64,000 nucleotides of DNA from Nitrososphaerales archaeon (GCA_965197925.1 CBDAOC010000017.1:1-64000); one strand, 5' to 3'; shown: positions 1 through 64,000, counted from the stretch's first letter. Notes: generated from the sequence alone by a model not told the origin. A program made the numbers and translations.

Positions 1-998
1 CCAGAGTTGCTCCCAGAGGTCTTTATACATCGGGAAGGGGTTCCACTGCTGCTGGTCTAACAGCTGCGGTAATTCGAGATAAGAGTGGGATATTGATGCT
101 TGAAGCTGGTGCTGTAGTTCTAGGGGATCAGGGTCTTGTCTGTATAGACGAGTTCGACAAGATGAAGCCTGAGGATAGAAGTGCGTTACATGAAGTAATG
201 GAACAGCAGTCGTGTAGCGTTGCAAAGGGTGGTATTGTTGCTACGTTGAACGCAAGAACTTCCATACTTGCAGCAGCAAACCCACTACTGGGAAAATACG
301 ATCCATTCAGAAACATAACTGAAAATGTTAACCTCCCTATTCCACTGTTAACTAGGTTCGACCTAGTCTTTGCAATTCGGGACGAACCTAAGAGAGAATC
401 TGATTCGCATATTGCAAGGCACATACTTGGCATTCATAGGAGAGGTATGTATGATGTTGTGCCGAACCTTGACATCGATATGCTAAGCAAATACCTTGCA
501 TATTCGAAGCTCTTCGTTCCCGTCCTGAGTCAGGAAGCTGAAGACAAGATCTTCGATTATTATCTTCAAATGAGGAATGTTGATTCTGAAGATATGATAA
601 CGGTAACACCCAGACAGTTGGAGGCTTTGGTTAGATTGGCTACTGCGCGTGCTAGATTGCTATTAAAGGATAAAGTTGATGAGAGTGATGCAGAAAGAGC
701 AATCTATCTTGTCAGCAATATGCTTCATACTGTAGGAGTGGACGTGAGGACGGGTAAGGTCGATCTCGGTGTAATGCATGGAATGCCACAGAGTGAGAGA
801 TCCAAGCTGCAGATGTTTTATGATCAATTCAATGCATTAACGGGCAAGGATAAGAACCCTGTTGAAGGCAAGCAGTTGATAGATGCACTTGTAAAGTCTG
901 GCAAGTTTACAGAAGAGGAGGCACAGTCACTCCTAACTAGGGCCAACAGACAGGGAATTATTTATGAAGTGATGAGTGGTTTCTACAAGCGGGCATGA
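1..998 (+). CDS. mcm: MCM replicative helicase, C-terminal part (starts before the window)
   Basis: Frame open from base 3 (YTSGRGSTAAGLTA); LEAGAVVL, Walker B IDEFDKM, AAANP, TRFDL, TPRQLEALVRL; C-terminal winged helix. Confidence 0.97.
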   Translation, partial: RVAPRGLYTSGRGSTAAGLTAAVIRDKSGILMLEAGAVVLGDQGLVCIDEFDKMKPEDRSALHEVMEQQSCSVAKGGIVATLNARTSILAAANPLLGKYDPFRNITENVNLPIPLLTRFDLVFAIRDEPKRESDSHIARHILGIHRRGMYDVVPNLDIDMLSKYLAYSKLFVPVLSQEAEDKIFDYYLQMRNVDSEDMITVTPRQLEALVRLATARARLLLKDKVDESDAERAIYLVSNMLHTVGVDVRTGKVDLGVMHGMPQSERSKLQMFYDQFNALTGKDKNPVEGKQLIDALVKSGKFTEEEAQSLLTRANRQGIIYEVMSGFYKRA

Positions 999-3136
999 CG
1001 CTTGATGTTCTGGATTTGGATATACCTGGCGAGCTAAAGATCCTTTTCGAAAAGCTTGGGTATAAAACACTATTTCCTCCGCAAGAGGAGGCGGTAAGAC
1101 AAGGTCTTCTAGCTGGGAAGAATCTTCTTGTAACTACTCCAACGGCAAGTGGAAAGACCCTGATTGCGATGCTCGCTGCTACAAAAACAATTTTTGAAAG
1201 AAATGCAAAAGTAATTTATCTTACACCTTTACGCGCCCTTGCAAGTGAAAAGCTTGCAGAGTTCAGAATATTCGAGAATCTGAAAATGAAAGATGGTAGG
1301 AGGATAAAGGTATTATTATCAACAGGAGATTATGACGGTATAAACGAAGGTCTTAAGAATGGAGATATCATAATTTTAACAAACGAAAAGATGGACTCCA
1401 TAATGAGGCATGGAGCGGAATGGATCGATGATGTAGGGCTATTCATTGCAGATGAGATACATCTGTTGGGTGATAAGGCTAGAGGCCCAACGTTAGAAAT
1501 GATGTTGACGAAGGTGAAGATGCAACAGAACAATGCACAACTTTTAGCATTAAGCGCCACAGTATCAAATGCCAATGAAGTAGCATCATGGCTGGGATGC
1601 AAATTGATTAGCAATAACTGGAGGCCTACAGATCTGATTGAAGGGGTCTATGATTATGGTTCTGTAAAACTACAGGATGGTAACATCATTAGCATAGAAA
1701 CTACTGGCAGGGGAGCACCGATTGATTTAGCAATAGATTCCATTACAAATGGAGGCCAGGTTTTGATATTTGCAGAAACTAGGAAACGAGCGGTTGCACT
1801 GGCAACAAAATCATCAGAGCTTGTTAAACGGTTTCTTAGTGATAAAGAGAAAATACAGGCTGAAGAGGTAGCTAGTAAAATACTAAGGGGTAATGATACT
1901 GAACTTACACTTAATCTATCAGAACTTGTTAAGAGTGGAGTCGGATTCCATCATGCTGGTCTGAATCCAGTGAGCAGACAGGTTTTGGAAGATGCATTTA
2001 GAGGTGGAGTGATCAAAATTCTTACTGCAACACCAACGCTAGCTGCCGGTGTCAACCTGCCCGCTAGAAGAGTTGTAATAAGCAGTATCACGAGGTACGA
2101 TTATGAGTATGGCGCGAGTGTTCCAATAAGTGTTTTAGAATACAAGCAACTCTGCGGGCGTGCGGGCAGACCGAAGTTCGATACCCGTGGAGAAGCAATT
2201 GTAGTGGCGCCTAATGCAAACGCGGAAGAGATATTTGAGCATTACGTACGTGGTACACCAGAACCCCTTCATTCAAAGCTTATTGATGATAGAGCTATAA
2301 GGATTCATTTACTAAGCACTATCGCAGCTATACCTGGAATAAAAAGGAAGGAGATAGAGATCTTGTTCTCAAACACCCTCCTGGGAAAACAATACAGAAA
2401 GTCAACGATCAACGCGAAGGTTAACTCTGCTTTGGATTATTTGCAGCTTCAAGAGATGATAACGAAACGAGGTGAGAGGTTCTCCGCAAGCAAATTCGGG
2501 AAGAGAACTTCATTGTTGTATATAGATCCTTTGACGGCAGTTGAATTCAAACAAGCTTTGTTAAATGCAAAAAATGATGGGAAACACACTCTCGGTTTCC
2601 TACATATAGTTACTGACTGTACGGATTTTTTTCCGAAACTTCAGTTACGCAGCAAGGATGTTGAGGAAGTTCAGATGTTAGTTGATGAATATGAACATGA
2701 ATTATTATTTGATGTTAATGAATACGATTGTTCTAGAAGCTTACTTGCACTTCATGCATGGACGCAAGAATATACGGATAAACAAATACTCACAGTGTTT
2801 GGAGTGGAGCCCGGTGATATGTACAGAATTGTGGAAACGAGTGATTGGTTGCTACATTCGTTATTCGAAGTTGCAAAGTTAATTTCACGGGAGGATATTC
2901 TTCAAGAGATATACATGTTGAGGAAGCGTGTAAAGTACGGAATCAAGGAAGAGCTCATGCCAATAGTATCTCTTGAGGGCGTGGGGAGAGTTAGAGCAAG
3001 GGGACTTTATGATGCTGGTTATAAGGACATAAGAAGTATACAGAAGGTATCTATAGAGAAACTTGCCTCAGTGCAGAAGATTGGTGATGGACTGGCAAGA
3101 AAGATAAAGGAACAGCTGAATAAGGGGCCACAATGA
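995..3136 (+). CDS. hel308: Hel308/Ski2-like SF2 DNA helicase
   Basis: PTASGKT, DEIH, LSAT, FHHAGL, TPTLAAGVNLPA, GRAGRP, C-terminal HhH GVGRVRAR; ATGA overlap with mcm. Confidence 0.95.
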   Translation: MTLDVLDLDIPGELKILFEKLGYKTLFPPQEEAVRQGLLAGKNLLVTTPTASGKTLIAMLAATKTIFERNAKVIYLTPLRALASEKLAEFRIFENLKMKDGRRIKVLLSTGDYDGINEGLKNGDIIILTNEKMDSIMRHGAEWIDDVGLFIADEIHLLGDKARGPTLEMMLTKVKMQQNNAQLLALSATVSNANEVASWLGCKLISNNWRPTDLIEGVYDYGSVKLQDGNIISIETTGRGAPIDLAIDSITNGGQVLIFAETRKRAVALATKSSELVKRFLSDKEKIQAEEVASKILRGNDTELTLNLSELVKSGVGFHHAGLNPVSRQVLEDAFRGGVIKILTATPTLAAGVNLPARRVVISSITRYDYEYGASVPISVLEYKQLCGRAGRPKFDTRGEAIVVAPNANAEEIFEHYVRGTPEPLHSKLIDDRAIRIHLLSTIAAIPGIKRKEIEILFSNTLLGKQYRKSTINAKVNSALDYLQLQEMITKRGERFSASKFGKRTSLLYIDPLTAVEFKQALLNAKNDGKHTLGFLHIVTDCTDFFPKLQLRSKDVEEVQMLVDEYEHELLFDVNEYDCSRSLLALHAWTQEYTDKQILTVFGVEPGDMYRIVETSDWLLHSLFEVAKLISREDILQEIYMLRKRVKYGIKEELMPIVSLEGVGRVRARGLYDAGYKDIRSIQKVSIEKLASVQKIGDGLARKIKEQLNKGPQ

Positions 3137-4119
3137 GTTTCATATTTGCGGTGATCGTATCAGCAATAGTATTTCTCATGACCTACTTCCTTACACCACC
3201 TTTTATCAGGTATCTTCAAGGGCAGGGGATGACAGTGCAAGATTATCATAAACCTGACAATAAGCAAGTACCAAGACCTGGGGGGCCAATCATTATTGTT
3301 TCACTAACTATTGCCGAAATAACACTCTTCTTCTTTACAATGAGTGCGGATGTATTGGCAATTTTGCTTGTCACATTAATTGCGTTCTTCATAGGCTACG
3401 TTGATGATAGAAGGGTCATGCCTGGATATTTTAAGCCAATTGCTCTACTTATTGCCGCTACGCCCATAATACTACTAGGCACGTACGACTTTAATCTTGA
3501 CTTTCCGTTATTTAGCTCTGCAAGAATACCGCTGCTGTACATAGGCTTGATCTTTTTAATGATTACGATAACTGGTAATACTGTAAATTCTATTGATGTA
3601 TTGAATGGCGTAGTAAGCGGCTTCATGGCTATTGCAACCGTGCCCCTAATGGTCGCCTTGTTTCTGAAAGGTAATATTGAGATATTGCTTGCTACATTGA
3701 CATTGTTCTTTTCAGCACTGACATTTTACAAGTATCACAAATATCCCAGCAGAATATTTCCTGGAGATTCCAGTGTGCTTACATGGGGTGCTATGTATGG
3801 AGCCATTGCAATAGTTGGAGAAGTAGAATTTGTGGCAATAATCGCATTATTACCTGCAATAATAAACTCCTTTCTCTTTCTTGCTAGTGTAAAGCGAATA
3901 GTTGAGCATAGAAGAGTGAAATCCAGACCCGTGATCCTGCTTGATGATTATAAATTAATGGCATCCAAGGAAAAGACTGCTCCTGCAACTCTAGTAAGGA
4001 TGATACTTGCCAACGGTCCCCTGCATGAGAATAAGATAACTAGAAACATATTCAAACTTGCAGGGTTTTCTGCTGGTTTGGCTATATTTACTGCACTTCT
4101 CGTCGGTGTTACAATATGA
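3133..4119 (+). CDS. MraY/GPT family UDP-GlcNAc:polyprenyl-phosphate GlcNAc-1-phosphate transferase
   Basis: Multi-TM; VPRPGG, GYVDD, NTVNSIDVLNG, IFPGDS motifs. Confidence 0.88.
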   Translation: MSFIFAVIVSAIVFLMTYFLTPPFIRYLQGQGMTVQDYHKPDNKQVPRPGGPIIIVSLTIAEITLFFFTMSADVLAILLVTLIAFFIGYVDDRRVMPGYFKPIALLIAATPIILLGTYDFNLDFPLFSSARIPLLYIGLIFLMITITGNTVNSIDVLNGVVSGFMAIATVPLMVALFLKGNIEILLATLTLFFSALTFYKYHKYPSRIFPGDSSVLTWGAMYGAIAIVGEVEFVAIIALLPAIINSFLFLASVKRIVEHRRVKSRPVILLDDYKLMASKEKTAPATLVRMILANGPLHENKITRNIFKLAGFSAGLAIFTALLVGVTI

Positions 4120-4340
4120 GGTTGGTCTTTCTTCTTGGTTACATCGTAATAATGTGGGCTCTCCTTATGATTGGTTCATTCATTCTAATCAAGATAATCG
4201 CACCCATAGAACTCGAAGGCAGCGAATTCCTAACATCAGTTTCCAAAGGAGTTATTGCATTATTAATGGTAGCGATGTGGCTATACATACTCGTCGCAAT
4301 AAAGAATTCTTACATAGGGCATAAGCTTGTAGGAAATTGA
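4116..4340 (+). CDS. Small two-TM membrane protein
   Basis: 74 aa, two hydrophobic helices, ATGA-coupled to the upstream gene. Confidence 0.7.
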   Translation: MRLVFLLGYIVIMWALLMIGSFILIKIIAPIELEGSEFLTSVSKGVIALLMVAMWLYILVAIKNSYIGHKLVGN

Positions 4341-4344
4341 ACAA

Positions 4345-4839
4345 CTACCTCTCCCACTCCTTCCTCTTTTTATTGTAAGTTTCTAGATTGTAATTACGTT
4401 TTTCTTTTGCAGGTACACCCATTACTACCGTATTTGCTGGAACATCTTTCGTAATGATCGACCCCATAGCAACTACACTATTTTTTCCAATTCTAATTCC
4501 AGCTTTGATAACAGCTCCTGCACTTATTACCGCGTTATCTTCTATTACTACACCTGCCCACCGCACGCTAGGTGGATAGGGATCATTTGTAAGTACCACA
4601 GAGGGGCCTATGAAAACATTCTTTCCAATTCTGCTCTTAGGTGGAATGTATGCCATTCCTTCTATGCGAGTGTTATCGCCTATTTTAACGTCGTAATCTA
4701 TATGAGCCAGTGAACCGATCATTACGTTATTACCAATTATAGTTCGATCACCAACATATGCAAAATGCCATATCTTTACGCTCTTGCCTCTCTTGACATT
4801 CTTGCCAATGAAGTTGATGACTCTCACTTTAGGTGCCAT
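4345..4839 (-). CDS. Hexapeptide-repeat N-acetyltransferase (WbpD-like)
   Basis: IWHFAYV, IGxN repeats, FIGPSVVLTNDPYP, VVMGVPA. Confidence 0.88.
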   Translation of the reverse strand: MAPKVRVINFIGKNVKRGKSVKIWHFAYVGDRTIIGNNVMIGSLAHIDYDVKIGDNTRIEGMAYIPPKSRIGKNVFIGPSVVLTNDPYPPSVRWAGVVIEDNAVISAGAVIKAGIRIGKNSVVAMGSIITKDVPANTVVMGVPAKEKRNYNLETYNKKRKEWER

Positions 4840-5096
4840 GGTTTGCCCTCATTGACTATCTTTTTTGGTAACTTTTCCTTCCAACGTTCCAAGAATTCGA
4901 TGTCATTAGATTTCCTTCTCAACTCATCTGGTAGCATGATGGGGATCTCCTCTATTATAGGATAGAAACGCCAACACTTGCTACAAAATAATGACCCATT
5001 AATAATTACATCCCCGTTCGATTCAAGTTCATAAATCTCAAGCGGATGATTCTTGTCTATAGGACACGCCAGTATATCGATCATTTGTTTTTTCAT
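4824..5096 (-). CDS. Trm112-family protein
   Basis: DILACPIDK...LFCSKCWRFYPIIEEIPIMLPDELR. Confidence 0.9.
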   Translation of the reverse strand: MKKQMIDILACPIDKNHPLEIYELESNGDVIINGSLFCSKCWRFYPIIEEIPIMLPDELRRKSNDIEFLERWKEKLPKKIVNEGKPWHLK

Positions 5097-6031
5097 TTCA
5101 GCTCAAGATAAATAGGAGAACCTGTTTTACTTGAAAGTAACGCCGCTTCTGCAACTGTGGTAGTGTTAATGGCATCATCTATACTGATCAAGGGTTCAGA
5201 ATTCTTCTCAATAGCATTTATAAAATTTTTCAGTTCAAGCGTCAAAGGTTCCTCCAACTTTCTACTTGGTGTAACAGTGTCTCCTCCCTCATCGATCTTA
5301 ATTTCCTGTGTTATAAAATCCCCCGTTATGATGGCATCTGTGCATACAGCAATGAACTGACGAACCTTCTTTGGTGTGATCCAGTTTGAAGCAATGAAAG
5401 CTATCTTCTGATTCTTGAAACCAAGGACTATAGCTGCGAAATCTTCATGTGTTCCCCTTGTACTCCCAGCTCTAGCAAAAACCAAATGAGGTTTATCATC
5501 AAAAAGGTATAATGCAGTGTCAATATCATGCACCGAAGTATCGTATATTATTCCTACATCATGAATGTTTAATGGCATCCTGTTCTCCCTATGAAATTCG
5601 AGCATAAGCAAATCCCCATATTTCTTTTGTGAAATAAAGTTCTTTACATCATTAACTGCTGGGTTAAAACGTTCTATGTACCCGGTAGTTAGAACAACTT
5701 TATTGCGTTTTGCTATGTCACGCATCTGTTCGCATTCCGCCGATGAAGGCGCCATAGGTTTTTCAACCAAGACGCCTATTTGATTTTCCATGAAATATCT
5801 GGCCACTCCAAAATGGGTAGAAGAAGGTGTGCTAATTATTACCCCATCAATTTTTTCATTTTTAAGCATCTCGTCTATAACCGTGTATGGTTTGACATTG
5901 TACTTATCGGCAAAAGTTTTCGCTCTAACGGCATCAACGTCACAGATTGCACTCAAAGAACCTAATTCCGAAAGAACCCTTGCATGATTCTTGCCCCATC
6001 CTCCTACACCAACAACAGCTATTTTTGCCAT
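5093..6031 (-). CDS. Gfo/Idh/MocA NAD-dependent oxidoreductase (WbpB-like)
   Basis: GVGGWG, VLVEKP, GYIERFNPA, DTSVHDID. Confidence 0.9.
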   Translation of the reverse strand: MAKIAVVGVGGWGKNHARVLSELGSLSAICDVDAVRAKTFADKYNVKPYTVIDEMLKNEKIDGVIISTPSSTHFGVARYFMENQIGVLVEKPMAPSSAECEQMRDIAKRNKVVLTTGYIERFNPAVNDVKNFISQKKYGDLLMLEFHRENRMPLNIHDVGIIYDTSVHDIDTALYLFDDKPHLVFARAGSTRGTHEDFAAIVLGFKNQKIAFIASNWITPKKVRQFIAVCTDAIITGDFITQEIKIDEGGDTVTPSRKLEEPLTLELKNFINAIEKNSEPLISIDDAINTTTVAEAALLSSKTGSPIYLELK

Positions 6032-6036
6032 GGATA

Positions 6037-6954
6037 CTACCAGACTGGTACCAGCCAGTGCATGTAGGACTTGATATCAGCCCTAACAGCTTTGGAATAA
6101 GTCTCCCGTATACTTTTTGAGACAGGTCCCTCTTCACCATCACCTATTTTATGTCCGTCAACACTGATTACTGGAGTAACTTCAGCTGCCGTTCCAGTAA
6201 GAAAAATTTCATCACTAATGTAAAGTTCCGTTCTAGGAATTGCACGTTCAGTCAAATCATAACCCAGATCTTTTGCCAGACTGATGGCAGTATCTCTAGT
6301 TATTCCCTCGAGGACGGAAGATGATATTGGAGGAGTGTAAATTTTTCCGTCCCTTACTACGAAAACGTTTTCCCCAGGAGCTTCACTAACCAATCCGTAG
6401 TTGTCCAGCATTATGGCTTCGTCGTAGCCATTCCTCTTGCATTCCTGAGTTGCAAGAACTGAGTTAAGATAGTTACCACCAGCTTTTGCAACCGGTGGTG
6501 TAGATAGATCATTTATTCGTCTCCAAGTAGATATACAAACTCTTATTCCGTTTGAATTAAGGTACTGATCGAATGTGAACAAAAGTATAGCTACATGTGA
6601 AGGCGATTTTTCACTCACACTTAGATCTATTCCATGGAAGCCCACAAATGCAATAGGTCTAATGTAACAGGAAGTTTTGATCTGGTTATTTTTTATTACT
6701 TCAAGGGTAGCATCAATAAGTTCCTTCACTCTATATTTTATATTTATGGAGTAAATGCCTGCAGAACTGCACAGTCTTTTCATATGGTCCTCAAGCCTGA
6801 AGATGTATAGGTTTTCCTTAGCAGCATATGCCCTTATGCCCTCTATGACACTTGTGCCATAATGCATTGCATGAGTCATCACAGGTACCTTCGCATCTTC
6901 CCACTTTATTATCTCACCGTCAAACCATACATTGCTAAATTCTTTGAACTGCAT
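6037..6954 (-). CDS. ilvE: Branched-chain amino acid aminotransferase
   Basis: HYGTSVIEGIRAY, YIRP, AKAGGNY, EAPGENVF, LEGITR, FLTGTAAEV. Confidence 0.95.
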   Translation of the reverse strand: MQFKEFSNVWFDGEIIKWEDAKVPVMTHAMHYGTSVIEGIRAYAAKENLYIFRLEDHMKRLCSSAGIYSINIKYRVKELIDATLEVIKNNQIKTSCYIRPIAFVGFHGIDLSVSEKSPSHVAILLFTFDQYLNSNGIRVCISTWRRINDLSTPPVAKAGGNYLNSVLATQECKRNGYDEAIMLDNYGLVSEAPGENVFVVRDGKIYTPPISSSVLEGITRDTAISLAKDLGYDLTERAIPRTELYISDEIFLTGTAAEVTPVISVDGHKIGDGEEGPVSKSIRETYSKAVRADIKSYMHWLVPVW

Positions 6955-7433
6955 CCTTCAACGAGAAACCTAATCAGTTATAAAAAGTTTCAAACTTATG
7001 ATTGGATTAGGATGTTCACACTACATGTTCAATACTCTGGAGAGATCAAAAAAGATTCATGTTATCCATGATGAATCGGTCGATGAGTTAACAGTGCTTA
7101 GCCTATAATGAAAGATTAAATAATTTTCTACACTTGGCATTGATTGGTGAAACTAAAGATGAAAGCCGTAAATTATTGTAAGAAATTTATCCTGAGGAAT
7201 GAGTCCTATTCAATGGTTTTGGAACAAATGGTGGTTTCATAGAAAAGAATAATCTTAGAAAAACAGTTTTTCCCAACGTTCTAGTTCTGCCTTGTATTCT
7301 GGCTCTGGGACAAGCGAAAACAGATTCTGTTCAAGGAAGCTGAACCAAACACCTATCATTCTCAAGCAGTTAGAGCGCATACGCGACGGTTGATATGATA
7401 TACTTGATGAATTTCAAGAGAACATTGATCAGG

Positions 7434-7520
7434 CGGGAGCGGCCGGATTTGAACCGGCGACCTCCAGCGTTCCCGATGTCTTCCCGAGGCTGGTAGTCTA
7501 CCAAGCTAACATACGCTCCC
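7434..7520 (-). tRNA. tRNA-Pro(CGG) with a 13-nt intron at 37/38 (7470-7482)
   Basis: Reverse complement GGGAGCG...CCAGC-CT-CGG-G[AAGACATCGGGAA]C-GCTGG...GGTTCAAATCC...CGCTCCC-G; bulge-helix-bulge-like pairing CTCG/CGGG; TATA-like TTATAAAA about 25 bp upstream. Confidence 0.93.
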
Positions 7521-7699
7521 TAAAGTTGGTTTTAGTATTGTATTTTATAAGACCATTATTTAAGCCTCGATAGCTGCTTTAGACGTTCAAGCAAATTGTG
7601 ATCATTAATAGGAATAACTAATAGTGGTCAGTAGATATAACTAGGCATCAAGGATTGCCGTTATTAGCCCAAGGTTGTCTGTCTTGATGAAATTGGTAG

Positions 7700-8450
7700 T
7701 CTTTACAAATCCTTCAGATGTTCTTACAATGACAGAAAATGTGATTGTAACAATCGTCACCAAGTGGCATCAAGAAGCTCGGGTAGAATCCTCCGTTACA
7801 AATGATAAGGAAATGGAATAAAATTTTGTGTATATAGTTCAAGTCAAAGACCCACTAATGGTTTTACGGCTTATGTATGGACAGATAGGTCACTTCTTCC
7901 AGGGTATTCAAATATTGTAACTTAGCCCTTATTAATCAAGAGGTATGATGGATACCCTATAGAGATCTTTGTGTGGGATAAATAATGGTCCCATGCCGGT
8001 ATCGTCCGGTTACAATTCTTTTTCTTTTAAATTCGGGAATGCTGTATCTCCACGCAAGAGTATAGGTAATTGCTTTGAGGGAATAATTACAAAAATAATT
8101 GATGGTGACACGATATGATGGGATGCGAATACGGCTTGTACTTGTCAAAACACCAGAGACGGAAGAGATGGGATATGCTGAAGCAGCACAATTCATATCC
8201 ACTCTTCGTGGTGATGGTAAGACAGTACTGGTGGATCAGGATGACAGACAAAAGTATGATAAATACAATATGATTATTGTTGTTGTCTATTGCGATAATG
8301 TATTGATTAATGCAGAATTGCTCTTTAAAGATCATGTTGTTATAATGCAGGGTTAATTAAGGTTGTAGAATTTGGTATGAAGATTGGGCAAAGTTTTTTG
8401 GATGTTGACCATATTGCTACCGCAATGGTGGATGGATCTGATTTTTGAAA
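7700..8450 (+). pseudogene. Degraded surface protein: thaumarchaeal Ig-like module followed by a thermonuclease (SNase) domain
   Basis: Broken frames give ESSVTNDKEME*NFVYIVQVKD, YPIEIFVWD, then IIDGDT/RIRLVLVKTPE/DKYN...LINAELL; stops and frameshifts; boundaries approximate. Confidence 0.65.
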
Positions 8451-8651
8451 TCTACCATATCTATTGGTATATGTTAGGTTGTATAGCACAAATATCTTCT
8501 GTCCCATTTCAACGGTAATGTAAATTGCACACACATATAAGATTCTCCTCGAACTTATCAGTTGGGTTGGAAAATCTCATTGTCAATCCTTACTCACATT
8601 TATCAAACTGAATGCTGTTGATAAGCCATTCTCACATACACATGATTCCTT

Positions 8652-9494
8652 TTAACCATAAGATTCATACCTTATATCATGAGAGCCATCAGGCCTCTTC
8701 TTCCTTTGCTCTACAAATCCCAACGGACCCAGCTTCTGCATTGCACCGTCGATGGTTCCCTGCCACCCACAAAGATAAAACATGGTATTCTCCGGTGTTA
8801 TTTTTTCGCCAACAATCTCTTCAAGTACTGATTTTTCTGAACCAGTTGATTGTAGAAATGTTTCAACTCTTCCCTTCTTTCCTCCCCATGATCTGTTTAG
8901 ATGTTCATCGGGTCTGCTTATACTTGTTCTATACCTAAAGTTCCATTTATCACGTCCTTTATCTAAGCTTTCCTCTTCCAGTTCCGTGAGAAGTTGCCTG
9001 TAACCAAGTTCGTCAACATAACTAGCACCGTGCAAAACAACTAGCTCCCTCTTGTCGCCTCTTGTTTTAAGATGCAATGAGAAACTAATGAATGGGGCCA
9101 GACCAGTGCCTCCCCCCATCATAACTATACGCCTTGTATCTTGCGAGCCATCAGGTCTCTTGTCATATATTCCAAAGGGTCCCGTTGGCTTGAGCCAGGA
9201 AATTTCATCGCCCTCTCTCTTTTCAAATATTGCAGATGTAAGTCTTCCTGGAACAGGTTTTTTTACCCAACGAATATAAAGTTCAAAATATTTTTTCTGT
9301 TCGGGTGGAGAGGCAATTGAATAAGCCCTTCTAATCATTTTTCCTCCTTCATTTTTAATTGGCAGACCTAGGGTGATGAATTGACCTGCTTTGAAGTCAG
9401 GAACTGGATTAATCTCAGGTTTTATCCTGATGATGATCAAGTCCTCTTTTAACACCCTTACGTATGAAACAATCCCTTTGTTATCAACTACCAA
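8652..9494 (-). CDS. fpr: Ferredoxin/flavodoxin-NADP+ reductase
   Basis: FKAGQF, RRAYSIAS, GRLT, GGGTGLAPF, YLCG, C-terminal YESYG. Confidence 0.9.
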   Translation of the reverse strand: MVVDNKGIVSYVRVLKEDLIIIRIKPEINPVPDFKAGQFITLGLPIKNEGGKMIRRAYSIASPPEQKKYFELYIRWVKKPVPGRLTSAIFEKREGDEISWLKPTGPFGIYDKRPDGSQDTRRIVMMGGGTGLAPFISFSLHLKTRGDKRELVVLHGASYVDELGYRQLLTELEEESLDKGRDKWNFRYRTSISRPDEHLNRSWGGKKGRVETFLQSTGSEKSVLEEIVGEKITPENTMFYLCGWQGTIDGAMQKLGPLGFVEQRKKRPDGSHDIRYESYG

Positions 9495-9605
9495 ATCTGC
9501 CTAGACCTTCAGCGTTAGCCGCAGTTCAGATAATAAAAATCTTTATGGTTCTTTCTTACTGCTTGAATCGTATGGAGGGAAAGAAAAGCATCATAGAAAA
9601 CGTGA

Positions 9606-10331
9606 CTACCGTTTGCTTATAATTCTGATGTGAGGTTTAAATCTGTCCCAGAAGACACCAAATATCGCACCGAGTACGAACCAAAATAGGGTTGCAGTTA
9701 ATGCACTTGCAACACGGAAGTTATTGACCAAATCCATGGGCGCGGTTATTGCATCCGGGTTGGGGGGTAGAATAATAAATACCCCCGAAATGTATGCCGC
9801 GTACAGCACGGGGATCAAGAATTTTCTATACTTTTTGACTCCCAGTTTTTTGTACAGAAATGCTGATCCTAACGCGCCTAACCCAGAGGCTGCTAGCATA
9901 ACTAGATATAACAACTGTCTGTAGACGATGGTCTCTGGATCTCCAACTGCGGGAGGGTTTGCAGGATACTTTAGAAACGGTATCAGGAAGATCGTGAACC
10001 AAAATATGGTTGCTAGGAACAATCCCTTCTTTATGCCGTTTGAGCCTAACAGAGAGGACCATGAAAATGCGAATACAAGTGCGAATAGACACCCCAGCGA
10101 GAGTCCCAATATGCCACCAGCAAACACCTGACCACCCTTCTGCCATATTCTATACTGCACAATCTCTTCTTGAGAGCCTAAATCTTCGCCTCTTGTTAAA
10201 GCATTTTCAATTTCAAGAGCAATGGCCTGATCGATAAAAGGCTCTGTTACAATCAGGTTGACACTGCCTTGAATTAGACCGCTTATTACTCCTGCAGTTA
10301 AAGCTATACCTATGAAAATTACAAATCTCAA
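9606..10331 (-). CDS. cbtA: Probable cobalt transporter subunit CbtA
   Basis: EPFIDQAIALE, PFLKYPANPPAVGDPETI...RQ, FRVAS; downstream of cbtB. Confidence 0.9.
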   Translation of the reverse strand: MRFVIFIGIALTAGVISGLIQGSVNLIVTEPFIDQAIALEIENALTRGEDLGSQEEIVQYRIWQKGGQVFAGGILGLSLGCLFALVFAFSWSSLLGSNGIKKGLFLATIFWFTIFLIPFLKYPANPPAVGDPETIVYRQLLYLVMLAASGLGALGSAFLYKKLGVKKYRKFLIPVLYAAYISGVFIILPPNPDAITAPMDLVNNFRVASALTATLFWFVLGAIFGVFWDRFKPHIRIISKR

Positions 10332-10343
10332 TTATATCAGTTC

Positions 10344-10556
10344 CTAGTGGCAAGGAAAGCCTGAGGCATGACGCATATCATGGTATAATTCGTGAAGATA
10401 TAGATCTTCAAATGCTTGTTCTCCCATTACAATGCTAAACAAATGTCCCTGGTCGTATCCAACAATGAACACACCAAATGAAAGTATAGCAACTAAAACC
10501 ACCACTGCAAGGGCAGGCAATCTTACACTTTCAATAGTTATCTGCTCGGTTGACAT
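10344..10556 (-). CDS. cbtB: Probable cobalt transporter subunit CbtB
   Basis: One TM helix and signature HELYHDMRHASGFPCH. Confidence 0.92.
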   Translation of the reverse strand: MSTEQITIESVRLPALAVVVLVAILSFGVFIVGYDQGHLFSIVMGEQAFEDLYLHELYHDMRHASGFPCH

Positions 10557-10590
10557 TCTACCATGGGATTCGTTATAGAATATTTAAGGT

Positions 10591-10609
10591 TTAGGATAGT
10601 TTATCCAAT
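10591..10609. promoter_or_regulatory. Candidate metal-regulator operator upstream of cbtBA
   Basis: TTAGGATAGTTTATCCAAT contains the inverted repeat GGATA-N3-TATCC between two TATA-like tracts; resembles DtxR-family boxes. Confidence 0.4.
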
Positions 10610-11312
10610 ATATAAATAAATTATTCTAGATATTATACAAAACAAGGTTGGTAAAAATTGAATGTTAAAGGGGATTGGTGAATAATGGAAACTGAATATA
10701 GTTACAATGATTTTGACCCTGACGAGTATGAACCTAAAAACGAGAAAGACCCTGCTTGTTAGGGTTGTTTGATGTGCTAAAAGTACCAGAGATAAAACAT
10801 GGGTTATTCGAATATGTCCGAGACAAATATCTAGATGATGTCCTACTTGTTAATTCCGTATCTGCATTAAATCTTAGTCCACGAGGAAAGGATATCATGT
10901 TCATGTGGATTCTAGAACTTTTACTATTCCACACTCCATATACCAACAAATTTATTACTCACACTTTAGCAAATATTATATCAGACATCTCTACTGCACA
11001 AGCATTTGGTTTTCTTGATTAGTCTCAGCGTGAAAAGATGAATTAAGAGATCCTATCTATTCAATTACTAGAAATAGGTCAAGTATTACAATGTGCTTTA
11101 ATTCGAACTGGTTGTTACTACAACTAAATCTAAAGTACAAAAGATTCTATGGGCGTCTTTACAGTGAAAAATGCTACTAGAAGCTATGGTGATATTACTT
11201 TAACACCTTGGACTGGCGGTAATGATGTAATTCAGAACTTTGGTTGTGTCAGACAGAAACGACATGTTCAAATGATTTTTATATCCAAAAATAAACAAAT
11301 TCAAATTATTAG

Positions 11313-11837
11313 GTGTTAGATATGGGAGCCATGGCAAATCAGGTATCTAGGCCGGAACTTTTTGTGGAAATAGCAAAGGCACTTGAATTTGAGACTAGTG
11401 TGACAAAAGAAGGAAATTCACTTTCAGTAGATGTATCTATGAACAATGTTAGCATAAAGGTAACTTTTGGCGATTTCAAGAAAGTTAGAATATGGAAAAC
11501 ATTCGCATTTGCACCCGGCAACATAATGGAGGAGTATAGAACAGCGGAAGAATTGCTAAGACCCATAGCACATGCTTTCAACTTAGAGTGGCAGGTCGTT
11601 AAAAAGAAGGTTGCAGCGACGTGGCCCCTTGAAAGCCAGACTGACCAGAATTTTCTGCTAGAAATTGTAGTAGAGAATCTGGAGAAGGATCCAGAATTCC
11701 TGAAGGAACTCCTTGTAGAAAATAAAAGAAATTATTTAGTTAGAAAGTCTATGCCACATATGATAAATGATTGGCCTGAATTCACGAAACAACAGAGTAA
11801 GAACTTACTGAAACTCCTTGACGAGGTTTCCAAGTAA
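11313..11837 (+). CDS. Hypothetical protein
   Basis: 174-aa ORF with globular composition and an upstream TATA-like TTTTATAT; no family recognised. Confidence 0.7.
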   Translation: MLDMGAMANQVSRPELFVEIAKALEFETSVTKEGNSLSVDVSMNNVSIKVTFGDFKKVRIWKTFAFAPGNIMEEYRTAEELLRPIAHAFNLEWQVVKKKVAATWPLESQTDQNFLLEIVVENLEKDPEFLKELLVENKRNYLVRKSMPHMINDWPEFTKQQSKNLLKLLDEVSK

Positions 11838-12327
11838 GAATCTAAATTCAGAAATATTTGAATGATCCAAACCCATATCTCAACCTATCTGTTTGATCAT
11901 TAATTATTTGAAAGTTGTTTGGTGATCGGCTCTTTCTCCTTTGTCCATCAGTAACCCAATAATGTAATTGACAATACAACCCTTTTCGTATTCTTAGTTA
12001 TTCCTTATTTGATGTTTAATTCTTATAGACTTTTATTCCTTTAACAAATCCCTTTCATCACCGCCATAAGCCCTGAGCGTAGGAATTCAAATACCTTGGG
12101 ATGTTAGCAAGTCAATTAGAAGTAATATTGATCAAACATCTTAGAATATTCGTTTCTTTGAGGAATTGGACCTGTTGCTTGTTCTATCATACACAATGGC
12201 AGCTCGCCTCTAAAATGATCTTTACATTCAACTTTAGCTATCTAGTGAGCTTTTGGTATAATTGATAAACCTGACTCTGGCATAGAATTAGTGTAATATT
12301 GATATTCTGGTTTACTTGACCAATATC

Positions 12328-12748
12328 ATGGCTTACTGGCTTTTCAAGGTGGAACCCAACCATTACTCCTTCGACGAACTCGTTAAGGACCAGAAGACCA
12401 GATGGGATGGTGTGAGAAATAACCTTGCACTAAGGCACTTGAGAAGCATAAGGGAGAATGATTTGGTATTATACTATCATACAGACAGCCATGGAGAAGG
12501 CAGTTGTAGGCATAGCAAAGGTTGTATCGACCCCATATCAGGATCCCAAAGTGAAGGATCCAAAGATAATGGTAGTTGACATTTGTCCCGTAAAAAAACT
12601 CAAGAACCCCGTCACACTTAAAGAGATAAAGGAAAATACAAAATTCACGAACTTTGAGCTTGTGAGAATTCCACGTTTATCTATAGTACTAGTTCCTAAC
12701 GCTGTCTGGGATGAAATTATCAAAATGTCCCAACAAAACCTCAGATGA
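12328..12748 (+). pseudogene. EVE domain protein, frameshifted near 12485
   Basis: YWLFKVEP...WDGVRNNLA...YYHT in one frame; EKAVVGIAKV...PVTLKEIK...RLSI in the next. Confidence 0.88.
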
Positions 12749-12764
12749 GAATCTGTTAAAATAT

Positions 12765-13619
12765 TTACTTTGTAGCAGATGCTATAAGAACCTGCCAAGG
12801 GAACTCTATTGTACCACCTTTAAGAAACTTCTCTGCTTTGATCCTAGATTCAATTTTGATCTGTTGAAGCATATTCGGTTCGAGGGATTCAAGCCTAGTC
12901 CTTATTGTGTTTGCAGTAGTTCGGATAAAATCTCTCCAGTAATCATCAAAGATACCTGCTTTGTGTGTATAATTATAGATTTTTATGTCGATATTCTTCA
13001 AATCGCATTTTTCAAGTTCTGCTTTCAACGCATTCGGCTTGCCTAATCTGTATGGATTTGGTGTACCAGCAGGTCGTATGTCAGGAAGGTGATGTAGAAT
13101 AGAGCTTGATATCGATGTAAAGTATGGAACATTTTCTTCAGTGCCATGAACAGAAATAGCTACCCTACCATCATCTAATAGAACTCTTTTTATTTCTCTT
13201 AAAGCCTTCTGCGTGTCAGGAAAGAAAAATAGCGCAAATTGGCTAATAGCAACATCAAACGATTGATCTGGAAATTGCAGATCCTCTGCATCCATTTCAA
13301 AGAATTCAATATTATCTACATTCTCAATTTGTTTCCGAGCTATTTTCAACGGGCCAGATGAAAGGTCAATACCAACAACCTTGCCATACATTCCAATCTT
13401 TTTAAGAGACTCTATAGCGACGATGCCAGTCCCAGTAGCAATATCCAATACCTTATCCCCCTCGCGTAATTTTGCTGCTTCAATAAGTTTCTCTACGCTC
13501 TTAAATGGTCCAGCCTTAGGAGCAACATAACGTTCATGATAAATAGACGCTTTCTCACTCCAGTCCTTCTTAACATCCTCCTTGTACCTAACAGGGTCAA
13601 ACCGCCTACTCAATAACAA
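12765..13619 (-). CDS. Class I SAM-dependent methyltransferase
   Basis: VLDIATGTG, GIDLS, MDAEDL, FDVAISQF, RVLLDDG. Confidence 0.9.
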   Translation of the reverse strand: MLLSRRFDPVRYKEDVKKDWSEKASIYHERYVAPKAGPFKSVEKLIEAAKLREGDKVLDIATGTGIVAIESLKKIGMYGKVVGIDLSSGPLKIARKQIENVDNIEFFEMDAEDLQFPDQSFDVAISQFALFFFPDTQKALREIKRVLLDDGRVAISVHGTEENVPYFTSISSSILHHLPDIRPAGTPNPYRLGKPNALKAELEKCDLKNIDIKIYNYTHKAGIFDDYWRDFIRTTANTIRTRLESLEPNMLQQIKIESRIKAEKFLKGGTIEFPWQVLIASATK

Positions 13620-13899
13620 AAATGCATGAACCCATGTATAAATTCCTTCAATGCCAATAAATTCACAAATCGCGAAATCTAACTACAATAATACTTGAGT
13701 GTAATATAAGATGAGAGATAGGGAATCTCCATGTAAGTTGAACAGAGTGAGATAAGATCTGCACTTCCATTCCATTTGTAGTAAATCCTAGAAAGTCATT
13801 ATGAATTGTAATGCTTCTGGTTACGATCTTTTCAGAAAGAGGTGAAGGGGTTGCTGCTCAAATCTATGAGGGAGTACTAAAGTTATTATTTCTATTATA

Positions 13900-14334
13900 T
13901 TGCAACATTGTCTATTGCCAGATTTGCTTAAACGGTATAAACGGATCCATCCTGGATGTACAAACAAAGAGATCATGGATTTAGTCAATGCTATCAAGGA
14001 GAATAAGTATTGGAACGTTCTGTCAAACAATAAAGACGCAGTATACGTTATTGCACTCAATCGAGCACAGATAAAGGTCAATGCTCAAAATGTTGTCAGA
14101 GTTACATATTTTGGCAAGATCTTAGTGGATAGAGATATTGCGAAGTATTGCAGTCGTGGTAAGGTAGTCCTTGCCCTAAGAGAAAATTCAAATTTCAATG
14201 GGCGATATGTGATCACGTGGCCTGCTTTTCTGAATATTATGCGCAACGACCCAGAGTTGTTTTATCAATCATTGAACAAAGACATTAAAGTATTGATAGG
14301 TGTGAATCAGGTACACAAGATAATGAATGAATAG
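13900..14334 (+). CDS. Hypothetical protein
   Basis: 144-aa ORF co-oriented with the downstream genes; start uncertain. Confidence 0.65.
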   Translation: MQHCLLPDLLKRYKRIHPGCTNKEIMDLVNAIKENKYWNVLSNNKDAVYVIALNRAQIKVNAQNVVRVTYFGKILVDRDIAKYCSRGKVVLALRENSNFNGRYVITWPAFLNIMRNDPELFYQSLNKDIKVLIGVNQVHKIMNE

Positions 14335-14370
14335 TTAACTTTTTTACTTACGTTACAACAATAATTAATA

Positions 14371-14667
14371 ATGTCAGATGATTATCAAAAATTATCAGAG
14401 GAACAGATTAAGCATGAACTAGCTAACTTGAAGGGATGGATAGTAGAAAATGGCAAAATCAGTAGAATTTTTAAATTCAATGATTTTAATGAAGCATTCG
14501 GATTCATGACGAGAGTAGCAATGGAAGTAGAAAAGTTAAACCATCATCCAGAATGGTTCAACGTTTACAATACAGTAAAGATCGAACTTGTAACCCATGA
14601 TGTTAATGGTATAAGCAATTACGATTTCAAGCTAGCTAATATAATCAACAAGTTGGCAGGAAACTAA
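14371..14667 (+). CDS. phhB: Pterin-4-alpha-carbinolamine dehydratase
   Basis: [26 protein letters not shown]. Confidence 0.95.
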
Positions 14668-14706
14668 GCCATAAAGGTATAATATTACGGTAACAATGAT
14701 GCAAAC

Positions 14707-15474
14707 ATGAAAAAACTAGAAGGCAAAATAGCGCTTATCACTGGCGCCAGTGGTGGTATGGGACGGGTTACTGCATTAAAATTTGCAAAAGAGGGTGTAA
14801 ATCCTTTAGCATTGCACTACTCAAGTTCTGAAGACAAAGCAAAGAAGGTACTGGAAGAGATCAAAAGCATGAACATTAACGGTTTGCTAGTCAAGTCGGA
14901 CGTTTCTAATTACAGAGAAGTAAAATCAATGGTTGATCTCTTGATTAATAAATTTGGGAGGATAGATATTTTAGTTGCATACGCGGGTTTTCCAGCCAAG
15001 AAAGAATACTGGAATGCTGATCCTTTGGATCTTACAGATGAAATGCTTGACGGACCGTGGAACACCGATCTAAAGGGTTCCTATCATTGTATAAAAGCGA
15101 TAGTACCACACATGAGGAGAAAAAAATATGGGAAAATAATTTTGGTCAGTTCTACACCGGGTGTTTCAGGTGATCCAATGGGTCTGGGTTTCACACTTGC
15201 GAAGACTGCGGTACGTTCCTTGGTACGATCCCTTGCACCAGTGTTGGGCTCAGAGATATTCATCAATGCAATAGCGCCTGGTAGCATTGATACGGAAGCA
15301 AATCTCAAGAATTATAATGAAAAACAAAAGAATGAAATGATAAGAACCGTTCCTCTTGGACGATTTGGAAAACCGGAAGAAATAGCTAACGCCGCCATTT
15401 TCTTAGCTTCCGATGATTCTAGTTACATAACAGGTCAAACTTTAGTAGTTGACGGTGGCGAGATTAGACTTTAA
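14707..15474 (+). CDS. SDR family oxidoreductase (FabG-like)
   Basis: TGASGGMG, INAIAPG, PLGRFGKPEE, YITGQTLVVDGG; the usual YxxxK appears as FTLAK (atypical). Confidence 0.9.
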   Translation: MKKLEGKIALITGASGGMGRVTALKFAKEGVNPLALHYSSSEDKAKKVLEEIKSMNINGLLVKSDVSNYREVKSMVDLLINKFGRIDILVAYAGFPAKKEYWNADPLDLTDEMLDGPWNTDLKGSYHCIKAIVPHMRRKKYGKIILVSSTPGVSGDPMGLGFTLAKTAVRSLVRSLAPVLGSEIFINAIAPGSIDTEANLKNYNEKQKNEMIRTVPLGRFGKPEEIANAAIFLASDDSSYITGQTLVVDGGEIRL

Positions 15475-15532
15475 ATTTATTGTTAAAGGCTAAGAGTTAC
15501 TTTCTTAAGTCATAAATCATTATTATTGCTAC

Positions 15533-16177
15533 ATGCTTATGTATATCAGATTGCTAGAAAGAATAATATCCCGATCTGGTCCATGCAGAGTACTTTCATT
15601 CAACACTGCACATGTGCTAAAAAGTCTTCAATTATTACTCCATAACGAGTATACAAGTCGTGCAGGGCTTACAAAAGAACTTAATTTGGGAGAAGGGTCA
15701 GTTAAGACACTGATAAAACATCTAAAAAATAATAATATTATTGAAACAAGAAAGGCAGGTTGTCGTTTAACAAGCAAAGGCAGAAAAATGTCTACCCATT
15801 TGCTTGCTATCCTACCATCTGAAGCAGAGATACCAATGAATTCTATTACAATAGGGAAGTATAACCACGCCGTTCTAATTCGAGATTTTGCATTTGCGGT
15901 TACAAGTGGAATAGAGCAGAGAGACGTTGTAATAAAGTTTGGAGGAGATGGGGCCACAACTTTGTTCTTTAAGGATAACAAATTTGTTATGCCAAGGACT
16001 AATGAAGATTGTTTGAGCAAAGAAACCAAGATAAGAGATCTGTTAATGGAAAAGTTAAAGCCAGATAACAACGACGTCATAATAATTGGTAGTGCCTCGA
16101 AAAAAATTATTGCTGAACTCTCAGCGAAGAGTGCGGCATTATTTACAATTGCAAATCATGAAAGACATAATTTTTGA
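15533..16177 (+). CDS. Archaeal winged-helix regulator (DUF4443-like C-terminal domain)
   Basis: LNLGEGSVKTLIKHL wHTH; SGIEQRD, GATTL, DVIIIGS. Confidence 0.75.
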   Translation: MLMYIRLLERIISRSGPCRVLSFNTAHVLKSLQLLLHNEYTSRAGLTKELNLGEGSVKTLIKHLKNNNIIETRKAGCRLTSKGRKMSTHLLAILPSEAEIPMNSITIGKYNHAVLIRDFAFAVTSGIEQRDVVIKFGGDGATTLFFKDNKFVMPRTNEDCLSKETKIRDLLMEKLKPDNNDVIIIGSASKKIIAELSAKSAALFTIANHERHNF

Positions 16178-18060
16178 TCCGATTGTAAAGCCTAGAATTA
16201 AGGCTTACATTAGGGTGGTGTATATTAAGACATTTCAAAGAGTAAGTGAAGTATTATTAAGTTACCAGAGTTGATATCGCATTAATCTAGCTGCTGATAT
16301 AGAGTTCTATAAGTAACAGTAGGGGTATTACGCAATCACATCCCAGAAGCTGGTATGGGTATTGTTAGACTTACTAGGAATTTGGCCATATTCAGAATTC
16401 AAGATGGTGCGCTGATCACCTTAATCCATAATACTATTAAGATGGTGTTAAAAGAAAAAAATATTTAGCAAATAGAAAGTTAGATAATATTCAGTACAGG
16501 GCGAAAGTACGTTAATGAATTAGATAGTAAAGAAGTCTGTAAAGGTAAGCAGTATACGTTTCTCGTAGTGGTTCGTGTAGCACTTACCACAGGTTTGATA
16601 ACCAACTTTAGGGGAGACTGTCATATGTAGCAAATCATTTAGCTAGGTGGAACTGAGGAGAAAACCTAATAAATCAAGGAAGAGATTCTTTGCATAAGAA
16701 AATAGTAACATATCAAAAATATATTAAGCAAAGATTGAATAAAAAGTAGAAGAAGTCTCTTAATGATCTTCTGGTATGAGCATGTAGTAAATTCAGAAAT
16801 ACCTTGGAAAACTTGCAATTTAACAAGCCCCCTTTATGATTGATATATCTTGATGTCAAGAAGATACTAAACAACCTATATAGTGTAGAAGAAAATAAAA
16901 TAGGGAACGAACAGAAAACCAGATATGAAACAGAAATATCAGTAGCAGATGCAGGCCTTGTTGAAAAAGAATATTGATTGAAAAAATCTATATAATGATT
17001 TGAAGTTTTTGGTGATTCCCAAGTTAATAATTTAGACTTGACTATAACCTTACTATTCTAAAAATGCTTAAAAAAATGGATCAAATATATTGTGACAAAA
17101 CAGTTTTTGGGAACAAAAGTCATCAAGTAGGATGGTAAAAATTGAGTCAAAAGGCAAACCATATAGTGGATTGTGAAATATGGAGTCATTCCATCAAAAG
17201 GTACGGTAATATTACCGTACAATACCTTATATAATACCCGTTCGTACGATCCTCTATAATGTCTTACCAACCCAGCCAGAAGAAATGTTTGCAGACAAGA
17301 TTCCAGAGTACTATTACTTGCTTCACATTCAATTCTGCCTTTCCAATCATCGCTAGTCTGCTGGGTTTGATCTGTAAATTGAAAGTGTTTTTCGTCATAT
17401 ACTAAAGGTTTAGAAAGCATAGATTTAGGGTATTTTGCCTTGGAATTATAGCGTGGTGTAACAGTTGTATATTCATCGATAAAGACTATAGTTTTGATCC
17501 TAATCTACCATCAAAGGTTACTTGAGGGAGAAGACCTAAGAACATTTCAAGGCTAAGAATGTCTGGAGCACTAGCCTACAATCAACTGGCATCTCTGATA
17601 ATAAATCATTGGGACATATGACGTTAAAGTATCGGAATATAGACTGGCAAAGATTAATTCCTATTCTGATTTTTATATTTCTGAATTCCACGTTTTATTT
17701 CGGATTTATACATATCCAATTAGATCCCTATCTCAATCTAGAAGCATCGGTAATTCTTGCTGGAATTTCTGCTTATCTAATCTGACATTTGATGAGATTT
17801 CTTTGGGAACTGTCTAACCATGCTAATTAGATTATATTTTATCCACATTAACCATTCTCCTAATTTGTCATGATTCATTCAATTTCTAAATTTAGTTTAG
17901 TAGATCTAATTCCTATGAACCTGGAATTTATACACAGCTTGGACAAACATGCAAAAACCTGGAATCCGTCTTCATATACTCCACTTTACTTGATAATAAC
18001 AATGCAAAAAAAGATTGATTTTACACCCTACATGAATTATTTTGCTCTTGTATTCTCTTC

Positions 18061-18407
18061 TCATATTCTAAAAGTGTTATTTTCGGTATCAAGGCATACA
18101 ACCAAGTATCCTGTACCTGGTAAAGCCATTTTAAGGACCACTACCTTCCCACCCAGCTTATTCACTTTATCTACGTAATCATCTGTCGAGGATACATCAA
18201 TATAGTTTGTAATAGACTGCTGTGGATTTTGTCTCTTCATAATACCCCCTACAACCCCATTATCTCCTTGCCGTTTTTGGTAGTAATTAGCCAATATTCC
18301 AATGGGCCCTACTATTTTTCGAAATCTCACCCGAATAGGTTGGTGTAGAATTTCTTTGCCCACTCAAGTTCATCCGTTGGAATCTCAAAATGAACTATTT
18401 TTGGCAC
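18061..18407 (-). pseudogene. VOC/glyoxalase family protein, inactivated
   Basis: PKIVHFEIPTDELEWAKKFYTNLFG* then NYIDVSSTDDYVDKVNKLGGKVV...PGTGYLVVCLDTENN; in-frame stops and a frameshift. Confidence 0.85.
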
Positions 18408-19007
18408 CGTCAGTTTCATAACGAAGTATAGACATGTTTGAAAGATTCATAAGGGTTTATACATTTTTTCATTAAATCCATAAGGGGTATAAATTGTAAA
18501 ACTTGGTCTACATATTGTCTACATGTTGAAAGCTGTTAGACCTAACAGAGAGAAAAAAATAGTATATCTCATTTTTGGCTGTGATTTGGTTATGTACTTG
18601 TTCCTAGAGAACTAGAGGTTTAGATGCTTCCACCATTGTCCCTATGGATTCCAGTAACTCCATAATTATTTCAAAATCATATGATATTTCTCCAGAAATA
18701 GTAACGGATATCGATCTGTACTATCAAGTTTTTAGCAATAGATAATTCAAAAAATTCTGCAAGAAAACCCTATCGCCATTTATCAAAATAAATATGAGCA
18801 TTCAACGTAAAGGTTAACAAGTACAAAATTAACCTTCTGTAAGGCTTAGACTGAATAACCTGTCCGTATACGAGCAACAAAGTATAGGGAAGGTTTACTC
18901 TGATTGGATAAGAAACTAGTATAGTAACTATTCTTCTCCAACCAGAGGGCATTACGATAAATAAGGATGGAAGTACAGAGGTAAATTCTCTCTGTAGTAA
19001 TGAGAAC

Positions 19008-19316
19008 TCATGTAGAGCTATCATGTGTTTGTCTATCTTGAAGTTCGGCGAGCCTTTTTAACGCTTCTTCCCACCCAAATAAATCATTATCAGGTTTCCC
19101 ATGTTCATCTATACTTTCTTTCCATTTGGGATAAATTTCTAGCAAGTCATCTATTGAATCGCTTTCCTCAATTATCTCATATCTGTCTTCTTCGACGGTA
19201 TAGTAGAGAGCCTGCACTTTCACCAGATCCTCAAAAAAAGCCTCTTCTGAATCATACTCTTTCAAAAATAGAAACTTGTCTTCTTTGTTATCCCAAACAA
19301 CTAGTGTCTTTTGCAT
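19008..19316 (-). CDS. Acidic hypothetical protein
   Basis: 102-aa ORF in a tightly packed orphan cluster. Confidence 0.6.
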   Translation of the reverse strand: MQKTLVVWDNKEDKFLFLKEYDSEEAFFEDLVKVQALYYTVEEDRYEIIEESDSIDDLLEIYPKWKESIDEHGKPDNDLFGWEEALKRLAELQDRQTHDSST

Positions 19317-19355
19317 GCTTCATTGCCTCATTGGTTAATTCGAATAATTGTGCAT

Positions 19356-19604
19356 TTAGAAACTCCTTGTGAATAAAGGGCCTATCCTCAAATTCTCTAA
19401 TTCAAGGACTTTATACAAATCAAAGCCCTTAAGATCCTTCTCCCTGATGAATTCTGATATTCGCCCATTATCAAGTGAATATACTCCATATGTTAGTAAA
19501 TATTGCTCTGAATATGGTTTAGAGCCGCTCCTAGATCGAAAGACCTTGTCGACTATATTGTACACAAACCCTCTCTTTTCTTCTGTCAATTCCAAATAAT
19601 TCAT
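19356..19604 (-). CDS. Hypothetical protein (possibly frameshifted, continuing to about 19288)
   Basis: 82-aa ORF; an alternative frame continues HKEFLNAQLFELTNEAMKHAKD over the start of the next gene. Confidence 0.5.
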   Translation of the reverse strand: MNYLELTEEKRGFVYNIVDKVFRSRSGSKPYSEQYLLTYGVYSLDNGRISEFIREKDLKGFDLYKVLELENLRIGPLFTRSF

Positions 19605-19808
19605 TTAGCATGTCATATTTCAACTTGCTTATATCTTTAGTGACCAGGTAGAGAAATGTTAGGCACAAATTCAATATTGCATTCCATTGCAAATGAGATA
19701 GACAAGTTCAAAGATGTATTTACTCTTTGAAACGACTAGGTCTCCCTCTAACACACGCTGGTACACTCTTGGAATTATTCTTCTGTCATATACCAGTTAG
19801 CTCAAAGT

Positions 19809-20953
19809 GGCTCTGTAGAAACCATGCCAAAAATACAGTCAATCTATGCAGTTGTAGGCTATCACTATGAACATCAGTTCCTTATTCTTCATCATATCAG
19901 TCTTGATGCTATATGCTCACCCAACATGCTCTTTACCACAGACAGCATATTTGATTCTTGTTTCTTTGATGGTATAGACGTGTATAGAATCTCCTCTTCA
20001 TCTTCTTCATGCATCTTCCATGCGTCCTCCATACTAGAACAATACCATACGTAGCAGGGATTGTGCTCACAGAATCTAGATGCCCCTTAAATTCATGATT
20101 TGCTTCTCTATCATAGCCTTTGTTTGCTACAATAGAGTGGGGCATTATTTTGAGGTTCTTTCCATAATGGGTTTGAAATCTATAGTATAGTGTTTAGGAG
20201 CACCCTGATCTTCAATGAACATGCTGTTTGCTCTCTTAATTCAGCACCTATCGATAGTTCGATGCACTTCTTCCTTATTCCTGCTCTATCCGTATAGTAT
20301 GTTGTTGTATTGCTGGATCTGAATCCATATACATCTATCCTACGAACAAAATCCTAATCTTGGTGAAAAGTATGAATGAAGAAATTATTCTGTATGGTAT
20401 GTTGCCATCTATCCTGCAGCAAATTTCTGAAGGGTTGTATAATGTGGGACTCTAACTTTAGATACATTCTAAGAGAGTATGCTTCATGGAGTCATTATAC
20501 TAACCTTCTTTAGCTCTTTCCTTCATACTGTCTTAATGTTAACAGGATCGTTTGCTGTCATACAGTGTAGATGTGGTTGCTCTTCCCGTGGTATGTAGAC
20601 CAGTACTCTAGCCCTTATCAAGACATCAAGTATAATGTTTTTGGGACTCTAACTTTAGATCATTCTAAGAGAGTATGCTTTCATGGAAGTCATTATACTA
20701 ACCTTCTTTAGCTCTTTCCTTCATACTGTCTTAATGTTAACAGGATCGTTTGCTGTCATACAGTGTAGATGTGGTTGCTCTTCCCGTGGTATGTAGACCA
20801 GTACTCTAGCCCTTATCAAGACATCAAGTATTGTTTTTCCAAGTTTACCGTATCACGACTCTTTCATGTAAGAATGTATGGCCAGTAACGCATTTGATCT
20901 AATGGTACAATTCTATATACAATGGGGCTAAAATCCATGGTTTCTATCGAGCC
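19809..20953 (-). mobile_element. Degenerate IS5-like (DDE_Tnp_1) insertion sequence
   Basis: TIRs GGCTCTGTAGAAACCATG / GGCTCGATAGAAACCATG (rc), 3-bp TSD AGT; broken transposase with ANKGYD...YHQRNK. Confidence 0.85.
20437..20831. repeat. Tandem duplication of about 193 bp inside the IS
   Basis: Unit GTATAATGT..GGGACTCTAACTTTAGAT...GACATCAA occurs twice (20437-20629 and 20630-about 20831), differing by small indels. Confidence 0.95.
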
Positions 20954-21061
20954 AGTTTGAAAGTAGATAGATAATGATAAAATAAGTTTTTACTATCTAT
21001 GAGATTTTACAAAATGAAAGATAATACAATTCTTCAGTGCATACTAGTATAGAAATACAGT

Positions 21062-21754
21062 TTAGCTTTGTGACTGAGGTTCATAGGTCTCTACGAATTT
21101 TATCTTCTTGACCGTATTTACATACTTGAAAATATCACTCACAATTGCACGTTTAATTATTTGTAGGCCCTCGTACATATAGCGATCATTAGGTAGCTCG
21201 ATGTCAAGATTGTTCTCTTCTATTACTATTTTCATTTTGGTTTCGTCAAGCGGTATTCTCCGCTTTATCAAAGCAACGATTTTTTCATCATCTTGCTCTA
21301 ACTGTTTCAATATTTGTACCTCATATGTTATAGTCTTTCCCGCTAACCTATGGTTGTAATCTACCTGTACTCTTCCGGATCCTATATACCGCACAATGGC
21401 TGCCTTGTCATCAATTTCTATAGTATCATTCACTTTGAGCTCTTCAGCTTTGTCTCCGAGCTTCCTTAATGAGATCATTCTAACCTTGTTCGGATCTCTT
21501 TCTCCAAATCCCTTTTCAGGTGGAACTTCTACATCCAATTCCTGTCCAATATCGGCACTCATTAAAGCCTCATCCAGACCTTGAAGAACCCATCCTTCAC
21601 CCACAGAAACCAGTCTTGGCTCGTAAGTTCTTGTAGGATCGAAAACGTTGAATTTTTTTGCATCTTCTTCAACAGTGGTTTCTATAACTTCATCAACATC
21701 CTTTATCTTCGCAGTAAAATTCAATAATACAAGAGAACCTTTAACTAGTGACAT
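21062..21754 (-). CDS. FKBP-type peptidyl-prolyl isomerase (archaeal SlyD-like)
   Basis: VGEGWVLQGLDEAL, PEKGFGER, VDYNHRLAGKT. Confidence 0.93.
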   Translation of the reverse strand: MSLVKGSLVLLNFTAKIKDVDEVIETTVEEDAKKFNVFDPTRTYEPRLVSVGEGWVLQGLDEALMSADIGQELDVEVPPEKGFGERDPNKVRMISLRKLGDKAEELKVNDTIEIDDKAAIVRYIGSGRVQVDYNHRLAGKTITYEVQILKQLEQDDEKIVALIKRRIPLDETKMKIVIEENNLDIELPNDRYMYEGLQIIKRAIVSDIFKYVNTVKKIKFVETYEPQSQS

Positions 21755-21798
21755 TAAATCCGCTAATAAATGACCTTATATTAACTTTGCAAGGAAAA

Positions 21799-22950
21799 TT
21801 ACCATTTCATTTTTTCTTCCGCCACTGAAAGTGAATTATCACTTGTCTTTATACCAATAATCGAAAGTGCTGACATAATTGCGGATAAAGTTCTCATTAC
21901 ATGATATTTATTAACCTCACCCATTGAACCAACTCTAAATATTTTACCTTTGAGCTCACCGAAACCACCAGCTATTAAAACTCTAAAGTTATTTGCTATC
22001 AATGTTCTAAATATCTTATCTTCCATACCATCCCTATATTTTAGTGCTATAACCGTCCTAGATCTGGCATCTAGATCTACAAATGGATCGAAGCCTAATT
22101 GTGAAAGCGAGGCATAAAAAGCCTCGGCACACATATGGTGACGTTTTATTCTAACATCTATTCCTTCTTCTATTATCAAGTCAAGAGCTTCATCAAAGGC
22201 AAAAAAGAGCGGTAATGATGGTGTAAAAGGTGTCTCCGTTTTATCATCGTAAAATCTGAAGTATCTTGGCAAATTGAAGTAAAGTGTTGGAGGAGGGTTA
22301 TCTATCATGAATTTTTTCGCTCTTGCACTAATAGATATAGGTGCCAACCCAGGAGGTGCAGCAAGAGCTTTTTGGCTTGCAGTTGTACAAATATCAATAT
22401 TCCATTTATCCACTGGTAATTCATCGCCCCCAAGATTGGACACAGCATCAACAACAAAGAATGAACCATATTTGGTGGTCAAATCCTTGGCTTTATCGAG
22501 CCATGTTATCCTGGTTCCAGTTGAGGTTTCATTATACACAACATACAATGCAGTAACATCCTTGTTATTGTCAAATGCTTCTTCAATTTTCTCGTAAGTT
22601 GGTATCTTACCGTAAGGTGCATTAACTCGTATTGTCTTACCGCCTACAGTATCTATCAAGTCCGCTAAGCGTGAACTGAATTCACCATTAACAGGGATAA
22701 TTACTTTGGAGCCCTTTCTGATCAGATTTATTACTGATGCTTCAACACTACCTGTCCCAGAAGTTGTTAAGATTACAATATCGCTCTCTGTCTGGAATAC
22801 CTTCCTTGTCTTCTCCTGAATTCTTTTATATAACTTCCGAAAATCTTCAGACCTATGATTAATAACAGGGGCTGTCATTGCCTGCATAACCCTATGAGGC
22901 ACATTAGTTGGTCCTGGAAGCATCACCAAGTATTCTGGAGGATATTCCAT
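21799..22950 (-). CDS. Class V PLP aminotransferase (alanine-glyoxylate/serine-pyruvate family)
   Basis: MLPGPT, HRS, NETSTG, VDAVS, SQKALAAPPG, TPFTP, FRVGSMG. Confidence 0.93.
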   Translation of the reverse strand: MEYPPEYLVMLPGPTNVPHRVMQAMTAPVINHRSEDFRKLYKRIQEKTRKVFQTESDIVILTTSGTGSVEASVINLIRKGSKVIIPVNGEFSSRLADLIDTVGGKTIRVNAPYGKIPTYEKIEEAFDNNKDVTALYVVYNETSTGTRITWLDKAKDLTTKYGSFFVVDAVSNLGGDELPVDKWNIDICTTASQKALAAPPGLAPISISARAKKFMIDNPPPTLYFNLPRYFRFYDDKTETPFTPSLPLFFAFDEALDLIIEEGIDVRIKRHHMCAEAFYASLSQLGFDPFVDLDARSRTVIALKYRDGMEDKIFRTLIANNFRVLIAGGFGELKGKIFRVGSMGEVNKYHVMRTLSAIMSALSIIGIKTSDNSLSVAEEKMKW

Positions 22951-22995
22951 TGCTGACTCTATATCACTTGTAGATCCGTTATTTATACCCTAATA

Positions 22996-23508
22996 CTATT
23001 TGATTTGTAATAGTTTTATTCTGTTTATTCCATCTATTTCATTTATTATTTCTTTCACATGTTTGGGCAGTAATACTTGCCAGTTTTCATTATTTGTAAT
23101 TCTTCGTCTAATCTCAGTTCCTTCAAGAATTTTGCGTTTCAAATACGGTATCTTCATTACTTTTTTTCCATTTTCTTTGAAAAGCATGCTACTAAATGGA
23201 TCGTTCGTAAAAACAACATCATATCTTGGTATTAACATATCAACTTGACTCACCCATAAGGAGTGAACATTAACGTCGTTGACTGGAACAGCAATCCATC
23301 TCTTTGGATTTATTTTATTCATATCAAGTGCTGCCTTGATCATGGCTAGGCGCTCCCCAGCGGTAAATGGATTTCTTTGCTCAAAGCTTTTCTCTGCACT
23401 GCCTACCGCAATCCAGAGAGTACCCACCTTCTTAAGTGCGAATTGCACGGTATGTAAATGACCTTTGTGAAAAGGTTGGAACCTACCAACAAGCAAACCA
23501 CATTTCAT
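22996..23508 (-). CDS. nadM: Nicotinamide-nucleotide adenylyltransferase (archaeal)
   Basis: GRFQPFHKGH, NPFTAGER, GTEIRR. Confidence 0.93.
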   Translation of the reverse strand: MKCGLLVGRFQPFHKGHLHTVQFALKKVGTLWIAVGSAEKSFEQRNPFTAGERLAMIKAALDMNKINPKRWIAVPVNDVNVHSLWVSQVDMLIPRYDVVFTNDPFSSMLFKENGKKVMKIPYLKRKILEGTEIRRRITNNENWQVLLPKHVKEIINEIDGINRIKLLQIK

Positions 23509-23844
23509 ATATTTGCGTTACTCCGAACGTTATTTAAACAAATTTTGTTAAGACAATTATATACCTAGACAAGTAAAAAACCTAAACATCAAACATTAAA
23601 AACTACTGTCAGTAATTCTAGAATCACTTTGTATGTGGCATCTATATCTCAAGCTGCTGAGTCTACAAAGCTATAATATTTTATGTTAAAATCCTACAGA
23701 CTGCGTCATTGACAATTATTTGAAGAACTGCTACGTTGCGTACTAATTTAGCAGCAAGTGAAGCTCAAAAAACATCATCCTGGTATCTATTTTTATTATG
23801 AGGGGATAGGTTAACTTATTTTACTAGTACACACAAAGTTATTC

Positions 23845-24882
23845 GTGGAATTCGTCAGAATTGACGGTTCATATGGGGAAGGAGGAGGAGAGATCTTACG
23901 AACATCAGTCGCATTGTCGGCGATCATGAGGAAACAAGTAGAAATTGTTAATATTCGAGCAAAGAGAGACAATCCTGGATTACGACCACAGCATGTTAAT
24001 GCAATCAATGCTATAGCTACTTTGTGCGATGCCCATGTTGAAAACGTCCATGTTGGGTCTAGTGCAATAAGATTTATCCCGAAAGAGATGCGAAATGGTT
24101 CAATTAAAGTTGATGTTGGGACAGCAGGAAGTGTAACACTTATACTACAAACAATTATTCCCGCAGCAAGTTTATCTGAGAAACATGTGGAAATCGAATT
24201 GAGAGGAGGTACCGACGTGCGATGGAGTCCAGCGTTGGATTATCTCCGCTTTGTTGTGCAACCCGCGTATAGCATGATTGGGATTGAATTTGACGTGGAT
24301 GTGCAGAGAAGAGGTTATTATCCTGTTGGCGGAGGTATTATAAAAGCAACTATAGAACCTTGTGCTAATCCTGTTACATTTGATCTGATCAATGCTCCAA
24401 GAATAGACCCTATGATGGTAAGCGTATGCTCTTCTCTTCCTGCACACGTTGCACAGAGGCAGATAGCTGCTGCTCTTACGAAATTGCAGAAAGCTGGTGT
24501 GTCATGCGACACCTATTCTGTGTCTATTGAACATTCTAGTTCTCCCGGCTCTTCAATTCTAGTCTATTCTGTAAGTAACTTTGGCCCGTTTATAGGTGGT
24601 GATGCAATAGGTGAAAAAGGTAAACGGGCAGAAGAAGTGGGTGTTGATGCCGCTGGGAAGTTTCTTACAGCTTATAAAAGTAATGCGCCAGTAGATGAAT
24701 ACTTGGCTGATATGCTTGTCCTTCCACTATGCCTTACAAATGGCAGGTCAAGGTTCATCATAAACAGAGCATCGCAACATCTCAATACGAATCTCTATAT
24801 AACTAGTAAAATCGTTGGATGTAAATATGAAATAACTAGGATTTATGACAATTACATGGTCATGATAGAAGGCAGATCCTAA
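23845..24882 (+). CDS. rtcA: RNA 3'-terminal phosphate cyclase
   Basis: IDGSYGEGGG, PGLRPQH, GTAGS, GGTDV, RRGYYPVGGG, LADML, HLNTN. Confidence 0.95.
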   Translation: MEFVRIDGSYGEGGGEILRTSVALSAIMRKQVEIVNIRAKRDNPGLRPQHVNAINAIATLCDAHVENVHVGSSAIRFIPKEMRNGSIKVDVGTAGSVTLILQTIIPAASLSEKHVEIELRGGTDVRWSPALDYLRFVVQPAYSMIGIEFDVDVQRRGYYPVGGGIIKATIEPCANPVTFDLINAPRIDPMMVSVCSSLPAHVAQRQIAAALTKLQKAGVSCDTYSVSIEHSSSPGSSILVYSVSNFGPFIGGDAIGEKGKRAEEVGVDAAGKFLTAYKSNAPVDEYLADMLVLPLCLTNGRSRFIINRASQHLNTNLYITSKIVGCKYEITRIYDNYMVMIEGRS

Positions 24883-25380
24883 ATGGGCTTGCATTAGGCA
24901 ATGCTGCTAAGAAAGCATATCCATTGATTCCCTAATTATCCTAAATTTAAATTACCCCGGCAAATAATCATCTCTTAATTGTGAAATCCAGGTAAACGTC
25001 TATATTTGTTGTTTCGCTACAATATTCTAGGTTCTTATATATTTTCCAAAAAACACATTATCTAATACACACAGGTTGTTAACCATTATTATGATATCGT
25101 AGTTTGAATCGAGTATTGAGATCGAGACTATAAGGGTTTTTTGATACAATTAGCAACAAGAATAATTAAAGCAGGGAATGTCACCTTGTTTAATTTTTCA
25201 GTGATTTTATTATTGGTGATGTTGATTCTGTGGATTCTTACTACCGTCATCAGCATTGGCAGAAATTGTAATCCAATGAAAACCCAGTCATTACCCATAC
25301 TAACAGAAAGTAGATAGTTATAAGTTGAGAGAGAATTTAAAATTTGGGGTTCAACGCCGAATCATTTTAGAACTCTATCT

Positions 25381-25944
25381 ATGTGTAATTTGCAATCAGA
25401 AAACATAAAAGCAAAACAGATCTCAGATATCATAATGTGGTTGACTAGAGGTAAGATAGTTATAATGATCATTTTTGTTGGTATCACTGCTACCCTTGCA
25501 GGGCTTGTTGAATTTACAAATTGGGAAGGAGAAGATATTAGACCTAAGATTACCGTTACTTTTGAAAATATAATGATGAAGAAAATTGACAATGATAATC
25601 CTGACCTTATGATTTTACAGGTTGATTTTGCAATCTTAAATGAGACAGAGCAGACCTTGGTGGTATCAAGGATAGCTCACGATCTGTATGCAAATGAAAA
25701 TATCATAGGTAGAGGCAATTTGTCACTGGAAGATATTCCTCTTACTGGAAGAGCACCTTTATTTCCTGGTTCGATTACGACGTTACCTTCTGAAATGAAT
25801 CTTCGTAAATCGGCAGATATTATGGAAATATGGGACAAGTTGTTCAATAACGATACTGAAGGAATAGTATGGCGGACTGAAGGAGTGGCACAAATAGAAT
25901 CAGCGTTTAGCATAATTGAGGTTGAATTCAATTCTACACTTTAG
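25381..25944 (+). CDS. Membrane-anchored LEA_2-like hypothetical protein
   Basis: N-terminal TM helix then a beta-rich domain; true start probably near MWLTRGK (25435). Confidence 0.65.
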   Translation: MCNLQSENIKAKQISDIIMWLTRGKIVIMIIFVGITATLAGLVEFTNWEGEDIRPKITVTFENIMMKKIDNDNPDLMILQVDFAILNETEQTLVVSRIAHDLYANENIIGRGNLSLEDIPLTGRAPLFPGSITTLPSEMNLRKSADIMEIWDKLFNNDTEGIVWRTEGVAQIESAFSIIEVEFNSTL

Positions 25945-26282
25945 TAACCATTCATTTGTCTTTCCCTATTTATGGAGTTTTTCTTTTGGTATTCTTCAAG
26001 GATGTCTTTAGGTTCCATTTCCAGTTCAATTGAAGCTTGGACTAGAAAATGCCAAATATCTATTAGTTCTTCCCTAGCCTTCCCCTCATCAAACTTTACA
26101 GGAGTTTTCCACCATTTCCAGTTCGTTAATCTTTGCAGCTCAACTGCCTCATGAATGATTCCTGTACATAGATTAGCAATTCGTTCTTCAGTTGTAGTTG
26201 GAATTCTGTGCCTTTTAATCACTGATACAAATTGTTTTTGCATCTCGAAAATAGATTCTAGCGGGTCTCCCATAATAAGCAT
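25941..26282 (-). CDS. All-alpha (dimeric) dUTPase-like NTP pyrophosphatase
   Basis: HEAVEL, WKWWK, EELIDIWHF, KKNSINRERQ..GY. Confidence 0.88.
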   Translation of the reverse strand: MLIMGDPLESIFEMQKQFVSVIKRHRIPTTTEERIANLCTGIIHEAVELQRLTNWKWWKTPVKFDEGKAREELIDIWHFLVQASIELEMEPKDILEEYQKKNSINRERQMNGY

Positions 26283-26547
26283 TAAAGTTTAGGGTTATTA
26301 AGAATTTTTGGAGCCTGACAGAAAATTGTCAAAAAGTAGAAATCGTCGGTCTTAAGGTACATACAATGGAAGTCTTGAATAAATCTGTTATTTTTTTCAT
26401 TTCTGAATGAGAGCATAGGAATTTCAATCTGTCTAAGATTTGTTTATACCGATTTCAATCTGGTCTTTATTTCAAATTACCATTAGGTGTTGTTAAATGA
26501 AGTTAACTTGTAGAACGTTAATAATTAATCATTCATAATTGATACTT

Positions 26548-26776
26548 ATGCCAAGGGGGAGATCTGCAAAGATAGTTAGGAGTAGAGTGATCAAATTGAA
26601 AGAGATTGCTTTATCCCCAAGTAATACTTACAGTGAACGAATGCGTGCAATTGATCTGCTAGGCCAATTGGATGAAAACGCATATGACGAACTTGCATTT
26701 ATCGCGGCTTGGTCTTACCTATGGCGAGAAAATGAATGCGCTACAACTACTCGAGAAGATAGTTGGAAAAACCTAG
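26548..26776 (+). pseudogene. Small helical-repeat protein, frameshifted near 26710
   Basis: TYSERMRAIDLL is matched by TYGEKMNALQLL in the shifted frame, ending KT* at 26776. Confidence 0.6.
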
Positions 26777-28347
26777 GACACTACGAATGTTGAAGTAGCA
26801 AAATTGCTTGACATTGTACATGGGTATATCAAACTTTCCCATAGAAAAATCTTCATTGTATATCTTCCTTCCTCTTCTGGAGTCCATGACAAAACTGTAA
26901 TCATTGATTCTTTCGACAATATATTCCCATCAATCCATGAAAGCATAACTGTTGCACCGTCAGAATCTATTACTTGTAGAATATAGATGAATTTTTGCTT
27001 TTTATCTATATTATTCGTAACTGTTGACTGCAGTTGTAGTTGTTCTCCAATCTTAGCTGTAAATTCTTTGCTACTTACTATTGGTTGTAGTGTATACACT
27101 AAGCGAGAAGAAAACTGGTCGTCCATCTGTTCGGATAAAAACTTCAAATCGTTTCCAGTTAATATGTAATGCATTGCAGTTTTTCCCTCATATGAATAAG
27201 GGTCTACCAAAAACAGTCTGTCATGCAACAATGCACCATTTAATGTAGCTTCAAATGAATCTGCAGTTATGATTTCCTTGAATGTATTAGGAATTATTAT
27301 TTCTACATGGATTGTACTCTTGACATCAGCCTCATTTGTAAATAATATCATAGTTTTGGTTTTTTCGTCATACCTGAAATCGATCAACTGATTTTCATAA
27401 GTTCTTACCTGTAATTGATGTATCCTCCCGCGTTCATCAACAACATGAATTGATTCCCCTAATATTGCTTTAAAATGGGGCAGAACCGGTTTGCTCTTGA
27501 TAGGAATTCTATCAATAATATTGTTTTCAGTGTCTTTTATGATAATGTCATCTATCTTCATCGTGTCAACTCCAGGCAAAAATTGATTGTCCTCATTGGC
27601 TTCGTATATGCGAATCATTCGATCACCATTTTCTGAAAACATTGATACGTAGTGCTCACTCTCAGCCATTAGTGTATAATATCCCATAGTTGGATGTGTC
27701 ATGACCACAAACTTACCATTTTCCAAAGGAACTAACTGTCTGGATATAGTCTGCATACTGTAGCTATAGTATTGACCTCTCTCATCATACCAGATAGCAA
27801 TTACCTTTACAACTTTTGTTAAGTCACCCATATTCTTCACAATAGCAGATATCTCTGCATGTGCGTGTGAGTCATGTGTTTCGATAGTGTTTCCATGAGG
27901 ATTTCTAACCTGCTTTGAGTTAGGATCGATGTGGGTCCATACAAAGGCTTTGATGTCGGAGAATACCAACTTGTCTGCTACGGGCTGGGCAATCTTCCAT
28001 TTAAGAGAAAGAGTATAGAAGGAGACATTACTGCTCACCCTTTTGTCACTTATCGGTATATCAAAAGGTGCCACGTAACCTTCTGGGATGGTTCTTAACA
28101 GAGTATACGTGTCGTAAGTAGGAAGGACGTTTCCCTTTTCATCATATAGAGATGCGGTTACATGCACAAGCCTTACTGCATTATTGCTAGCATTTTCAAC
28201 TATGCCTGATATATGCACCATGCCAGCAGAATCTACTGACATTCTATGTCCTAATACTTTCACTTGGTCGTAACCATAAACATCCACAAAGGTAAAGATG
28301 TTTACAGATAATATTGTAATTAAGGTTAGCATGACAATTCTTCCCAT
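26773..28347 (-). CDS. Secreted surface protein (FxLYD-like N-terminal domain, thaumarchaeal Ig-like C-terminal module)
   Basis: Signal peptide; VHISGIVEN...ASLYDEKG; C-terminal STVTN...FIYILQVID...LSW...SWTP...IFLWES. Confidence 0.8.
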   Translation of the reverse strand: MGRIVMLTLITILSVNIFTFVDVYGYDQVKVLGHRMSVDSAGMVHISGIVENASNNAVRLVHVTASLYDEKGNVLPTYDTYTLLRTIPEGYVAPFDIPISDKRVSSNVSFYTLSLKWKIAQPVADKLVFSDIKAFVWTHIDPNSKQVRNPHGNTIETHDSHAHAEISAIVKNMGDLTKVVKVIAIWYDERGQYYSYSMQTISRQLVPLENGKFVVMTHPTMGYYTLMAESEHYVSMFSENGDRMIRIYEANEDNQFLPGVDTMKIDDIIIKDTENNIIDRIPIKSKPVLPHFKAILGESIHVVDERGRIHQLQVRTYENQLIDFRYDEKTKTMILFTNEADVKSTIHVEIIIPNTFKEIITADSFEATLNGALLHDRLFLVDPYSYEGKTAMHYILTGNDLKFLSEQMDDQFSSRLVYTLQPIVSSKEFTAKIGEQLQLQSTVTNNIDKKQKFIYILQVIDSDGATVMLSWIDGNILSKESMITVLSWTPEEEGRYTMKIFLWESLIYPCTMSSNFATSTFVVS

Positions 28348-28614
28348 GATATTCCCTCTCAGTTGCAGAGCTAATCTTATAAAGGTAACAGTATCAGGTT
28401 CTGTTGCATTATGGAGACCTGAAATATGGATCTTCTTCCTCTCTGAATTGAAAACAAGGTTCTGTGAAGTTATCAGGTGCTGGGATTTTCAGGCTCAAAA
28501 TCACTGTTTGACACTCAACAAACTATTAATATAATCTGATAGCTCAACTATATCTTACCGAAAAAATGCTGAAGAACTTAACATTACCTTATCTGATCTT
28601 CAATCAACACATGA

Positions 28615-29661
28615 TCATTTCGTAGGAACCAGCAATATAACATTGTACCATTTTTTCTTATCAATCCACGTTTGTACCACCTGAAAACTACCTTCTATTA
28701 AATTTTCAATTTGTTCAGCTGTAAATTTGTATGAACTTTCGGTATGGATTTTCTCGCCTTTTCTAAAACTAATAATTTCTCCTATACCTGAAATTTTAAC
28801 TTCCTGTTCTACCTTCGAGATCAGATGCATCTCGACTCTCCTTTTCGATTCATTGTAAAAAGCATAGTGTTCAAATTTATCAGGGCAGAAATTACCTCCT
28901 AGTTCACGGTTAATCCTCGATAGAATATTCATATTAAATTGTGCTGTAAAACCTTTCAAATCGTTATACGCAGCATTTAAAATGCCACTATCTTTATGCA
29001 AATCGAGCCCTATTAAAAACATATCTTGATCTTGAATGTGGTTTCTGATCATCCGCATAAACTTCTTACCTTCTTCAGGTTCAAGGTTTCCAAGACTAGA
29101 GCCTAAAAATAGTACTAATTTTCTAGAGGCAAGTCCTTTCTTGATTAAGGCCATTCCTTCATAATACTCAGCAACCACCGCAGTAATTGATAGACTTTGG
29201 TATTTGTCCAGTAGGTTTACAGAACTTTCCATTAGCATATCATAGGAAATATCTAACGGAACATAATGCACAGAAGATAGTCTTGCGATCAGTTTGTCCA
29301 ATATAATTCTGGTTTTTTCTGAATTGCCACTACCAAGCTCAACCAGTGTTATTTCATTACACATGTTGGCAATTTTATCTGATGACGACTCTAGGATTGA
29401 ACTCTCCATCCTAGTAATATAATATTCAGGTTGCTCACAAATTTGCTTGAATAACTTGGAACCTCTTTCATCATAAAGATATTTAGGGTGCAGGAATTTG
29501 TGTTTGCTATTAAGACCAGTTCTCACTGCAAGCGCGAATAGATTAAGATTATGATCGTTTGGTGTAAAATAAAGTTGCAATTTATCATTTATTGGTTCTT
29601 TTTTGAAATTGTTTCTTGGTGTCAAACTTATATTGGAAATGTTCATATGATTTCCTCGCAT
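28615..29661 (-). CDS. egtD: L-histidine N-alpha-methyltransferase (EgtD family)
   Basis: PKYLYDERGSKLF, EYYITR, ELGSGNSEKT, FLGSSLGN, IGLDL, AAYND, RVEMHL, IHTESSYKF. Confidence 0.9.
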   Translation of the reverse strand: MRGNHMNISNISLTPRNNFKKEPINDKLQLYFTPNDHNLNLFALAVRTGLNSKHKFLHPKYLYDERGSKLFKQICEQPEYYITRMESSILESSSDKIANMCNEITLVELGSGNSEKTRIILDKLIARLSSVHYVPLDISYDMLMESSVNLLDKYQSLSITAVVAEYYEGMALIKKGLASRKLVLFLGSSLGNLEPEEGKKFMRMIRNHIQDQDMFLIGLDLHKDSGILNAAYNDLKGFTAQFNMNILSRINRELGGNFCPDKFEHYAFYNESKRRVEMHLISKVEQEVKISGIGEIISFRKGEKIHTESSYKFTAEQIENLIEGSFQVVQTWIDKKKWYNVILLVPTK

Positions 29662-29950
29662 CTGTATATCAATTGGGTAGCTTTTGAATATTTCTAATTA
29701 TTTGAAGATGAAACCTACGCCTTTATTGTGAGATTACAATCAATTAGCAATTTTCCATTTGAGGTTGGCTTAACCGTAATCTTTCCTCTCTCTACCTCAA
29801 TTGATGTAAATCACCGATAAAATTTTAGCCTTAAACAGTTCAATATCAAGTAGAATCTAAAGACTATTCTTTCTAATATTTTACCTTTACAAAGTTTATT
29901 ATTGAACGGTTTAACGTTTTATTAAAATACAATACATAATATCAATATTT

Positions 29951-30479
29951 ATGGTTATGAATAAGAAAGGTTCAATTCAGTTGGGTTACAATATAAAAAG
30001 AGCTCTAATACTCGGTCTGATTTTTGGCATGGGTAGTGTATTAGTATACTTGTTTGTAGTAATTACAACACCTGCTTTATCTCCGGCAGTCGCTATTAGT
30101 GCCGTCTTTCAAATCAATTCAATAATTGTTATAGGGATGGGTATTGGTGTTGGATTACAAATGTTTCTTTCAACTTTCAGCAGTGGTCTTGGATGTAGGT
30201 TAGACGTGAAGCGAAGAGTATCAGCAGGCAACAGTGGGGGTGCTGCTATGACTGGTTTTTTTTCATTCTTTTCACTCATACCACTGGGTTGCTGCGGCAC
30301 AGCTCTACATACTTTCATTGTTGCCAAGCGTGGTTGGTACTGGGATATCAGCAGGCTTGATAGCGTACAGTCAAGCGTTGGCGTATCTTGGTATAATAGT
30401 CATCTTTGGATTCAATGGTATAACCATCTATAAGTTAAGAAAGGAAATAGCACGTACTCGTACATTGGGATGGACTTAG
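29951..30479 (+). pseudogene. Four-TM membrane protein with a CC motif, frameshifted near 30300
   Basis: After LGCCG the hydrophobic pattern continues in another frame (LYILSLLPSVVGTGISAGLIAYSQALAYLGIIVIFGF...*). Confidence 0.7.
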
Positions 30480-30544
30480 TTTCATAGTTATTTTCCTTAA
30501 AACTAACCCCACTCTTTCTTACGAGTCATAACCTTTTGTATGTT

Positions 30545-31078
30545 TTATTCTTGAAAAGGCATGATATAATTCTCAAGTAATACAGGCTTTGCAACCTCAT
30601 TAACTATTGCAAAAGTTTGACCATCATACCTACATTTCACAGCTGACATTCTCTTCTTGGTCAACAATCCAGTCGCGAGTTTATAATACTCTTGTATCTG
30701 CCTATGTTGATAACCAGAATCATCTTTGCCCCTGAACCGCCTCTTACTCATGAACTTGAATGCAAGAATTGCATATTTTTTTTCATATAGCCTAAAAACG
30801 TCAAGTATCTTTGCACATCTTTCTATCTGGTCAGACGGAACATACAAACTGTCAGAGGTACCGGTTTTTGCTTCTAAGGTAAGCAATATCCTTTCATTGT
30901 TATTCACTGCAACTATGTCTGGAAAGCCTTTGCTGGAGCCACCAAATCTCCTGGCATACCAAGTGTCTTTAGAATTCAAACGTTTTACTAGGCTATGTTC
31001 GAAATTGTATCCACGCCATCTACTAGTGTTACCCATCATAGTCACCAGTAGGATTCTGTTTATATGGAGTAATATCAA
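30545..31078 (-). CDS. Holliday junction resolvase-like PD-(D/E)xK nuclease (Hjc family)
   Basis: RGYNFEHSLV, GFPDIVA, LEAKT, QIER; true start probably MMGNTS (about 31039). Confidence 0.8.
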   Translation of the reverse strand: MILLHINRILLVTMMGNTSRWRGYNFEHSLVKRLNSKDTWYARRFGGSSKGFPDIVAVNNNERILLTLEAKTGTSDSLYVPSDQIERCAKILDVFRLYEKKYAILAFKFMSKRRFRGKDDSGYQHRQIQEYYKLATGLLTKKRMSAVKCRYDGQTFAIVNEVAKPVLLENYIMPFQE

Positions 31079-31221
31079 AAGTAACAGACCTGCTTCGATT
31101 CATTTTGATACCTATGAGGTGATAACTTTATCAAATACTTTTTGGTCGTGCAAGTTTACCATAAAGATTAGATTTCTAGTATCCAATACATGATCATTCG
31201 AAACCAACAATTGAGATACCC

Positions 31222-31362
31222 TCACTCTATGAAATATTTCCTGATTATCTGCTCCATTCTCAGGTGTCTTATTTCAGTGTATATGCCGTGTTTATCCTTC
31301 AAGTGCTTTAAAACAAAACGTACCTCGTTGCCACATAGCTTGCATTTGGCCTTACCAAACAT
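31222..31362 (-). CDS. 46-aa C2H2-type zinc-finger microprotein (below the ORF-track cutoff)
   Basis: MFGKAKCKLCGNEVRFVLKHLKDKHGIYTEIRHLRMEQIIRKYFIE; CxxC...HxxxxH; TATA-like TTTAATA about 25 bp upstream. Confidence 0.75.
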   Translation of the reverse strand: MFGKAKCKLCGNEVRFVLKHLKDKHGIYTEIRHLRMEQIIRKYFIE

Positions 31363-31393
31363 TATATTGTAAATTGTTGTAATACTATTAAAT

Positions 31394-31552
31394 TTATGTG
31401 GTTTGTTTCTTTTTCTGGACCATAATAATTGCTCCTGCGATTAGCCATAGGGGAATAGCTATGAGGTAATTGCGGTTGAGAGCGAACAAGCCACCTGCAA
31501 TTGCACAAACTATACCTGTAACACCTAGAATCTGTTTTGTTCTTTTCTTCAA
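31394..31552 (-). CDS. 52-aa two-TM membrane microprotein (below the ORF-track cutoff)
   Basis: TTG start; KKRTKQILGVTGIVCAIAGGLFALNRNYLIAIPLWLIAGAIIMVQKKKQTT, with basic ends flanking two helices. Confidence 0.6.
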   Translation of the reverse strand: MKKRTKQILGVTGIVCAIAGGLFALNRNYLIAIPLWLIAGAIIMVQKKKQTT

Positions 31553-31589
31553 ACTATATTGTCCCGCCACAACAGAACTTTAGGTTTTA

Positions 31590-32246
31590 CTAATCAACAA
31601 TAATACTTACATTCATAACATCTGATAATGGTACAGAATTCTCTATCGTATCCCAGAGAAAGATTTCTATCGCATATTTCCCACTTAATTCAGGAATCCA
31701 TGACCCCCACATTGGAAGTACCTCACCAATAGGTATTTTATACTCGTCCCACGAAAGAAATTCAGTAAACCCGTTAGAATCCTTGATCAGAACAATAAAT
31801 GTCACAGCAATTTTGAATGGCCTGTCATTCTCTATATCAGACTCAATTATTAAAGTCTGACCTACCTTTCCCCGCGCTTCCTGAAACACCCCAGGGAACA
31901 CCGTCAATATCAGGCTACCACTATTATCAATGAAATATTTCTTTACAGAAGAAGGCTTAGATATCCCAGAATCATAATAAGCATTCGCGTATATTCTATA
32001 CTGCCCATCTTCATATATAGTAGTATCAAGAGCAAAATCGAAAGGTACTCGATGCTTCGTATCCACAAGTTCGTTTTGTACATACAATTCAACCTCCTCC
32101 ACATCTTGTCCAATAGCCGCCACACTTAGAGTGGTATTACCTTGTAATACTTCTTCTTTCGGTAAAAGTATTGCTACAATTAAATCAGAATCATCAATAA
32201 TAACAAAATCTATTGTTTGACATTGATGTCCACTATCTCCAAACAA
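31590..32246 (-). pseudogene. C-terminal remnant of a surface protein (Ig-like domain + thaumarchaeal C-terminal module), cut by the adjacent IS
   Basis: No signal peptide; VEEVELYV...PFDFALDTT...DGQY; SDIEN...LIKDSNG...LSW...SWIP...IFLWD; IS end at 32270. Confidence 0.7.
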
Positions 32247-32269
32247 CTCCCTTTGTGGACATGCCTTAA

Positions 32270-33265
32270 GAGCCTATCCTAAAATTCTATCTGATAGTTA
32301 ATGATTGGTAGAAATGATAACATTTAGAATGCAAGAATATTAGTTCATACTGTCAGGTTTAGTTTTCTTACTATTGATTTTATTAGTATTGTAGACAGTA
32401 GATACTAGAAACAGTTGCATTAACGTGTTTATGACACTACCAATATATCGCTCTGTACACTATTAGACAGTCAGCAAATTCTGCTAGCGCCTGATAATTT
32501 TCCTTCTTCTTCTCGAACCTTACCAATAACTTTCTGAACCTGTTATGCCAAGATGCGGTTCTTTCTACAACCCATCTCTTTGCTTTGTATAAATTCTTTT
32601 TCAACACTTCACCCTTATGACGAATGTGATCCACATATCCCCTTCCTAACTCCATATTTCATACTCCATACTCTATCTCTGGAAAATCATATCCTATTCA
32701 TGCATATGTTCTGTTTAACTTTGGGCCTATCAACAACAATGCTATCTATTGTAGGAAAGGCTGATTTCATATCGTGCTTGTTTGCTTCAGTAATTACAGA
32801 TGAGAGAGGAATACCTCTGCTATCAACCAGCATGTGACGTCTGGTACCTAGCCTGCCTCTATCCGCTGGGTTTGCTCCGGTCGTTTTCCCCCTAATGGGG
32901 CCTTCGGTACGCTATCCATGGATTGCCAGTCCCATCCCATGCCCTTCAATTCGTCATATATTTCCAGCAGCCTCTCCCATACCTTCTTGAATACTCCTAT
33001 CCCAATCCATTCCTGAAATCTTGCATGGCAAGTTGAGCCAGAACCAAATTCTTTCGATACCTTCTTCCACTGGCATCCAGTTCTTAATACGTACAGTATT
33101 CCATTCAACACTTTTCTAAATGGCACAGCTGGCCTTCCAACTGTTCTTGCTGGTTTCCCTGGCGGCAGCACTAGTTTGAACTCTACCCATAGATCATTTG
33201 GTATATGCCATATGGTCGGCATGCTCTTTTTCTTTGATTTTCTCACAAATTTAGCTAGAGAGGAC
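32270..33265 (-). mobile_element. IS5-family element (two-ORF frameshift type), degenerate, one end missing
   Basis: TIR-like GAGCCTATCCTAAAATT after TTAA; transposase GILYVLRTGCQW...KAPLGG / RHMLVD..GIPL / RWVVERTASW..RFRKL; extra lesions. Confidence 0.9.
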
Positions 33266-33429
33266 AGATCTAGAACATACGAAAACGTAAACTAGCCATT
33301 TTAAAATTTTGACAAATCTGACGGCCATTATATAATGAATAAAAATTGATCATGGTTGAATGAATTGATAACGGCAAGGTCATGCCAGCTCATTGAATGA
33401 GGAAGCCAGCGTAGTCGTTGGTAGTTCAC
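33266..33429 (+). mobile_element. 164-bp cassette, copy 1; IS200/IS605-type tnpB 3' end / omegaRNA-like remnant
   Basis: Identical reverse complement of 34285-34448; ends TCATTGAATGAGGAAGCC (SLNEEA, like a TnpB C-terminus)...GGTAGTTCAC, a typical IS605-group right end. Confidence 0.7.
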
Positions 33430-33573
33430 GGATCAATGGAAAGGGAAGAGTTGGAGTTGAGAGAGATTATATGATTTATATAAGCATTTGATAACTATAT
33501 ATGAGATAAATATGTCTTATACAAATATGTATATACGTTTATATGGCATCGCTGTCTATTAAGAAATAGGTAA

Positions 33574-33843
33574 TTGGAAATGAGTAAAATAATACACTCT
33601 CCAAAATTAGATACGATTAGAATGGTAGAAAATGCTATCAAGACAGCAAAAACATACCCCTCAACCAACCAACTCTCCCGCACTCTAGAAAGACAGGTTC
33701 AGTATCCAACTCTCAAAACAATATTGAAGTATTTGGAAGAAAGTAACAAAATAATGTTTGACAAAGACGGCTCGATTATATGGATCTTCGCTGGCAATGC
33801 AAAATCCAAGAAATTACTATCTAGTGCTACCAGATATCGTTAA
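33574..33843 (+). CDS. Small winged-helix protein (putative antitoxin or regulator)
   Basis: HSPKLDTIRMVE...YPTLKTILKYLEESNKI..DKDGSIIWI, a small archaeal wHTH pattern. Confidence 0.7.
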   Translation: MEMSKIIHSPKLDTIRMVENAIKTAKTYPSTNQLSRTLERQVQYPTLKTILKYLEESNKIMFDKDGSIIWIFAGNAKSKKLLSSATRYR

Positions 33844-34173
33844 CTTGTGTGGTATCCAAATCTTTTATCATATTCTTTATGCTGTAATACTTCCAAAATC
33901 AGACATGTAGTCTCTTTACCATTCGCTCATAATGGTATAGATCATTCTCCAGTTAGATCCTATAGCATATCTGAATAGATTGGTGATACCAAATTTCTTG
34001 ACATATTTCTTCGGCCAATGATTTTTCTCTATCTTATCACCTATATTAGGCTCTACTTTAAGAGAATCCATAGCTTCATCAATGTAATTCTTTAAATCAT
34101 TATTTAGATTATGAGACTTGTAAAATTTATCAAATTCCTTACTGCCAGAGATAGGTATTTCTCTCTTAGCCAA
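33840..34173 (-). pseudogene. RelE/ParE-like toxin, frameshifted near 33920
   Basis: PNIGDKI...NLFRYAIGSNWRMIYTI then the shifted frame gives LILEVLQHKEYDKRFGY*. Confidence 0.7.
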
Positions 34174-34284
34174 TTATAAGATAGACAAAATATTTAGTTT
34201 ATAGGATTAACGGTTTAATTAAACTACTAACCATATTCCCAACCATTTTTTCCCAACATATTATTTCCCAGTGCTTGTGACTAT

Positions 34285-34448
34285 GTGAACTACCAACGAC
34301 TACGCTGGCTTCCTCATTCAATGAGCTGGCATGACCTTGCCGTTATCAATTCATTCAACCATGATCAATTTTTATTCATTATATAATGGCCGTCAGATTT
34401 GTCAAAATTTTAAAATGGCTAGTTTACGTTTTCGTATGTTCTAGATCT
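34285..34448 (-). mobile_element. 164-bp cassette, copy 2 (inverted)
   Basis: Base-for-base reverse complement of 33266-33429. Confidence 0.7.
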
Positions 34449-35014
34449 TTTCGATCATGTTACATTAGGGGTCGGCCCGTCACACTAGGTGTGGGGGGAT
34501 GGTGGGTAACATGTGTTCACGCTAGCTGATTATTTGGCGAAATCTGGACTTCATGGCCCATTCCCCCACGGGTCACGCTCCTTCCAGAATCCTCTACCCG
34601 CCAGGGGGTTGCCTTGTGACACCTCCGACCCGTGATCCCTTCAGTCCCGTGAACCTTTCAGTCTCGCGATGCCGTGAAGGGGCAAGGCAATGCGGTAAAA
34701 CGCCACCCATATTGTGTATGGTGGAAAAACCCCTTGCAAATCTTCTGTTATGCTGCCTTCCTGGCATCTGTTGTGGCAGTCGCAGAGTGCGTCCTGCAAT
34801 GCATCGGATCTGACCAGCGGAAAACTCCCATTCACCGTCAAAGCTGTATTTGACTATCCACATACCGAGTCACTCTGAACCATGCCCTCATACGTGGCAG
34901 TGTCCCATCGACTCTCAGATCCAACAGGGTAAATGTCAGTCACCACTATAACGGCAACACAGTGTATGAGTGTATACGCTTAATACGTTCTTTAGTTTAT
35001 TATGAATAACTGCT

Positions 35015-36483
35015 ATGGATGAGACAAATGACTCCCAAGATATTTTGATAGATCGCATTCATGTTGCAACTGGAGTATATTTAGTTAGAAAAAATGCCAA
35101 ACAAGCATTTCAAGATGCTAAATTTCTTTATGATAATCAAAAATTCCAAAATGCAATTCCTCTTTTTATAATCTCTCTTGAAGAAGCGTTGAAATCTCAT
35201 GAATTAGCCATTAAATTCAGAAAAAAACAATCCATTAGTTCTCAAGATTGGAATAATCTCCAAATTCATAAACATAAGCTAAGTTTTGTTTCAGATCTTG
35301 CAATTGAAAATATGGAATCTATGGATGAGGAAACTGCAAAAGATATTGCTAGAGAATTAGGAGAAGAAAATATGGTCAAGCGTAGAAATGAGATCATAGA
35401 CTTGATGAAAGCTGAAAAAGGCATAGAATCTCATTTTCAAAAACTCAAAGAATTTTGTCTTTATCAAAATTGGAATAAAGAATTTGCTGAGTGGGATGAA
35501 TTTGACGGATTGAATTCTGAGCAAAAAGGGGATCTAGCATATTTTGTGATGAAAAAAGCTGAAATTCATCTGCATCAATTAGATATGGCTATTGAAATGG
35601 CTGTCTATGTAATTCGTAGGGATGATTTTATGATAAAGGATCTAGAATTTCCCAGTTATAATGAACTTCGAAAGCCGGTAGATTTTGAAACTACAAATAG
35701 TATACATAACATTCTAGATAATCATTTCAAATATCATAGAGGTTTAAGAATTCTAGAATCAGTAATGGTTAAAAAAGCATTTGCGGTTGTTGATCAACTT
35801 CTTTCGAATGATCTAATAAACAAATGTTTAAAGCTTCCGCCTCGAAATGATTTAGATAACTGGTATCCTCATCCAGTAGTCAAATCAATATTTAATGCAA
35901 TGGCTGCATTGCATGAAGGAAAAAAGGATGGAAATTATGCAGGAGCTTCTGGAGATGCTGATTTAACTCAAAAAGGAGAACCCATGATGTTCGCTGTTTC
36001 AACAATTAATAAAAAAGATAAAATCATAAAAATTGAAAACATTATGATAAATGGAGAAGGGTATTCAATTAATGACAAAGTCATTGAACAAATTATGAAA
36101 ACAGAAATTGTAATAGATGCGGAGCCCGGGGAAAAAATACCGTTAGAAAAAATGCATCTAGCATTATCAAAAATTGGTTTAAAAATGAGAAAATTAAGAG
36201 ATGATGAAATTCAACCTGCAATAGACGATGCACTTTTCATGATTGAAGAAGGGAAGATAAACATTTCAGATGAAATGAAAGAACAGATTAAACTCGTAAC
36301 CCCGCAAAATAGGATCCTAACATACGTATAATAATTGGGACTAATTTTAGTTGTAAAATTCTAAAAGATGAAAATACAATTGTAATGACTGGCCAATACG
36401 ATCCATTAGAAAAATTCAAAGTTAGAGGAATGATATATGCTATGTTAGTTACTAGAAATAAACTGAGACTGGGCACAGGTTGA
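35015..36483 (+). CDS. AbiV-like HEPN protein with a long C-terminal extension (probable frameshift near 36310)
   Basis: KNAKQAFQDAKFLY...AIPLFIISLEEALK...HKHK...KEFCLY fits the AbiV pattern; ORF 35015-36331, shifted frame continues DPNIRIIIG...LGTG* to 36483. Confidence 0.7.
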
Positions 36484-36739
36484 TATAAATAGCAAGGCAA
36501 TCAATTTTTACAGTTTTAAAGCAACCTTAGACTTGATAAACCTCCCCTCCTCCGAAACATGCCATTCATGTTATTCCATCGTATGTTGCCCCACTGTACC
36601 AATGACTTTAAGAGTTTAGGTGATCCAGAAGCAACATAGAATCTATACTACGAGGATAAACTATAAGATCAATAAATGTGGAAAAACATTTTGAGCAGAT
36701 TTCATTTATGAACCAAGATTAGACCGCAAAAACGAAAAG

Positions 36740-37052
36740 GATGTCGATGTCAGGGATGTTGCTCATACACATCACACGGGACAATATGATCATAACCGGT
36801 GCAGCAGTCCACAGAGGTATGGCTCCGTCATAGGGAGCTAAATGACACCAACACTACATCGACGAGGGCATCAGGGGACTGCAAACGCGGCGGAACAGGA
36901 AGGACTGTCACGGATTTCCAAGGAGGACATGATCTTGATAAAGCGGCCTCTACCATAACGCCCCTGAGGAATTCCATGTCTATGGAGTCCCCATCAATCA
37001 GCACGGCCATCTGGCGTGAGTTGGTTGTCATAACGCAATAGGCATCTACCAT
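36740..37052 (-). pseudogene. NYN/LabA-like (PIN-fold) remnant
   Basis: RQMAVLIDGDSID...VMVEAA resembles the NYN N-terminal motif; locally GC-rich; remainder broken. Confidence 0.4.
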
Positions 37053-37139
37053 GAATTATACTGTTTTCTAGATCTGTTTCGGTATAAACAATTAGGCTAT
37101 GATGTTAATTTTCGGATAAGCCCTTATTTGGTATAAATA

Positions 37140-37392
37140 CTGCTGAGTACACTAGGTCTTGTATAATGTTTGACCTTTGTGGCTCCTAGGACTTTGGTAT
37201 TAATGATGAACTCGAACCACAATTTATCAAGTTGAAGGAAAAGAACGAAAGAAGGTTCAACCTAGCCCAAGTATGAATCCTGTATTATTGGAATGGCTTA
37301 TGGGACATGATATAGGTATAGCCGAACATTATCTAGCGAATAATGTCAAGTGGGAATATACTAAATTTGAGAAAACTGTACGAGTTTTCTAA
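37140..37392 (+). pseudogene. Tyrosine integrase/recombinase C-terminal remnant
   Basis: 37273-37392 encodes MNPVLLEWLMGHDIGIAEHYL (LMGH...Y box II). Confidence 0.6.
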
Positions 37393-37488
37393 AAATTGAA
37401 ATGATGATAGATTAGATTTTTGTTACTAGAATAGCTTCTTGTGCATATTTGATCTGGTTCTAGTAACATCAATAATCCAAAATCGTGA

Positions 37489-38049
37489 CTAATCTTGTTT
37501 CTTAGCGGATCCAAGTTTTTTAAGTAACATTATCACCCCTACAACTGAAACACCTGCCAGTAACGCAATGATAGACAACAAGCCTAAGAGATTCTGCCTA
37601 TCAACTGGTTGTAGAACAGTACCAGAACCCAAGGCATCCAAATCTTCCTGGGCATTGGCAAGCAACATTGTTCTGCTGCAAATACTTGTGTGCAATGAAC
37701 CCGAGACATCATGTGCATAGACTAGGTACTTTTCATATTCATTAAAATCATAACTGCACGTTGAACTACTTGATGTTCCAACAACAACTATTTTTTCAGT
37801 AACTCCTTTCCAAGATCTTTCCACATCAAATGTCACACTAATGCTTCCAAGGAAATCGTCAATACCAAGAAAACCCCTATCAACATTTAAAACTGTACCA
37901 GAAAATACAGCTGTAGATTTCTCAAGTGCTTCAATGGGTAGAGGGGATATTCTGCAAGAGCAAGCAAAAGCAGAATCCATACTACCAATTAAGACAAAAC
38001 TTGCTATGATAGTAAAAATCATTAATGAAGTAGTTGGACTCTTTCTCAT
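37489..38049 (-). CDS. Secreted, membrane-anchored TIMP/NTR-like protein
   Basis: Signal peptide ending AFA-CSC; AVFSGTV, FDVERSWKG, CSYDF..KYLVYA, TSICSRT; C-terminal TM. Confidence 0.8.
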   Translation of the reverse strand: MRKSPTTSLMIFTIIASFVLIGSMDSAFACSCRISPLPIEALEKSTAVFSGTVLNVDRGFLGIDDFLGSISVTFDVERSWKGVTEKIVVVGTSSSSTCSYDFNEYEKYLVYAHDVSGSLHTSICSRTMLLANAQEDLDALGSGTVLQPVDRQNLLGLLSIIALLAGVSVVGVIMLLKKLGSAKKQD

Positions 38050-38191
38050 AGAATTTATACATTGCAGGACTCATTTAATCTTTCGCTGAAATCTGCTTAA
38101 GATGACCCACTTCAGTAGAGCATGAAGAATTATGAGTAGCCGATGGTCTACCATATAGCGTTATAATCACATTATCGTAAAATTCAGAATT

Positions 38192-38797
38192 TTGAACCAT
38201 CACGCTTTGTCAGGTCATGTATTAGTAAAACAGCTAGGTGCCGTAAGAGGAATCGAAGGTGATGTGGCACAATGGTATTGGGATGCTGTAACAAACGTAA
38301 TTGATGACAAGTTTGAGTTTGAATCCAGGAGTGGTCAAAGAAAACCCAGAAATGCCATAGATCCTGTTAATGCTTTACTGAATTATGGATATTCAGTTTT
38401 GGAAAGTGAATGTTGGAAAGCCGTCAACAAGGTTGGTTTGGATGCTTATGTGGGATTTTTGCATGAAAATTACAACAACAAAGCATCATTAGTATACGGT
38501 TTGATGGAACCATTTAGATGGCTAGTTGATATCACTGTAATCAAAATAGCATTAAGGAGATTGATAAAGAAAAAGGATTTCCTAGAAACTAATGAAGGTA
38601 ATGTGTGATTAAGACCTAATGGCGTTAAACTACTTTTAAATGAGTTAGGAAAGTTGTTTGGAATGAGAGTTATTTACAAGATCAGAAAGCATCAGTGGTC
38701 TGGTATAATCGAAATAAAAACAAGAGAGTTGATGATGTATATTGATAAAAGATTGGATTATTTCGATTTCAATGTCCTAAGAACTAATATATTATGA
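38192..38797 (+). pseudogene. cas1: Solo Cas1 (casposase-like) C-terminal remnant
   Basis: RGIEG..AQWYW, RNAIDPVNALLNYGY, GLDAYVGFLHE, SLVYGLMEPFRWLVD; in-frame TGA at 38606 then LRPNGVK...QWSGIIEIKTRELMMY..FDF; N-terminus missing; no cas2 or array nearby. Confidence 0.9.
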
Positions 38798-38854
38798 TTT
38801 CAAAAAAGTTAATTCTTGGGATTATTTATAATGTAATATTATGGATAATAAGAT

Positions 38855-39040
38855 ATGGGAATATCATCAGAGGGGCCAAAGTTAAGACAATTTTCGAATT
38901 TCTTAACTAATTCTGACTCAGAGGAATCGAAAAACTACATTGATGATATTATTGCTGGAGGGACTAAAAGGCCAGAGGATCTTTTTGTCCAAAAATTTCT
39001 AAGTGTGGATTTGTGGAAAGAATTAGGTTTTTCTGACACT
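38855..39040 (+). pseudogene. Gene N-terminus cut by an IS (possibly restriction-modification related)
   Basis: ORF runs into the IS end at 39041; PEDLFVQKFL..LWKELGF weakly recalls type I/IIG REase N-termini. Confidence 0.35.
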
Positions 39041-39918
39041 GAAGTCATCCCAATACTCTCCAATACATCATAATCGACGAAATGATAACAAATGCCAGAT
39101 AGTTTTGTGCATTCTTCTCATATCTGATCCTGGTTCTGTGGAACCCATTCTTCAACCAGGCAAAGAATCTCTCCACAACATAGCGCGTCTTGCCGTATAG
39201 GTATTGTTCTGTATTATCATTTTGTTGTTGTGTCTTACTGTTTTTTCTGTAAGGCATGCAGTCAGAGATTTTTCTTTTGGTGAGGTATTTCCTGATGAAT
39301 TCTGCATCATAGCCCTTGTCTGCTTGGCACCGCGCAATTTTTCTGATAGATCTCTCATCCAGATATTGTGAGATGCCATCCATCACGTCTACAAATCTTG
39401 CAGAGTCATGCTGATTTGCAGGACATTACTACTGAGACTGGCAGTCCGTTTTGTTCCACCGCAACGTGTATTTTTGTGCCTGAAATCCTGTTGAATCCGT
39501 TGTATCCTATGACGCTTCCCCTTTTTTGGCCGGAACTGATGACGAATCGACCGTTTTTTGCAGCTGCATCTTGCCTGATCTGTGGGCTGATTTGACTGCA
39601 GCGGAGAGGATATTCTTCCATATTCCACGTCGCTGCCAGTTCTGCAGTCTGCGGTGCGCAGTTGATTTGGAGCCGTACCTTTGTGACATCCCAGTCCACC
39701 TGCATCCTGTTATCCCGACAAACAGGATTCCGTTGACTGTCTTTCTGTCGTCTGCCCTTGGCCTTCCGGTTCTGGCTGGCTTGGGGAGATGCGGTGATAT
39801 CATCTTCCATTGTTCACCTGTTATCTCCTGAAATTTCATGATCTGCTACGGGCAGCATTGCAAATAGATCCAAATGATCGTCAATTATTCACTAAGTGAT
39901 CAGTTTTGGGATCAGTTG
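39041..39918 (-). mobile_element. IS5-family element, copy 1 (878 bp, 2-bp deletion in ORF2)
   Basis: Imperfect 17-bp TIRs GAAGTCATCCCAATACT / CAACTGATCCCAAAACT; ORF1 39507-39839, AAAAAAG slip site, ADKGYD, RYVVERFFAW. Confidence 0.95.
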
Positions 39919-39997
39919 GTTGTTGCAAAAATAGAAGCTGTCTTTTTCACTACATGCTTTGATGTTAACGAATCGTTTATAATTTTATCTTAGATCA

Positions 39998-40342
39998 CTA
40001 TGATTGTAACGGCACAAATACAATATCACTTACAATCTCTTTATGCTCTTGTATTATAGCAGCTCGTAATCTTAGTTTTGCTTCTTTCTTTGAGCTCTGT
40101 TCAATCTTTGCTGTAAATCTTAGTGACTTGTCAATTAATGCCTCTTTGCCGGCATACAGCCTAGTCGAGGGCGTAATTGTTTTACCATCTATGTTTGTAA
40201 AAAGTACCTGATCGCTCGCACCAGTAATATACGCATTCACTTGTATGCCATCAAACCTTCCTTCATAATTTATTAATACGATCCCAGTAATGGTCGAGCC
40301 TGCAAAACTATTCTGATCCATGATTATCTGAATCTCCCTCAT
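39998..40342 (-). CDS. Hypothetical protein
   Basis: 114-aa beta-rich ORF (YEGRFDGIQVN, RAAIIQEHKEI). Confidence 0.75.
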   Translation of the reverse strand: MREIQIIMDQNSFAGSTITGIVLINYEGRFDGIQVNAYITGASDQVLFTNIDGKTITPSTRLYAGKEALIDKSLRFTAKIEQSSKKEAKLRLRAAIIQEHKEIVSDIVFVPLQS

Positions 40343-40376
40343 AAGACTTTCTCGGCCTCACTCCTAATGTTTTTTC

Positions 40377-40685
40377 TCATAACTCGTTCATGATATAATA
40401 TTTGTAACGCTTCTCCACTCCCTCGTTATCTCCATTGAGAACCTCTTTGATCATTTTTACCAGCATACTGGTAACGAACTTGTTCAATGAATCATATTTG
40501 GGTGTATCAACAAATGTGTTTAAGGTATATTCATAGTGCTTCATAAACTCAACGACCTTAGCCCTATATTCTTGCTTCGTTGGCTTTATTTTATATATAC
40601 GAAAGTAATAGTTCGCATTAGGGGCACCATAACTTTTCGCAAGGTTTTCAAGCAAAATGTTTAGCTCGTAATAGAGATCTGACAC
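40377..40685 (-). CDS. Hypothetical protein
   Basis: 102-aa helical ORF co-oriented with its neighbour. Confidence 0.75.
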   Translation of the reverse strand: MSDLYYELNILLENLAKSYGAPNANYYFRIYKIKPTKQEYRAKVVEFMKHYEYTLNTFVDTPKYDSLNKFVTSMLVKMIKEVLNGDNEGVEKRYKYYIMNEL

Positions 40686-40949
40686 GTAACTTCTGCAAAT
40701 TCTATCCTAAAATATCTTCCTCAAAAGTGCTGTCTCGAACAATTGCATGATTGGTGACCAAAGCCTACTGTAGATTCTTTGTCGTAAACATTTTGGTTAT
40801 CGATGCATTGGATCATTTCCTTAACCATATTCAACCATTTTACTGCCCATAGAGCTACCGAAAATCCATGTGAAAGTAGTATTTGTTTAGTTAGTTATAA
40901 ATGGGGGAATTACAGAAAACACTATTAACTTTTGAATTAAAATAATATC

Positions 40950-41468
40950 ATGAAAGTCAATAATTCATACATCGAACTTGTTCAAGGAGATATTACAGAA
41001 CTAAAAACAGATGCGATAGTTAACGCCGCAAATTCCAAGCTGAAACATGGAGGAGGTGTTGCAAGGGCAATTGTAAACAAAGGGGGATATTCGATTCAAA
41101 GAGAATCAGACAAACTGAAATTCTGTCCCGTAGGTAACGCTGTGATAACAACAGCAGGCAAACTGAAAGCACAATATGTTATACATGCAGTGGGTCCTAG
41201 GATAGGAGAAGGTAATGAGGATACAAAACTATTGAATGCAACATTAAGCGCATTGAAATTGGCCGATAAACACAAATTAAATAGTTTAGCATTTCCAGCA
41301 ATTTCTACTGGCATTTACAAATTTCCTACTGATAGATGTGCCTACATTATGCTTAATACTACCATAGAATTTTGTAAAGGGCAGATCAGCTTAACAAAGA
41401 TTATTTTCTGTTTGTATGAGCAACATACACTTTATACGTTCCAAAACACACTTAAGGATTTAACTTAA
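40950..41468 (+). CDS. Macro domain (ADP-ribose binding/hydrolase) protein
   Basis: GDIT, DAIVNAAN, HGGGVA, VIHAVGP, AFPAISTGIY. Confidence 0.95.
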   Translation: MKVNNSYIELVQGDITELKTDAIVNAANSKLKHGGGVARAIVNKGGYSIQRESDKLKFCPVGNAVITTAGKLKAQYVIHAVGPRIGEGNEDTKLLNATLSALKLADKHKLNSLAFPAISTGIYKFPTDRCAYIMLNTTIEFCKGQISLTKIIFCLYEQHTLYTFQNTLKDLT

Positions 41469-42628
41469 CCGCTTGCATATTTGTATTTGAACGGAGAAAT
41501 CTGTCTCAATGTGTCAACAATCCTTCCCATATCTTTTACAGTTTGTTCAATTTCATCAATCGTGTTATGTATACCAAGTGTCAATCTCAATGAACCAGTT
41601 ATCTCTTCATGGTTGAAACCCATTGCCTTCAAAACATGTGAAGCTTGTTGCTTCTGAACAGAACATGCAGAACCTGTTGAAGCCTCAATACCAATTTCGT
41701 CTAGTTTGGTAATTAGATCTTCGCCATTCACACCTAGAAACGTGAAATGTGCATTGTTAGGTAATCTCAGTATTGCATGCCCATTCAATTTAGCATGTCT
41801 TATACTTCTTAACGTTGAATCGATTAAATGATCACGTAATTTGCCAACTCGATTTTCATATTCATCCATATAATGCATTGCTAATTGCGCGGCTTTACCC
41901 ATCCCTACTATACCAGCAACATTCTGCGTTCCAGGTCTGATCTCTTCCTCCTGTCCTCCTCCATGCAGTATGGGGTCAATCTTCAAATCACTCTTAATGC
42001 AGATAGCACCTACTCCCTTTGGACCATACATTTTATGTGCAGATAATGTTATCATATCAATTCCTGCAGCTTCCATATCAATAGGTATCTTTCCAACAGC
42101 CTGCACAGCATCTGTATGAAAGACAATTTTATATTCATGAGCAATCTGCGCAATTTTTCTGATAGGTTGTATGGTTCCTACCTCGTTGTTGGCAAACATA
42201 ACACTAATCAAAATTGTTTTTTCATTAATGGCGCTCTCTAGCGCATCAAGGTCAACTATTCCATTACTGTCAACCGGCAAGTAGGTGACATTGAATCCGT
42301 TTCGCGCCAATTCGTTACAGGGTTTAAGAACGGATTCATGCTCAATGCCGCTGGTAATTATATGATTACCTTTTGCTTTCATAGAACTTGCAAAACCTTT
42401 CAAAATTAGATTATTTGCTTCAGTGGCACCCGAAGTAAACACAATTTTGCCTTTAGAATTGATGAGCGTAGAAATTCTCTTTCTGGCAAGCTGTAAGGCA
42501 TTATTTGCCTGCCTTCCCAACCTATGCATAGAAGATGGATTTCCATAATATTCTTTCGTGTACGGCAGCATTTCATCCAGAACTTCCTCCAATATGGGTG
42601 TAGTAGCTGCATGATCAAGGTAGACCAT
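41465..42628 (-). CDS. iscS: Cysteine desulfurase (IscS/NifS type)
   Basis: YLDHAATTP, GNPSS, FTSGATE, SAHKMYGPKG, GGGQE, STGSAC. Confidence 0.95.
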   Translation of the reverse strand: MVYLDHAATTPILEEVLDEMLPYTKEYYGNPSSMHRLGRQANNALQLARKRISTLINSKGKIVFTSGATEANNLILKGFASSMKAKGNHIITSGIEHESVLKPCNELARNGFNVTYLPVDSNGIVDLDALESAINEKTILISVMFANNEVGTIQPIRKIAQIAHEYKIVFHTDAVQAVGKIPIDMEAAGIDMITLSAHKMYGPKGVGAICIKSDLKIDPILHGGGQEEEIRPGTQNVAGIVGMGKAAQLAMHYMDEYENRVGKLRDHLIDSTLRSIRHAKLNGHAILRLPNNAHFTFLGVNGEDLITKLDEIGIEASTGSACSVQKQQASHVLKAMGFNHEEITGSLRLTLGIHNTIDEIEQTVKDMGRIVDTLRQISPFKYKYASG

Positions 42629-43423
42629 TCACATCACATTAAGACTTCCAGTAATATACCCTCTCGCCTCTATTGCAATATACGTGTAGCCTAGTCTCTT
42701 AAGATTGACGTCCAGTTCATCGAGTTTTTCCTGATCAAATAATAAATATCTCTCATTTCTACCAACTTCGATCCTAGCAATTTCATTATGGTCTCTAACC
42801 CTAACCTGTTTTACACCAAATAGTTGTTTGACGATTGCTTCTGCTATCTCTATCTTCTTGAGCTTGTCACTTGTAACCTTTAGTCCATGCGGAATTCTTG
42901 ACGCCAAGCAAGCATTAGATGGTTTGTCGAATATAGATAAGTTTAATGTATAAGCGATCTGCCTCACTTCACTCTTCTTTATCGATAGCTCTGCTAGAGG
43001 ACTCTTTACACCATTCTGTTGTAACGCAATAAGACCAGGTCTGAAATCTTCAAAGTCCTCCACATTAGTACCATCAACTATTAATTTCGTATTTTCCCTA
43101 TTTGCGACCTCAAATAAGTGAGTAACAAGTTCGGTTCTGCAATGGAAACATCGGAATTCATCATTCCTGACAAAATCTGGGTTTTCTAGTTCAGAGTACT
43201 CTATTAATTTATGTTTAATTCCTATTTCTTTCGCTACTTTTCTAGCACTTTCGAGCTCATCGTCAGAAAGTGTCTTGTAATCAGCGGTAACCGCAATGGC
43301 ATTGCCATCCAATGCCTTCTTTGCAGCATAAGCAACAACCGCGCTGTCTACTCCTCCAGAAAGAGCAACGATTACCCTATTCTTACCTGAAAACCATTGC
43401 ACTAATTCATCAAACTTTTTCAC
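42629..43423 (-). CDS. larE: LarE sulfur insertase (PP-loop)
   Basis: SGGVDS, RCFHC, DGTN..D..DFRPG, CLASRIP, QVRVRDH, ARIEV. Confidence 0.93.
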   Translation of the reverse strand: MKKFDELVQWFSGKNRVIVALSGGVDSAVVAYAAKKALDGNAIAVTADYKTLSDDELESARKVAKEIGIKHKLIEYSELENPDFVRNDEFRCFHCRTELVTHLFEVANRENTKLIVDGTNVEDFEDFRPGLIALQQNGVKSPLAELSIKKSEVRQIAYTLNLSIFDKPSNACLASRIPHGLKVTSDKLKKIEIAEAIVKQLFGVKQVRVRDHNEIARIEVGRNERYLLFDQEKLDELDVNLKRLGYTYIAIEARGYITGSLNVM

Positions 43424-44655
43424 GATTGGTTCACTGCTAACTTATCCATTATTGAATGTTGTATCATGGTTGATGCAAGAGGAAATGGTATTCCCAACTT
43501 CATAGATACACTCTTCACATCTTCGTATTCTGGTTTTGCATATACCACTCTATTCTGCTCTTTGACTGTTTTAACCCGTATATTAAATTCCTCACCCTTA
43601 ATTCTAACGGGTATGGTAAGTATTATTCTGGGCCGAACGTACCGCGAAGTTTGATGAACTCTTACGCCTAAAGTACCAGACTCCTCTACCAATGCATTTA
43701 GGACAGAATTTACAAACTCGTTTTCGCAAATTACACGTATAATGTATCCCGGCCTGTTTTTTTTGGTTGTAGTGGGAATTACGCTAACATCTTTTACACC
43801 TTTCTCCACCAAGGTATCGATAATATTTCCAATCATTTCACCAGTTGCATCGTCAACATTTGTTTCTAGGACATGAATAATGTCCATCTGCATCTTTTGT
43901 ACTTCTTTACCTAGAACAATTTTTAACAAATTTGGGAATTCTGTAAAGTCCTTTCTTCCCGCGCCATACCCTACTCTACTTGGTTGAAACGCTGGGTAGT
44001 AATCCAATGATCCTTTTGCCAGATTAACCAGCATTGACGCACCCGTAGGAGTTGTAATTTCACTGTCAACCGGCCCACCTATGAGTGTAAAATTTCTATT
44101 CTTAAAAATCTCTAGTATTGCACTTCCTGGGTTTGTTATTGTTCCATGCGAAAATGTCAATACACCTCCTCCAACAGCAACTCTGCTTGAATATATTTCT
44201 GTATTAAATAATCCCAGATCCTGTATTGCAACAGCAGTACCAACAATATCAACAAGCGTATCAATACTTGATGCCTCATGTAAATGTACATTACCATATT
44301 CCTCACCATGCACATTTGCTTCAGTTTCTATCAATGTTCTTATGCTTCCCAAGGCGAACGCCTTCGCTTTATTTTCTAGATCCAATGAATCACAGCATTG
44401 TGCAATCGAGTCGTAGACATCTACCCCCTTTCTCTCATGCAGATCATCATCGATCTGTAAATTCAATGCCGTAGCACGAAAGCCCGATCGCTTTACCTCT
44501 AAAAATGATAAATCTACTATTTTGCTGCCTTCATGAAAATTCTGGTATGACAATAATGCATTAATGACCCTATTCTTATTTGCCCCAATATCAATCAATG
44601 ACGAAAGTAACATATCTCCAGAAATTCCAGCGATCTGACTGTCAATGACTAACAT
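43420..44655 (-). CDS. larC: LarC nickel insertase
   Basis: GISGDMLL, VHG...HLHE, DTLVDIVG, EITTPTGA, GYGAG, ETNVDD, KKNRPG, GTLGVR, KPEYED. Confidence 0.93.
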   Translation of the reverse strand: MLVIDSQIAGISGDMLLSSLIDIGANKNRVINALLSYQNFHEGSKIVDLSFLEVKRSGFRATALNLQIDDDLHERKGVDVYDSIAQCCDSLDLENKAKAFALGSIRTLIETEANVHGEEYGNVHLHEASSIDTLVDIVGTAVAIQDLGLFNTEIYSSRVAVGGGVLTFSHGTITNPGSAILEIFKNRNFTLIGGPVDSEITTPTGASMLVNLAKGSLDYYPAFQPSRVGYGAGRKDFTEFPNLLKIVLGKEVQKMQMDIIHVLETNVDDATGEMIGNIIDTLVEKGVKDVSVIPTTTKKNRPGYIIRVICENEFVNSVLNALVEESGTLGVRVHQTSRYVRPRIILTIPVRIKGEEFNIRVKTVKEQNRVVYAKPEYEDVKSVSMKLGIPFPLASTMIQHSIMDKLAVNQS

Positions 44656-44782
44656 ATAATATAGAATGTATATTTTTTATATAAATTTATTTTAAAAAAT
44701 TCAAAGTTATGGAAAGGTTTGATAAATCAGTTGCCGACTCGGTTTATGCAAACCTATAAGTAATTGCAGAAATGTAGGGCAT

Positions 44783-45700
44783 CTTACGATAACGATTATT
44801 GGTTCTGGCAAGGTTGGAAGTTCTATGGCGTTGCAGATTGCAATGAAGGAGCTTGATACACAAGTCCTGTTACTTGATGTAGTGAAAGGACTTCCACAGG
44901 GAGAGGCTATGGATATTTCACACTTACTCTCTGAAAGGGGCATCGACACTCATGTTAAAGGATCGAATGACTATGGAGACATGAAGGGTTCAGAGATTGT
45001 TGTAATTGTCGCAGGAGTTGGTAGGAAGCCGGGAATGACTAGAATGGATTTGCTTAACACTAACGCTTCAATCATTAAGAGCGTCGCAAAGAAGGTAGCA
45101 GAAAACTCAAAAGATACCAAGGTGATTACAGTCACAAATCCATTAGATCCTATGACATATGTAACATTGAAGGTCACACAGTTCAGCCCTAGTAGAGTAA
45201 TGGGTATGGGCAATATGTTAGACGTATCAAGGTTCAAGAACTTTATTGCAGATTCTACCAAAGCTTCGCGATCTACAATAGATGCTTTGGTAATCGGTGA
45301 ACATGGAGAGAATATGCTCCCATTGACACGATATTCATCAATATCAGGTATACCCTTGACTAACTTTTTAGATAATAAGGAAGTTCAACACATAGTCGAG
45401 GCTACGAGAAAGGTAGCAGCAGAAGTTATAGCGTTGAAGGGTGCAACGATCTTCGCACCGGCAAATGCTGTTACACACATGGTCGAGGCAATAGTCAAGG
45501 ACAAAAAGGAAATAATGCCTGTAGCAGGTTTTCTTACCGGTCAATATGGTATTAACGAGATCTGCATAGGTGTCCCAGCAGTTCTAGGTAAAGATGGAAT
45601 TGAAGAAATAATTGAACTTGAATTAAATGCAGAAGAAAAGGAATGGTTTGACAAGGGTGTTAAAAGTGTTAAAGATGCAATTGAAGGAATCTCATTTTAA
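44783..45700 (+). CDS. mdh: Malate dehydrogenase (LDH-like)
   Basis: [11 protein letters not shown] lies in frame upstream of the first ATG (44825); [26 protein letters not shown]; start codon unresolved. Confidence 0.93.
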
Positions 45701-45808
45701 CCCTAATATTTCTATAACTTTTCTAGGATGTGAGGATTACCCGATTAGTATAACCGATTCTATTCTTTTTAAGATACCCCCATATTGACCTAATAGGCGT
45801 CTAGCAAA

Positions 45809-46678
45809 TTGCAAAACACTATTAACATAGCCGTAATAGTAAAACTGGAGCCAGATCTCTCCGAAGGTAATGTAAGTTATAATTCAGATGGGACACTCAA
45901 CAGATCGCAGACCAAAAGTATTCTGGGTGCCCATAGTAGAATAGCTTCGAGGGCTGCCTTGTATTCCAAAGTTCTCTATGATACAAACATCAAAATATGT
46001 ACAATGGGACCACCTATTGCTGATACAGCACTGAAGCAAGCATTAGAGGTATGTGATGCTGATGAATTGCATTTGTATAACGATAGGGCATTTGCAGGTG
46101 CAGATACTCTTGCAACAGCAGAAGTTCTCAAAACTGGCATAGAATTTATGGGTTCTATTGATTTGGTGATCAGCGGACATAGAGCAGTTGATGGTGAAAC
46201 TGGTCAGACTGGCCCACAAGTGGCATGGAAGTTAGGTTTCAACTTTCTGGGCAACGTTATCGATTACAGAGTGGACACCATTAACAAAATACTGCATGTA
46301 TCAAGGCTTATAGAAATACAAGGGCTCTATAATGTTCTAGAAGAAGTTGAATGTCCATTACCAGCATTGATTGCTGTAGACCCTTCTTACAAGGACAATT
46401 ACAGTACCGTCTCGCAGCGGCTAAAATACGAGAGACTTCAAAAGAATGCATCAAAAAGGGCTGAGAATTATAAGAGGTATCTGAATGTATGGAATGGTAA
46501 GGATCTTGATATTGACAAGAAAAAGGTAGGCCTACCTGGATCTCCTACCATAGTGTACAAGGTTGAAAAGGTTCCTAGGGCCAAAGCGAGTAGACAGACA
46601 AAGAAAATAGATATTGACAGCGACGGTCAATTGAAAGATCTTAGCAAAAAATTGGTGGAGATACTTAGCAACGGGTGA
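45809..46678 (+). CDS. fixA: Electron transfer flavoprotein beta subunit (FixA/EtfB)
   Basis: TMGPP, DRAFAGADTLATA, DGETGQTGP, GLPGSPT. Confidence 0.92.
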   Translation: MQNTINIAVIVKLEPDLSEGNVSYNSDGTLNRSQTKSILGAHSRIASRAALYSKVLYDTNIKICTMGPPIADTALKQALEVCDADELHLYNDRAFAGADTLATAEVLKTGIEFMGSIDLVISGHRAVDGETGQTGPQVAWKLGFNFLGNVIDYRVDTINKILHVSRLIEIQGLYNVLEEVECPLPALIAVDPSYKDNYSTVSQRLKYERLQKNASKRAENYKRYLNVWNGKDLDIDKKKVGLPGSPTIVYKVEKVPRAKASRQTKKIDIDSDGQLKDLSKKLVEILSNG

Positions 46679-47847
46679 AATGCATGAAGTTTGAACATCT
46701 TATAGTATGTTTTGAGCATGATGATGGACATCCTGCAAACGTAAGTTTCGAGATGCTTGGAGAGGCAAGAAGGTTGATGGATGAATTTAACGAAAAATAT
46801 TCGCTGAATGAAAAGGTTATAGCAATAATCCTAGGGCATAATATAGGGCCTTTATGCGAAATGGCAATACATGCTGGTGCTGATGCTGTAATAATCACCG
46901 ATCATCCCGAATTGAGGTACCCAAGGACAACTATTGATACTAAAGTGATATGTTCAATAGTCAGAGACAAGAATACTATTGCAAGAGCAGTTAAAGTATC
47001 AGAAGAATATGTCAAACCTAGATTCATGTTCTTTGGTGCTGATGCTATAGGAAGGCATTTATCATCTACTGTTCTGGCTGAATTAGAATCGGGGCTAGCA
47101 TCTGATGTTAACAAGTTGGTTATTGATGACGTGCCTATTCAACATCAACATAAAACCAAGGGAACCCCTGAAGTGTACGAAAAAACGTTATTGATGTATA
47201 GACCAGATTTCAGCGGATTTCTGTGGACTCAAATCTTGTGTTTGGACAACAAAAATCCCGAGATTGAATTCGAGTTTTCACCCCAAGCATGTAGCATAAT
47301 TCCTGGCGTATTTCAACCCGTTAATGATAAGAGCAGGAGAGGCAATGTCGTTGAATATGAACCAACTTTTTCTGACAAGGATCTTAGATTCCGGATAATG
47401 AAGAGAGAGGTGATAAAGAATGAGGTACCATTGGAAGATTACAAGGTGGTGGTTGCTTTTGGTAGAGGAATAAAGGATAATCCAGAATATAATATTAAAC
47501 TGATTGAAATGTTAGCCAAGTCATTAGGTGCCGAAGTCGCAATTTCTCTTCCATTATCAAAACAACCTTACAACATAAGCCGGTCATTGAAATCAACTTA
47601 TTTCATTCCAGCAAGAGTGATAGGCACAAGTGGAAAGAAAATACAGCCGAAATTATATGTAGCAATAGGTATTAGCGGTGCTGCACAACATATAGTAGGG
47701 ATGAAAGATTCGGAATTCGTTTTATCCATAAATCCAGATCCGGAGGCACCAATCAAAGATGAAAGCGATATCTACATACACGGAAGAATGGAAGATGTCT
47801 TACCTAAATTGATCGATTTAGTGAAAAAACTAAAAGGCGATACATGA
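46675..47847 (+). CDS. fixB: Electron transfer flavoprotein alpha subunit (FixB/EtfA)
   Basis: AGAD, GLASD, FGRG, IGTSG, PKLYVAIGISGAAQHIVGM, INPDPEAPI. Confidence 0.92.
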   Translation: MKCMKFEHLIVCFEHDDGHPANVSFEMLGEARRLMDEFNEKYSLNEKVIAIILGHNIGPLCEMAIHAGADAVIITDHPELRYPRTTIDTKVICSIVRDKNTIARAVKVSEEYVKPRFMFFGADAIGRHLSSTVLAELESGLASDVNKLVIDDVPIQHQHKTKGTPEVYEKTLLMYRPDFSGFLWTQILCLDNKNPEIEFEFSPQACSIIPGVFQPVNDKSRRGNVVEYEPTFSDKDLRFRIMKREVIKNEVPLEDYKVVVAFGRGIKDNPEYNIKLIEMLAKSLGAEVAISLPLSKQPYNISRSLKSTYFIPARVIGTSGKKIQPKLYVAIGISGAAQHIVGMKDSEFVLSINPDPEAPIKDESDIYIHGRMEDVLPKLIDLVKKLKGDT

Positions 47848-49736
47848 TGGAAAAGTATGATGTTGCAATAGTGGGGGGTGGTTCTTCGGGTCTAGCAGCC
47901 TTAAAAGAATTATCCAAATTTGGTTTGCAAGCTGTTGTACTTGAAGCAGCTAAACCGGTGGGTTCCAAGAGCGTTAGTGGCGGAATACTTTATTCCAAAA
48001 TGTATGAAACTGCTATTGTTCACAATGTAGAGGAGGTTTATGAAAATTTCCTTGAGGAAGTTCCTGTGGAAAGGAGAATCAATAGTTATTATCTTAACGC
48101 AGTCTCAGGCAATAAGGTTTACACTATCGACCTAACTGAAGCGCATAACTATCAGACCAACTTTGCCTATTCAGTCTTGATGGCTAAACTTAATGGATGG
48201 TTTGCAGTACAGGCCGAAGAAGCGGCTCAAAAGAATGGAGGCGGTATTGTTTCAGGCGTTCATGTAAATAATATTGTATGGGAAAATGGCAAGACAATAG
48301 TTGAGACTGACGAACTTGAGCCCATACAGGTTAGCGCTGTTATTGCAGCCGATGGTGTGAATTCTGAAGTTGCCCTCATGGTTGGTGCCAGGAAAAAATT
48401 CGATTTGGAGGCTCTTTATCAGGGCGTGAAATCTATAGTAAAATTGCCCGAAGATATTATCAATGAAAGGTATAATTTGAGAGACGATGAGGGCGTTGCC
48501 CATTTATTTGCAGGTGATATTTCTAGAGGACACAATGGTGGTGGTTTCATTTATTCGAATAAAGAGACGCTCTCTGTTGGGTTGGTTTATCATTTGGACT
48601 CTTTAATTAAGAGTCCAATTGAACCATATAGCTTACTTGACAGCTTTCTAACGATCCCTCAAGTGAGTAATTTCATCAAGGATGAAGTTCCCTTTGTGAA
48701 GGAAATTGATAAGAATCTTCCAAAGGAGGAAAAGTTGAGAATAAGGTTCGGTATGAGTAAGTTATTGAAGTTATGGGCTGAATTGCGATACATATACTAT
48801 TCTAAAAATGCTAGAAAAAGAAATTTGGAATCTGGGCTATATAAAAACGAAGATGAATTGAAGCAAAGGTTGGATGAAACCAGAAAGCAGCTTGAAAAAC
48901 AATTTGGAGTTGAATTTGGAACCAATTACGTGGAACTAGAATATTCTGCGAAACTTGTCCCAGACGGTAAACGGGCGTTGATGGAGAAACCTTACTCCAA
49001 TAATGTATTGTTTGTTGGTGATGCCGCTGGAAGAGGTATATTTGTGGGCACAAGAATTGAGGGGATAAATATTGGTATAGATGATGCTGCAAGGGCTGCA
49101 AGAGCTATAGCAAGGGCAAAAGAGAGGAATGCTTTTACAGAAGACTATTTGGGCAGATTTTATGGGGATCTGATAAACGATAGCCCCTATACCAATGATA
49201 TAAAGAGAATAGATTTTGAGTATTTACGAATACTCGTAAACAAGTGCAAAGACATTCCTACCGAATCGTTTAACTTGTTTCTTCGCTTGGGATTCATGCT
49301 CATACAGAAGGCATCAGTCCAGGAATTTGCTAAAGCTGTCACGAAAATGTTAGATCAGCGATCATTGCTTGCATTGATTGAAAGCAATGAAGCGTATGTA
49401 AAGATACCTATGGAGGTTGCTGAAAAGATAGGTAAAAATGTCGAATCCGACTATGAAATAAGACCGCCAAGCATAGATGAGAGGATAGCCAGAATTAAAA
49501 TAAATGATGATCCAGAACCACACATCAAGATGATTGATCCTAATTCGAAGTTCATTAAAAGCATGGTTCAACTATGTCCAACGAAATGTTACATAATGGA
49601 GATTCTAAACAAAGAGAGGTTCAAATCCCAAGTTATTTTTCAACATGAGGGTTGCATTGAGTGTGGTACCTGTGCAAATGAAACTAACTGGAAGCATCCT
49701 AAGGGTGAGAGGGGAGTAACTTATGAATATGGCTAG
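47844..49736 (+). CDS. fixC: FixC-type FAD oxidoreductase fused to a FixX-like ferredoxin
   Basis: GGGSSG, KSVSGG, ADGVNS, GGFIYSN, EYSAKLVP, VGDAAG; C-terminal PHI...CPTKCY...GCIECGTC...WKHPKG. Confidence 0.9.
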   Translation: MMEKYDVAIVGGGSSGLAALKELSKFGLQAVVLEAAKPVGSKSVSGGILYSKMYETAIVHNVEEVYENFLEEVPVERRINSYYLNAVSGNKVYTIDLTEAHNYQTNFAYSVLMAKLNGWFAVQAEEAAQKNGGGIVSGVHVNNIVWENGKTIVETDELEPIQVSAVIAADGVNSEVALMVGARKKFDLEALYQGVKSIVKLPEDIINERYNLRDDEGVAHLFAGDISRGHNGGGFIYSNKETLSVGLVYHLDSLIKSPIEPYSLLDSFLTIPQVSNFIKDEVPFVKEIDKNLPKEEKLRIRFGMSKLLKLWAELRYIYYSKNARKRNLESGLYKNEDELKQRLDETRKQLEKQFGVEFGTNYVELEYSAKLVPDGKRALMEKPYSNNVLFVGDAAGRGIFVGTRIEGINIGIDDAARAARAIARAKERNAFTEDYLGRFYGDLINDSPYTNDIKRIDFEYLRILVNKCKDIPTESFNLFLRLGFMLIQKASVQEFAKAVTKMLDQRSLLALIESNEAYVKIPMEVAEKIGKNVESDYEIRPPSIDERIARIKINDDPEPHIKMIDPNSKFIKSMVQLCPTKCYIMEILNKERFKSQVIFQHEGCIECGTCANETNWKHPKGERGVTYEYG

Positions 49737-50020
49737 CAATATGGTATTTTGAAATTTATTCCTTATCCATTTCAGCCTAGATAATATTGATACTACATTT
49801 TTTTAAGTATAGGTTACAAGATTTAGTCTAAAAATAATGTAAGCAAATCCATTTTCCAATTTGGTCATGAGTGAATTTATACCTCCTTTTCAGGTTCAAA
49901 CTCATTAGCAGCAAAAATCTTGAAAATTAATAGTTCTTCTCTTCTAATTTAGTGATTTGATCAAATAGCTTCCAATTAGATCCTTAGTAAACATGTTCTT
50001 CCTGCAAGTGCAAGCTAAAT

Positions 50021-51186
50021 GAGGCTTGGGCGTAATTTAGTTCGAAACGATAAGTTCAGATTCCATTTTTCATTGGTAATGTGTTTAGCTCAGACTCGAT
50101 ACTTCTTCATATATTATTTTTGATTGACGTGATTCGGACAAAACCTAATAGGAAAAGGGGTAGACCATTCTACTATTCTCCTACAGTTATGGTGAGATGC
50201 TTCATCGTTAGAGTATGGATAAGAATATCAGGCAACAATGCTTTGCATGAATATTTTTCGATAGACATGCCATACAACAGGAAGGTAATGAAGGCATGTG
50301 GTCTTGATAGGTTGCCAGACAGAAGGACGTTTGATAGAAGGTTCAAGGCCGTATCAATTGACATAAGATCAAGGATAGATGTTATGGGTATGCTCTTCAT
50401 AAAAGATGGGTTGGTAGACTTGCGGGATAAGGCCCTGGATAAAGGGCAAACTTGGGATGGGTATGCTCTTCATAAAAGATGGGTTGGTAGACCCAGCCAT
50501 AATATCCGTTGACAGTTCATTGTTGAAAGCAAAGGGACATGTATGGCACAAATCTAGCATGAAGAAGAATGAAGTGCCACGCTCCGGTATAGATACAGAT
50601 GCTCGATGGGGCTACAGCAGAACCAAGGGATGGGTATTCGGATACAAGATACATCTAGCATGTAGTACTGGTTCGTTGATAGTTCCATTATCAGCTGATT
50701 TCACAACAGCTAACATTACTGATAACAAGATGTATGAAAGCATAACATCTTCATTGCCTACAGGAATGGTAAGGTATGTTGTAGGAGATGAAGGATATGA
50801 TGATCACAAGTTATGTGATTTCAGCAGGTATAGAGGGTATCCAGTATTCCCATTGGAAAGGTATAGGCATACTACAGATAATAATAGACTGGCATTGCTG
50901 CAGTTCTATCAATCGGAATTTGGGCAGCATGTATATTCTCGGAGGAGCATAAGCGTTGAGCCATTGATAGAGCATATGAAGGATGTATTTACCATAGATC
51001 CATTGCCAGTTAGAGGATTTGATAAAGCTAGGAGCATCGTTCTGATTTCTATATTGCTATACCAGCTGATGGTATACTACAACTACTTGACAGGAAGACC
51101 ATTAAGGGCATTGAAGCACATGTTGGGAAGTTAATCAATCAGATGCATCAAGTTATTTTTGTTATATGGAATAATGCCCATGCCTC
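50021..51186 (+). mobile_element. DDE_Tnp_1-type IS, copy A; transposase split only by a 73-bp insertion
   Basis: TIRs GAGGCTTGGGC / GAGGCATGGGC (rc), 4-bp TSD AAAT; ORFs 50081-50512 and 50457-51134 (SVDSS, FGYKIH, GDEGYD, RRSISVEP). Confidence 0.95.
50384..50492. repeat. 36-bp exact direct repeat around a 37-bp unique insert (repeat-spacer-repeat)
   Basis: ATGGGTATGCTCTTCATAAAAGATGGGTTGGTAGAC at 50384-50419 and 50457-50492; insert TTGCGGGATAAGGCCCTGGATAAAGGGCAAACTTGGG; single copy in sister IS copies B and C. Confidence 0.97.
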
Positions 51187-51247
51187 AAATAAATATTGGT
51201 ACTGGGTTAACAAAATCTTTAAACCAAATGCCTAATAGTTGTAGAGT

Positions 51248-51721
51248 ATGAACAAATGGGCAGCAATAGTAGCGGTGATAATAGCCACATCAGCATTAGT
51301 CTTGTCTTCATCAATTGACACTATCGAGAGTCAAGTGGATACCATTGACGTATTTGACTCTACAACTATCTTACTTGATTTCAAAAAGCTAGAAGCAGCT
51401 GATTACATGATCTTGTACAGCTCAGGACCAAAAATCATAACTTCAGGGAGTATTGTAGCTAAACTACCTTGCGACGAAAACTCTGATCCAAAGGATTGGA
51501 TGTTGATAGGAGGTGTTGGTACAGACCTCTCTAGCTTTCAACCTATAGAAGTACAGCTTACCCAAGGTAATCCTGGAAGTATGTGTGCATATGGAGCCAA
51601 CATACTAGGTGAATATGCAACGATTTCTGTAGTAGTGATGGTCAATAACGGCGGCGATGCAATAAGATTACCAAGGACTTCAACTATTATAGTAACGGTG
51701 CATGCTTTAACTTCACAATAA
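51248..51721 (+). CDS. Secreted hypothetical protein
   Basis: Signal peptide; DSTTILL, VAKLPCD, PGSMCAY. Confidence 0.8.
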   Translation: MNKWAAIVAVIIATSALVLSSSIDTIESQVDTIDVFDSTTILLDFKKLEAADYMILYSSGPKIITSGSIVAKLPCDENSDPKDWMLIGGVGTDLSSFQPIEVQLTQGNPGSMCAYGANILGEYATISVVVMVNNGGDAIRLPRTSTIIVTVHALTSQ

Positions 51722-52054
51722 GCATCTGTAATAGACAACGACTTTTTTTTGTCATCTCTCTAGTTTGTTATTATAGGCTGGAGGTGTTTTCAAATTAAAC
51801 ACCTTGTTTTGTCTTGGCGGATAGGTAGATTTAGTCAGTTAAGTATTAATCTCTAGACTTGCCTATTTTTACAACTTTTGGAAAATAATTTTTCTATATT
51901 AAATAGAATCAATAATCTTCAGAGATGAAGAATCAATCTTAAAAAAAGTGCTAAAACTTCTAAATAACTCTAAATTACACATAGAACCTATCATAGATTA
52001 AACAGAATCACTATATGAATTTCTGTTCTATTAAGCATATATTAATACCGTGCA

Positions 52055-52840
52055 TCAAATGGGCTTGCTTACTTCTCTTGTGAACATATATGCTGCAAGC
52101 ACTGTCATAGTTGTAACGAAGCCAATCAAAACTGAAATATTTACGAATAAATCAATGTTTGAAATAGTATGTCCAATAATAAACATCCTTACGAGCCCTA
52201 TCGAGTGGGTTAGGGGATTTAGCTGTACTATCAATGCCAACCAATCAGGCATTAACTCTAACGGGAATAATGCAGTGCTTAGCATAAATAATGGCATGCC
52301 AAGAAAGTTCATCATGGCCCAAAAGGCTTCCTGCGATTTGGCAAGCACTGCTGCAATCAATGATATACCAGCCAAACCCATAGAGAAAAAAATTATCACA
52401 AGCATAGCCGGCAGTAGGGCTATAGGGTTTTCCAATCGTACGCCCAAAGTCATTGCTATGGCAACTATTATTGATGCCTGAATAGCTGATATTATTGAAA
52501 TTCCAAACATTTTTCCCACTGCTATTGAGGTTCTTGAAATCGGCGTGGTCAATAATTTGCTCATATATCCAAACCTCCTGTCCCAAAGCGTTGTAGCACC
52601 TCCGAAAATGCTACTGAATATTGCGGTCAGCATTATAATACCTGGAGTTATATATTCAATATAAGAACCCGCATAACCAGTAGTATTAAGTAACTTCTGT
52701 GTTCCTGCAAATGTGCTTCCTATTAAGATTAGCCAAGCAGCCGGCTGCAATATTCTTATTGTCATCCCAATCCTAGATCTACTATACCTCTTCAACTCGC
52801 GCCAAAAGACCCAATAAGCATCTAAAATCGATACTAACAT
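52055..52840 (-). CDS. ABC-2 type transporter permease (DrrB-like)
   Basis: WRELKR, YITPGI, WDRRFG..LLTTP, LSTALFP, NPLTH; start set at MLVSIL after the ATPase stop. Confidence 0.92.
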   Translation of the reverse strand: MLVSILDAYWVFWRELKRYSRSRIGMTIRILQPAAWLILIGSTFAGTQKLLNTTGYAGSYIEYITPGIIMLTAIFSSIFGGATTLWDRRFGYMSKLLTTPISRTSIAVGKMFGISIISAIQASIIVAIAMTLGVRLENPIALLPAMLVIIFFSMGLAGISLIAAVLAKSQEAFWAMMNFLGMPLFMLSTALFPLELMPDWLALIVQLNPLTHSIGLVRMFIIGHTISNIDLFVNISVLIGFVTTMTVLAAYMFTREVSKPI

Positions 52841-52844
52841 ACCA

Positions 52845-53864
52845 TCATGCCCTTGCCCTCCTGAATCGCTCGGCCATCTGCATCCCAGTCCAAGCTGTTC
52901 CATCCTCGTCACGCAAACCCTTTCCAGTATAGGCCAAGAATACATCTTCCAGTGAAGGTTCCTTGAGTGAAATAGATGATATATTTATGCTCATTGCATC
53001 CGAAAGCTTGAATATTCTAGGGATCAACCTCTCCCCTCCCTTTGTAGAAACGATCAGATGATGATCCGTATTTGTAACGTTATCTATTTCCTTTAATCTT
53101 TTGATTTCACTAACAAATTTATCAAAATTTTCATTGTTCTTATTATTATTATGATCAAATTTCAAAACTATCACTTCCTGCCCAATCTTCTGTTTGAGCT
53201 CATTAAGATCTCCTGAAACTCTTATTTTACCATGATCTATAATGGCTATTCTACTGCACAGTTCGTCAGCTTCTTCCATATAATGCGTTGTGAGAAATAT
53301 AGTGATCTTATATTCCTTATTTATTTTATTAATGTAGTCCCAGATTCTGTGGCGTGTATGAATGTCCAGGCCCAACGTTGGTTCATCAAGGAATAGCACC
53401 TTCGGCTTGTTAACCAGTCCCCCCGCAATGTCCAAACGCTTCCTCATACCACCCGAGTAGGTACCAACTATATCATTCGCTCGACCTTTAAGTTCCACCA
53501 AATCCAAGGCTTCATCAATACTTTCATTCAGAAGATTTCTTGGCATATGATTTAATCTAGCCTGAAGTATCAAATTTTCCCTTCCAGTTAGATATTCATC
53601 AACTGCAATATCTTGTGATACGTATCCTATGTTGGCTCTGACCTTGCTTGCCTGCTTGGTTACATCGTATCCTGATACCAAAGCTCTTCCAGATGTCGGC
53701 TTCAGCAATGTCGTTAGAATCATTATGACTGTTGTCTTTCCCGCTCCATTTGGGCCAAGAAACCCGAATATTTCACCTTCTTCGACGCTGAAAGAAATAC
53801 CATCCAAGGCAGTAGCTCCATTTGCGTATGCCTTTGTTACTCGCTCAACTAGAACAGACACCAT
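52845..53864 (-). CDS. ABC exporter ATP-binding protein (DrrA-like)
   Basis: GPNGAGKTT, YSGGMRKRL, LDEPTLGLD, TTHYMEEAD, PSLEDVF. Confidence 0.95.
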   Translation of the reverse strand: MVSVLVERVTKAYANGATALDGISFSVEEGEIFGFLGPNGAGKTTVIMILTTLLKPTSGRALVSGYDVTKQASKVRANIGYVSQDIAVDEYLTGRENLILQARLNHMPRNLLNESIDEALDLVELKGRANDIVGTYSGGMRKRLDIAGGLVNKPKVLFLDEPTLGLDIHTRHRIWDYINKINKEYKITIFLTTHYMEEADELCSRIAIIDHGKIRVSGDLNELKQKIGQEVIVLKFDHNNNKNNENFDKFVSEIKRLKEIDNVTNTDHHLIVSTKGGERLIPRIFKLSDAMSINISSISLKEPSLEDVFLAYTGKGLRDEDGTAWTGMQMAERFRRARA

Positions 53865-55460
53865 CTTTTTTCTGTAACTATTTCTATTGTTATCTATAAA
53901 TTGTTAAGTTTTACTCTTACCATATTATTAATACTCAAAATGATGCTTACTTTTTATCAAGATAACCAATTACCATGCCTTAATCTCGTTGACCATATTT
54001 ATAGAATTATAGTAGCAAGATAATTAGAACATACGTTCTAATGAGGAAAGGTAGAACTTCCCTTAAAAGATACATTTCTCTATATTTAATTCAGATCTAC
54101 GCCAAACAATAAATGGTGTTCATCGAGATCCAGATCTTTTGCATATATTCCATGTAATACAGATTTTATAAAAAATTCGATGTATGTTATACATTACCAA
54201 AAGTCTCTTGATCTACGAGCTTTTTGTATCTAATATAATATGTTTCACGAACTCTGAATTGAATCTCCCGGTCTGTGATAGTCCAATTCACCATTTTGTT
54301 CATTCATCATCTCAAGATTACAGTTGTATTGTACCATTAAATCTGAAATGCCTGAATAGATAGCTGCTGAAAGAAGTGTCCGTTGACATCAATTTACCGA
54401 CCTCTGATATTATTGAATATTCATTTATACATGTTCCTTGGCTAATATTGAATTTACAGATTGAACTCGTAAATAGATATGAATCCTTACAACATTGATT
54501 ATTACATTGGAGATTGAATTATAGGAGAATGAATTGACAAAGTCAGTACAAGAACATAAGAATAACGTAATAGTTAAGGATTCAAACGGACAGATCTTTA
54601 CAAAACCTGATGGTAAAGCCTCGGGAGGACCATGTGCTCTCATCCCCAAAATCTAGTATTACAATAGAATAATTCCTAGAGTAGTGGGCCAATAAAGTGG
54701 GTTGCATTACCCCGAATGCCAAAATTGATATCAATGTTCTCATTGCTAAAATTTTAGTACTCGATTCATTAACAATTTTTTTAAACAGAAATTGCTTGTG
54801 TGTTAACAGCTAAAATTGATATAAGAGCTCAAGATACAGTTACTATAACATTAGAATTGAAGAACTGAAAACTAAGAGAGCTTAATATATTCTATATTAT
54901 ACCAATGAAGTTGATTCATATGCAGTAGAATTACTTAATCTACAAGGCAGAGTTCTTAGAGATGTTGAAAGTATAACCTATTTTACAACATTAGTGGCAG
55001 AAAGGAGGGATAAGACATTTGTCTGGGAAATATATATTTTATACAGATCACGCGTTCATTAGCTTTAGATTTTTTATATTTGTTAAATTGTGAATCAAAA
55101 AGTTCTGCTCTATGATATAGTTATCATCACAATTTCATTATTAGGCGTCTGATAATTCTGGTCTATAAATCAAGACAGCTATGCTCAGGTATCAACATAA
55201 GAATAACACAACCTAATGAAAATGTATTAACATATACTTGCTTTTAGATTAGGAGGATCTAGTATTTATGACATAAAATATTAGAATCTCCTTTTGTATA
55301 AAGTATAGGAATTTAGTTGTTGTAACATCCTTCACACAACAATTAAAACCACAGGGTTATTTACGACAATAGTAGAATCATCCTATCAAATTTTCATTAT
55401 GTGGATTATTCTGGATATCTTAAAAGTTTTAGGAAGAATCAAATGAATTATGGTTTCAAG

Positions 55461-56819
55461 TTATGATTCTACTGTGATAAGTTTTCGTACTATATACAGG
55501 TTTTTCTGTTCAGCATCCATCTGTTTTCCAGTTATTTTCCAAACTCCAACAGCATCTGAACCCGTAAGTGGATATGAGAAGGTTAAGACACCATCTTTAT
55601 CACTACTTAAACGACCACCATCTAATTGACCGTTAGGACCTTGAATTACATAATCCAATAAAGAATTAGGTCTTGCACCTATTATAGTGATCTGGGTAGT
55701 ATCTCCGGCTTTATAATTTTCTTTGTCAGTAGTTAGCTTCAGAGGACCAGGGTCTTCACCAGGTTCTCCATTGGTTGCTTGACCAGAACCACTACCCTCA
55801 GAACCGTTACCAGAACCCATTACTGTAAATACAGCCGTAGTTGTGTGTGGTACCTGTTTTGCAGTTATCACATATCTTCCATCAATGGCATTACTAGGAA
55901 GGGGGCAGGTAGTATTCCAAAGAAGAGATTCAGTGTTAACTCCTGGATTTTGACCACATATTATATGCCCTTTGGGATCAACTATCGATAATGATACCGG
56001 CCTTTCAAGCACAGCCGAACCTGTTAATCTAACCAAATCTCCAGCCCTATATTCTTCCCTATCTGATCTTACTACAAGTTTACCTCCTTCAAGTGGAGGC
56101 AACGAACCTTCGGGTACCTCAACTAAGAATTGAATTACTGATGATTGGTTAGTTGCATCCACACCCCTTATTAGATGTAATCCAATACTAACATCATTTG
56201 GAATAATAAAAAATGTACTGAACGTACCCAAGTTATCTGTTATTACAGCTGCAACCTCCAACTGATCAAAGTATATTTTAATCTGTGAATTGGTTTCATA
56301 TCCCTTACCATTTACCTCTACCTGATCCCCCCGAAATGCCTTCACTTCATTCACATTAACTTCCGGTTTAGATGGCTGTGGAAATATAACATCCTTGGGT
56401 GGTTCTCTAATCTTGATCTTTGTCACCTGGCCATTTTGAAGCATGTTACCATTGTTATCATTTACACTCCACTCAAATGCCGATGATGCAGGATCAGAGA
56501 CCTTAATAATCAATATAGCTCTTCCTCCAGGGCCTAAATCAGATCTCGTTGCTGTGAATGTCATTGTATTGCCGTTCCTATCACCTTCCCAACCTCTAGC
56601 TATTGCAACAATAGGTTTACCTTCTGTGAACGTGATTTCGAAATCATGAATAGAATGAGTGCTTTTAGATGAGTTAACCAATAATATCATTATTACTGAT
56701 TTTTTTCCTTTTGCCAAAACTCTTGCAGAAAACAAATCTTCTTGTGCTAATGCACTCGCTGTCACATTGAAAATCAGTACTATTGCAAGTGTAACTGCTA
56801 ATACTGCTTTGCTTTGCAC
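55461..56819 (-). CDS. Secreted multi-Ig-like-domain protein
   Basis: Signal peptide (ASALA); repeated beta-sandwich units (SDREEYRAGD, TDKENYKAGD); Gly/Ser linker. Confidence 0.8.
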   Translation of the reverse strand: MQSKAVLAVTLAIVLIFNVTASALAQEDLFSARVLAKGKKSVIMILLVNSSKSTHSIHDFEITFTEGKPIVAIARGWEGDRNGNTMTFTATRSDLGPGGRAILIIKVSDPASSAFEWSVNDNNGNMLQNGQVTKIKIREPPKDVIFPQPSKPEVNVNEVKAFRGDQVEVNGKGYETNSQIKIYFDQLEVAAVITDNLGTFSTFFIIPNDVSIGLHLIRGVDATNQSSVIQFLVEVPEGSLPPLEGGKLVVRSDREEYRAGDLVRLTGSAVLERPVSLSIVDPKGHIICGQNPGVNTESLLWNTTCPLPSNAIDGRYVITAKQVPHTTTAVFTVMGSGNGSEGSGSGQATNGEPGEDPGPLKLTTDKENYKAGDTTQITIIGARPNSLLDYVIQGPNGQLDGGRLSSDKDGVLTFSYPLTGSDAVGVWKITGKQMDAEQKNLYIVRKLITVES

Positions 56820-58191
56820 AAAATTTGTAAACAGATGATTCTTTTATTTGTTATGTTTACCTTTTAGTACACAGTAGTTACACTAATCTTGAGAATTCCA
56901 CTTCACCTGATAGAGCCTGATTAATATAATGTATGATATACTTTTCAATTCCATCCCGCTAGGCTCACAGAAGTTATGAATATGAGAGGTTAAATGACAA
57001 TTGGACTTGCGCGGAGTGCATTAGTTAGCTTTATCTAATGCTAGGATAGTAGAAAATAATTTCTAGAATTGTATAATTACTTGGTGTGGCCATAAAACTC
57101 TTGAAATATTGATTATCTCGGTTATAGTCTGACTTGAATCTATAGCTATTTTATAACCACTATATCGTGGCCGAATGATATCGGGGTCCATAAAAATTGA
57201 GCAATTTTAAGTCTCCAAATTCCCTCAGTTGTGAAATCTGATAGAGGGTGAGACAATTGGGCCTGGAATTGGGCCTGGACCTTTGGCTATAGTTTTACTC
57301 AAAAAACCAGTGTTGATCGTTATACTTAAGCAATATGGTATAGAGATAGTAACGCACAGAAGACCGTGTTCAAAAAGCCATTCTTGGACTGGGTATATAT
57401 TGACGGAATAAGTGTTGGAATCCATTGGCAAGATCTAATCCATCCTGTCAGCCTCCTCCACTTGAGCTAAAAATTAATCTGTTGTAGTTGGAAACTAGGA
57501 TTGATGACTGGAAAGATTTTCTATTTTCTCTGATATTTTGCCTTTATGCAATGCAACATTACAAATGTGAAGTTCAATATCACTGATATTACAATTGAAG
57601 ATGAAAAAGGAAGACACCAATTTCCTCCAAAATACTCTGTTTAGGTATCTTTTATCAATTGATGATAAGCACTCTAAACTTGGCAATGGGAACCACTAAT
57701 GAATGTGCTAGGAGCAATCACATAACGATAATATCAATCATTGCAATCCTTAATGTTCAAGATATTCTCTTATCACATTGGTTTAATCACGGTCGATCAT
57801 TCCCTAATTTTAGACGATGCGTGGGCTGAAGAAGCAAATCCAAGTAAGTACTTCGATCTTGATAATGTGGAATTTGTAATGTTAGAGTGTAATACAATTT
57901 TGGTAGTTTATATTTATAGAATGGTCACTTGGGGTGGCAGATAGTACAGTATATATTGAATTTGGTGCACATTAAAATAGTTGTGAGATATTTGACTTTA
58001 CTCGGTCTTTCCTAATTCTAATAATTAGGTAAAATTCATCTTCCCGCGTGCCACACCAATTATAAGATTCCTGGTTTTTATGACTTTAGGATTGCCTATA
58101 TTGGTGACAATGTCTCTTAAAGTCTATATATCTAGTTTCGAACAGAGAGACTACAATAGCACTTATATATTTGAGAAAGTAAATCTGTTAA

Positions 58192-58530
58192 ATGGTAGCA
58201 GGACAAGATTTCTTTACTACAGCATTAACCAAACTGCCGGATAGCATGGTATTGAGATTAGTACATTACATTGATGATGGTAATAAATTTGAACATGCAT
58301 TTGATACTGATGGAAAACAAACTGGCTGTATTCTTAGGATAGTGACAAGGACATTTCATGACAAGTATGGAATTGACTATGAATCTGTTAGAAAGTACAC
58401 TCAACCTAGTGATCTATACCATTTCAATGACGAGTACCATGATAAACAGATTCTATATTCTCTGATTCTTAGAGAAGCGGAAAGACGCGGGTTTAATTCA
58501 ATTCCTGAAACATTAGTCCAGGTTGTTTAG
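58192..58530 (+). CDS. Hypothetical protein
   Basis: 112-aa ORF with TATA TTATATA about 25 bp upstream. Confidence 0.65.
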   Translation: MVAGQDFFTTALTKLPDSMVLRLVHYIDDGNKFEHAFDTDGKQTGCILRIVTRTFHDKYGIDYESVRKYTQPSDLYHFNDEYHDKQILYSLILREAERRGFNSIPETLVQVV

Positions 58531-58564
58531 CTGTTGGAATAGTTATAGCATCAGATAAATAATT

Positions 58565-60523
58565 GAGGCTTGGGCCTAATTTAGTTCGAAACGATAAGAT
58601 CAGGTTCCAGTTTTCATTATTGATATGTTTAATTCAGACTTGATACTTCTTCGTATATTATTTTTGATTGATTTAATTCAGACAAACCTCTTAAGAAGAG
58701 AGGTAAACCCTACTACTATTCTCCTACAGTAATGGTGAGATGCTTCTTCTTTAGAGTTTGGCTAAGAATATCAAGCAACAATGTGTTACATCATTGCTTT
58801 TCGATAGATATGCAATACAACAGGAGAGTTATGAAATCATGTGGTTTGGAGAGTCCCATACAGGAGAACTTTCGACAGAAGGTTCAAGACCATATCAATT
58901 GACATAAGATCAAGGATAGGTGCTATGGGTGTGCTCTTCATAAAAGATGGATTGGTAGACCCATTAGTATCCGTTGACAGTTCATTGTTGAAAGCAAAAG
59001 GACATGTATGGCTAAGATTAAACATGAAGAATGAAGTACCACGTTCAGGTATAGATTCAGATGCAAAATGGGGATTCAGTAGAACCAAGGGATGAATATT
59101 CAGATACAAGATGCATGTAGCCTGCAGTACAGGCTCATTAATTGTACCATTGTCTGCTGACCTAACTGCAGCAAATATTTCTGATATAACGAAGTCATCC
59201 CAATACTCTCCAATACATCATAATCGACGAAATGATAACAAATGCCAGATAGTTTTGTGCATTCTTCTCATATCTGATCCTGGTTCTGTGGAACCCATTC
59301 TTCAACCAGGCAAAGAATCTCTCCACAACATAGCGCGTCTTGCCGTATAGGTATTGTTCTGTATTATCATTTTGTTGTTGTGTCTTACTGTTTTTTCTGT
59401 AAGGCATGCAGTCAGAGATTTTTCTTTTGGTGAGGTATTTCCTGATGAATTCTGCATCATAGCCCTTGTCTGCTTGGCACCGCGCAATTTTTCTGATAGA
59501 TCTCTCATCCAGATATTGTGAGATGCCATCCATCACGTCTACAAATCTTGCAGAGTCATGCTGATTTGCAGGACCCATCACTACTGAGACTGGCAGTCCG
59601 TTTTGTTCCACCGCAACGTGTATTTTTGTGCCTGAAATCCTGTTGAATCCGTTGTATCCTATGACGCTTCCCCTTTTTTGGCCGGAATTGATGACGAATC
59701 GACCGTTTTTTGCAGCTGCATCTTGCCTGATCTGTGGGCTGATTTGACTGCAGCGGAGAGGATATTCTTCCATATTCCACGTCGCTGCCAGTTCTGCAGT
59801 CTGCGGTGCGCAGTTGATTTGGAGCCGTACCTTTGTGACATCCCAGTCCACCTGCATCCTGTTATCCCGACAAACAGGATTCCGTTGACTGTCTTTCTGT
59901 CGTCTGCCCTTGGCCTTCCGGTTCTGGCTGGCTTGGGGAGATGCGGTGATATCATCTTCCATTGTTCACCTGTTATCTCCTGAAATTTCATGATCTGCTA
60001 CGGGCAGCATTGCAAATAGATCCAAATGATCGTCAATTATTCACTAAATGATCAGTTTTGGGATCAGTTGAACATGTATGAGAGTATAACAGCATCAGTA
60101 CCAGGAAGGGATTAGATACATTGTGGGAGATGAGGGATATGATGATCATGAGTTATTTGATTTCAGCAGGTATAGAGGGCATTTACTAGTATTCCCATTG
60201 GAAAGGTACAAGCATACCACAGATAATAATAGACTGGCATTGCTGCAGTTCTATAACTGTACGGACAGTATGTATATTCTCGGAGAAGCATAAGTGTTGA
60301 ACCATTGATAGAGCACATGAAGGATGTGTTTGCCATAGATCCATTGCCAGTTAGAGGATTTGATAAGGTAAGGAGTATAGTGTTGTTATCAGTATTGTTG
60401 TATCAGGTAATGGTTTACTACAACTACTTGACAGGAAGGCCTCTTAGGGCATTGAAGTATATGTTGGGAAGCTAATAGTAATAATTTCAAAATAATATTA
60501 TAATTGAATTATGCCCAAGTCTC
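58565..60523 (+). mobile_element. DDE_Tnp_1-type IS, copy B (inactive, interrupted by IS5 copy 2)
   Basis: GAGGCTTGGGCC left end and GCCCAAGTCTC right end; transposase with stops. Confidence 0.93.
59191..60070 (-). mobile_element. IS5-family element, copy 2 (880 bp, apparently intact), nested in copy B
   Basis: Same TIRs as 39041-39918; TSD AAC; ORF1 59659-59991, AAAAAAG at 59673-59679, ORF2 open to 59195. Confidence 0.96.
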
Positions 60524-60803
60524 AACTAAATGCCTTCTTTCCAGAACATACTACTTTGCTTTTCACAAACTTCATATATCTTACAATATTGTCTTTGCAA
60601 TTTATTGACGTCATAATCGGATAAGAATTTCATAGTACCTTTTGAATCGACCATTCGCCAGATCATGATAGCAAGAGTCAAACCTGAAAATTTAATGCTT
60701 ATGTTCTTCAAATTATTAGTCACAAATACTAGCTCAAAGTTAGGTAATTTGGTAGAGTTCATGATAGTTCTTGAAATAGCGAATCAATCTTATTGAAAAT
60801 TGC

Positions 60804-60862
60804 GGCTATGTAGAAACCATAGATTTTAGCCCCATTGTACATAGAAGTACGCCTGGAGATCA
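60804..60862 (+). mobile_element. Solitary end of the IS family at 19809-20953
   Basis: GGCTATGTAGAAACCATAGATTTTAGCCCCATTGTA matches the reverse complement of about 20918-20953. Confidence 0.8.
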
Positions 60863-60877
60863 GTCTGTTAGATACCT

Positions 60878-61956
60878 GAGGACATGGGCATAATTCCATA
60901 ACAAAAATAACTTGATGCATCTAATTGATTAACTTCCAAGCATGTGCTCCAATGCCCTTAATGGATTTCGTGTAGATGATTGTAGTACTATTACCTGATA
61001 CAACAATACTGATAACAACACTATACTCCTTACCTTATCGAACCCTCTAACAGGTAGTGGGTCTATATCAAATACATCCTTTATCTGCTCTATCAATGGT
61101 TCAACACTTATGCTTCTCCGAGAATATACATACTGTCCGTACAGTTATAGAACTGCAGCAATGCCAGTCTATTATTATCTGTGGTATGCTTGTACCTTTC
61201 CAATGGGAATACTAGTAAATGCCCTCTATACCTGCTGAAATCAAATAACTCATGATCATCATATCCCTCATCTCCCACAATGTATCTAATCCCTTCCTGG
61301 TACTGATGCTGTTATACTCTCATACATGTTATTATCAGAAATATTTGCTGCAGTTAGGTCAGCAGACAATGGTACAATTAATGAGCCTGTACTGCAGGCT
61401 ACATGCATCTTGTATCTGAATATTCATCCCTTGGTTCTACTGAATCCCCATTTTGCATCTGAATCTATACCTGAACGTGGTACTTCATTCTTCATGTTTA
61501 ATCTTAGCCATACATGTCCTTTTGCTTTCAACAATGAACTGTCAACGGATACTAATGGGTCTACCAATCCATCTTTTATGAAGAGCACACCCATAGCACC
61601 TATCCTTGATCTTATGTCAATTGATATGGTCTTGAACCTTCTGTCGAAAGTTCTTTTATCTGGCAACCTATCAAGACCACATGCCTTCATTACCTTCCTG
61701 TTGTATTGCATATCTATCGAAAAGCAATGATGTAACACATTGTTGCTTGATATTCTTAGCCAAACTCTAAAGAAGAAGCATCTCACCATTACTGTAGGAG
61801 AATAGTAGTAGGGTTTACCTCTCTTCTTAAGAGGTTTGTCTGAATTAAATCAATCAAAAATAATATACGAAGAAGTATCAAGTCTGAATTAAACATATCA
61901 ATAATGAAAACTGGAACCTGATCTTATCGTTTCGAACTAAATTAGGCCCAAGCCTC
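60878..61956 (-). mobile_element. DDE_Tnp_1-type IS, copy C (inactive, inverted relative to B)
   Basis: Near-identical reverse complement of copy B, including the shared TGA after SRTKG. Confidence 0.93.
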
Positions 61957-62213
61957 AATTAGTTAGGTGTGGAGAGCTTGCTAATAACTGACCCTAAAAG
62001 AATCATTATGTAATTGGGAATAATAGAACTAGAAATAAATCCTCGTAAATAATTACTGATGACACGCTTAATAACCAAAACAAATTAGGGTTCATTAAGA
62101 TAAAGATTTTATCTTCCGACATTCCATGCCTGTCCCCTACGGTTAGGATTATAAAAAAGTGAAAACGCCTGAAATCCCTACATATAATAAGGTTCTATTA
62201 TGATTATCAAGAG

Positions 62214-63173
62214 TTGGAAGAAAAGATTGTAAAAAATACCGGAGTATTTGAAAGGCAGAGTAGTGTTTTTGTAACTATTTTGCTTGTATCCCCAATAATC
62301 TATACCTTCGCTATAGCACCTGATACGTTTAATATGAGTTGGAATGAGGGTAGGGGTGGATTTCTTTTCGCACTTGCGTTCATAGGTGCTGAACTGATAG
62401 GTACAAAGTTCAAAATCAGCAAGAAACGATTCCTTGGAGTTTTACCTATTACTGCTGCTACTGTTGCTTACTTTACACTATTAGATTTTGGGTTGCGTTC
62501 TAGTATTATGGATGCAGCTTCTGCTTACAACATTAGATTAATCGATAGTTGGGTTTGGATGTGGGATTTCATTGTGATGGCTTTTTATGTAATCTTGTCA
62601 CTAACGGTCCTTTATGGAAAGAATTGGTTAAAAATTGCCCCTGCAGGACCAATTTATCTTTTTGGTAGCGCTGTCATTCTGTCACTTGATGCCTTCTTTC
62701 CTTACGATACCTTAGGTCCATTGCAGTTTTTTGTTCCTTACATGCTTCAAATGGATGCTTGGTTGATAAATTCTATGGGAATTGGTGAGGCGTTTGCAAG
62801 AGAGAATGTAATTTTACTTCAAGGTCAGCATGGTTCTATGGCATTACAGGTTTTCTGGCCGTCTGCAGGTGTACACAGCATGGTTATCTACAGTCTTGTG
62901 ATGATGGCTTTTCTATTAAAAATGAATATTCCACCAAAGAGAAAGATATTCTATTTTCTTATCGGTGCAACTGGAACTGTAATTGTTAACATGATACGAA
63001 TATTCTCACTTTCTCTATTCGCGTTGTTGATTAGTACAAATGTAGTGGAGTTCGAGGAATTCCATTCCATAGCTGGGGAAATAATGTTTCTACCATGGCT
63101 AGCTGCCTATCTATTCATCGTCATGCACCGCGAAGGTAAGCGATTAAAGGTAGCTACAAAGAAATCTAGTTGA
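62214..63173 (+). CDS. Thaumarchaeosortase (archaeosortase/exosortase family)
   Basis: Multi-TM; WNEGRGG, VFWPSAGVHS (Ser at the catalytic Cys position), NMIRI, EFHSIAGE. Confidence 0.9.
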   Translation: MEEKIVKNTGVFERQSSVFVTILLVSPIIYTFAIAPDTFNMSWNEGRGGFLFALAFIGAELIGTKFKISKKRFLGVLPITAATVAYFTLLDFGLRSSIMDAASAYNIRLIDSWVWMWDFIVMAFYVILSLTVLYGKNWLKIAPAGPIYLFGSAVILSLDAFFPYDTLGPLQFFVPYMLQMDAWLINSMGIGEAFARENVILLQGQHGSMALQVFWPSAGVHSMVIYSLVMMAFLLKMNIPPKRKIFYFLIGATGTVIVNMIRIFSLSLFALLISTNVVEFEEFHSIAGEIMFLPWLAAYLFIVMHREGKRLKVATKKSS

Positions 63174-63434
63174 TTTGAAAAATTATATAATTATACATAA
63201 TATTGATGAAGGTCTTTATTATCTTGAAGTTGTTACTGATGTTGGAGATACTGAATGCTCATACAAGATCTATGGTGGTATTATCTTATAATGGATACTG
63301 GTAAAGTAGAGATCAAAACAGTTCATAATCATTACTAGTTGCTCAAATAATATTCTAAGGGCCACGTGATTGGGGGAAAATGACATCTCATCAAATCTAA
63401 CGAAACAACTCTAGGATATTTTGCATGAAATAGT

Positions 63435-64000
63435 GAAGTCATCCCAATACTCTCCAATACATCATAATCGACGAAATGATAACAAATGCCAGATAGTTTT
63501 GTGCATTCTTCTCATATCTGATCCTGGTTCTGTGGAACCCATTCTTCAACCAGGCAAAGAATCTCTCCACAACATAGCGCGTCTTGCCGTATAGGTATTG
63601 TTCTGTATTATCATTTTGTTGTTGTGTCTTACTGTTTTTTCTGTAAGGCATGCAGTCAGAGATTTTTCTTTTGGTGAGGTATTTCCTGATGAATTCTGCA
63701 TCATAGCCCTTGTCTGCTTGGCACCGCGCAATTTTTCTGATAGATCTCTCATCCAGATATTGTGAGATGCCATCCATCACGTCTACAAATCTTGCAGAGT
63801 CATGCTGATTTGCAGGACCCATCACTACTGAGACTGGCAGTCCGTTTTGTTCCACCGCAACGTGTATTTTTGTGCCTGAAATCCTGTTGAATCCGTTGTA
63901 TCCTATGACGCTTCCCCTTTTTTGGCCGGAACTGATGACGAATCGACCGTTTTTTGCAGCTGCATCTTGCCTGATCTGTGGGCTGATTTGACTGCAGCGG
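63435..64000 (-). mobile_element. IS5-family element, copy 3 (runs off the window end)
   Basis: Near-identical to 59191 onward; begins GAAGTCATCCCAATACT. Confidence 0.95.

What the first reader, a model, noticed from the sequence alone, without database searches (positions are those of the whole stretch)
50384..50492. CRISPR-like repeat-spacer-repeat scar that knocks out a transposase: candidate natural off-target spacer integration
Seen: an exact 36-bp stretch of transposase coding sequence is duplicated around a 37-bp insert (20/37 GC, versus AT-rich surroundings). Sister copies B and C carry the 36-mer once, with no insert. Removing 73 bp (50384-50456) fuses the two ORFs in frame into one 326-aa transposase, so this is the only frame-breaking lesion. 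Known: Cas1-Cas2 integration duplicates a repeat-sized target around a spacer-sized insert, 36-37-nt repeats with similar-sized spacers occur in archaeal type I systems, and IS target duplications are much shorter. Inference: an adaptation complex, or the Cas1-family casposase whose remnant lies at 38.2 kb, integrated a prespacer into a repeat-mimicking site (ends ...GTAGAC). That would be a nascent array and a route for Cas1 to inactivate mobile elements.
Basis: partly seen in the sequence, partly recalled or inferred. Interest (0 to 1): 0.85.

Follow-up and report, generated by a model that had tools for sequence, protein, structure and literature searches.

The report
Stray CRISPR spacer insertion in transposase
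A 73-base insertion that splits a jumping-gene's transposase has the shape a CRISPR spacer-inserting enzyme leaves when it misses its array, and this ammonia-oxidising archaeon carries about six more such scars, a rare natural record of something shown mainly in the laboratory.

Summary
An exact 36-nt duplication (50384-50419 and 50457-50492) flanks a 37-nt insert and splits a 335-codon transposase frame.

The off-target spacer integration reading is well supported:
- The genome has CRISPR mini-arrays with a 37-nt repeat and units of 72-73 nt. The scar unit is 73 nt.
- 79 of 83 sister IS sites are empty.
- The insert is a perfect copy of the cell's own DNA on another contig.
- About six further independent repeat-insert-repeat scars with 36-37-nt duplications exist. 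One lies at another site of the same IS, and two are nested in each other.

- The scar is not unique. It sits in 4 IS copies at 4 loci, so it did not stop the element spreading.
- The target does not resemble the repeat.
- A casposase origin has no support.
- The only complete Cas1-Cas2 in the assembly goes with 30-nt repeats in relatives. The integrase that fits 37-nt repeats, seen in one relative, was not found here.

This is a natural example of a known laboratory phenomenon (neo-CRISPR, Nivala et al. 2018). Confidence is about 0.85 and interest is moderate to high.

The parts
50384..50419 (+). Left copy of the duplicated 36-nt target (pseudo-repeat), part of the transposase coding sequence
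   Evidence: family D1, 100% identity, spacing 73; 0 expected by chance.
50420..50456 (+). 37-nt spacer-sized insert. It is a perfect copy (reverse strand) of the cell's own DNA at G000:C13:68501-68537.
   Evidence: 20 of 37 G+C.
50457..50492 (+). Right copy of the duplicated 36-nt target
50013..51198 (+). IS copy that carries the scar. It is 1186 nt with the scar; unscarred copies are about 1087-1113 nt. The transposase is a DDE type of the IS5/IS1182/IS982 kind, below NCBIfam cut-offs.
   Evidence: 139 loci of the family, 63 full-length by my criteria. IS1182 model 2.2e-17, IS982 7.5e-11; a sister copy hits PF01609 at 4.6e-21.
50081..50512 (+). N-terminal transposase fragment (143 aa ORF). 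It runs through the left copy and the insert and ends in the right copy's frame-shifted reading.
50457..51134 (+). C-terminal transposase fragment (225 aa ORF) that starts at the right copy
58925..58960 (+). Empty site: a single copy of the target (2 mismatches) in a sister IS copy
61559..61594 (-). Empty site: a single copy of the target (2 mismatches) in a sister IS copy

Best explanation
The 109-nt structure is a fossil of off-target CRISPR adaptation.

Proposed steps:
1. A Cas1-Cas2-type spacer integrase, whose built-in ruler fits this lineage's 37-nt CRISPR repeat, was loaded with a 37-nt prespacer cut from the cell's own chromosome (now C13:68501-68537).
2. It attacked the two strands of an IS transposase gene 36 nt apart, outside any array.
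3. Filling of the two single-stranded gaps duplicated the 36-nt target on either side of the spacer.
4. The added 73 nt shifted the frame and split the transposase into frames of 152 and 238 codons.
5. The now non-autonomous IS was carried on, by transposition in trans and/or gene conversion among about 80 sister copies, to 4 loci.

The event is one of about seven such scars in this genome. They survive where they do little harm: in IS copies, at gene ends and in pseudogenes.

Shown: the geometry, the empty sites, the self-derived source, the recurrence, and the match to the genome's own repeat and spacer lengths.
Inferred: the enzyme, the order of steps, and how the scarred IS spread.
For: 1. 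Own CRISPR arrays. C1:1-305 runs off the contig start and has a 37-nt repeat ending GGATTGAAAC with spacers of 35, 33, 35 and 22 nt. C18:164620-164801 and its duplicate C19:7563-7744 have 3 repeats and units of 72 and 73 nt. The scar unit is 73 nt.

2. Relatives. A near-identical 37-nt repeat (2-3 mismatches) forms arrays in 2 of 400 other genomes of the order. Spacers are 34-39 nt (17 and 25 spacers measured), and 37 nt occurs in 1 of 17 and 7 of 25. In G371 the array abuts a full type I operon with cas1 and cas4.

3. Empty sites. Of 83 sites holding the 36-mer (up to 2 mismatches), 79 have it once and 4 carry the scar.

4. Recurrence:
- C20:730231: 37-nt duplication, 36-nt insert, at another site of the same IS (1 of 74 sites).
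- C20:935899: 36/36.
- C15:78685: 36/37. It is nested inside an older scar.
- That older scar is a 37-nt duplication with 1 mismatch (78648-78684 and 78792-78828) and a 34-nt insert.
- C19:180281: 37-nt duplication with 2 mismatches, 28-nt insert.
- C17:116185: 31/39.

Of 38 isolated exact direct-repeat pairs in the genome (length 20 nt or more, spacing up to 400), 12 have repeats of 30-40 nt. Nine of those 12 (6 of 9 after collapsing the four identical copies) have inserts of 34-39 nt. One of the six is a true 31-nt CRISPR repeat pair, at C1:49193.

5. Unrelated inserts, two with perfect self sources: C13:68501-68537 and C19:469639-469674. In one relative orientation both sources are preceded by TATG.

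6. Paralogous empty sites exist for the C19:180281 and C17:116185 scars.

7. The nested pair is internally consistent. The outer, older scar has 1 mismatch between its copies and the inner scar has 0.

8. Adaptation genes exist in the genome. Intact cas4 plus a cas1-cas2 fusion lie at C20:38914-40643 (PF01867 2e-91, PF09827 2.7e-18, PF01930 1.6e-47). A decayed type I-G locus lies at C19:173397-177951.

9. Literature. Off-target full-site integration at the repeat-length stagger is documented for P. furiosus Cas1-Cas2 in vitro (PMC6698737; abstract and passages read). For E. coli in vivo it is documented by Nivala et al. 2018, known to me only through citing passages.
Against: 1. The integrase that fits was not found. 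The only complete Cas1-Cas2 in the assembly (also the only Cas2) is 67-93% identical to fusions in five Nitrosopumilus MAGs. Those sit beside arrays of 30-nt repeats with 35-37-nt spacers, not 37-nt repeats.

2. The Cas1 and Cas7 found next to the 37-nt array in relative G371 have no close counterpart here. The best Cas1 match is 29% identical and Cas7 has no match. The C1 array runs off the contig start on the side where, by analogy with G371, the cas operon would lie. The genes may therefore be unassembled rather than lost.

3. The targets are no more like the real repeat than random 37-mers.

4. The PAM of the system is unknown. The shared TATG rests on 2 sources, and the third (partial) source lacks it.

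5. The duplication is 36 nt, not 37.

6. No raw reads were available.

7. The four scarred IS copies differ by 4.7-5.8% outside the scar. Each is nearest to an unscarred copy at 3.1-3.6%. A single origin therefore needs later recombination. All four share the haplotype GATAGATGTT just upstream of the scar.
Confidence: 0.85

Rival explanations
1. Replication or repair error. A template switch or break repair duplicated 36 nt and filled the junction with 37 nt copied from another place in the genome (templated filler DNA).
For: - The insert is a perfect copy of host DNA.
- That source lies only 275 nt from a 113-nt fragment of the same IS that contains the very 36-mer. This could hint at a local templated event.
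Against: - I saw no useful microhomology at either junction when reading the flanks.
- The model does not predict fixed lengths. Yet six independent events have 36-37-nt duplications, and inserts cluster at 34-37 nt, matching the genome's own CRISPR unit.
- The scarred copies are on other contigs than the source.
Confidence: 0.07
2. A casposase (a transposon-type Cas1, such as the remnant at window 38.2 kb or the solo Cas1 at C1:31612-32808) integrated a short DNA fragment.
For: - The genome holds a solo Cas1 of 398 aa without Cas2.
- It also holds four Cas1 fragments, including window 38192-38608, which matches the cas1 model at 1.5e-36.
- The window fragment is 40% identical to the solo Cas1.
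Against: - No family B polymerase lies near any Cas1 copy.
- The solo gene has no nucleotide-level paralogue and is simply flanked by IS copies.
- Casposon target duplications are about 14-15 bp (recalled, not tested here), not 36-37.
- A casposase gives no reason for spacer-sized cargo or for the match to the CRISPR repeat length.
Confidence: 0.03
3. The unit is a selected, functional mini-array carried by the IS, for example a guide used in conflicts between mobile elements, not an accident.
For: - The scarred IS is kept at 4 loci with a 100% identical 109-nt unit, while the rest of the copies differ by about 5%.
- Mini-arrays on mobile elements are known (recalled).
Against: - No Cas6, Cas7 or RAMP effector gene was found by Pfam models.
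- The pseudo-repeat is plain transposase coding sequence with no likeness to the real repeat.
- The spacer matches an ordinary chromosomal stretch with no mobile-element or RNA family hit.
- The 36-mer is nearly invariant in all IS copies anyway (70 exact occurrences), so its identity in the scar says little.
Confidence: 0.04
4. Assembly or adapter artefact.
For: - The IS is highly repeated and hard to assemble.
- Only contigs, not raw reads, could be laid.
Against: - The unit is identical at 4 loci with different flanks.
- The insert equals genomic DNA on another contig.
- Contigs of runs from 3 studies hold the insert at a depth that fits a few of about 80 copies.
- Other scars of the same geometry lie in unique DNA.
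Confidence: 0.01

Closest known systems
Neo-CRISPR loci from off-target Cas1-Cas2 integration in E. coli (Nivala, Shipman & Church 2018, Nat Microbiol 3:310). The paper is not held, and I know it only through citing passages.
   Same: A spacer-sized insert flanked by a duplicated, repeat-length piece of non-CRISPR genome, giving a repeat-spacer-repeat unit.
   Different: - This is a natural genome, not over-expression in the laboratory.
- It is an archaeon with 36-37-nt duplications.
- Several events are present, one nested in another, and one was copied to 4 loci by an IS.
- A citing preprint (10.1101/148544, passage read) says natural evidence was only 'circumstantial' in two other species.
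Non-CRISPR full-site integration by Pyrococcus furiosus Cas1-Cas2 in vitro (PMC6698737; abstract and passages read).
   Same: Paired attacks on opposite strands spaced by the repeat length at non-CRISPR sites.
   Different: There the preferred sites share positionally conserved bases with the repeat. Here no likeness to the repeat was detectable (only 6-7 sites).
Casposon integration by casposase (recalled knowledge).
   Same: A Cas1-family integrase, staggered cuts and a target duplication.
   Different: - The duplication is about 14-15 bp.
- The cargo is a multi-kb element with terminal inverted repeats and a PolB gene. None of these is seen here.
Self-targeting spacers in genomes with decayed CRISPR-Cas (recalled knowledge).
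   Same: The spacers are perfect copies of the host chromosome, and the effector genes are missing or decayed.
   Different: Here the self-derived spacers lie outside arrays.

Membership tests
Off-target CRISPR spacer integration scar (neo-CRISPR unit) | Target duplication of the length of a CRISPR repeat present in the same lineage | tested here: met
   The duplication is 36 nt. The genome's own arrays have a 37-nt repeat, as do arrays in 2 of 400 other genomes of the order. The other scars have duplications of 36, 36, 37, 37 and 37 nt.
Off-target CRISPR spacer integration scar (neo-CRISPR unit) | Insert within the spacer length range of that system | tested here: met
   The insert is 37 nt. 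Own spacers are 22-36 nt (5 distinct). Relatives' spacers are 34-39 nt (42 measured).
Off-target CRISPR spacer integration scar (neo-CRISPR unit) | An empty site exists (target present once, no insert) | tested here: met
   79 of 83 sites are empty. Two of them are in the window.
Off-target CRISPR spacer integration scar (neo-CRISPR unit) | The insert is a copy of DNA from elsewhere (a protospacer), unrelated to other inserts and without transposon ends | tested here: met
   37 of 37 nt match C13:68501-68537. The inserts of the seven scars share no termini (read by eye).
Off-target CRISPR spacer integration scar (neo-CRISPR unit) | Protospacer flanked by the system's PAM | tested here: inconclusive
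   Two perfect sources share 5'-TATG in one orientation; a third, partial source does not. The system's PAM is unknown. 378 spacers from relatives gave no hit in this genome.
Off-target CRISPR spacer integration scar (neo-CRISPR unit) | A cognate Cas1-Cas2 integrase in the genome | tested here: not met
   - The only Cas1-Cas2 (C20) goes with 30-nt repeats in 5 relatives.
- No close homologue of the Cas1 or Cas7 of the 37-nt system of G371 was found.
- The assembly is 98.7% complete, and the C1 array runs off its contig, so absence is not proven.
Off-target CRISPR spacer integration scar (neo-CRISPR unit) | Target resembles the repeat or leader-repeat junction | tested here: not met
   Identity to the repeat is 16 of 37, against a null mean of 14.1 (sd 1.9). 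Six targets summed give p = 0.40.
Casposon / casposase integration | Terminal inverted repeats, a PolB gene, and a target duplication of about 14-15 bp (features recalled) | tested here: not met
   The insert is 37 nt with no inverted ends (one search lists none there). The PolB genes lie far from all Cas1 copies. The duplication is 36 nt.
Insertion sequence or MITE with target-site duplication | A repeated element with conserved ends and a short duplication | tested here: not met
   The 37-mer occurs only in the 4 scars and at its single source. The inserts of the other scars are unrelated to it.

The most novel reading that the evidence does not exclude
Off-target adaptation and IS activity may be coupled in this lineage.
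- Breaks at IS donor sites would feed prespacers to the integrase.
- IS DNA would be a favoured landing place.
- The IS would then multiply the new repeat-spacer-repeat unit around the genome. CRISPR integrases and transposons would thus together seed and spread new array precursors.

Hints:
- Two of about seven scars lie in the same IS, which makes up about 3.7% of the genome.
- The perfect sources of these two scars lie 275 and 645 nt from copies of that IS (P = 0.029 and 0.062 against random positions).
- One scar now sits at 4 loci.
- The nested C15 pair shows that a neo-unit can be hit again at the same junction, which would be natural stepwise growth of a proto-array.
Probability: 0.15. 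Interest if true: 0.8.

Novelty: new member of a known kind. Interest (0 to 1): 0.6.

Why it matters
How CRISPR arrays arise is an open question. Laboratory work showed that Cas1-Cas2 can create repeat-spacer-repeat units anywhere in a genome. According to a citing preprint, natural evidence was only circumstantial.

This ammonia-oxidising archaeon appears to hold a small natural series of such units:
- six with the 36-37-nt ruler of its own CRISPR repeat;
- one nested in another;
- one multiplied by an insertion sequence.

The series gives concrete targets for testing integrase rulers and target choice. It also shows the cost of adaptation (self-derived spacers, gene disruption) in a lineage whose effector genes have decayed. 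It further shows that a stray integration does not neutralise a multi-copy IS.

Tried and rejected
- **Viral origin of the inserts.** 24-25-mers from four inserts without a perfect self source gave 0 hits in viral contigs.
- **The scar or its source elsewhere.** A 30-mer of the 37-nt insert gave 0 hits in metagenome contigs.
- **PAM from relatives.** 378 spacers from relatives' arrays gave no hit in this genome.
- **Repeat mimicry.** No signal.
- **Leader likeness** between G371 and the C18 mini-array: none evident.
- **Empty site for the C15 scars.** The 410-aa ORF has no homologue in 20 relatives.
- **Csx17 in the 8 other genomes of the family.** Not found.
- **Rfam families at the two source loci.** None.
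- **Earlier findings of this scan.** None.
- **The Nivala paper itself.** Could not be read.
- **A mismatch-tolerant rescan** found no further scar with a unit of 70-76 nt. Short, weak pairs at units of 56-64 nt (C19:147096, C16:133961, C5:3202, C16:146487) were left as doubtful.
- **Template-switch model.** I saw no junction microhomology in the flanks.
- **Run depth** was used only as presence of the insert, not as copy number.

Full report
**Observation.** The window is G000:C17:1-64000 of a 2.91-Mb, 20-contig genome. GC is 34-40% by contig. The genome encodes archaeal AmoA, so it belongs to an ammonia-oxidising archaeon.

At 50384-50492 an exact 36-nt direct repeat flanks 37 nt. In the window the 36-mer also occurs singly in two sister IS copies, each with 2 mismatches. 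Nothing like it is expected by chance. Removing one copy plus the insert restores a 335-codon frame from frames of 152 and 238 codons.

**The element.** The scar lies in an IS of about 1.1 kb (window 50013-51198). It has a DDE transposase of the IS5/IS1182/IS982 kind. The family has 139 loci in the genome; 63 are full-length by my criteria and 76 are partial.

The scar is not unique:
- The 109-nt unit is 100% identical at four places: the window, C20:514583, C20:515586 and C20:533472. Their left flanks differ.
- Of 83 sites with the 36-mer (up to 2 mismatches), 4 carry the scar.
- Outside the scar the four copies differ by 4.7-5.8%, except an inverted pair that differs at 4 of 1117 positions. 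Each copy is nearest to an unscarred copy at 3.1-3.6% (fast MAFFT alignment of 79 copies).
- All four share the haplotype GATAGATGTT just upstream, which most unscarred copies lack.

I read this as one origin followed by spread through transposition in trans and/or gene conversion. Independent identical hits are unlikely but not excluded.

**CRISPR in this genome.** A k-mer scan and an exact direct-repeat scan found true mini-arrays with a 37-nt repeat ending GGATTGAAAC.
- C1:1-305 has 5 repeats, the first cut by the contig start, and spacers of 35, 33, 35 and 22 nt.
- C18:164620-164801 has 3 repeats and units of 72 and 73 nt.
- The C18 array is repeated at C19:7563-7744, inside a 9.5-kb segmental duplication.
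- Remnants of a second repeat type (30-31 nt) lie at C1:49193 and C20:873557.

Cas genes found:
- An intact cas4 plus a cas1-cas2 fusion at C20:38914-40643. The best model is type I-B Cas1b.
- A decayed type I-G locus with a Cas4g fragment, Cas3g and Csx17.
- A solo Cas1 of 398 aa flanked by IS copies.
- Four Cas1 fragments, one at window 38192-38608.
- No Cas6, DevR or RAMP Pfam hit. The only Cas2 is the one in the fusion.

**Which system has which ruler.**
- Relatives of the Cas1-Cas2 fusion (67-93% identity) occur in five Nitrosopumilus MAGs. All sit about 600 nt from large arrays with a 30-nt repeat and spacers of mostly 35-37 nt.
- The 37-nt repeat (up to 3 mismatches) was found in 3 of 401 genomes of the order, counting G000.
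- In G371 it forms an array of 26-27 repeats (spacers 34-39 nt) that abuts a type I operon with Cas7/Csh2, Cas5, Cas3, Cas1 (318 aa) and Cas4.
- In G366 it forms 18 repeats with spacers of 34-39 nt.
- G000 has no close homologue of that Cas1 (best 29% identity) or of that Cas7.
- The C1 array leaves its contig on the side where the operon would lie in G371. The genes may therefore be unassembled rather than lost.

**Recurrence.** This is the strongest evidence. Besides the window scar (E1, 36/37) I found six more:

| Scar | Place | Duplication | Insert | Note |
|---|---|---|---|---|
| E2 | C20:730231 | 37 | 36 | another site of the same IS; 1 of 74 sites |
| E3 | C20:935899 | 36 | 36 | |
| E4 | C15:78685 | 36 | 37 | nested inside E7 |
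| E7 | C15:78648-78684 and 78792-78828 | 37, 1 mismatch | 34 | |
| E5 | C19:180281 | 37, 2 mismatches | 28 | |
| E6 | C17:116185 | 31 | 39 | |

- E4's duplication starts exactly at E7's repeat-insert junction. It covers E7's insert plus 2 nt.
- The outer scar has 1 mismatch and the inner has 0, which fits the order that the nesting implies.
- E5 and E6 have paralogous empty sites.
- Of 202 exact direct-repeat pairs (20 nt or more, spacing up to 400), 38 are isolated.
- Twelve of these 38 have repeats of 30-40 nt. Nine of the 12 (6 of 9 after collapsing E1's four copies) have inserts of 34-39 nt. One of the six is the true 31-nt CRISPR repeat pair at C1:49193.
- The C15 pair was dropped by the isolation filter because its two scars overlap.
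- The scars sit where harm is small: in IS copies (E1, E2), at an ORF stop/start junction (E3), at the last codons of an ORF (E4, E7), and in a pseudogene or non-coding DNA (E5, E6).

**Sources of the inserts.**
- E1's insert matches C13:68501-68537 at 37 of 37 nt.
- E2's insert matches C19:469639-469674 at 36 of 36 nt. This is intergenic DNA between housekeeping genes.
- 27 of E5's 28 nt match C1:51317-51343.
- E3 and E6 match only diverged paralogues. E4 and E7 have no match.
- True array spacers have no self match.
- In one orientation both perfect sources are preceded by TATG. With n = 2 and an unknown PAM this is only a hint.
- No insert fragment matched viral contigs.

**Against the reading, or left open.**
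- The fitting integrase was not found in the assembly.
- The targets are not repeat-like.
- The duplication is 36 nt, not 37.
- Raw reads were not available.
- Contigs of runs from three studies do hold the insert, at roughly 6-9% of neighbouring IS depth. They also show the unscarred joint. One run may be the source sample.

**Rivals.**
- Templated repair does not predict fixed lengths equal to the CRISPR unit, and I saw no junction microhomology.
- The casposase idea lacks any support. It predicts a short duplication (recalled).
- A selected mini-array is unlikely without effectors or a repeat-like sequence.
- An artefact is excluded by four loci, a genomic source and independent contigs.

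**An unexplained coincidence.** The perfect sources of the two IS-borne scars lie 275 and 645 nt from copies of the same IS. The first lies next to a 113-nt IS fragment that contains the very target. Against random positions P = 0.029 and 0.062. The partial sources of the scars outside the IS lie 7-15 kb away. This is post hoc and rests on n = 2.

**Comparison with what is known.**
- Off-target integration that creates neo-CRISPR units was shown in E. coli (Nivala et al. 2018). I could not read the paper.
- They also say natural evidence was circumstantial in two other species (10.1101/148544).
- P. furiosus Cas1-Cas2 integrates at non-CRISPR sites 30 bp apart, its repeat length (PMC6698737).
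- My two searches for natural cases listed none beyond these. Only the top-ranked papers were listed, and subscription papers are not covered.

**Verdict.** This is a natural, multi-event example of a known mechanism, new for this archaeal lineage. It has two features I did not see described: nested growth and multiplication by an IS.

Noticed in passing
G000:C15:78648-78828 (outside the window): Nested double scar. A 37-nt duplication (1 mismatch) with a 34-nt insert was hit again, by a 36-nt duplication with a 37-nt insert that starts exactly at the first scar's repeat-insert junction. This may be stepwise growth of a proto-array.
   Followed up: partly
G000:C13:68132-68537 and C19:467906-469674: The perfect self sources of the two IS-borne scars lie 275 and 645 nt from copies of the same IS (P = 0.029 and 0.062 against random positions). 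The C13 source lies next to a 113-nt IS fragment holding the unscarred 36-mer target.
   Followed up: partly
G000:C20:38914-42097: An intact cas4 plus a cas1-cas2 fusion without an adjacent array. In five relatives the same fusion sits about 600 nt from large arrays of 30-nt repeats. An HD/HD_assoc_2 gene lies upstream here, and a paralogue of it lies about 1.6 kb from the E1 source on C13.
   Followed up: partly
G000:C19:173397-177951: A decayed type I-G locus: a Cas4g fragment (first 132 of 546 model positions), Cas3g lacking its first ~120 model positions, and a full Csx17. An IS fragment follows. Scar E5 lies 2.3 kb downstream.
   Followed up: no
G000:C18:158001-167514 and C19:992-10457: A 9.5-kb stretch is present twice at 99.7-100% identity and includes a 3-repeat CRISPR mini-array. 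An IS end sits about 20 nt from the array. This is either a true duplication or assembly redundancy (contamination estimate 5.4%).
   Followed up: partly
window 38192-38608: A Cas1 fragment of 138 aa (cas1 model positions 150-270) that is 40% identical to the solo Cas1 on contig C1. Whether it is a casposase or a CRISPR Cas1 could not be told.
   Followed up: partly
window 58560-60531: A sister IS copy is split into two pieces (58560-59186 and 60071-60531) by about 880 nt of other DNA, probably another inserted element.
   Followed up: no
G000:C20:513882-516334: Two scarred IS copies lie head to head in inverted orientation, 155 nt apart, and differ at only 4 of 1117 positions. This is a recent inverted duplication or a composite structure.
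   Followed up: no
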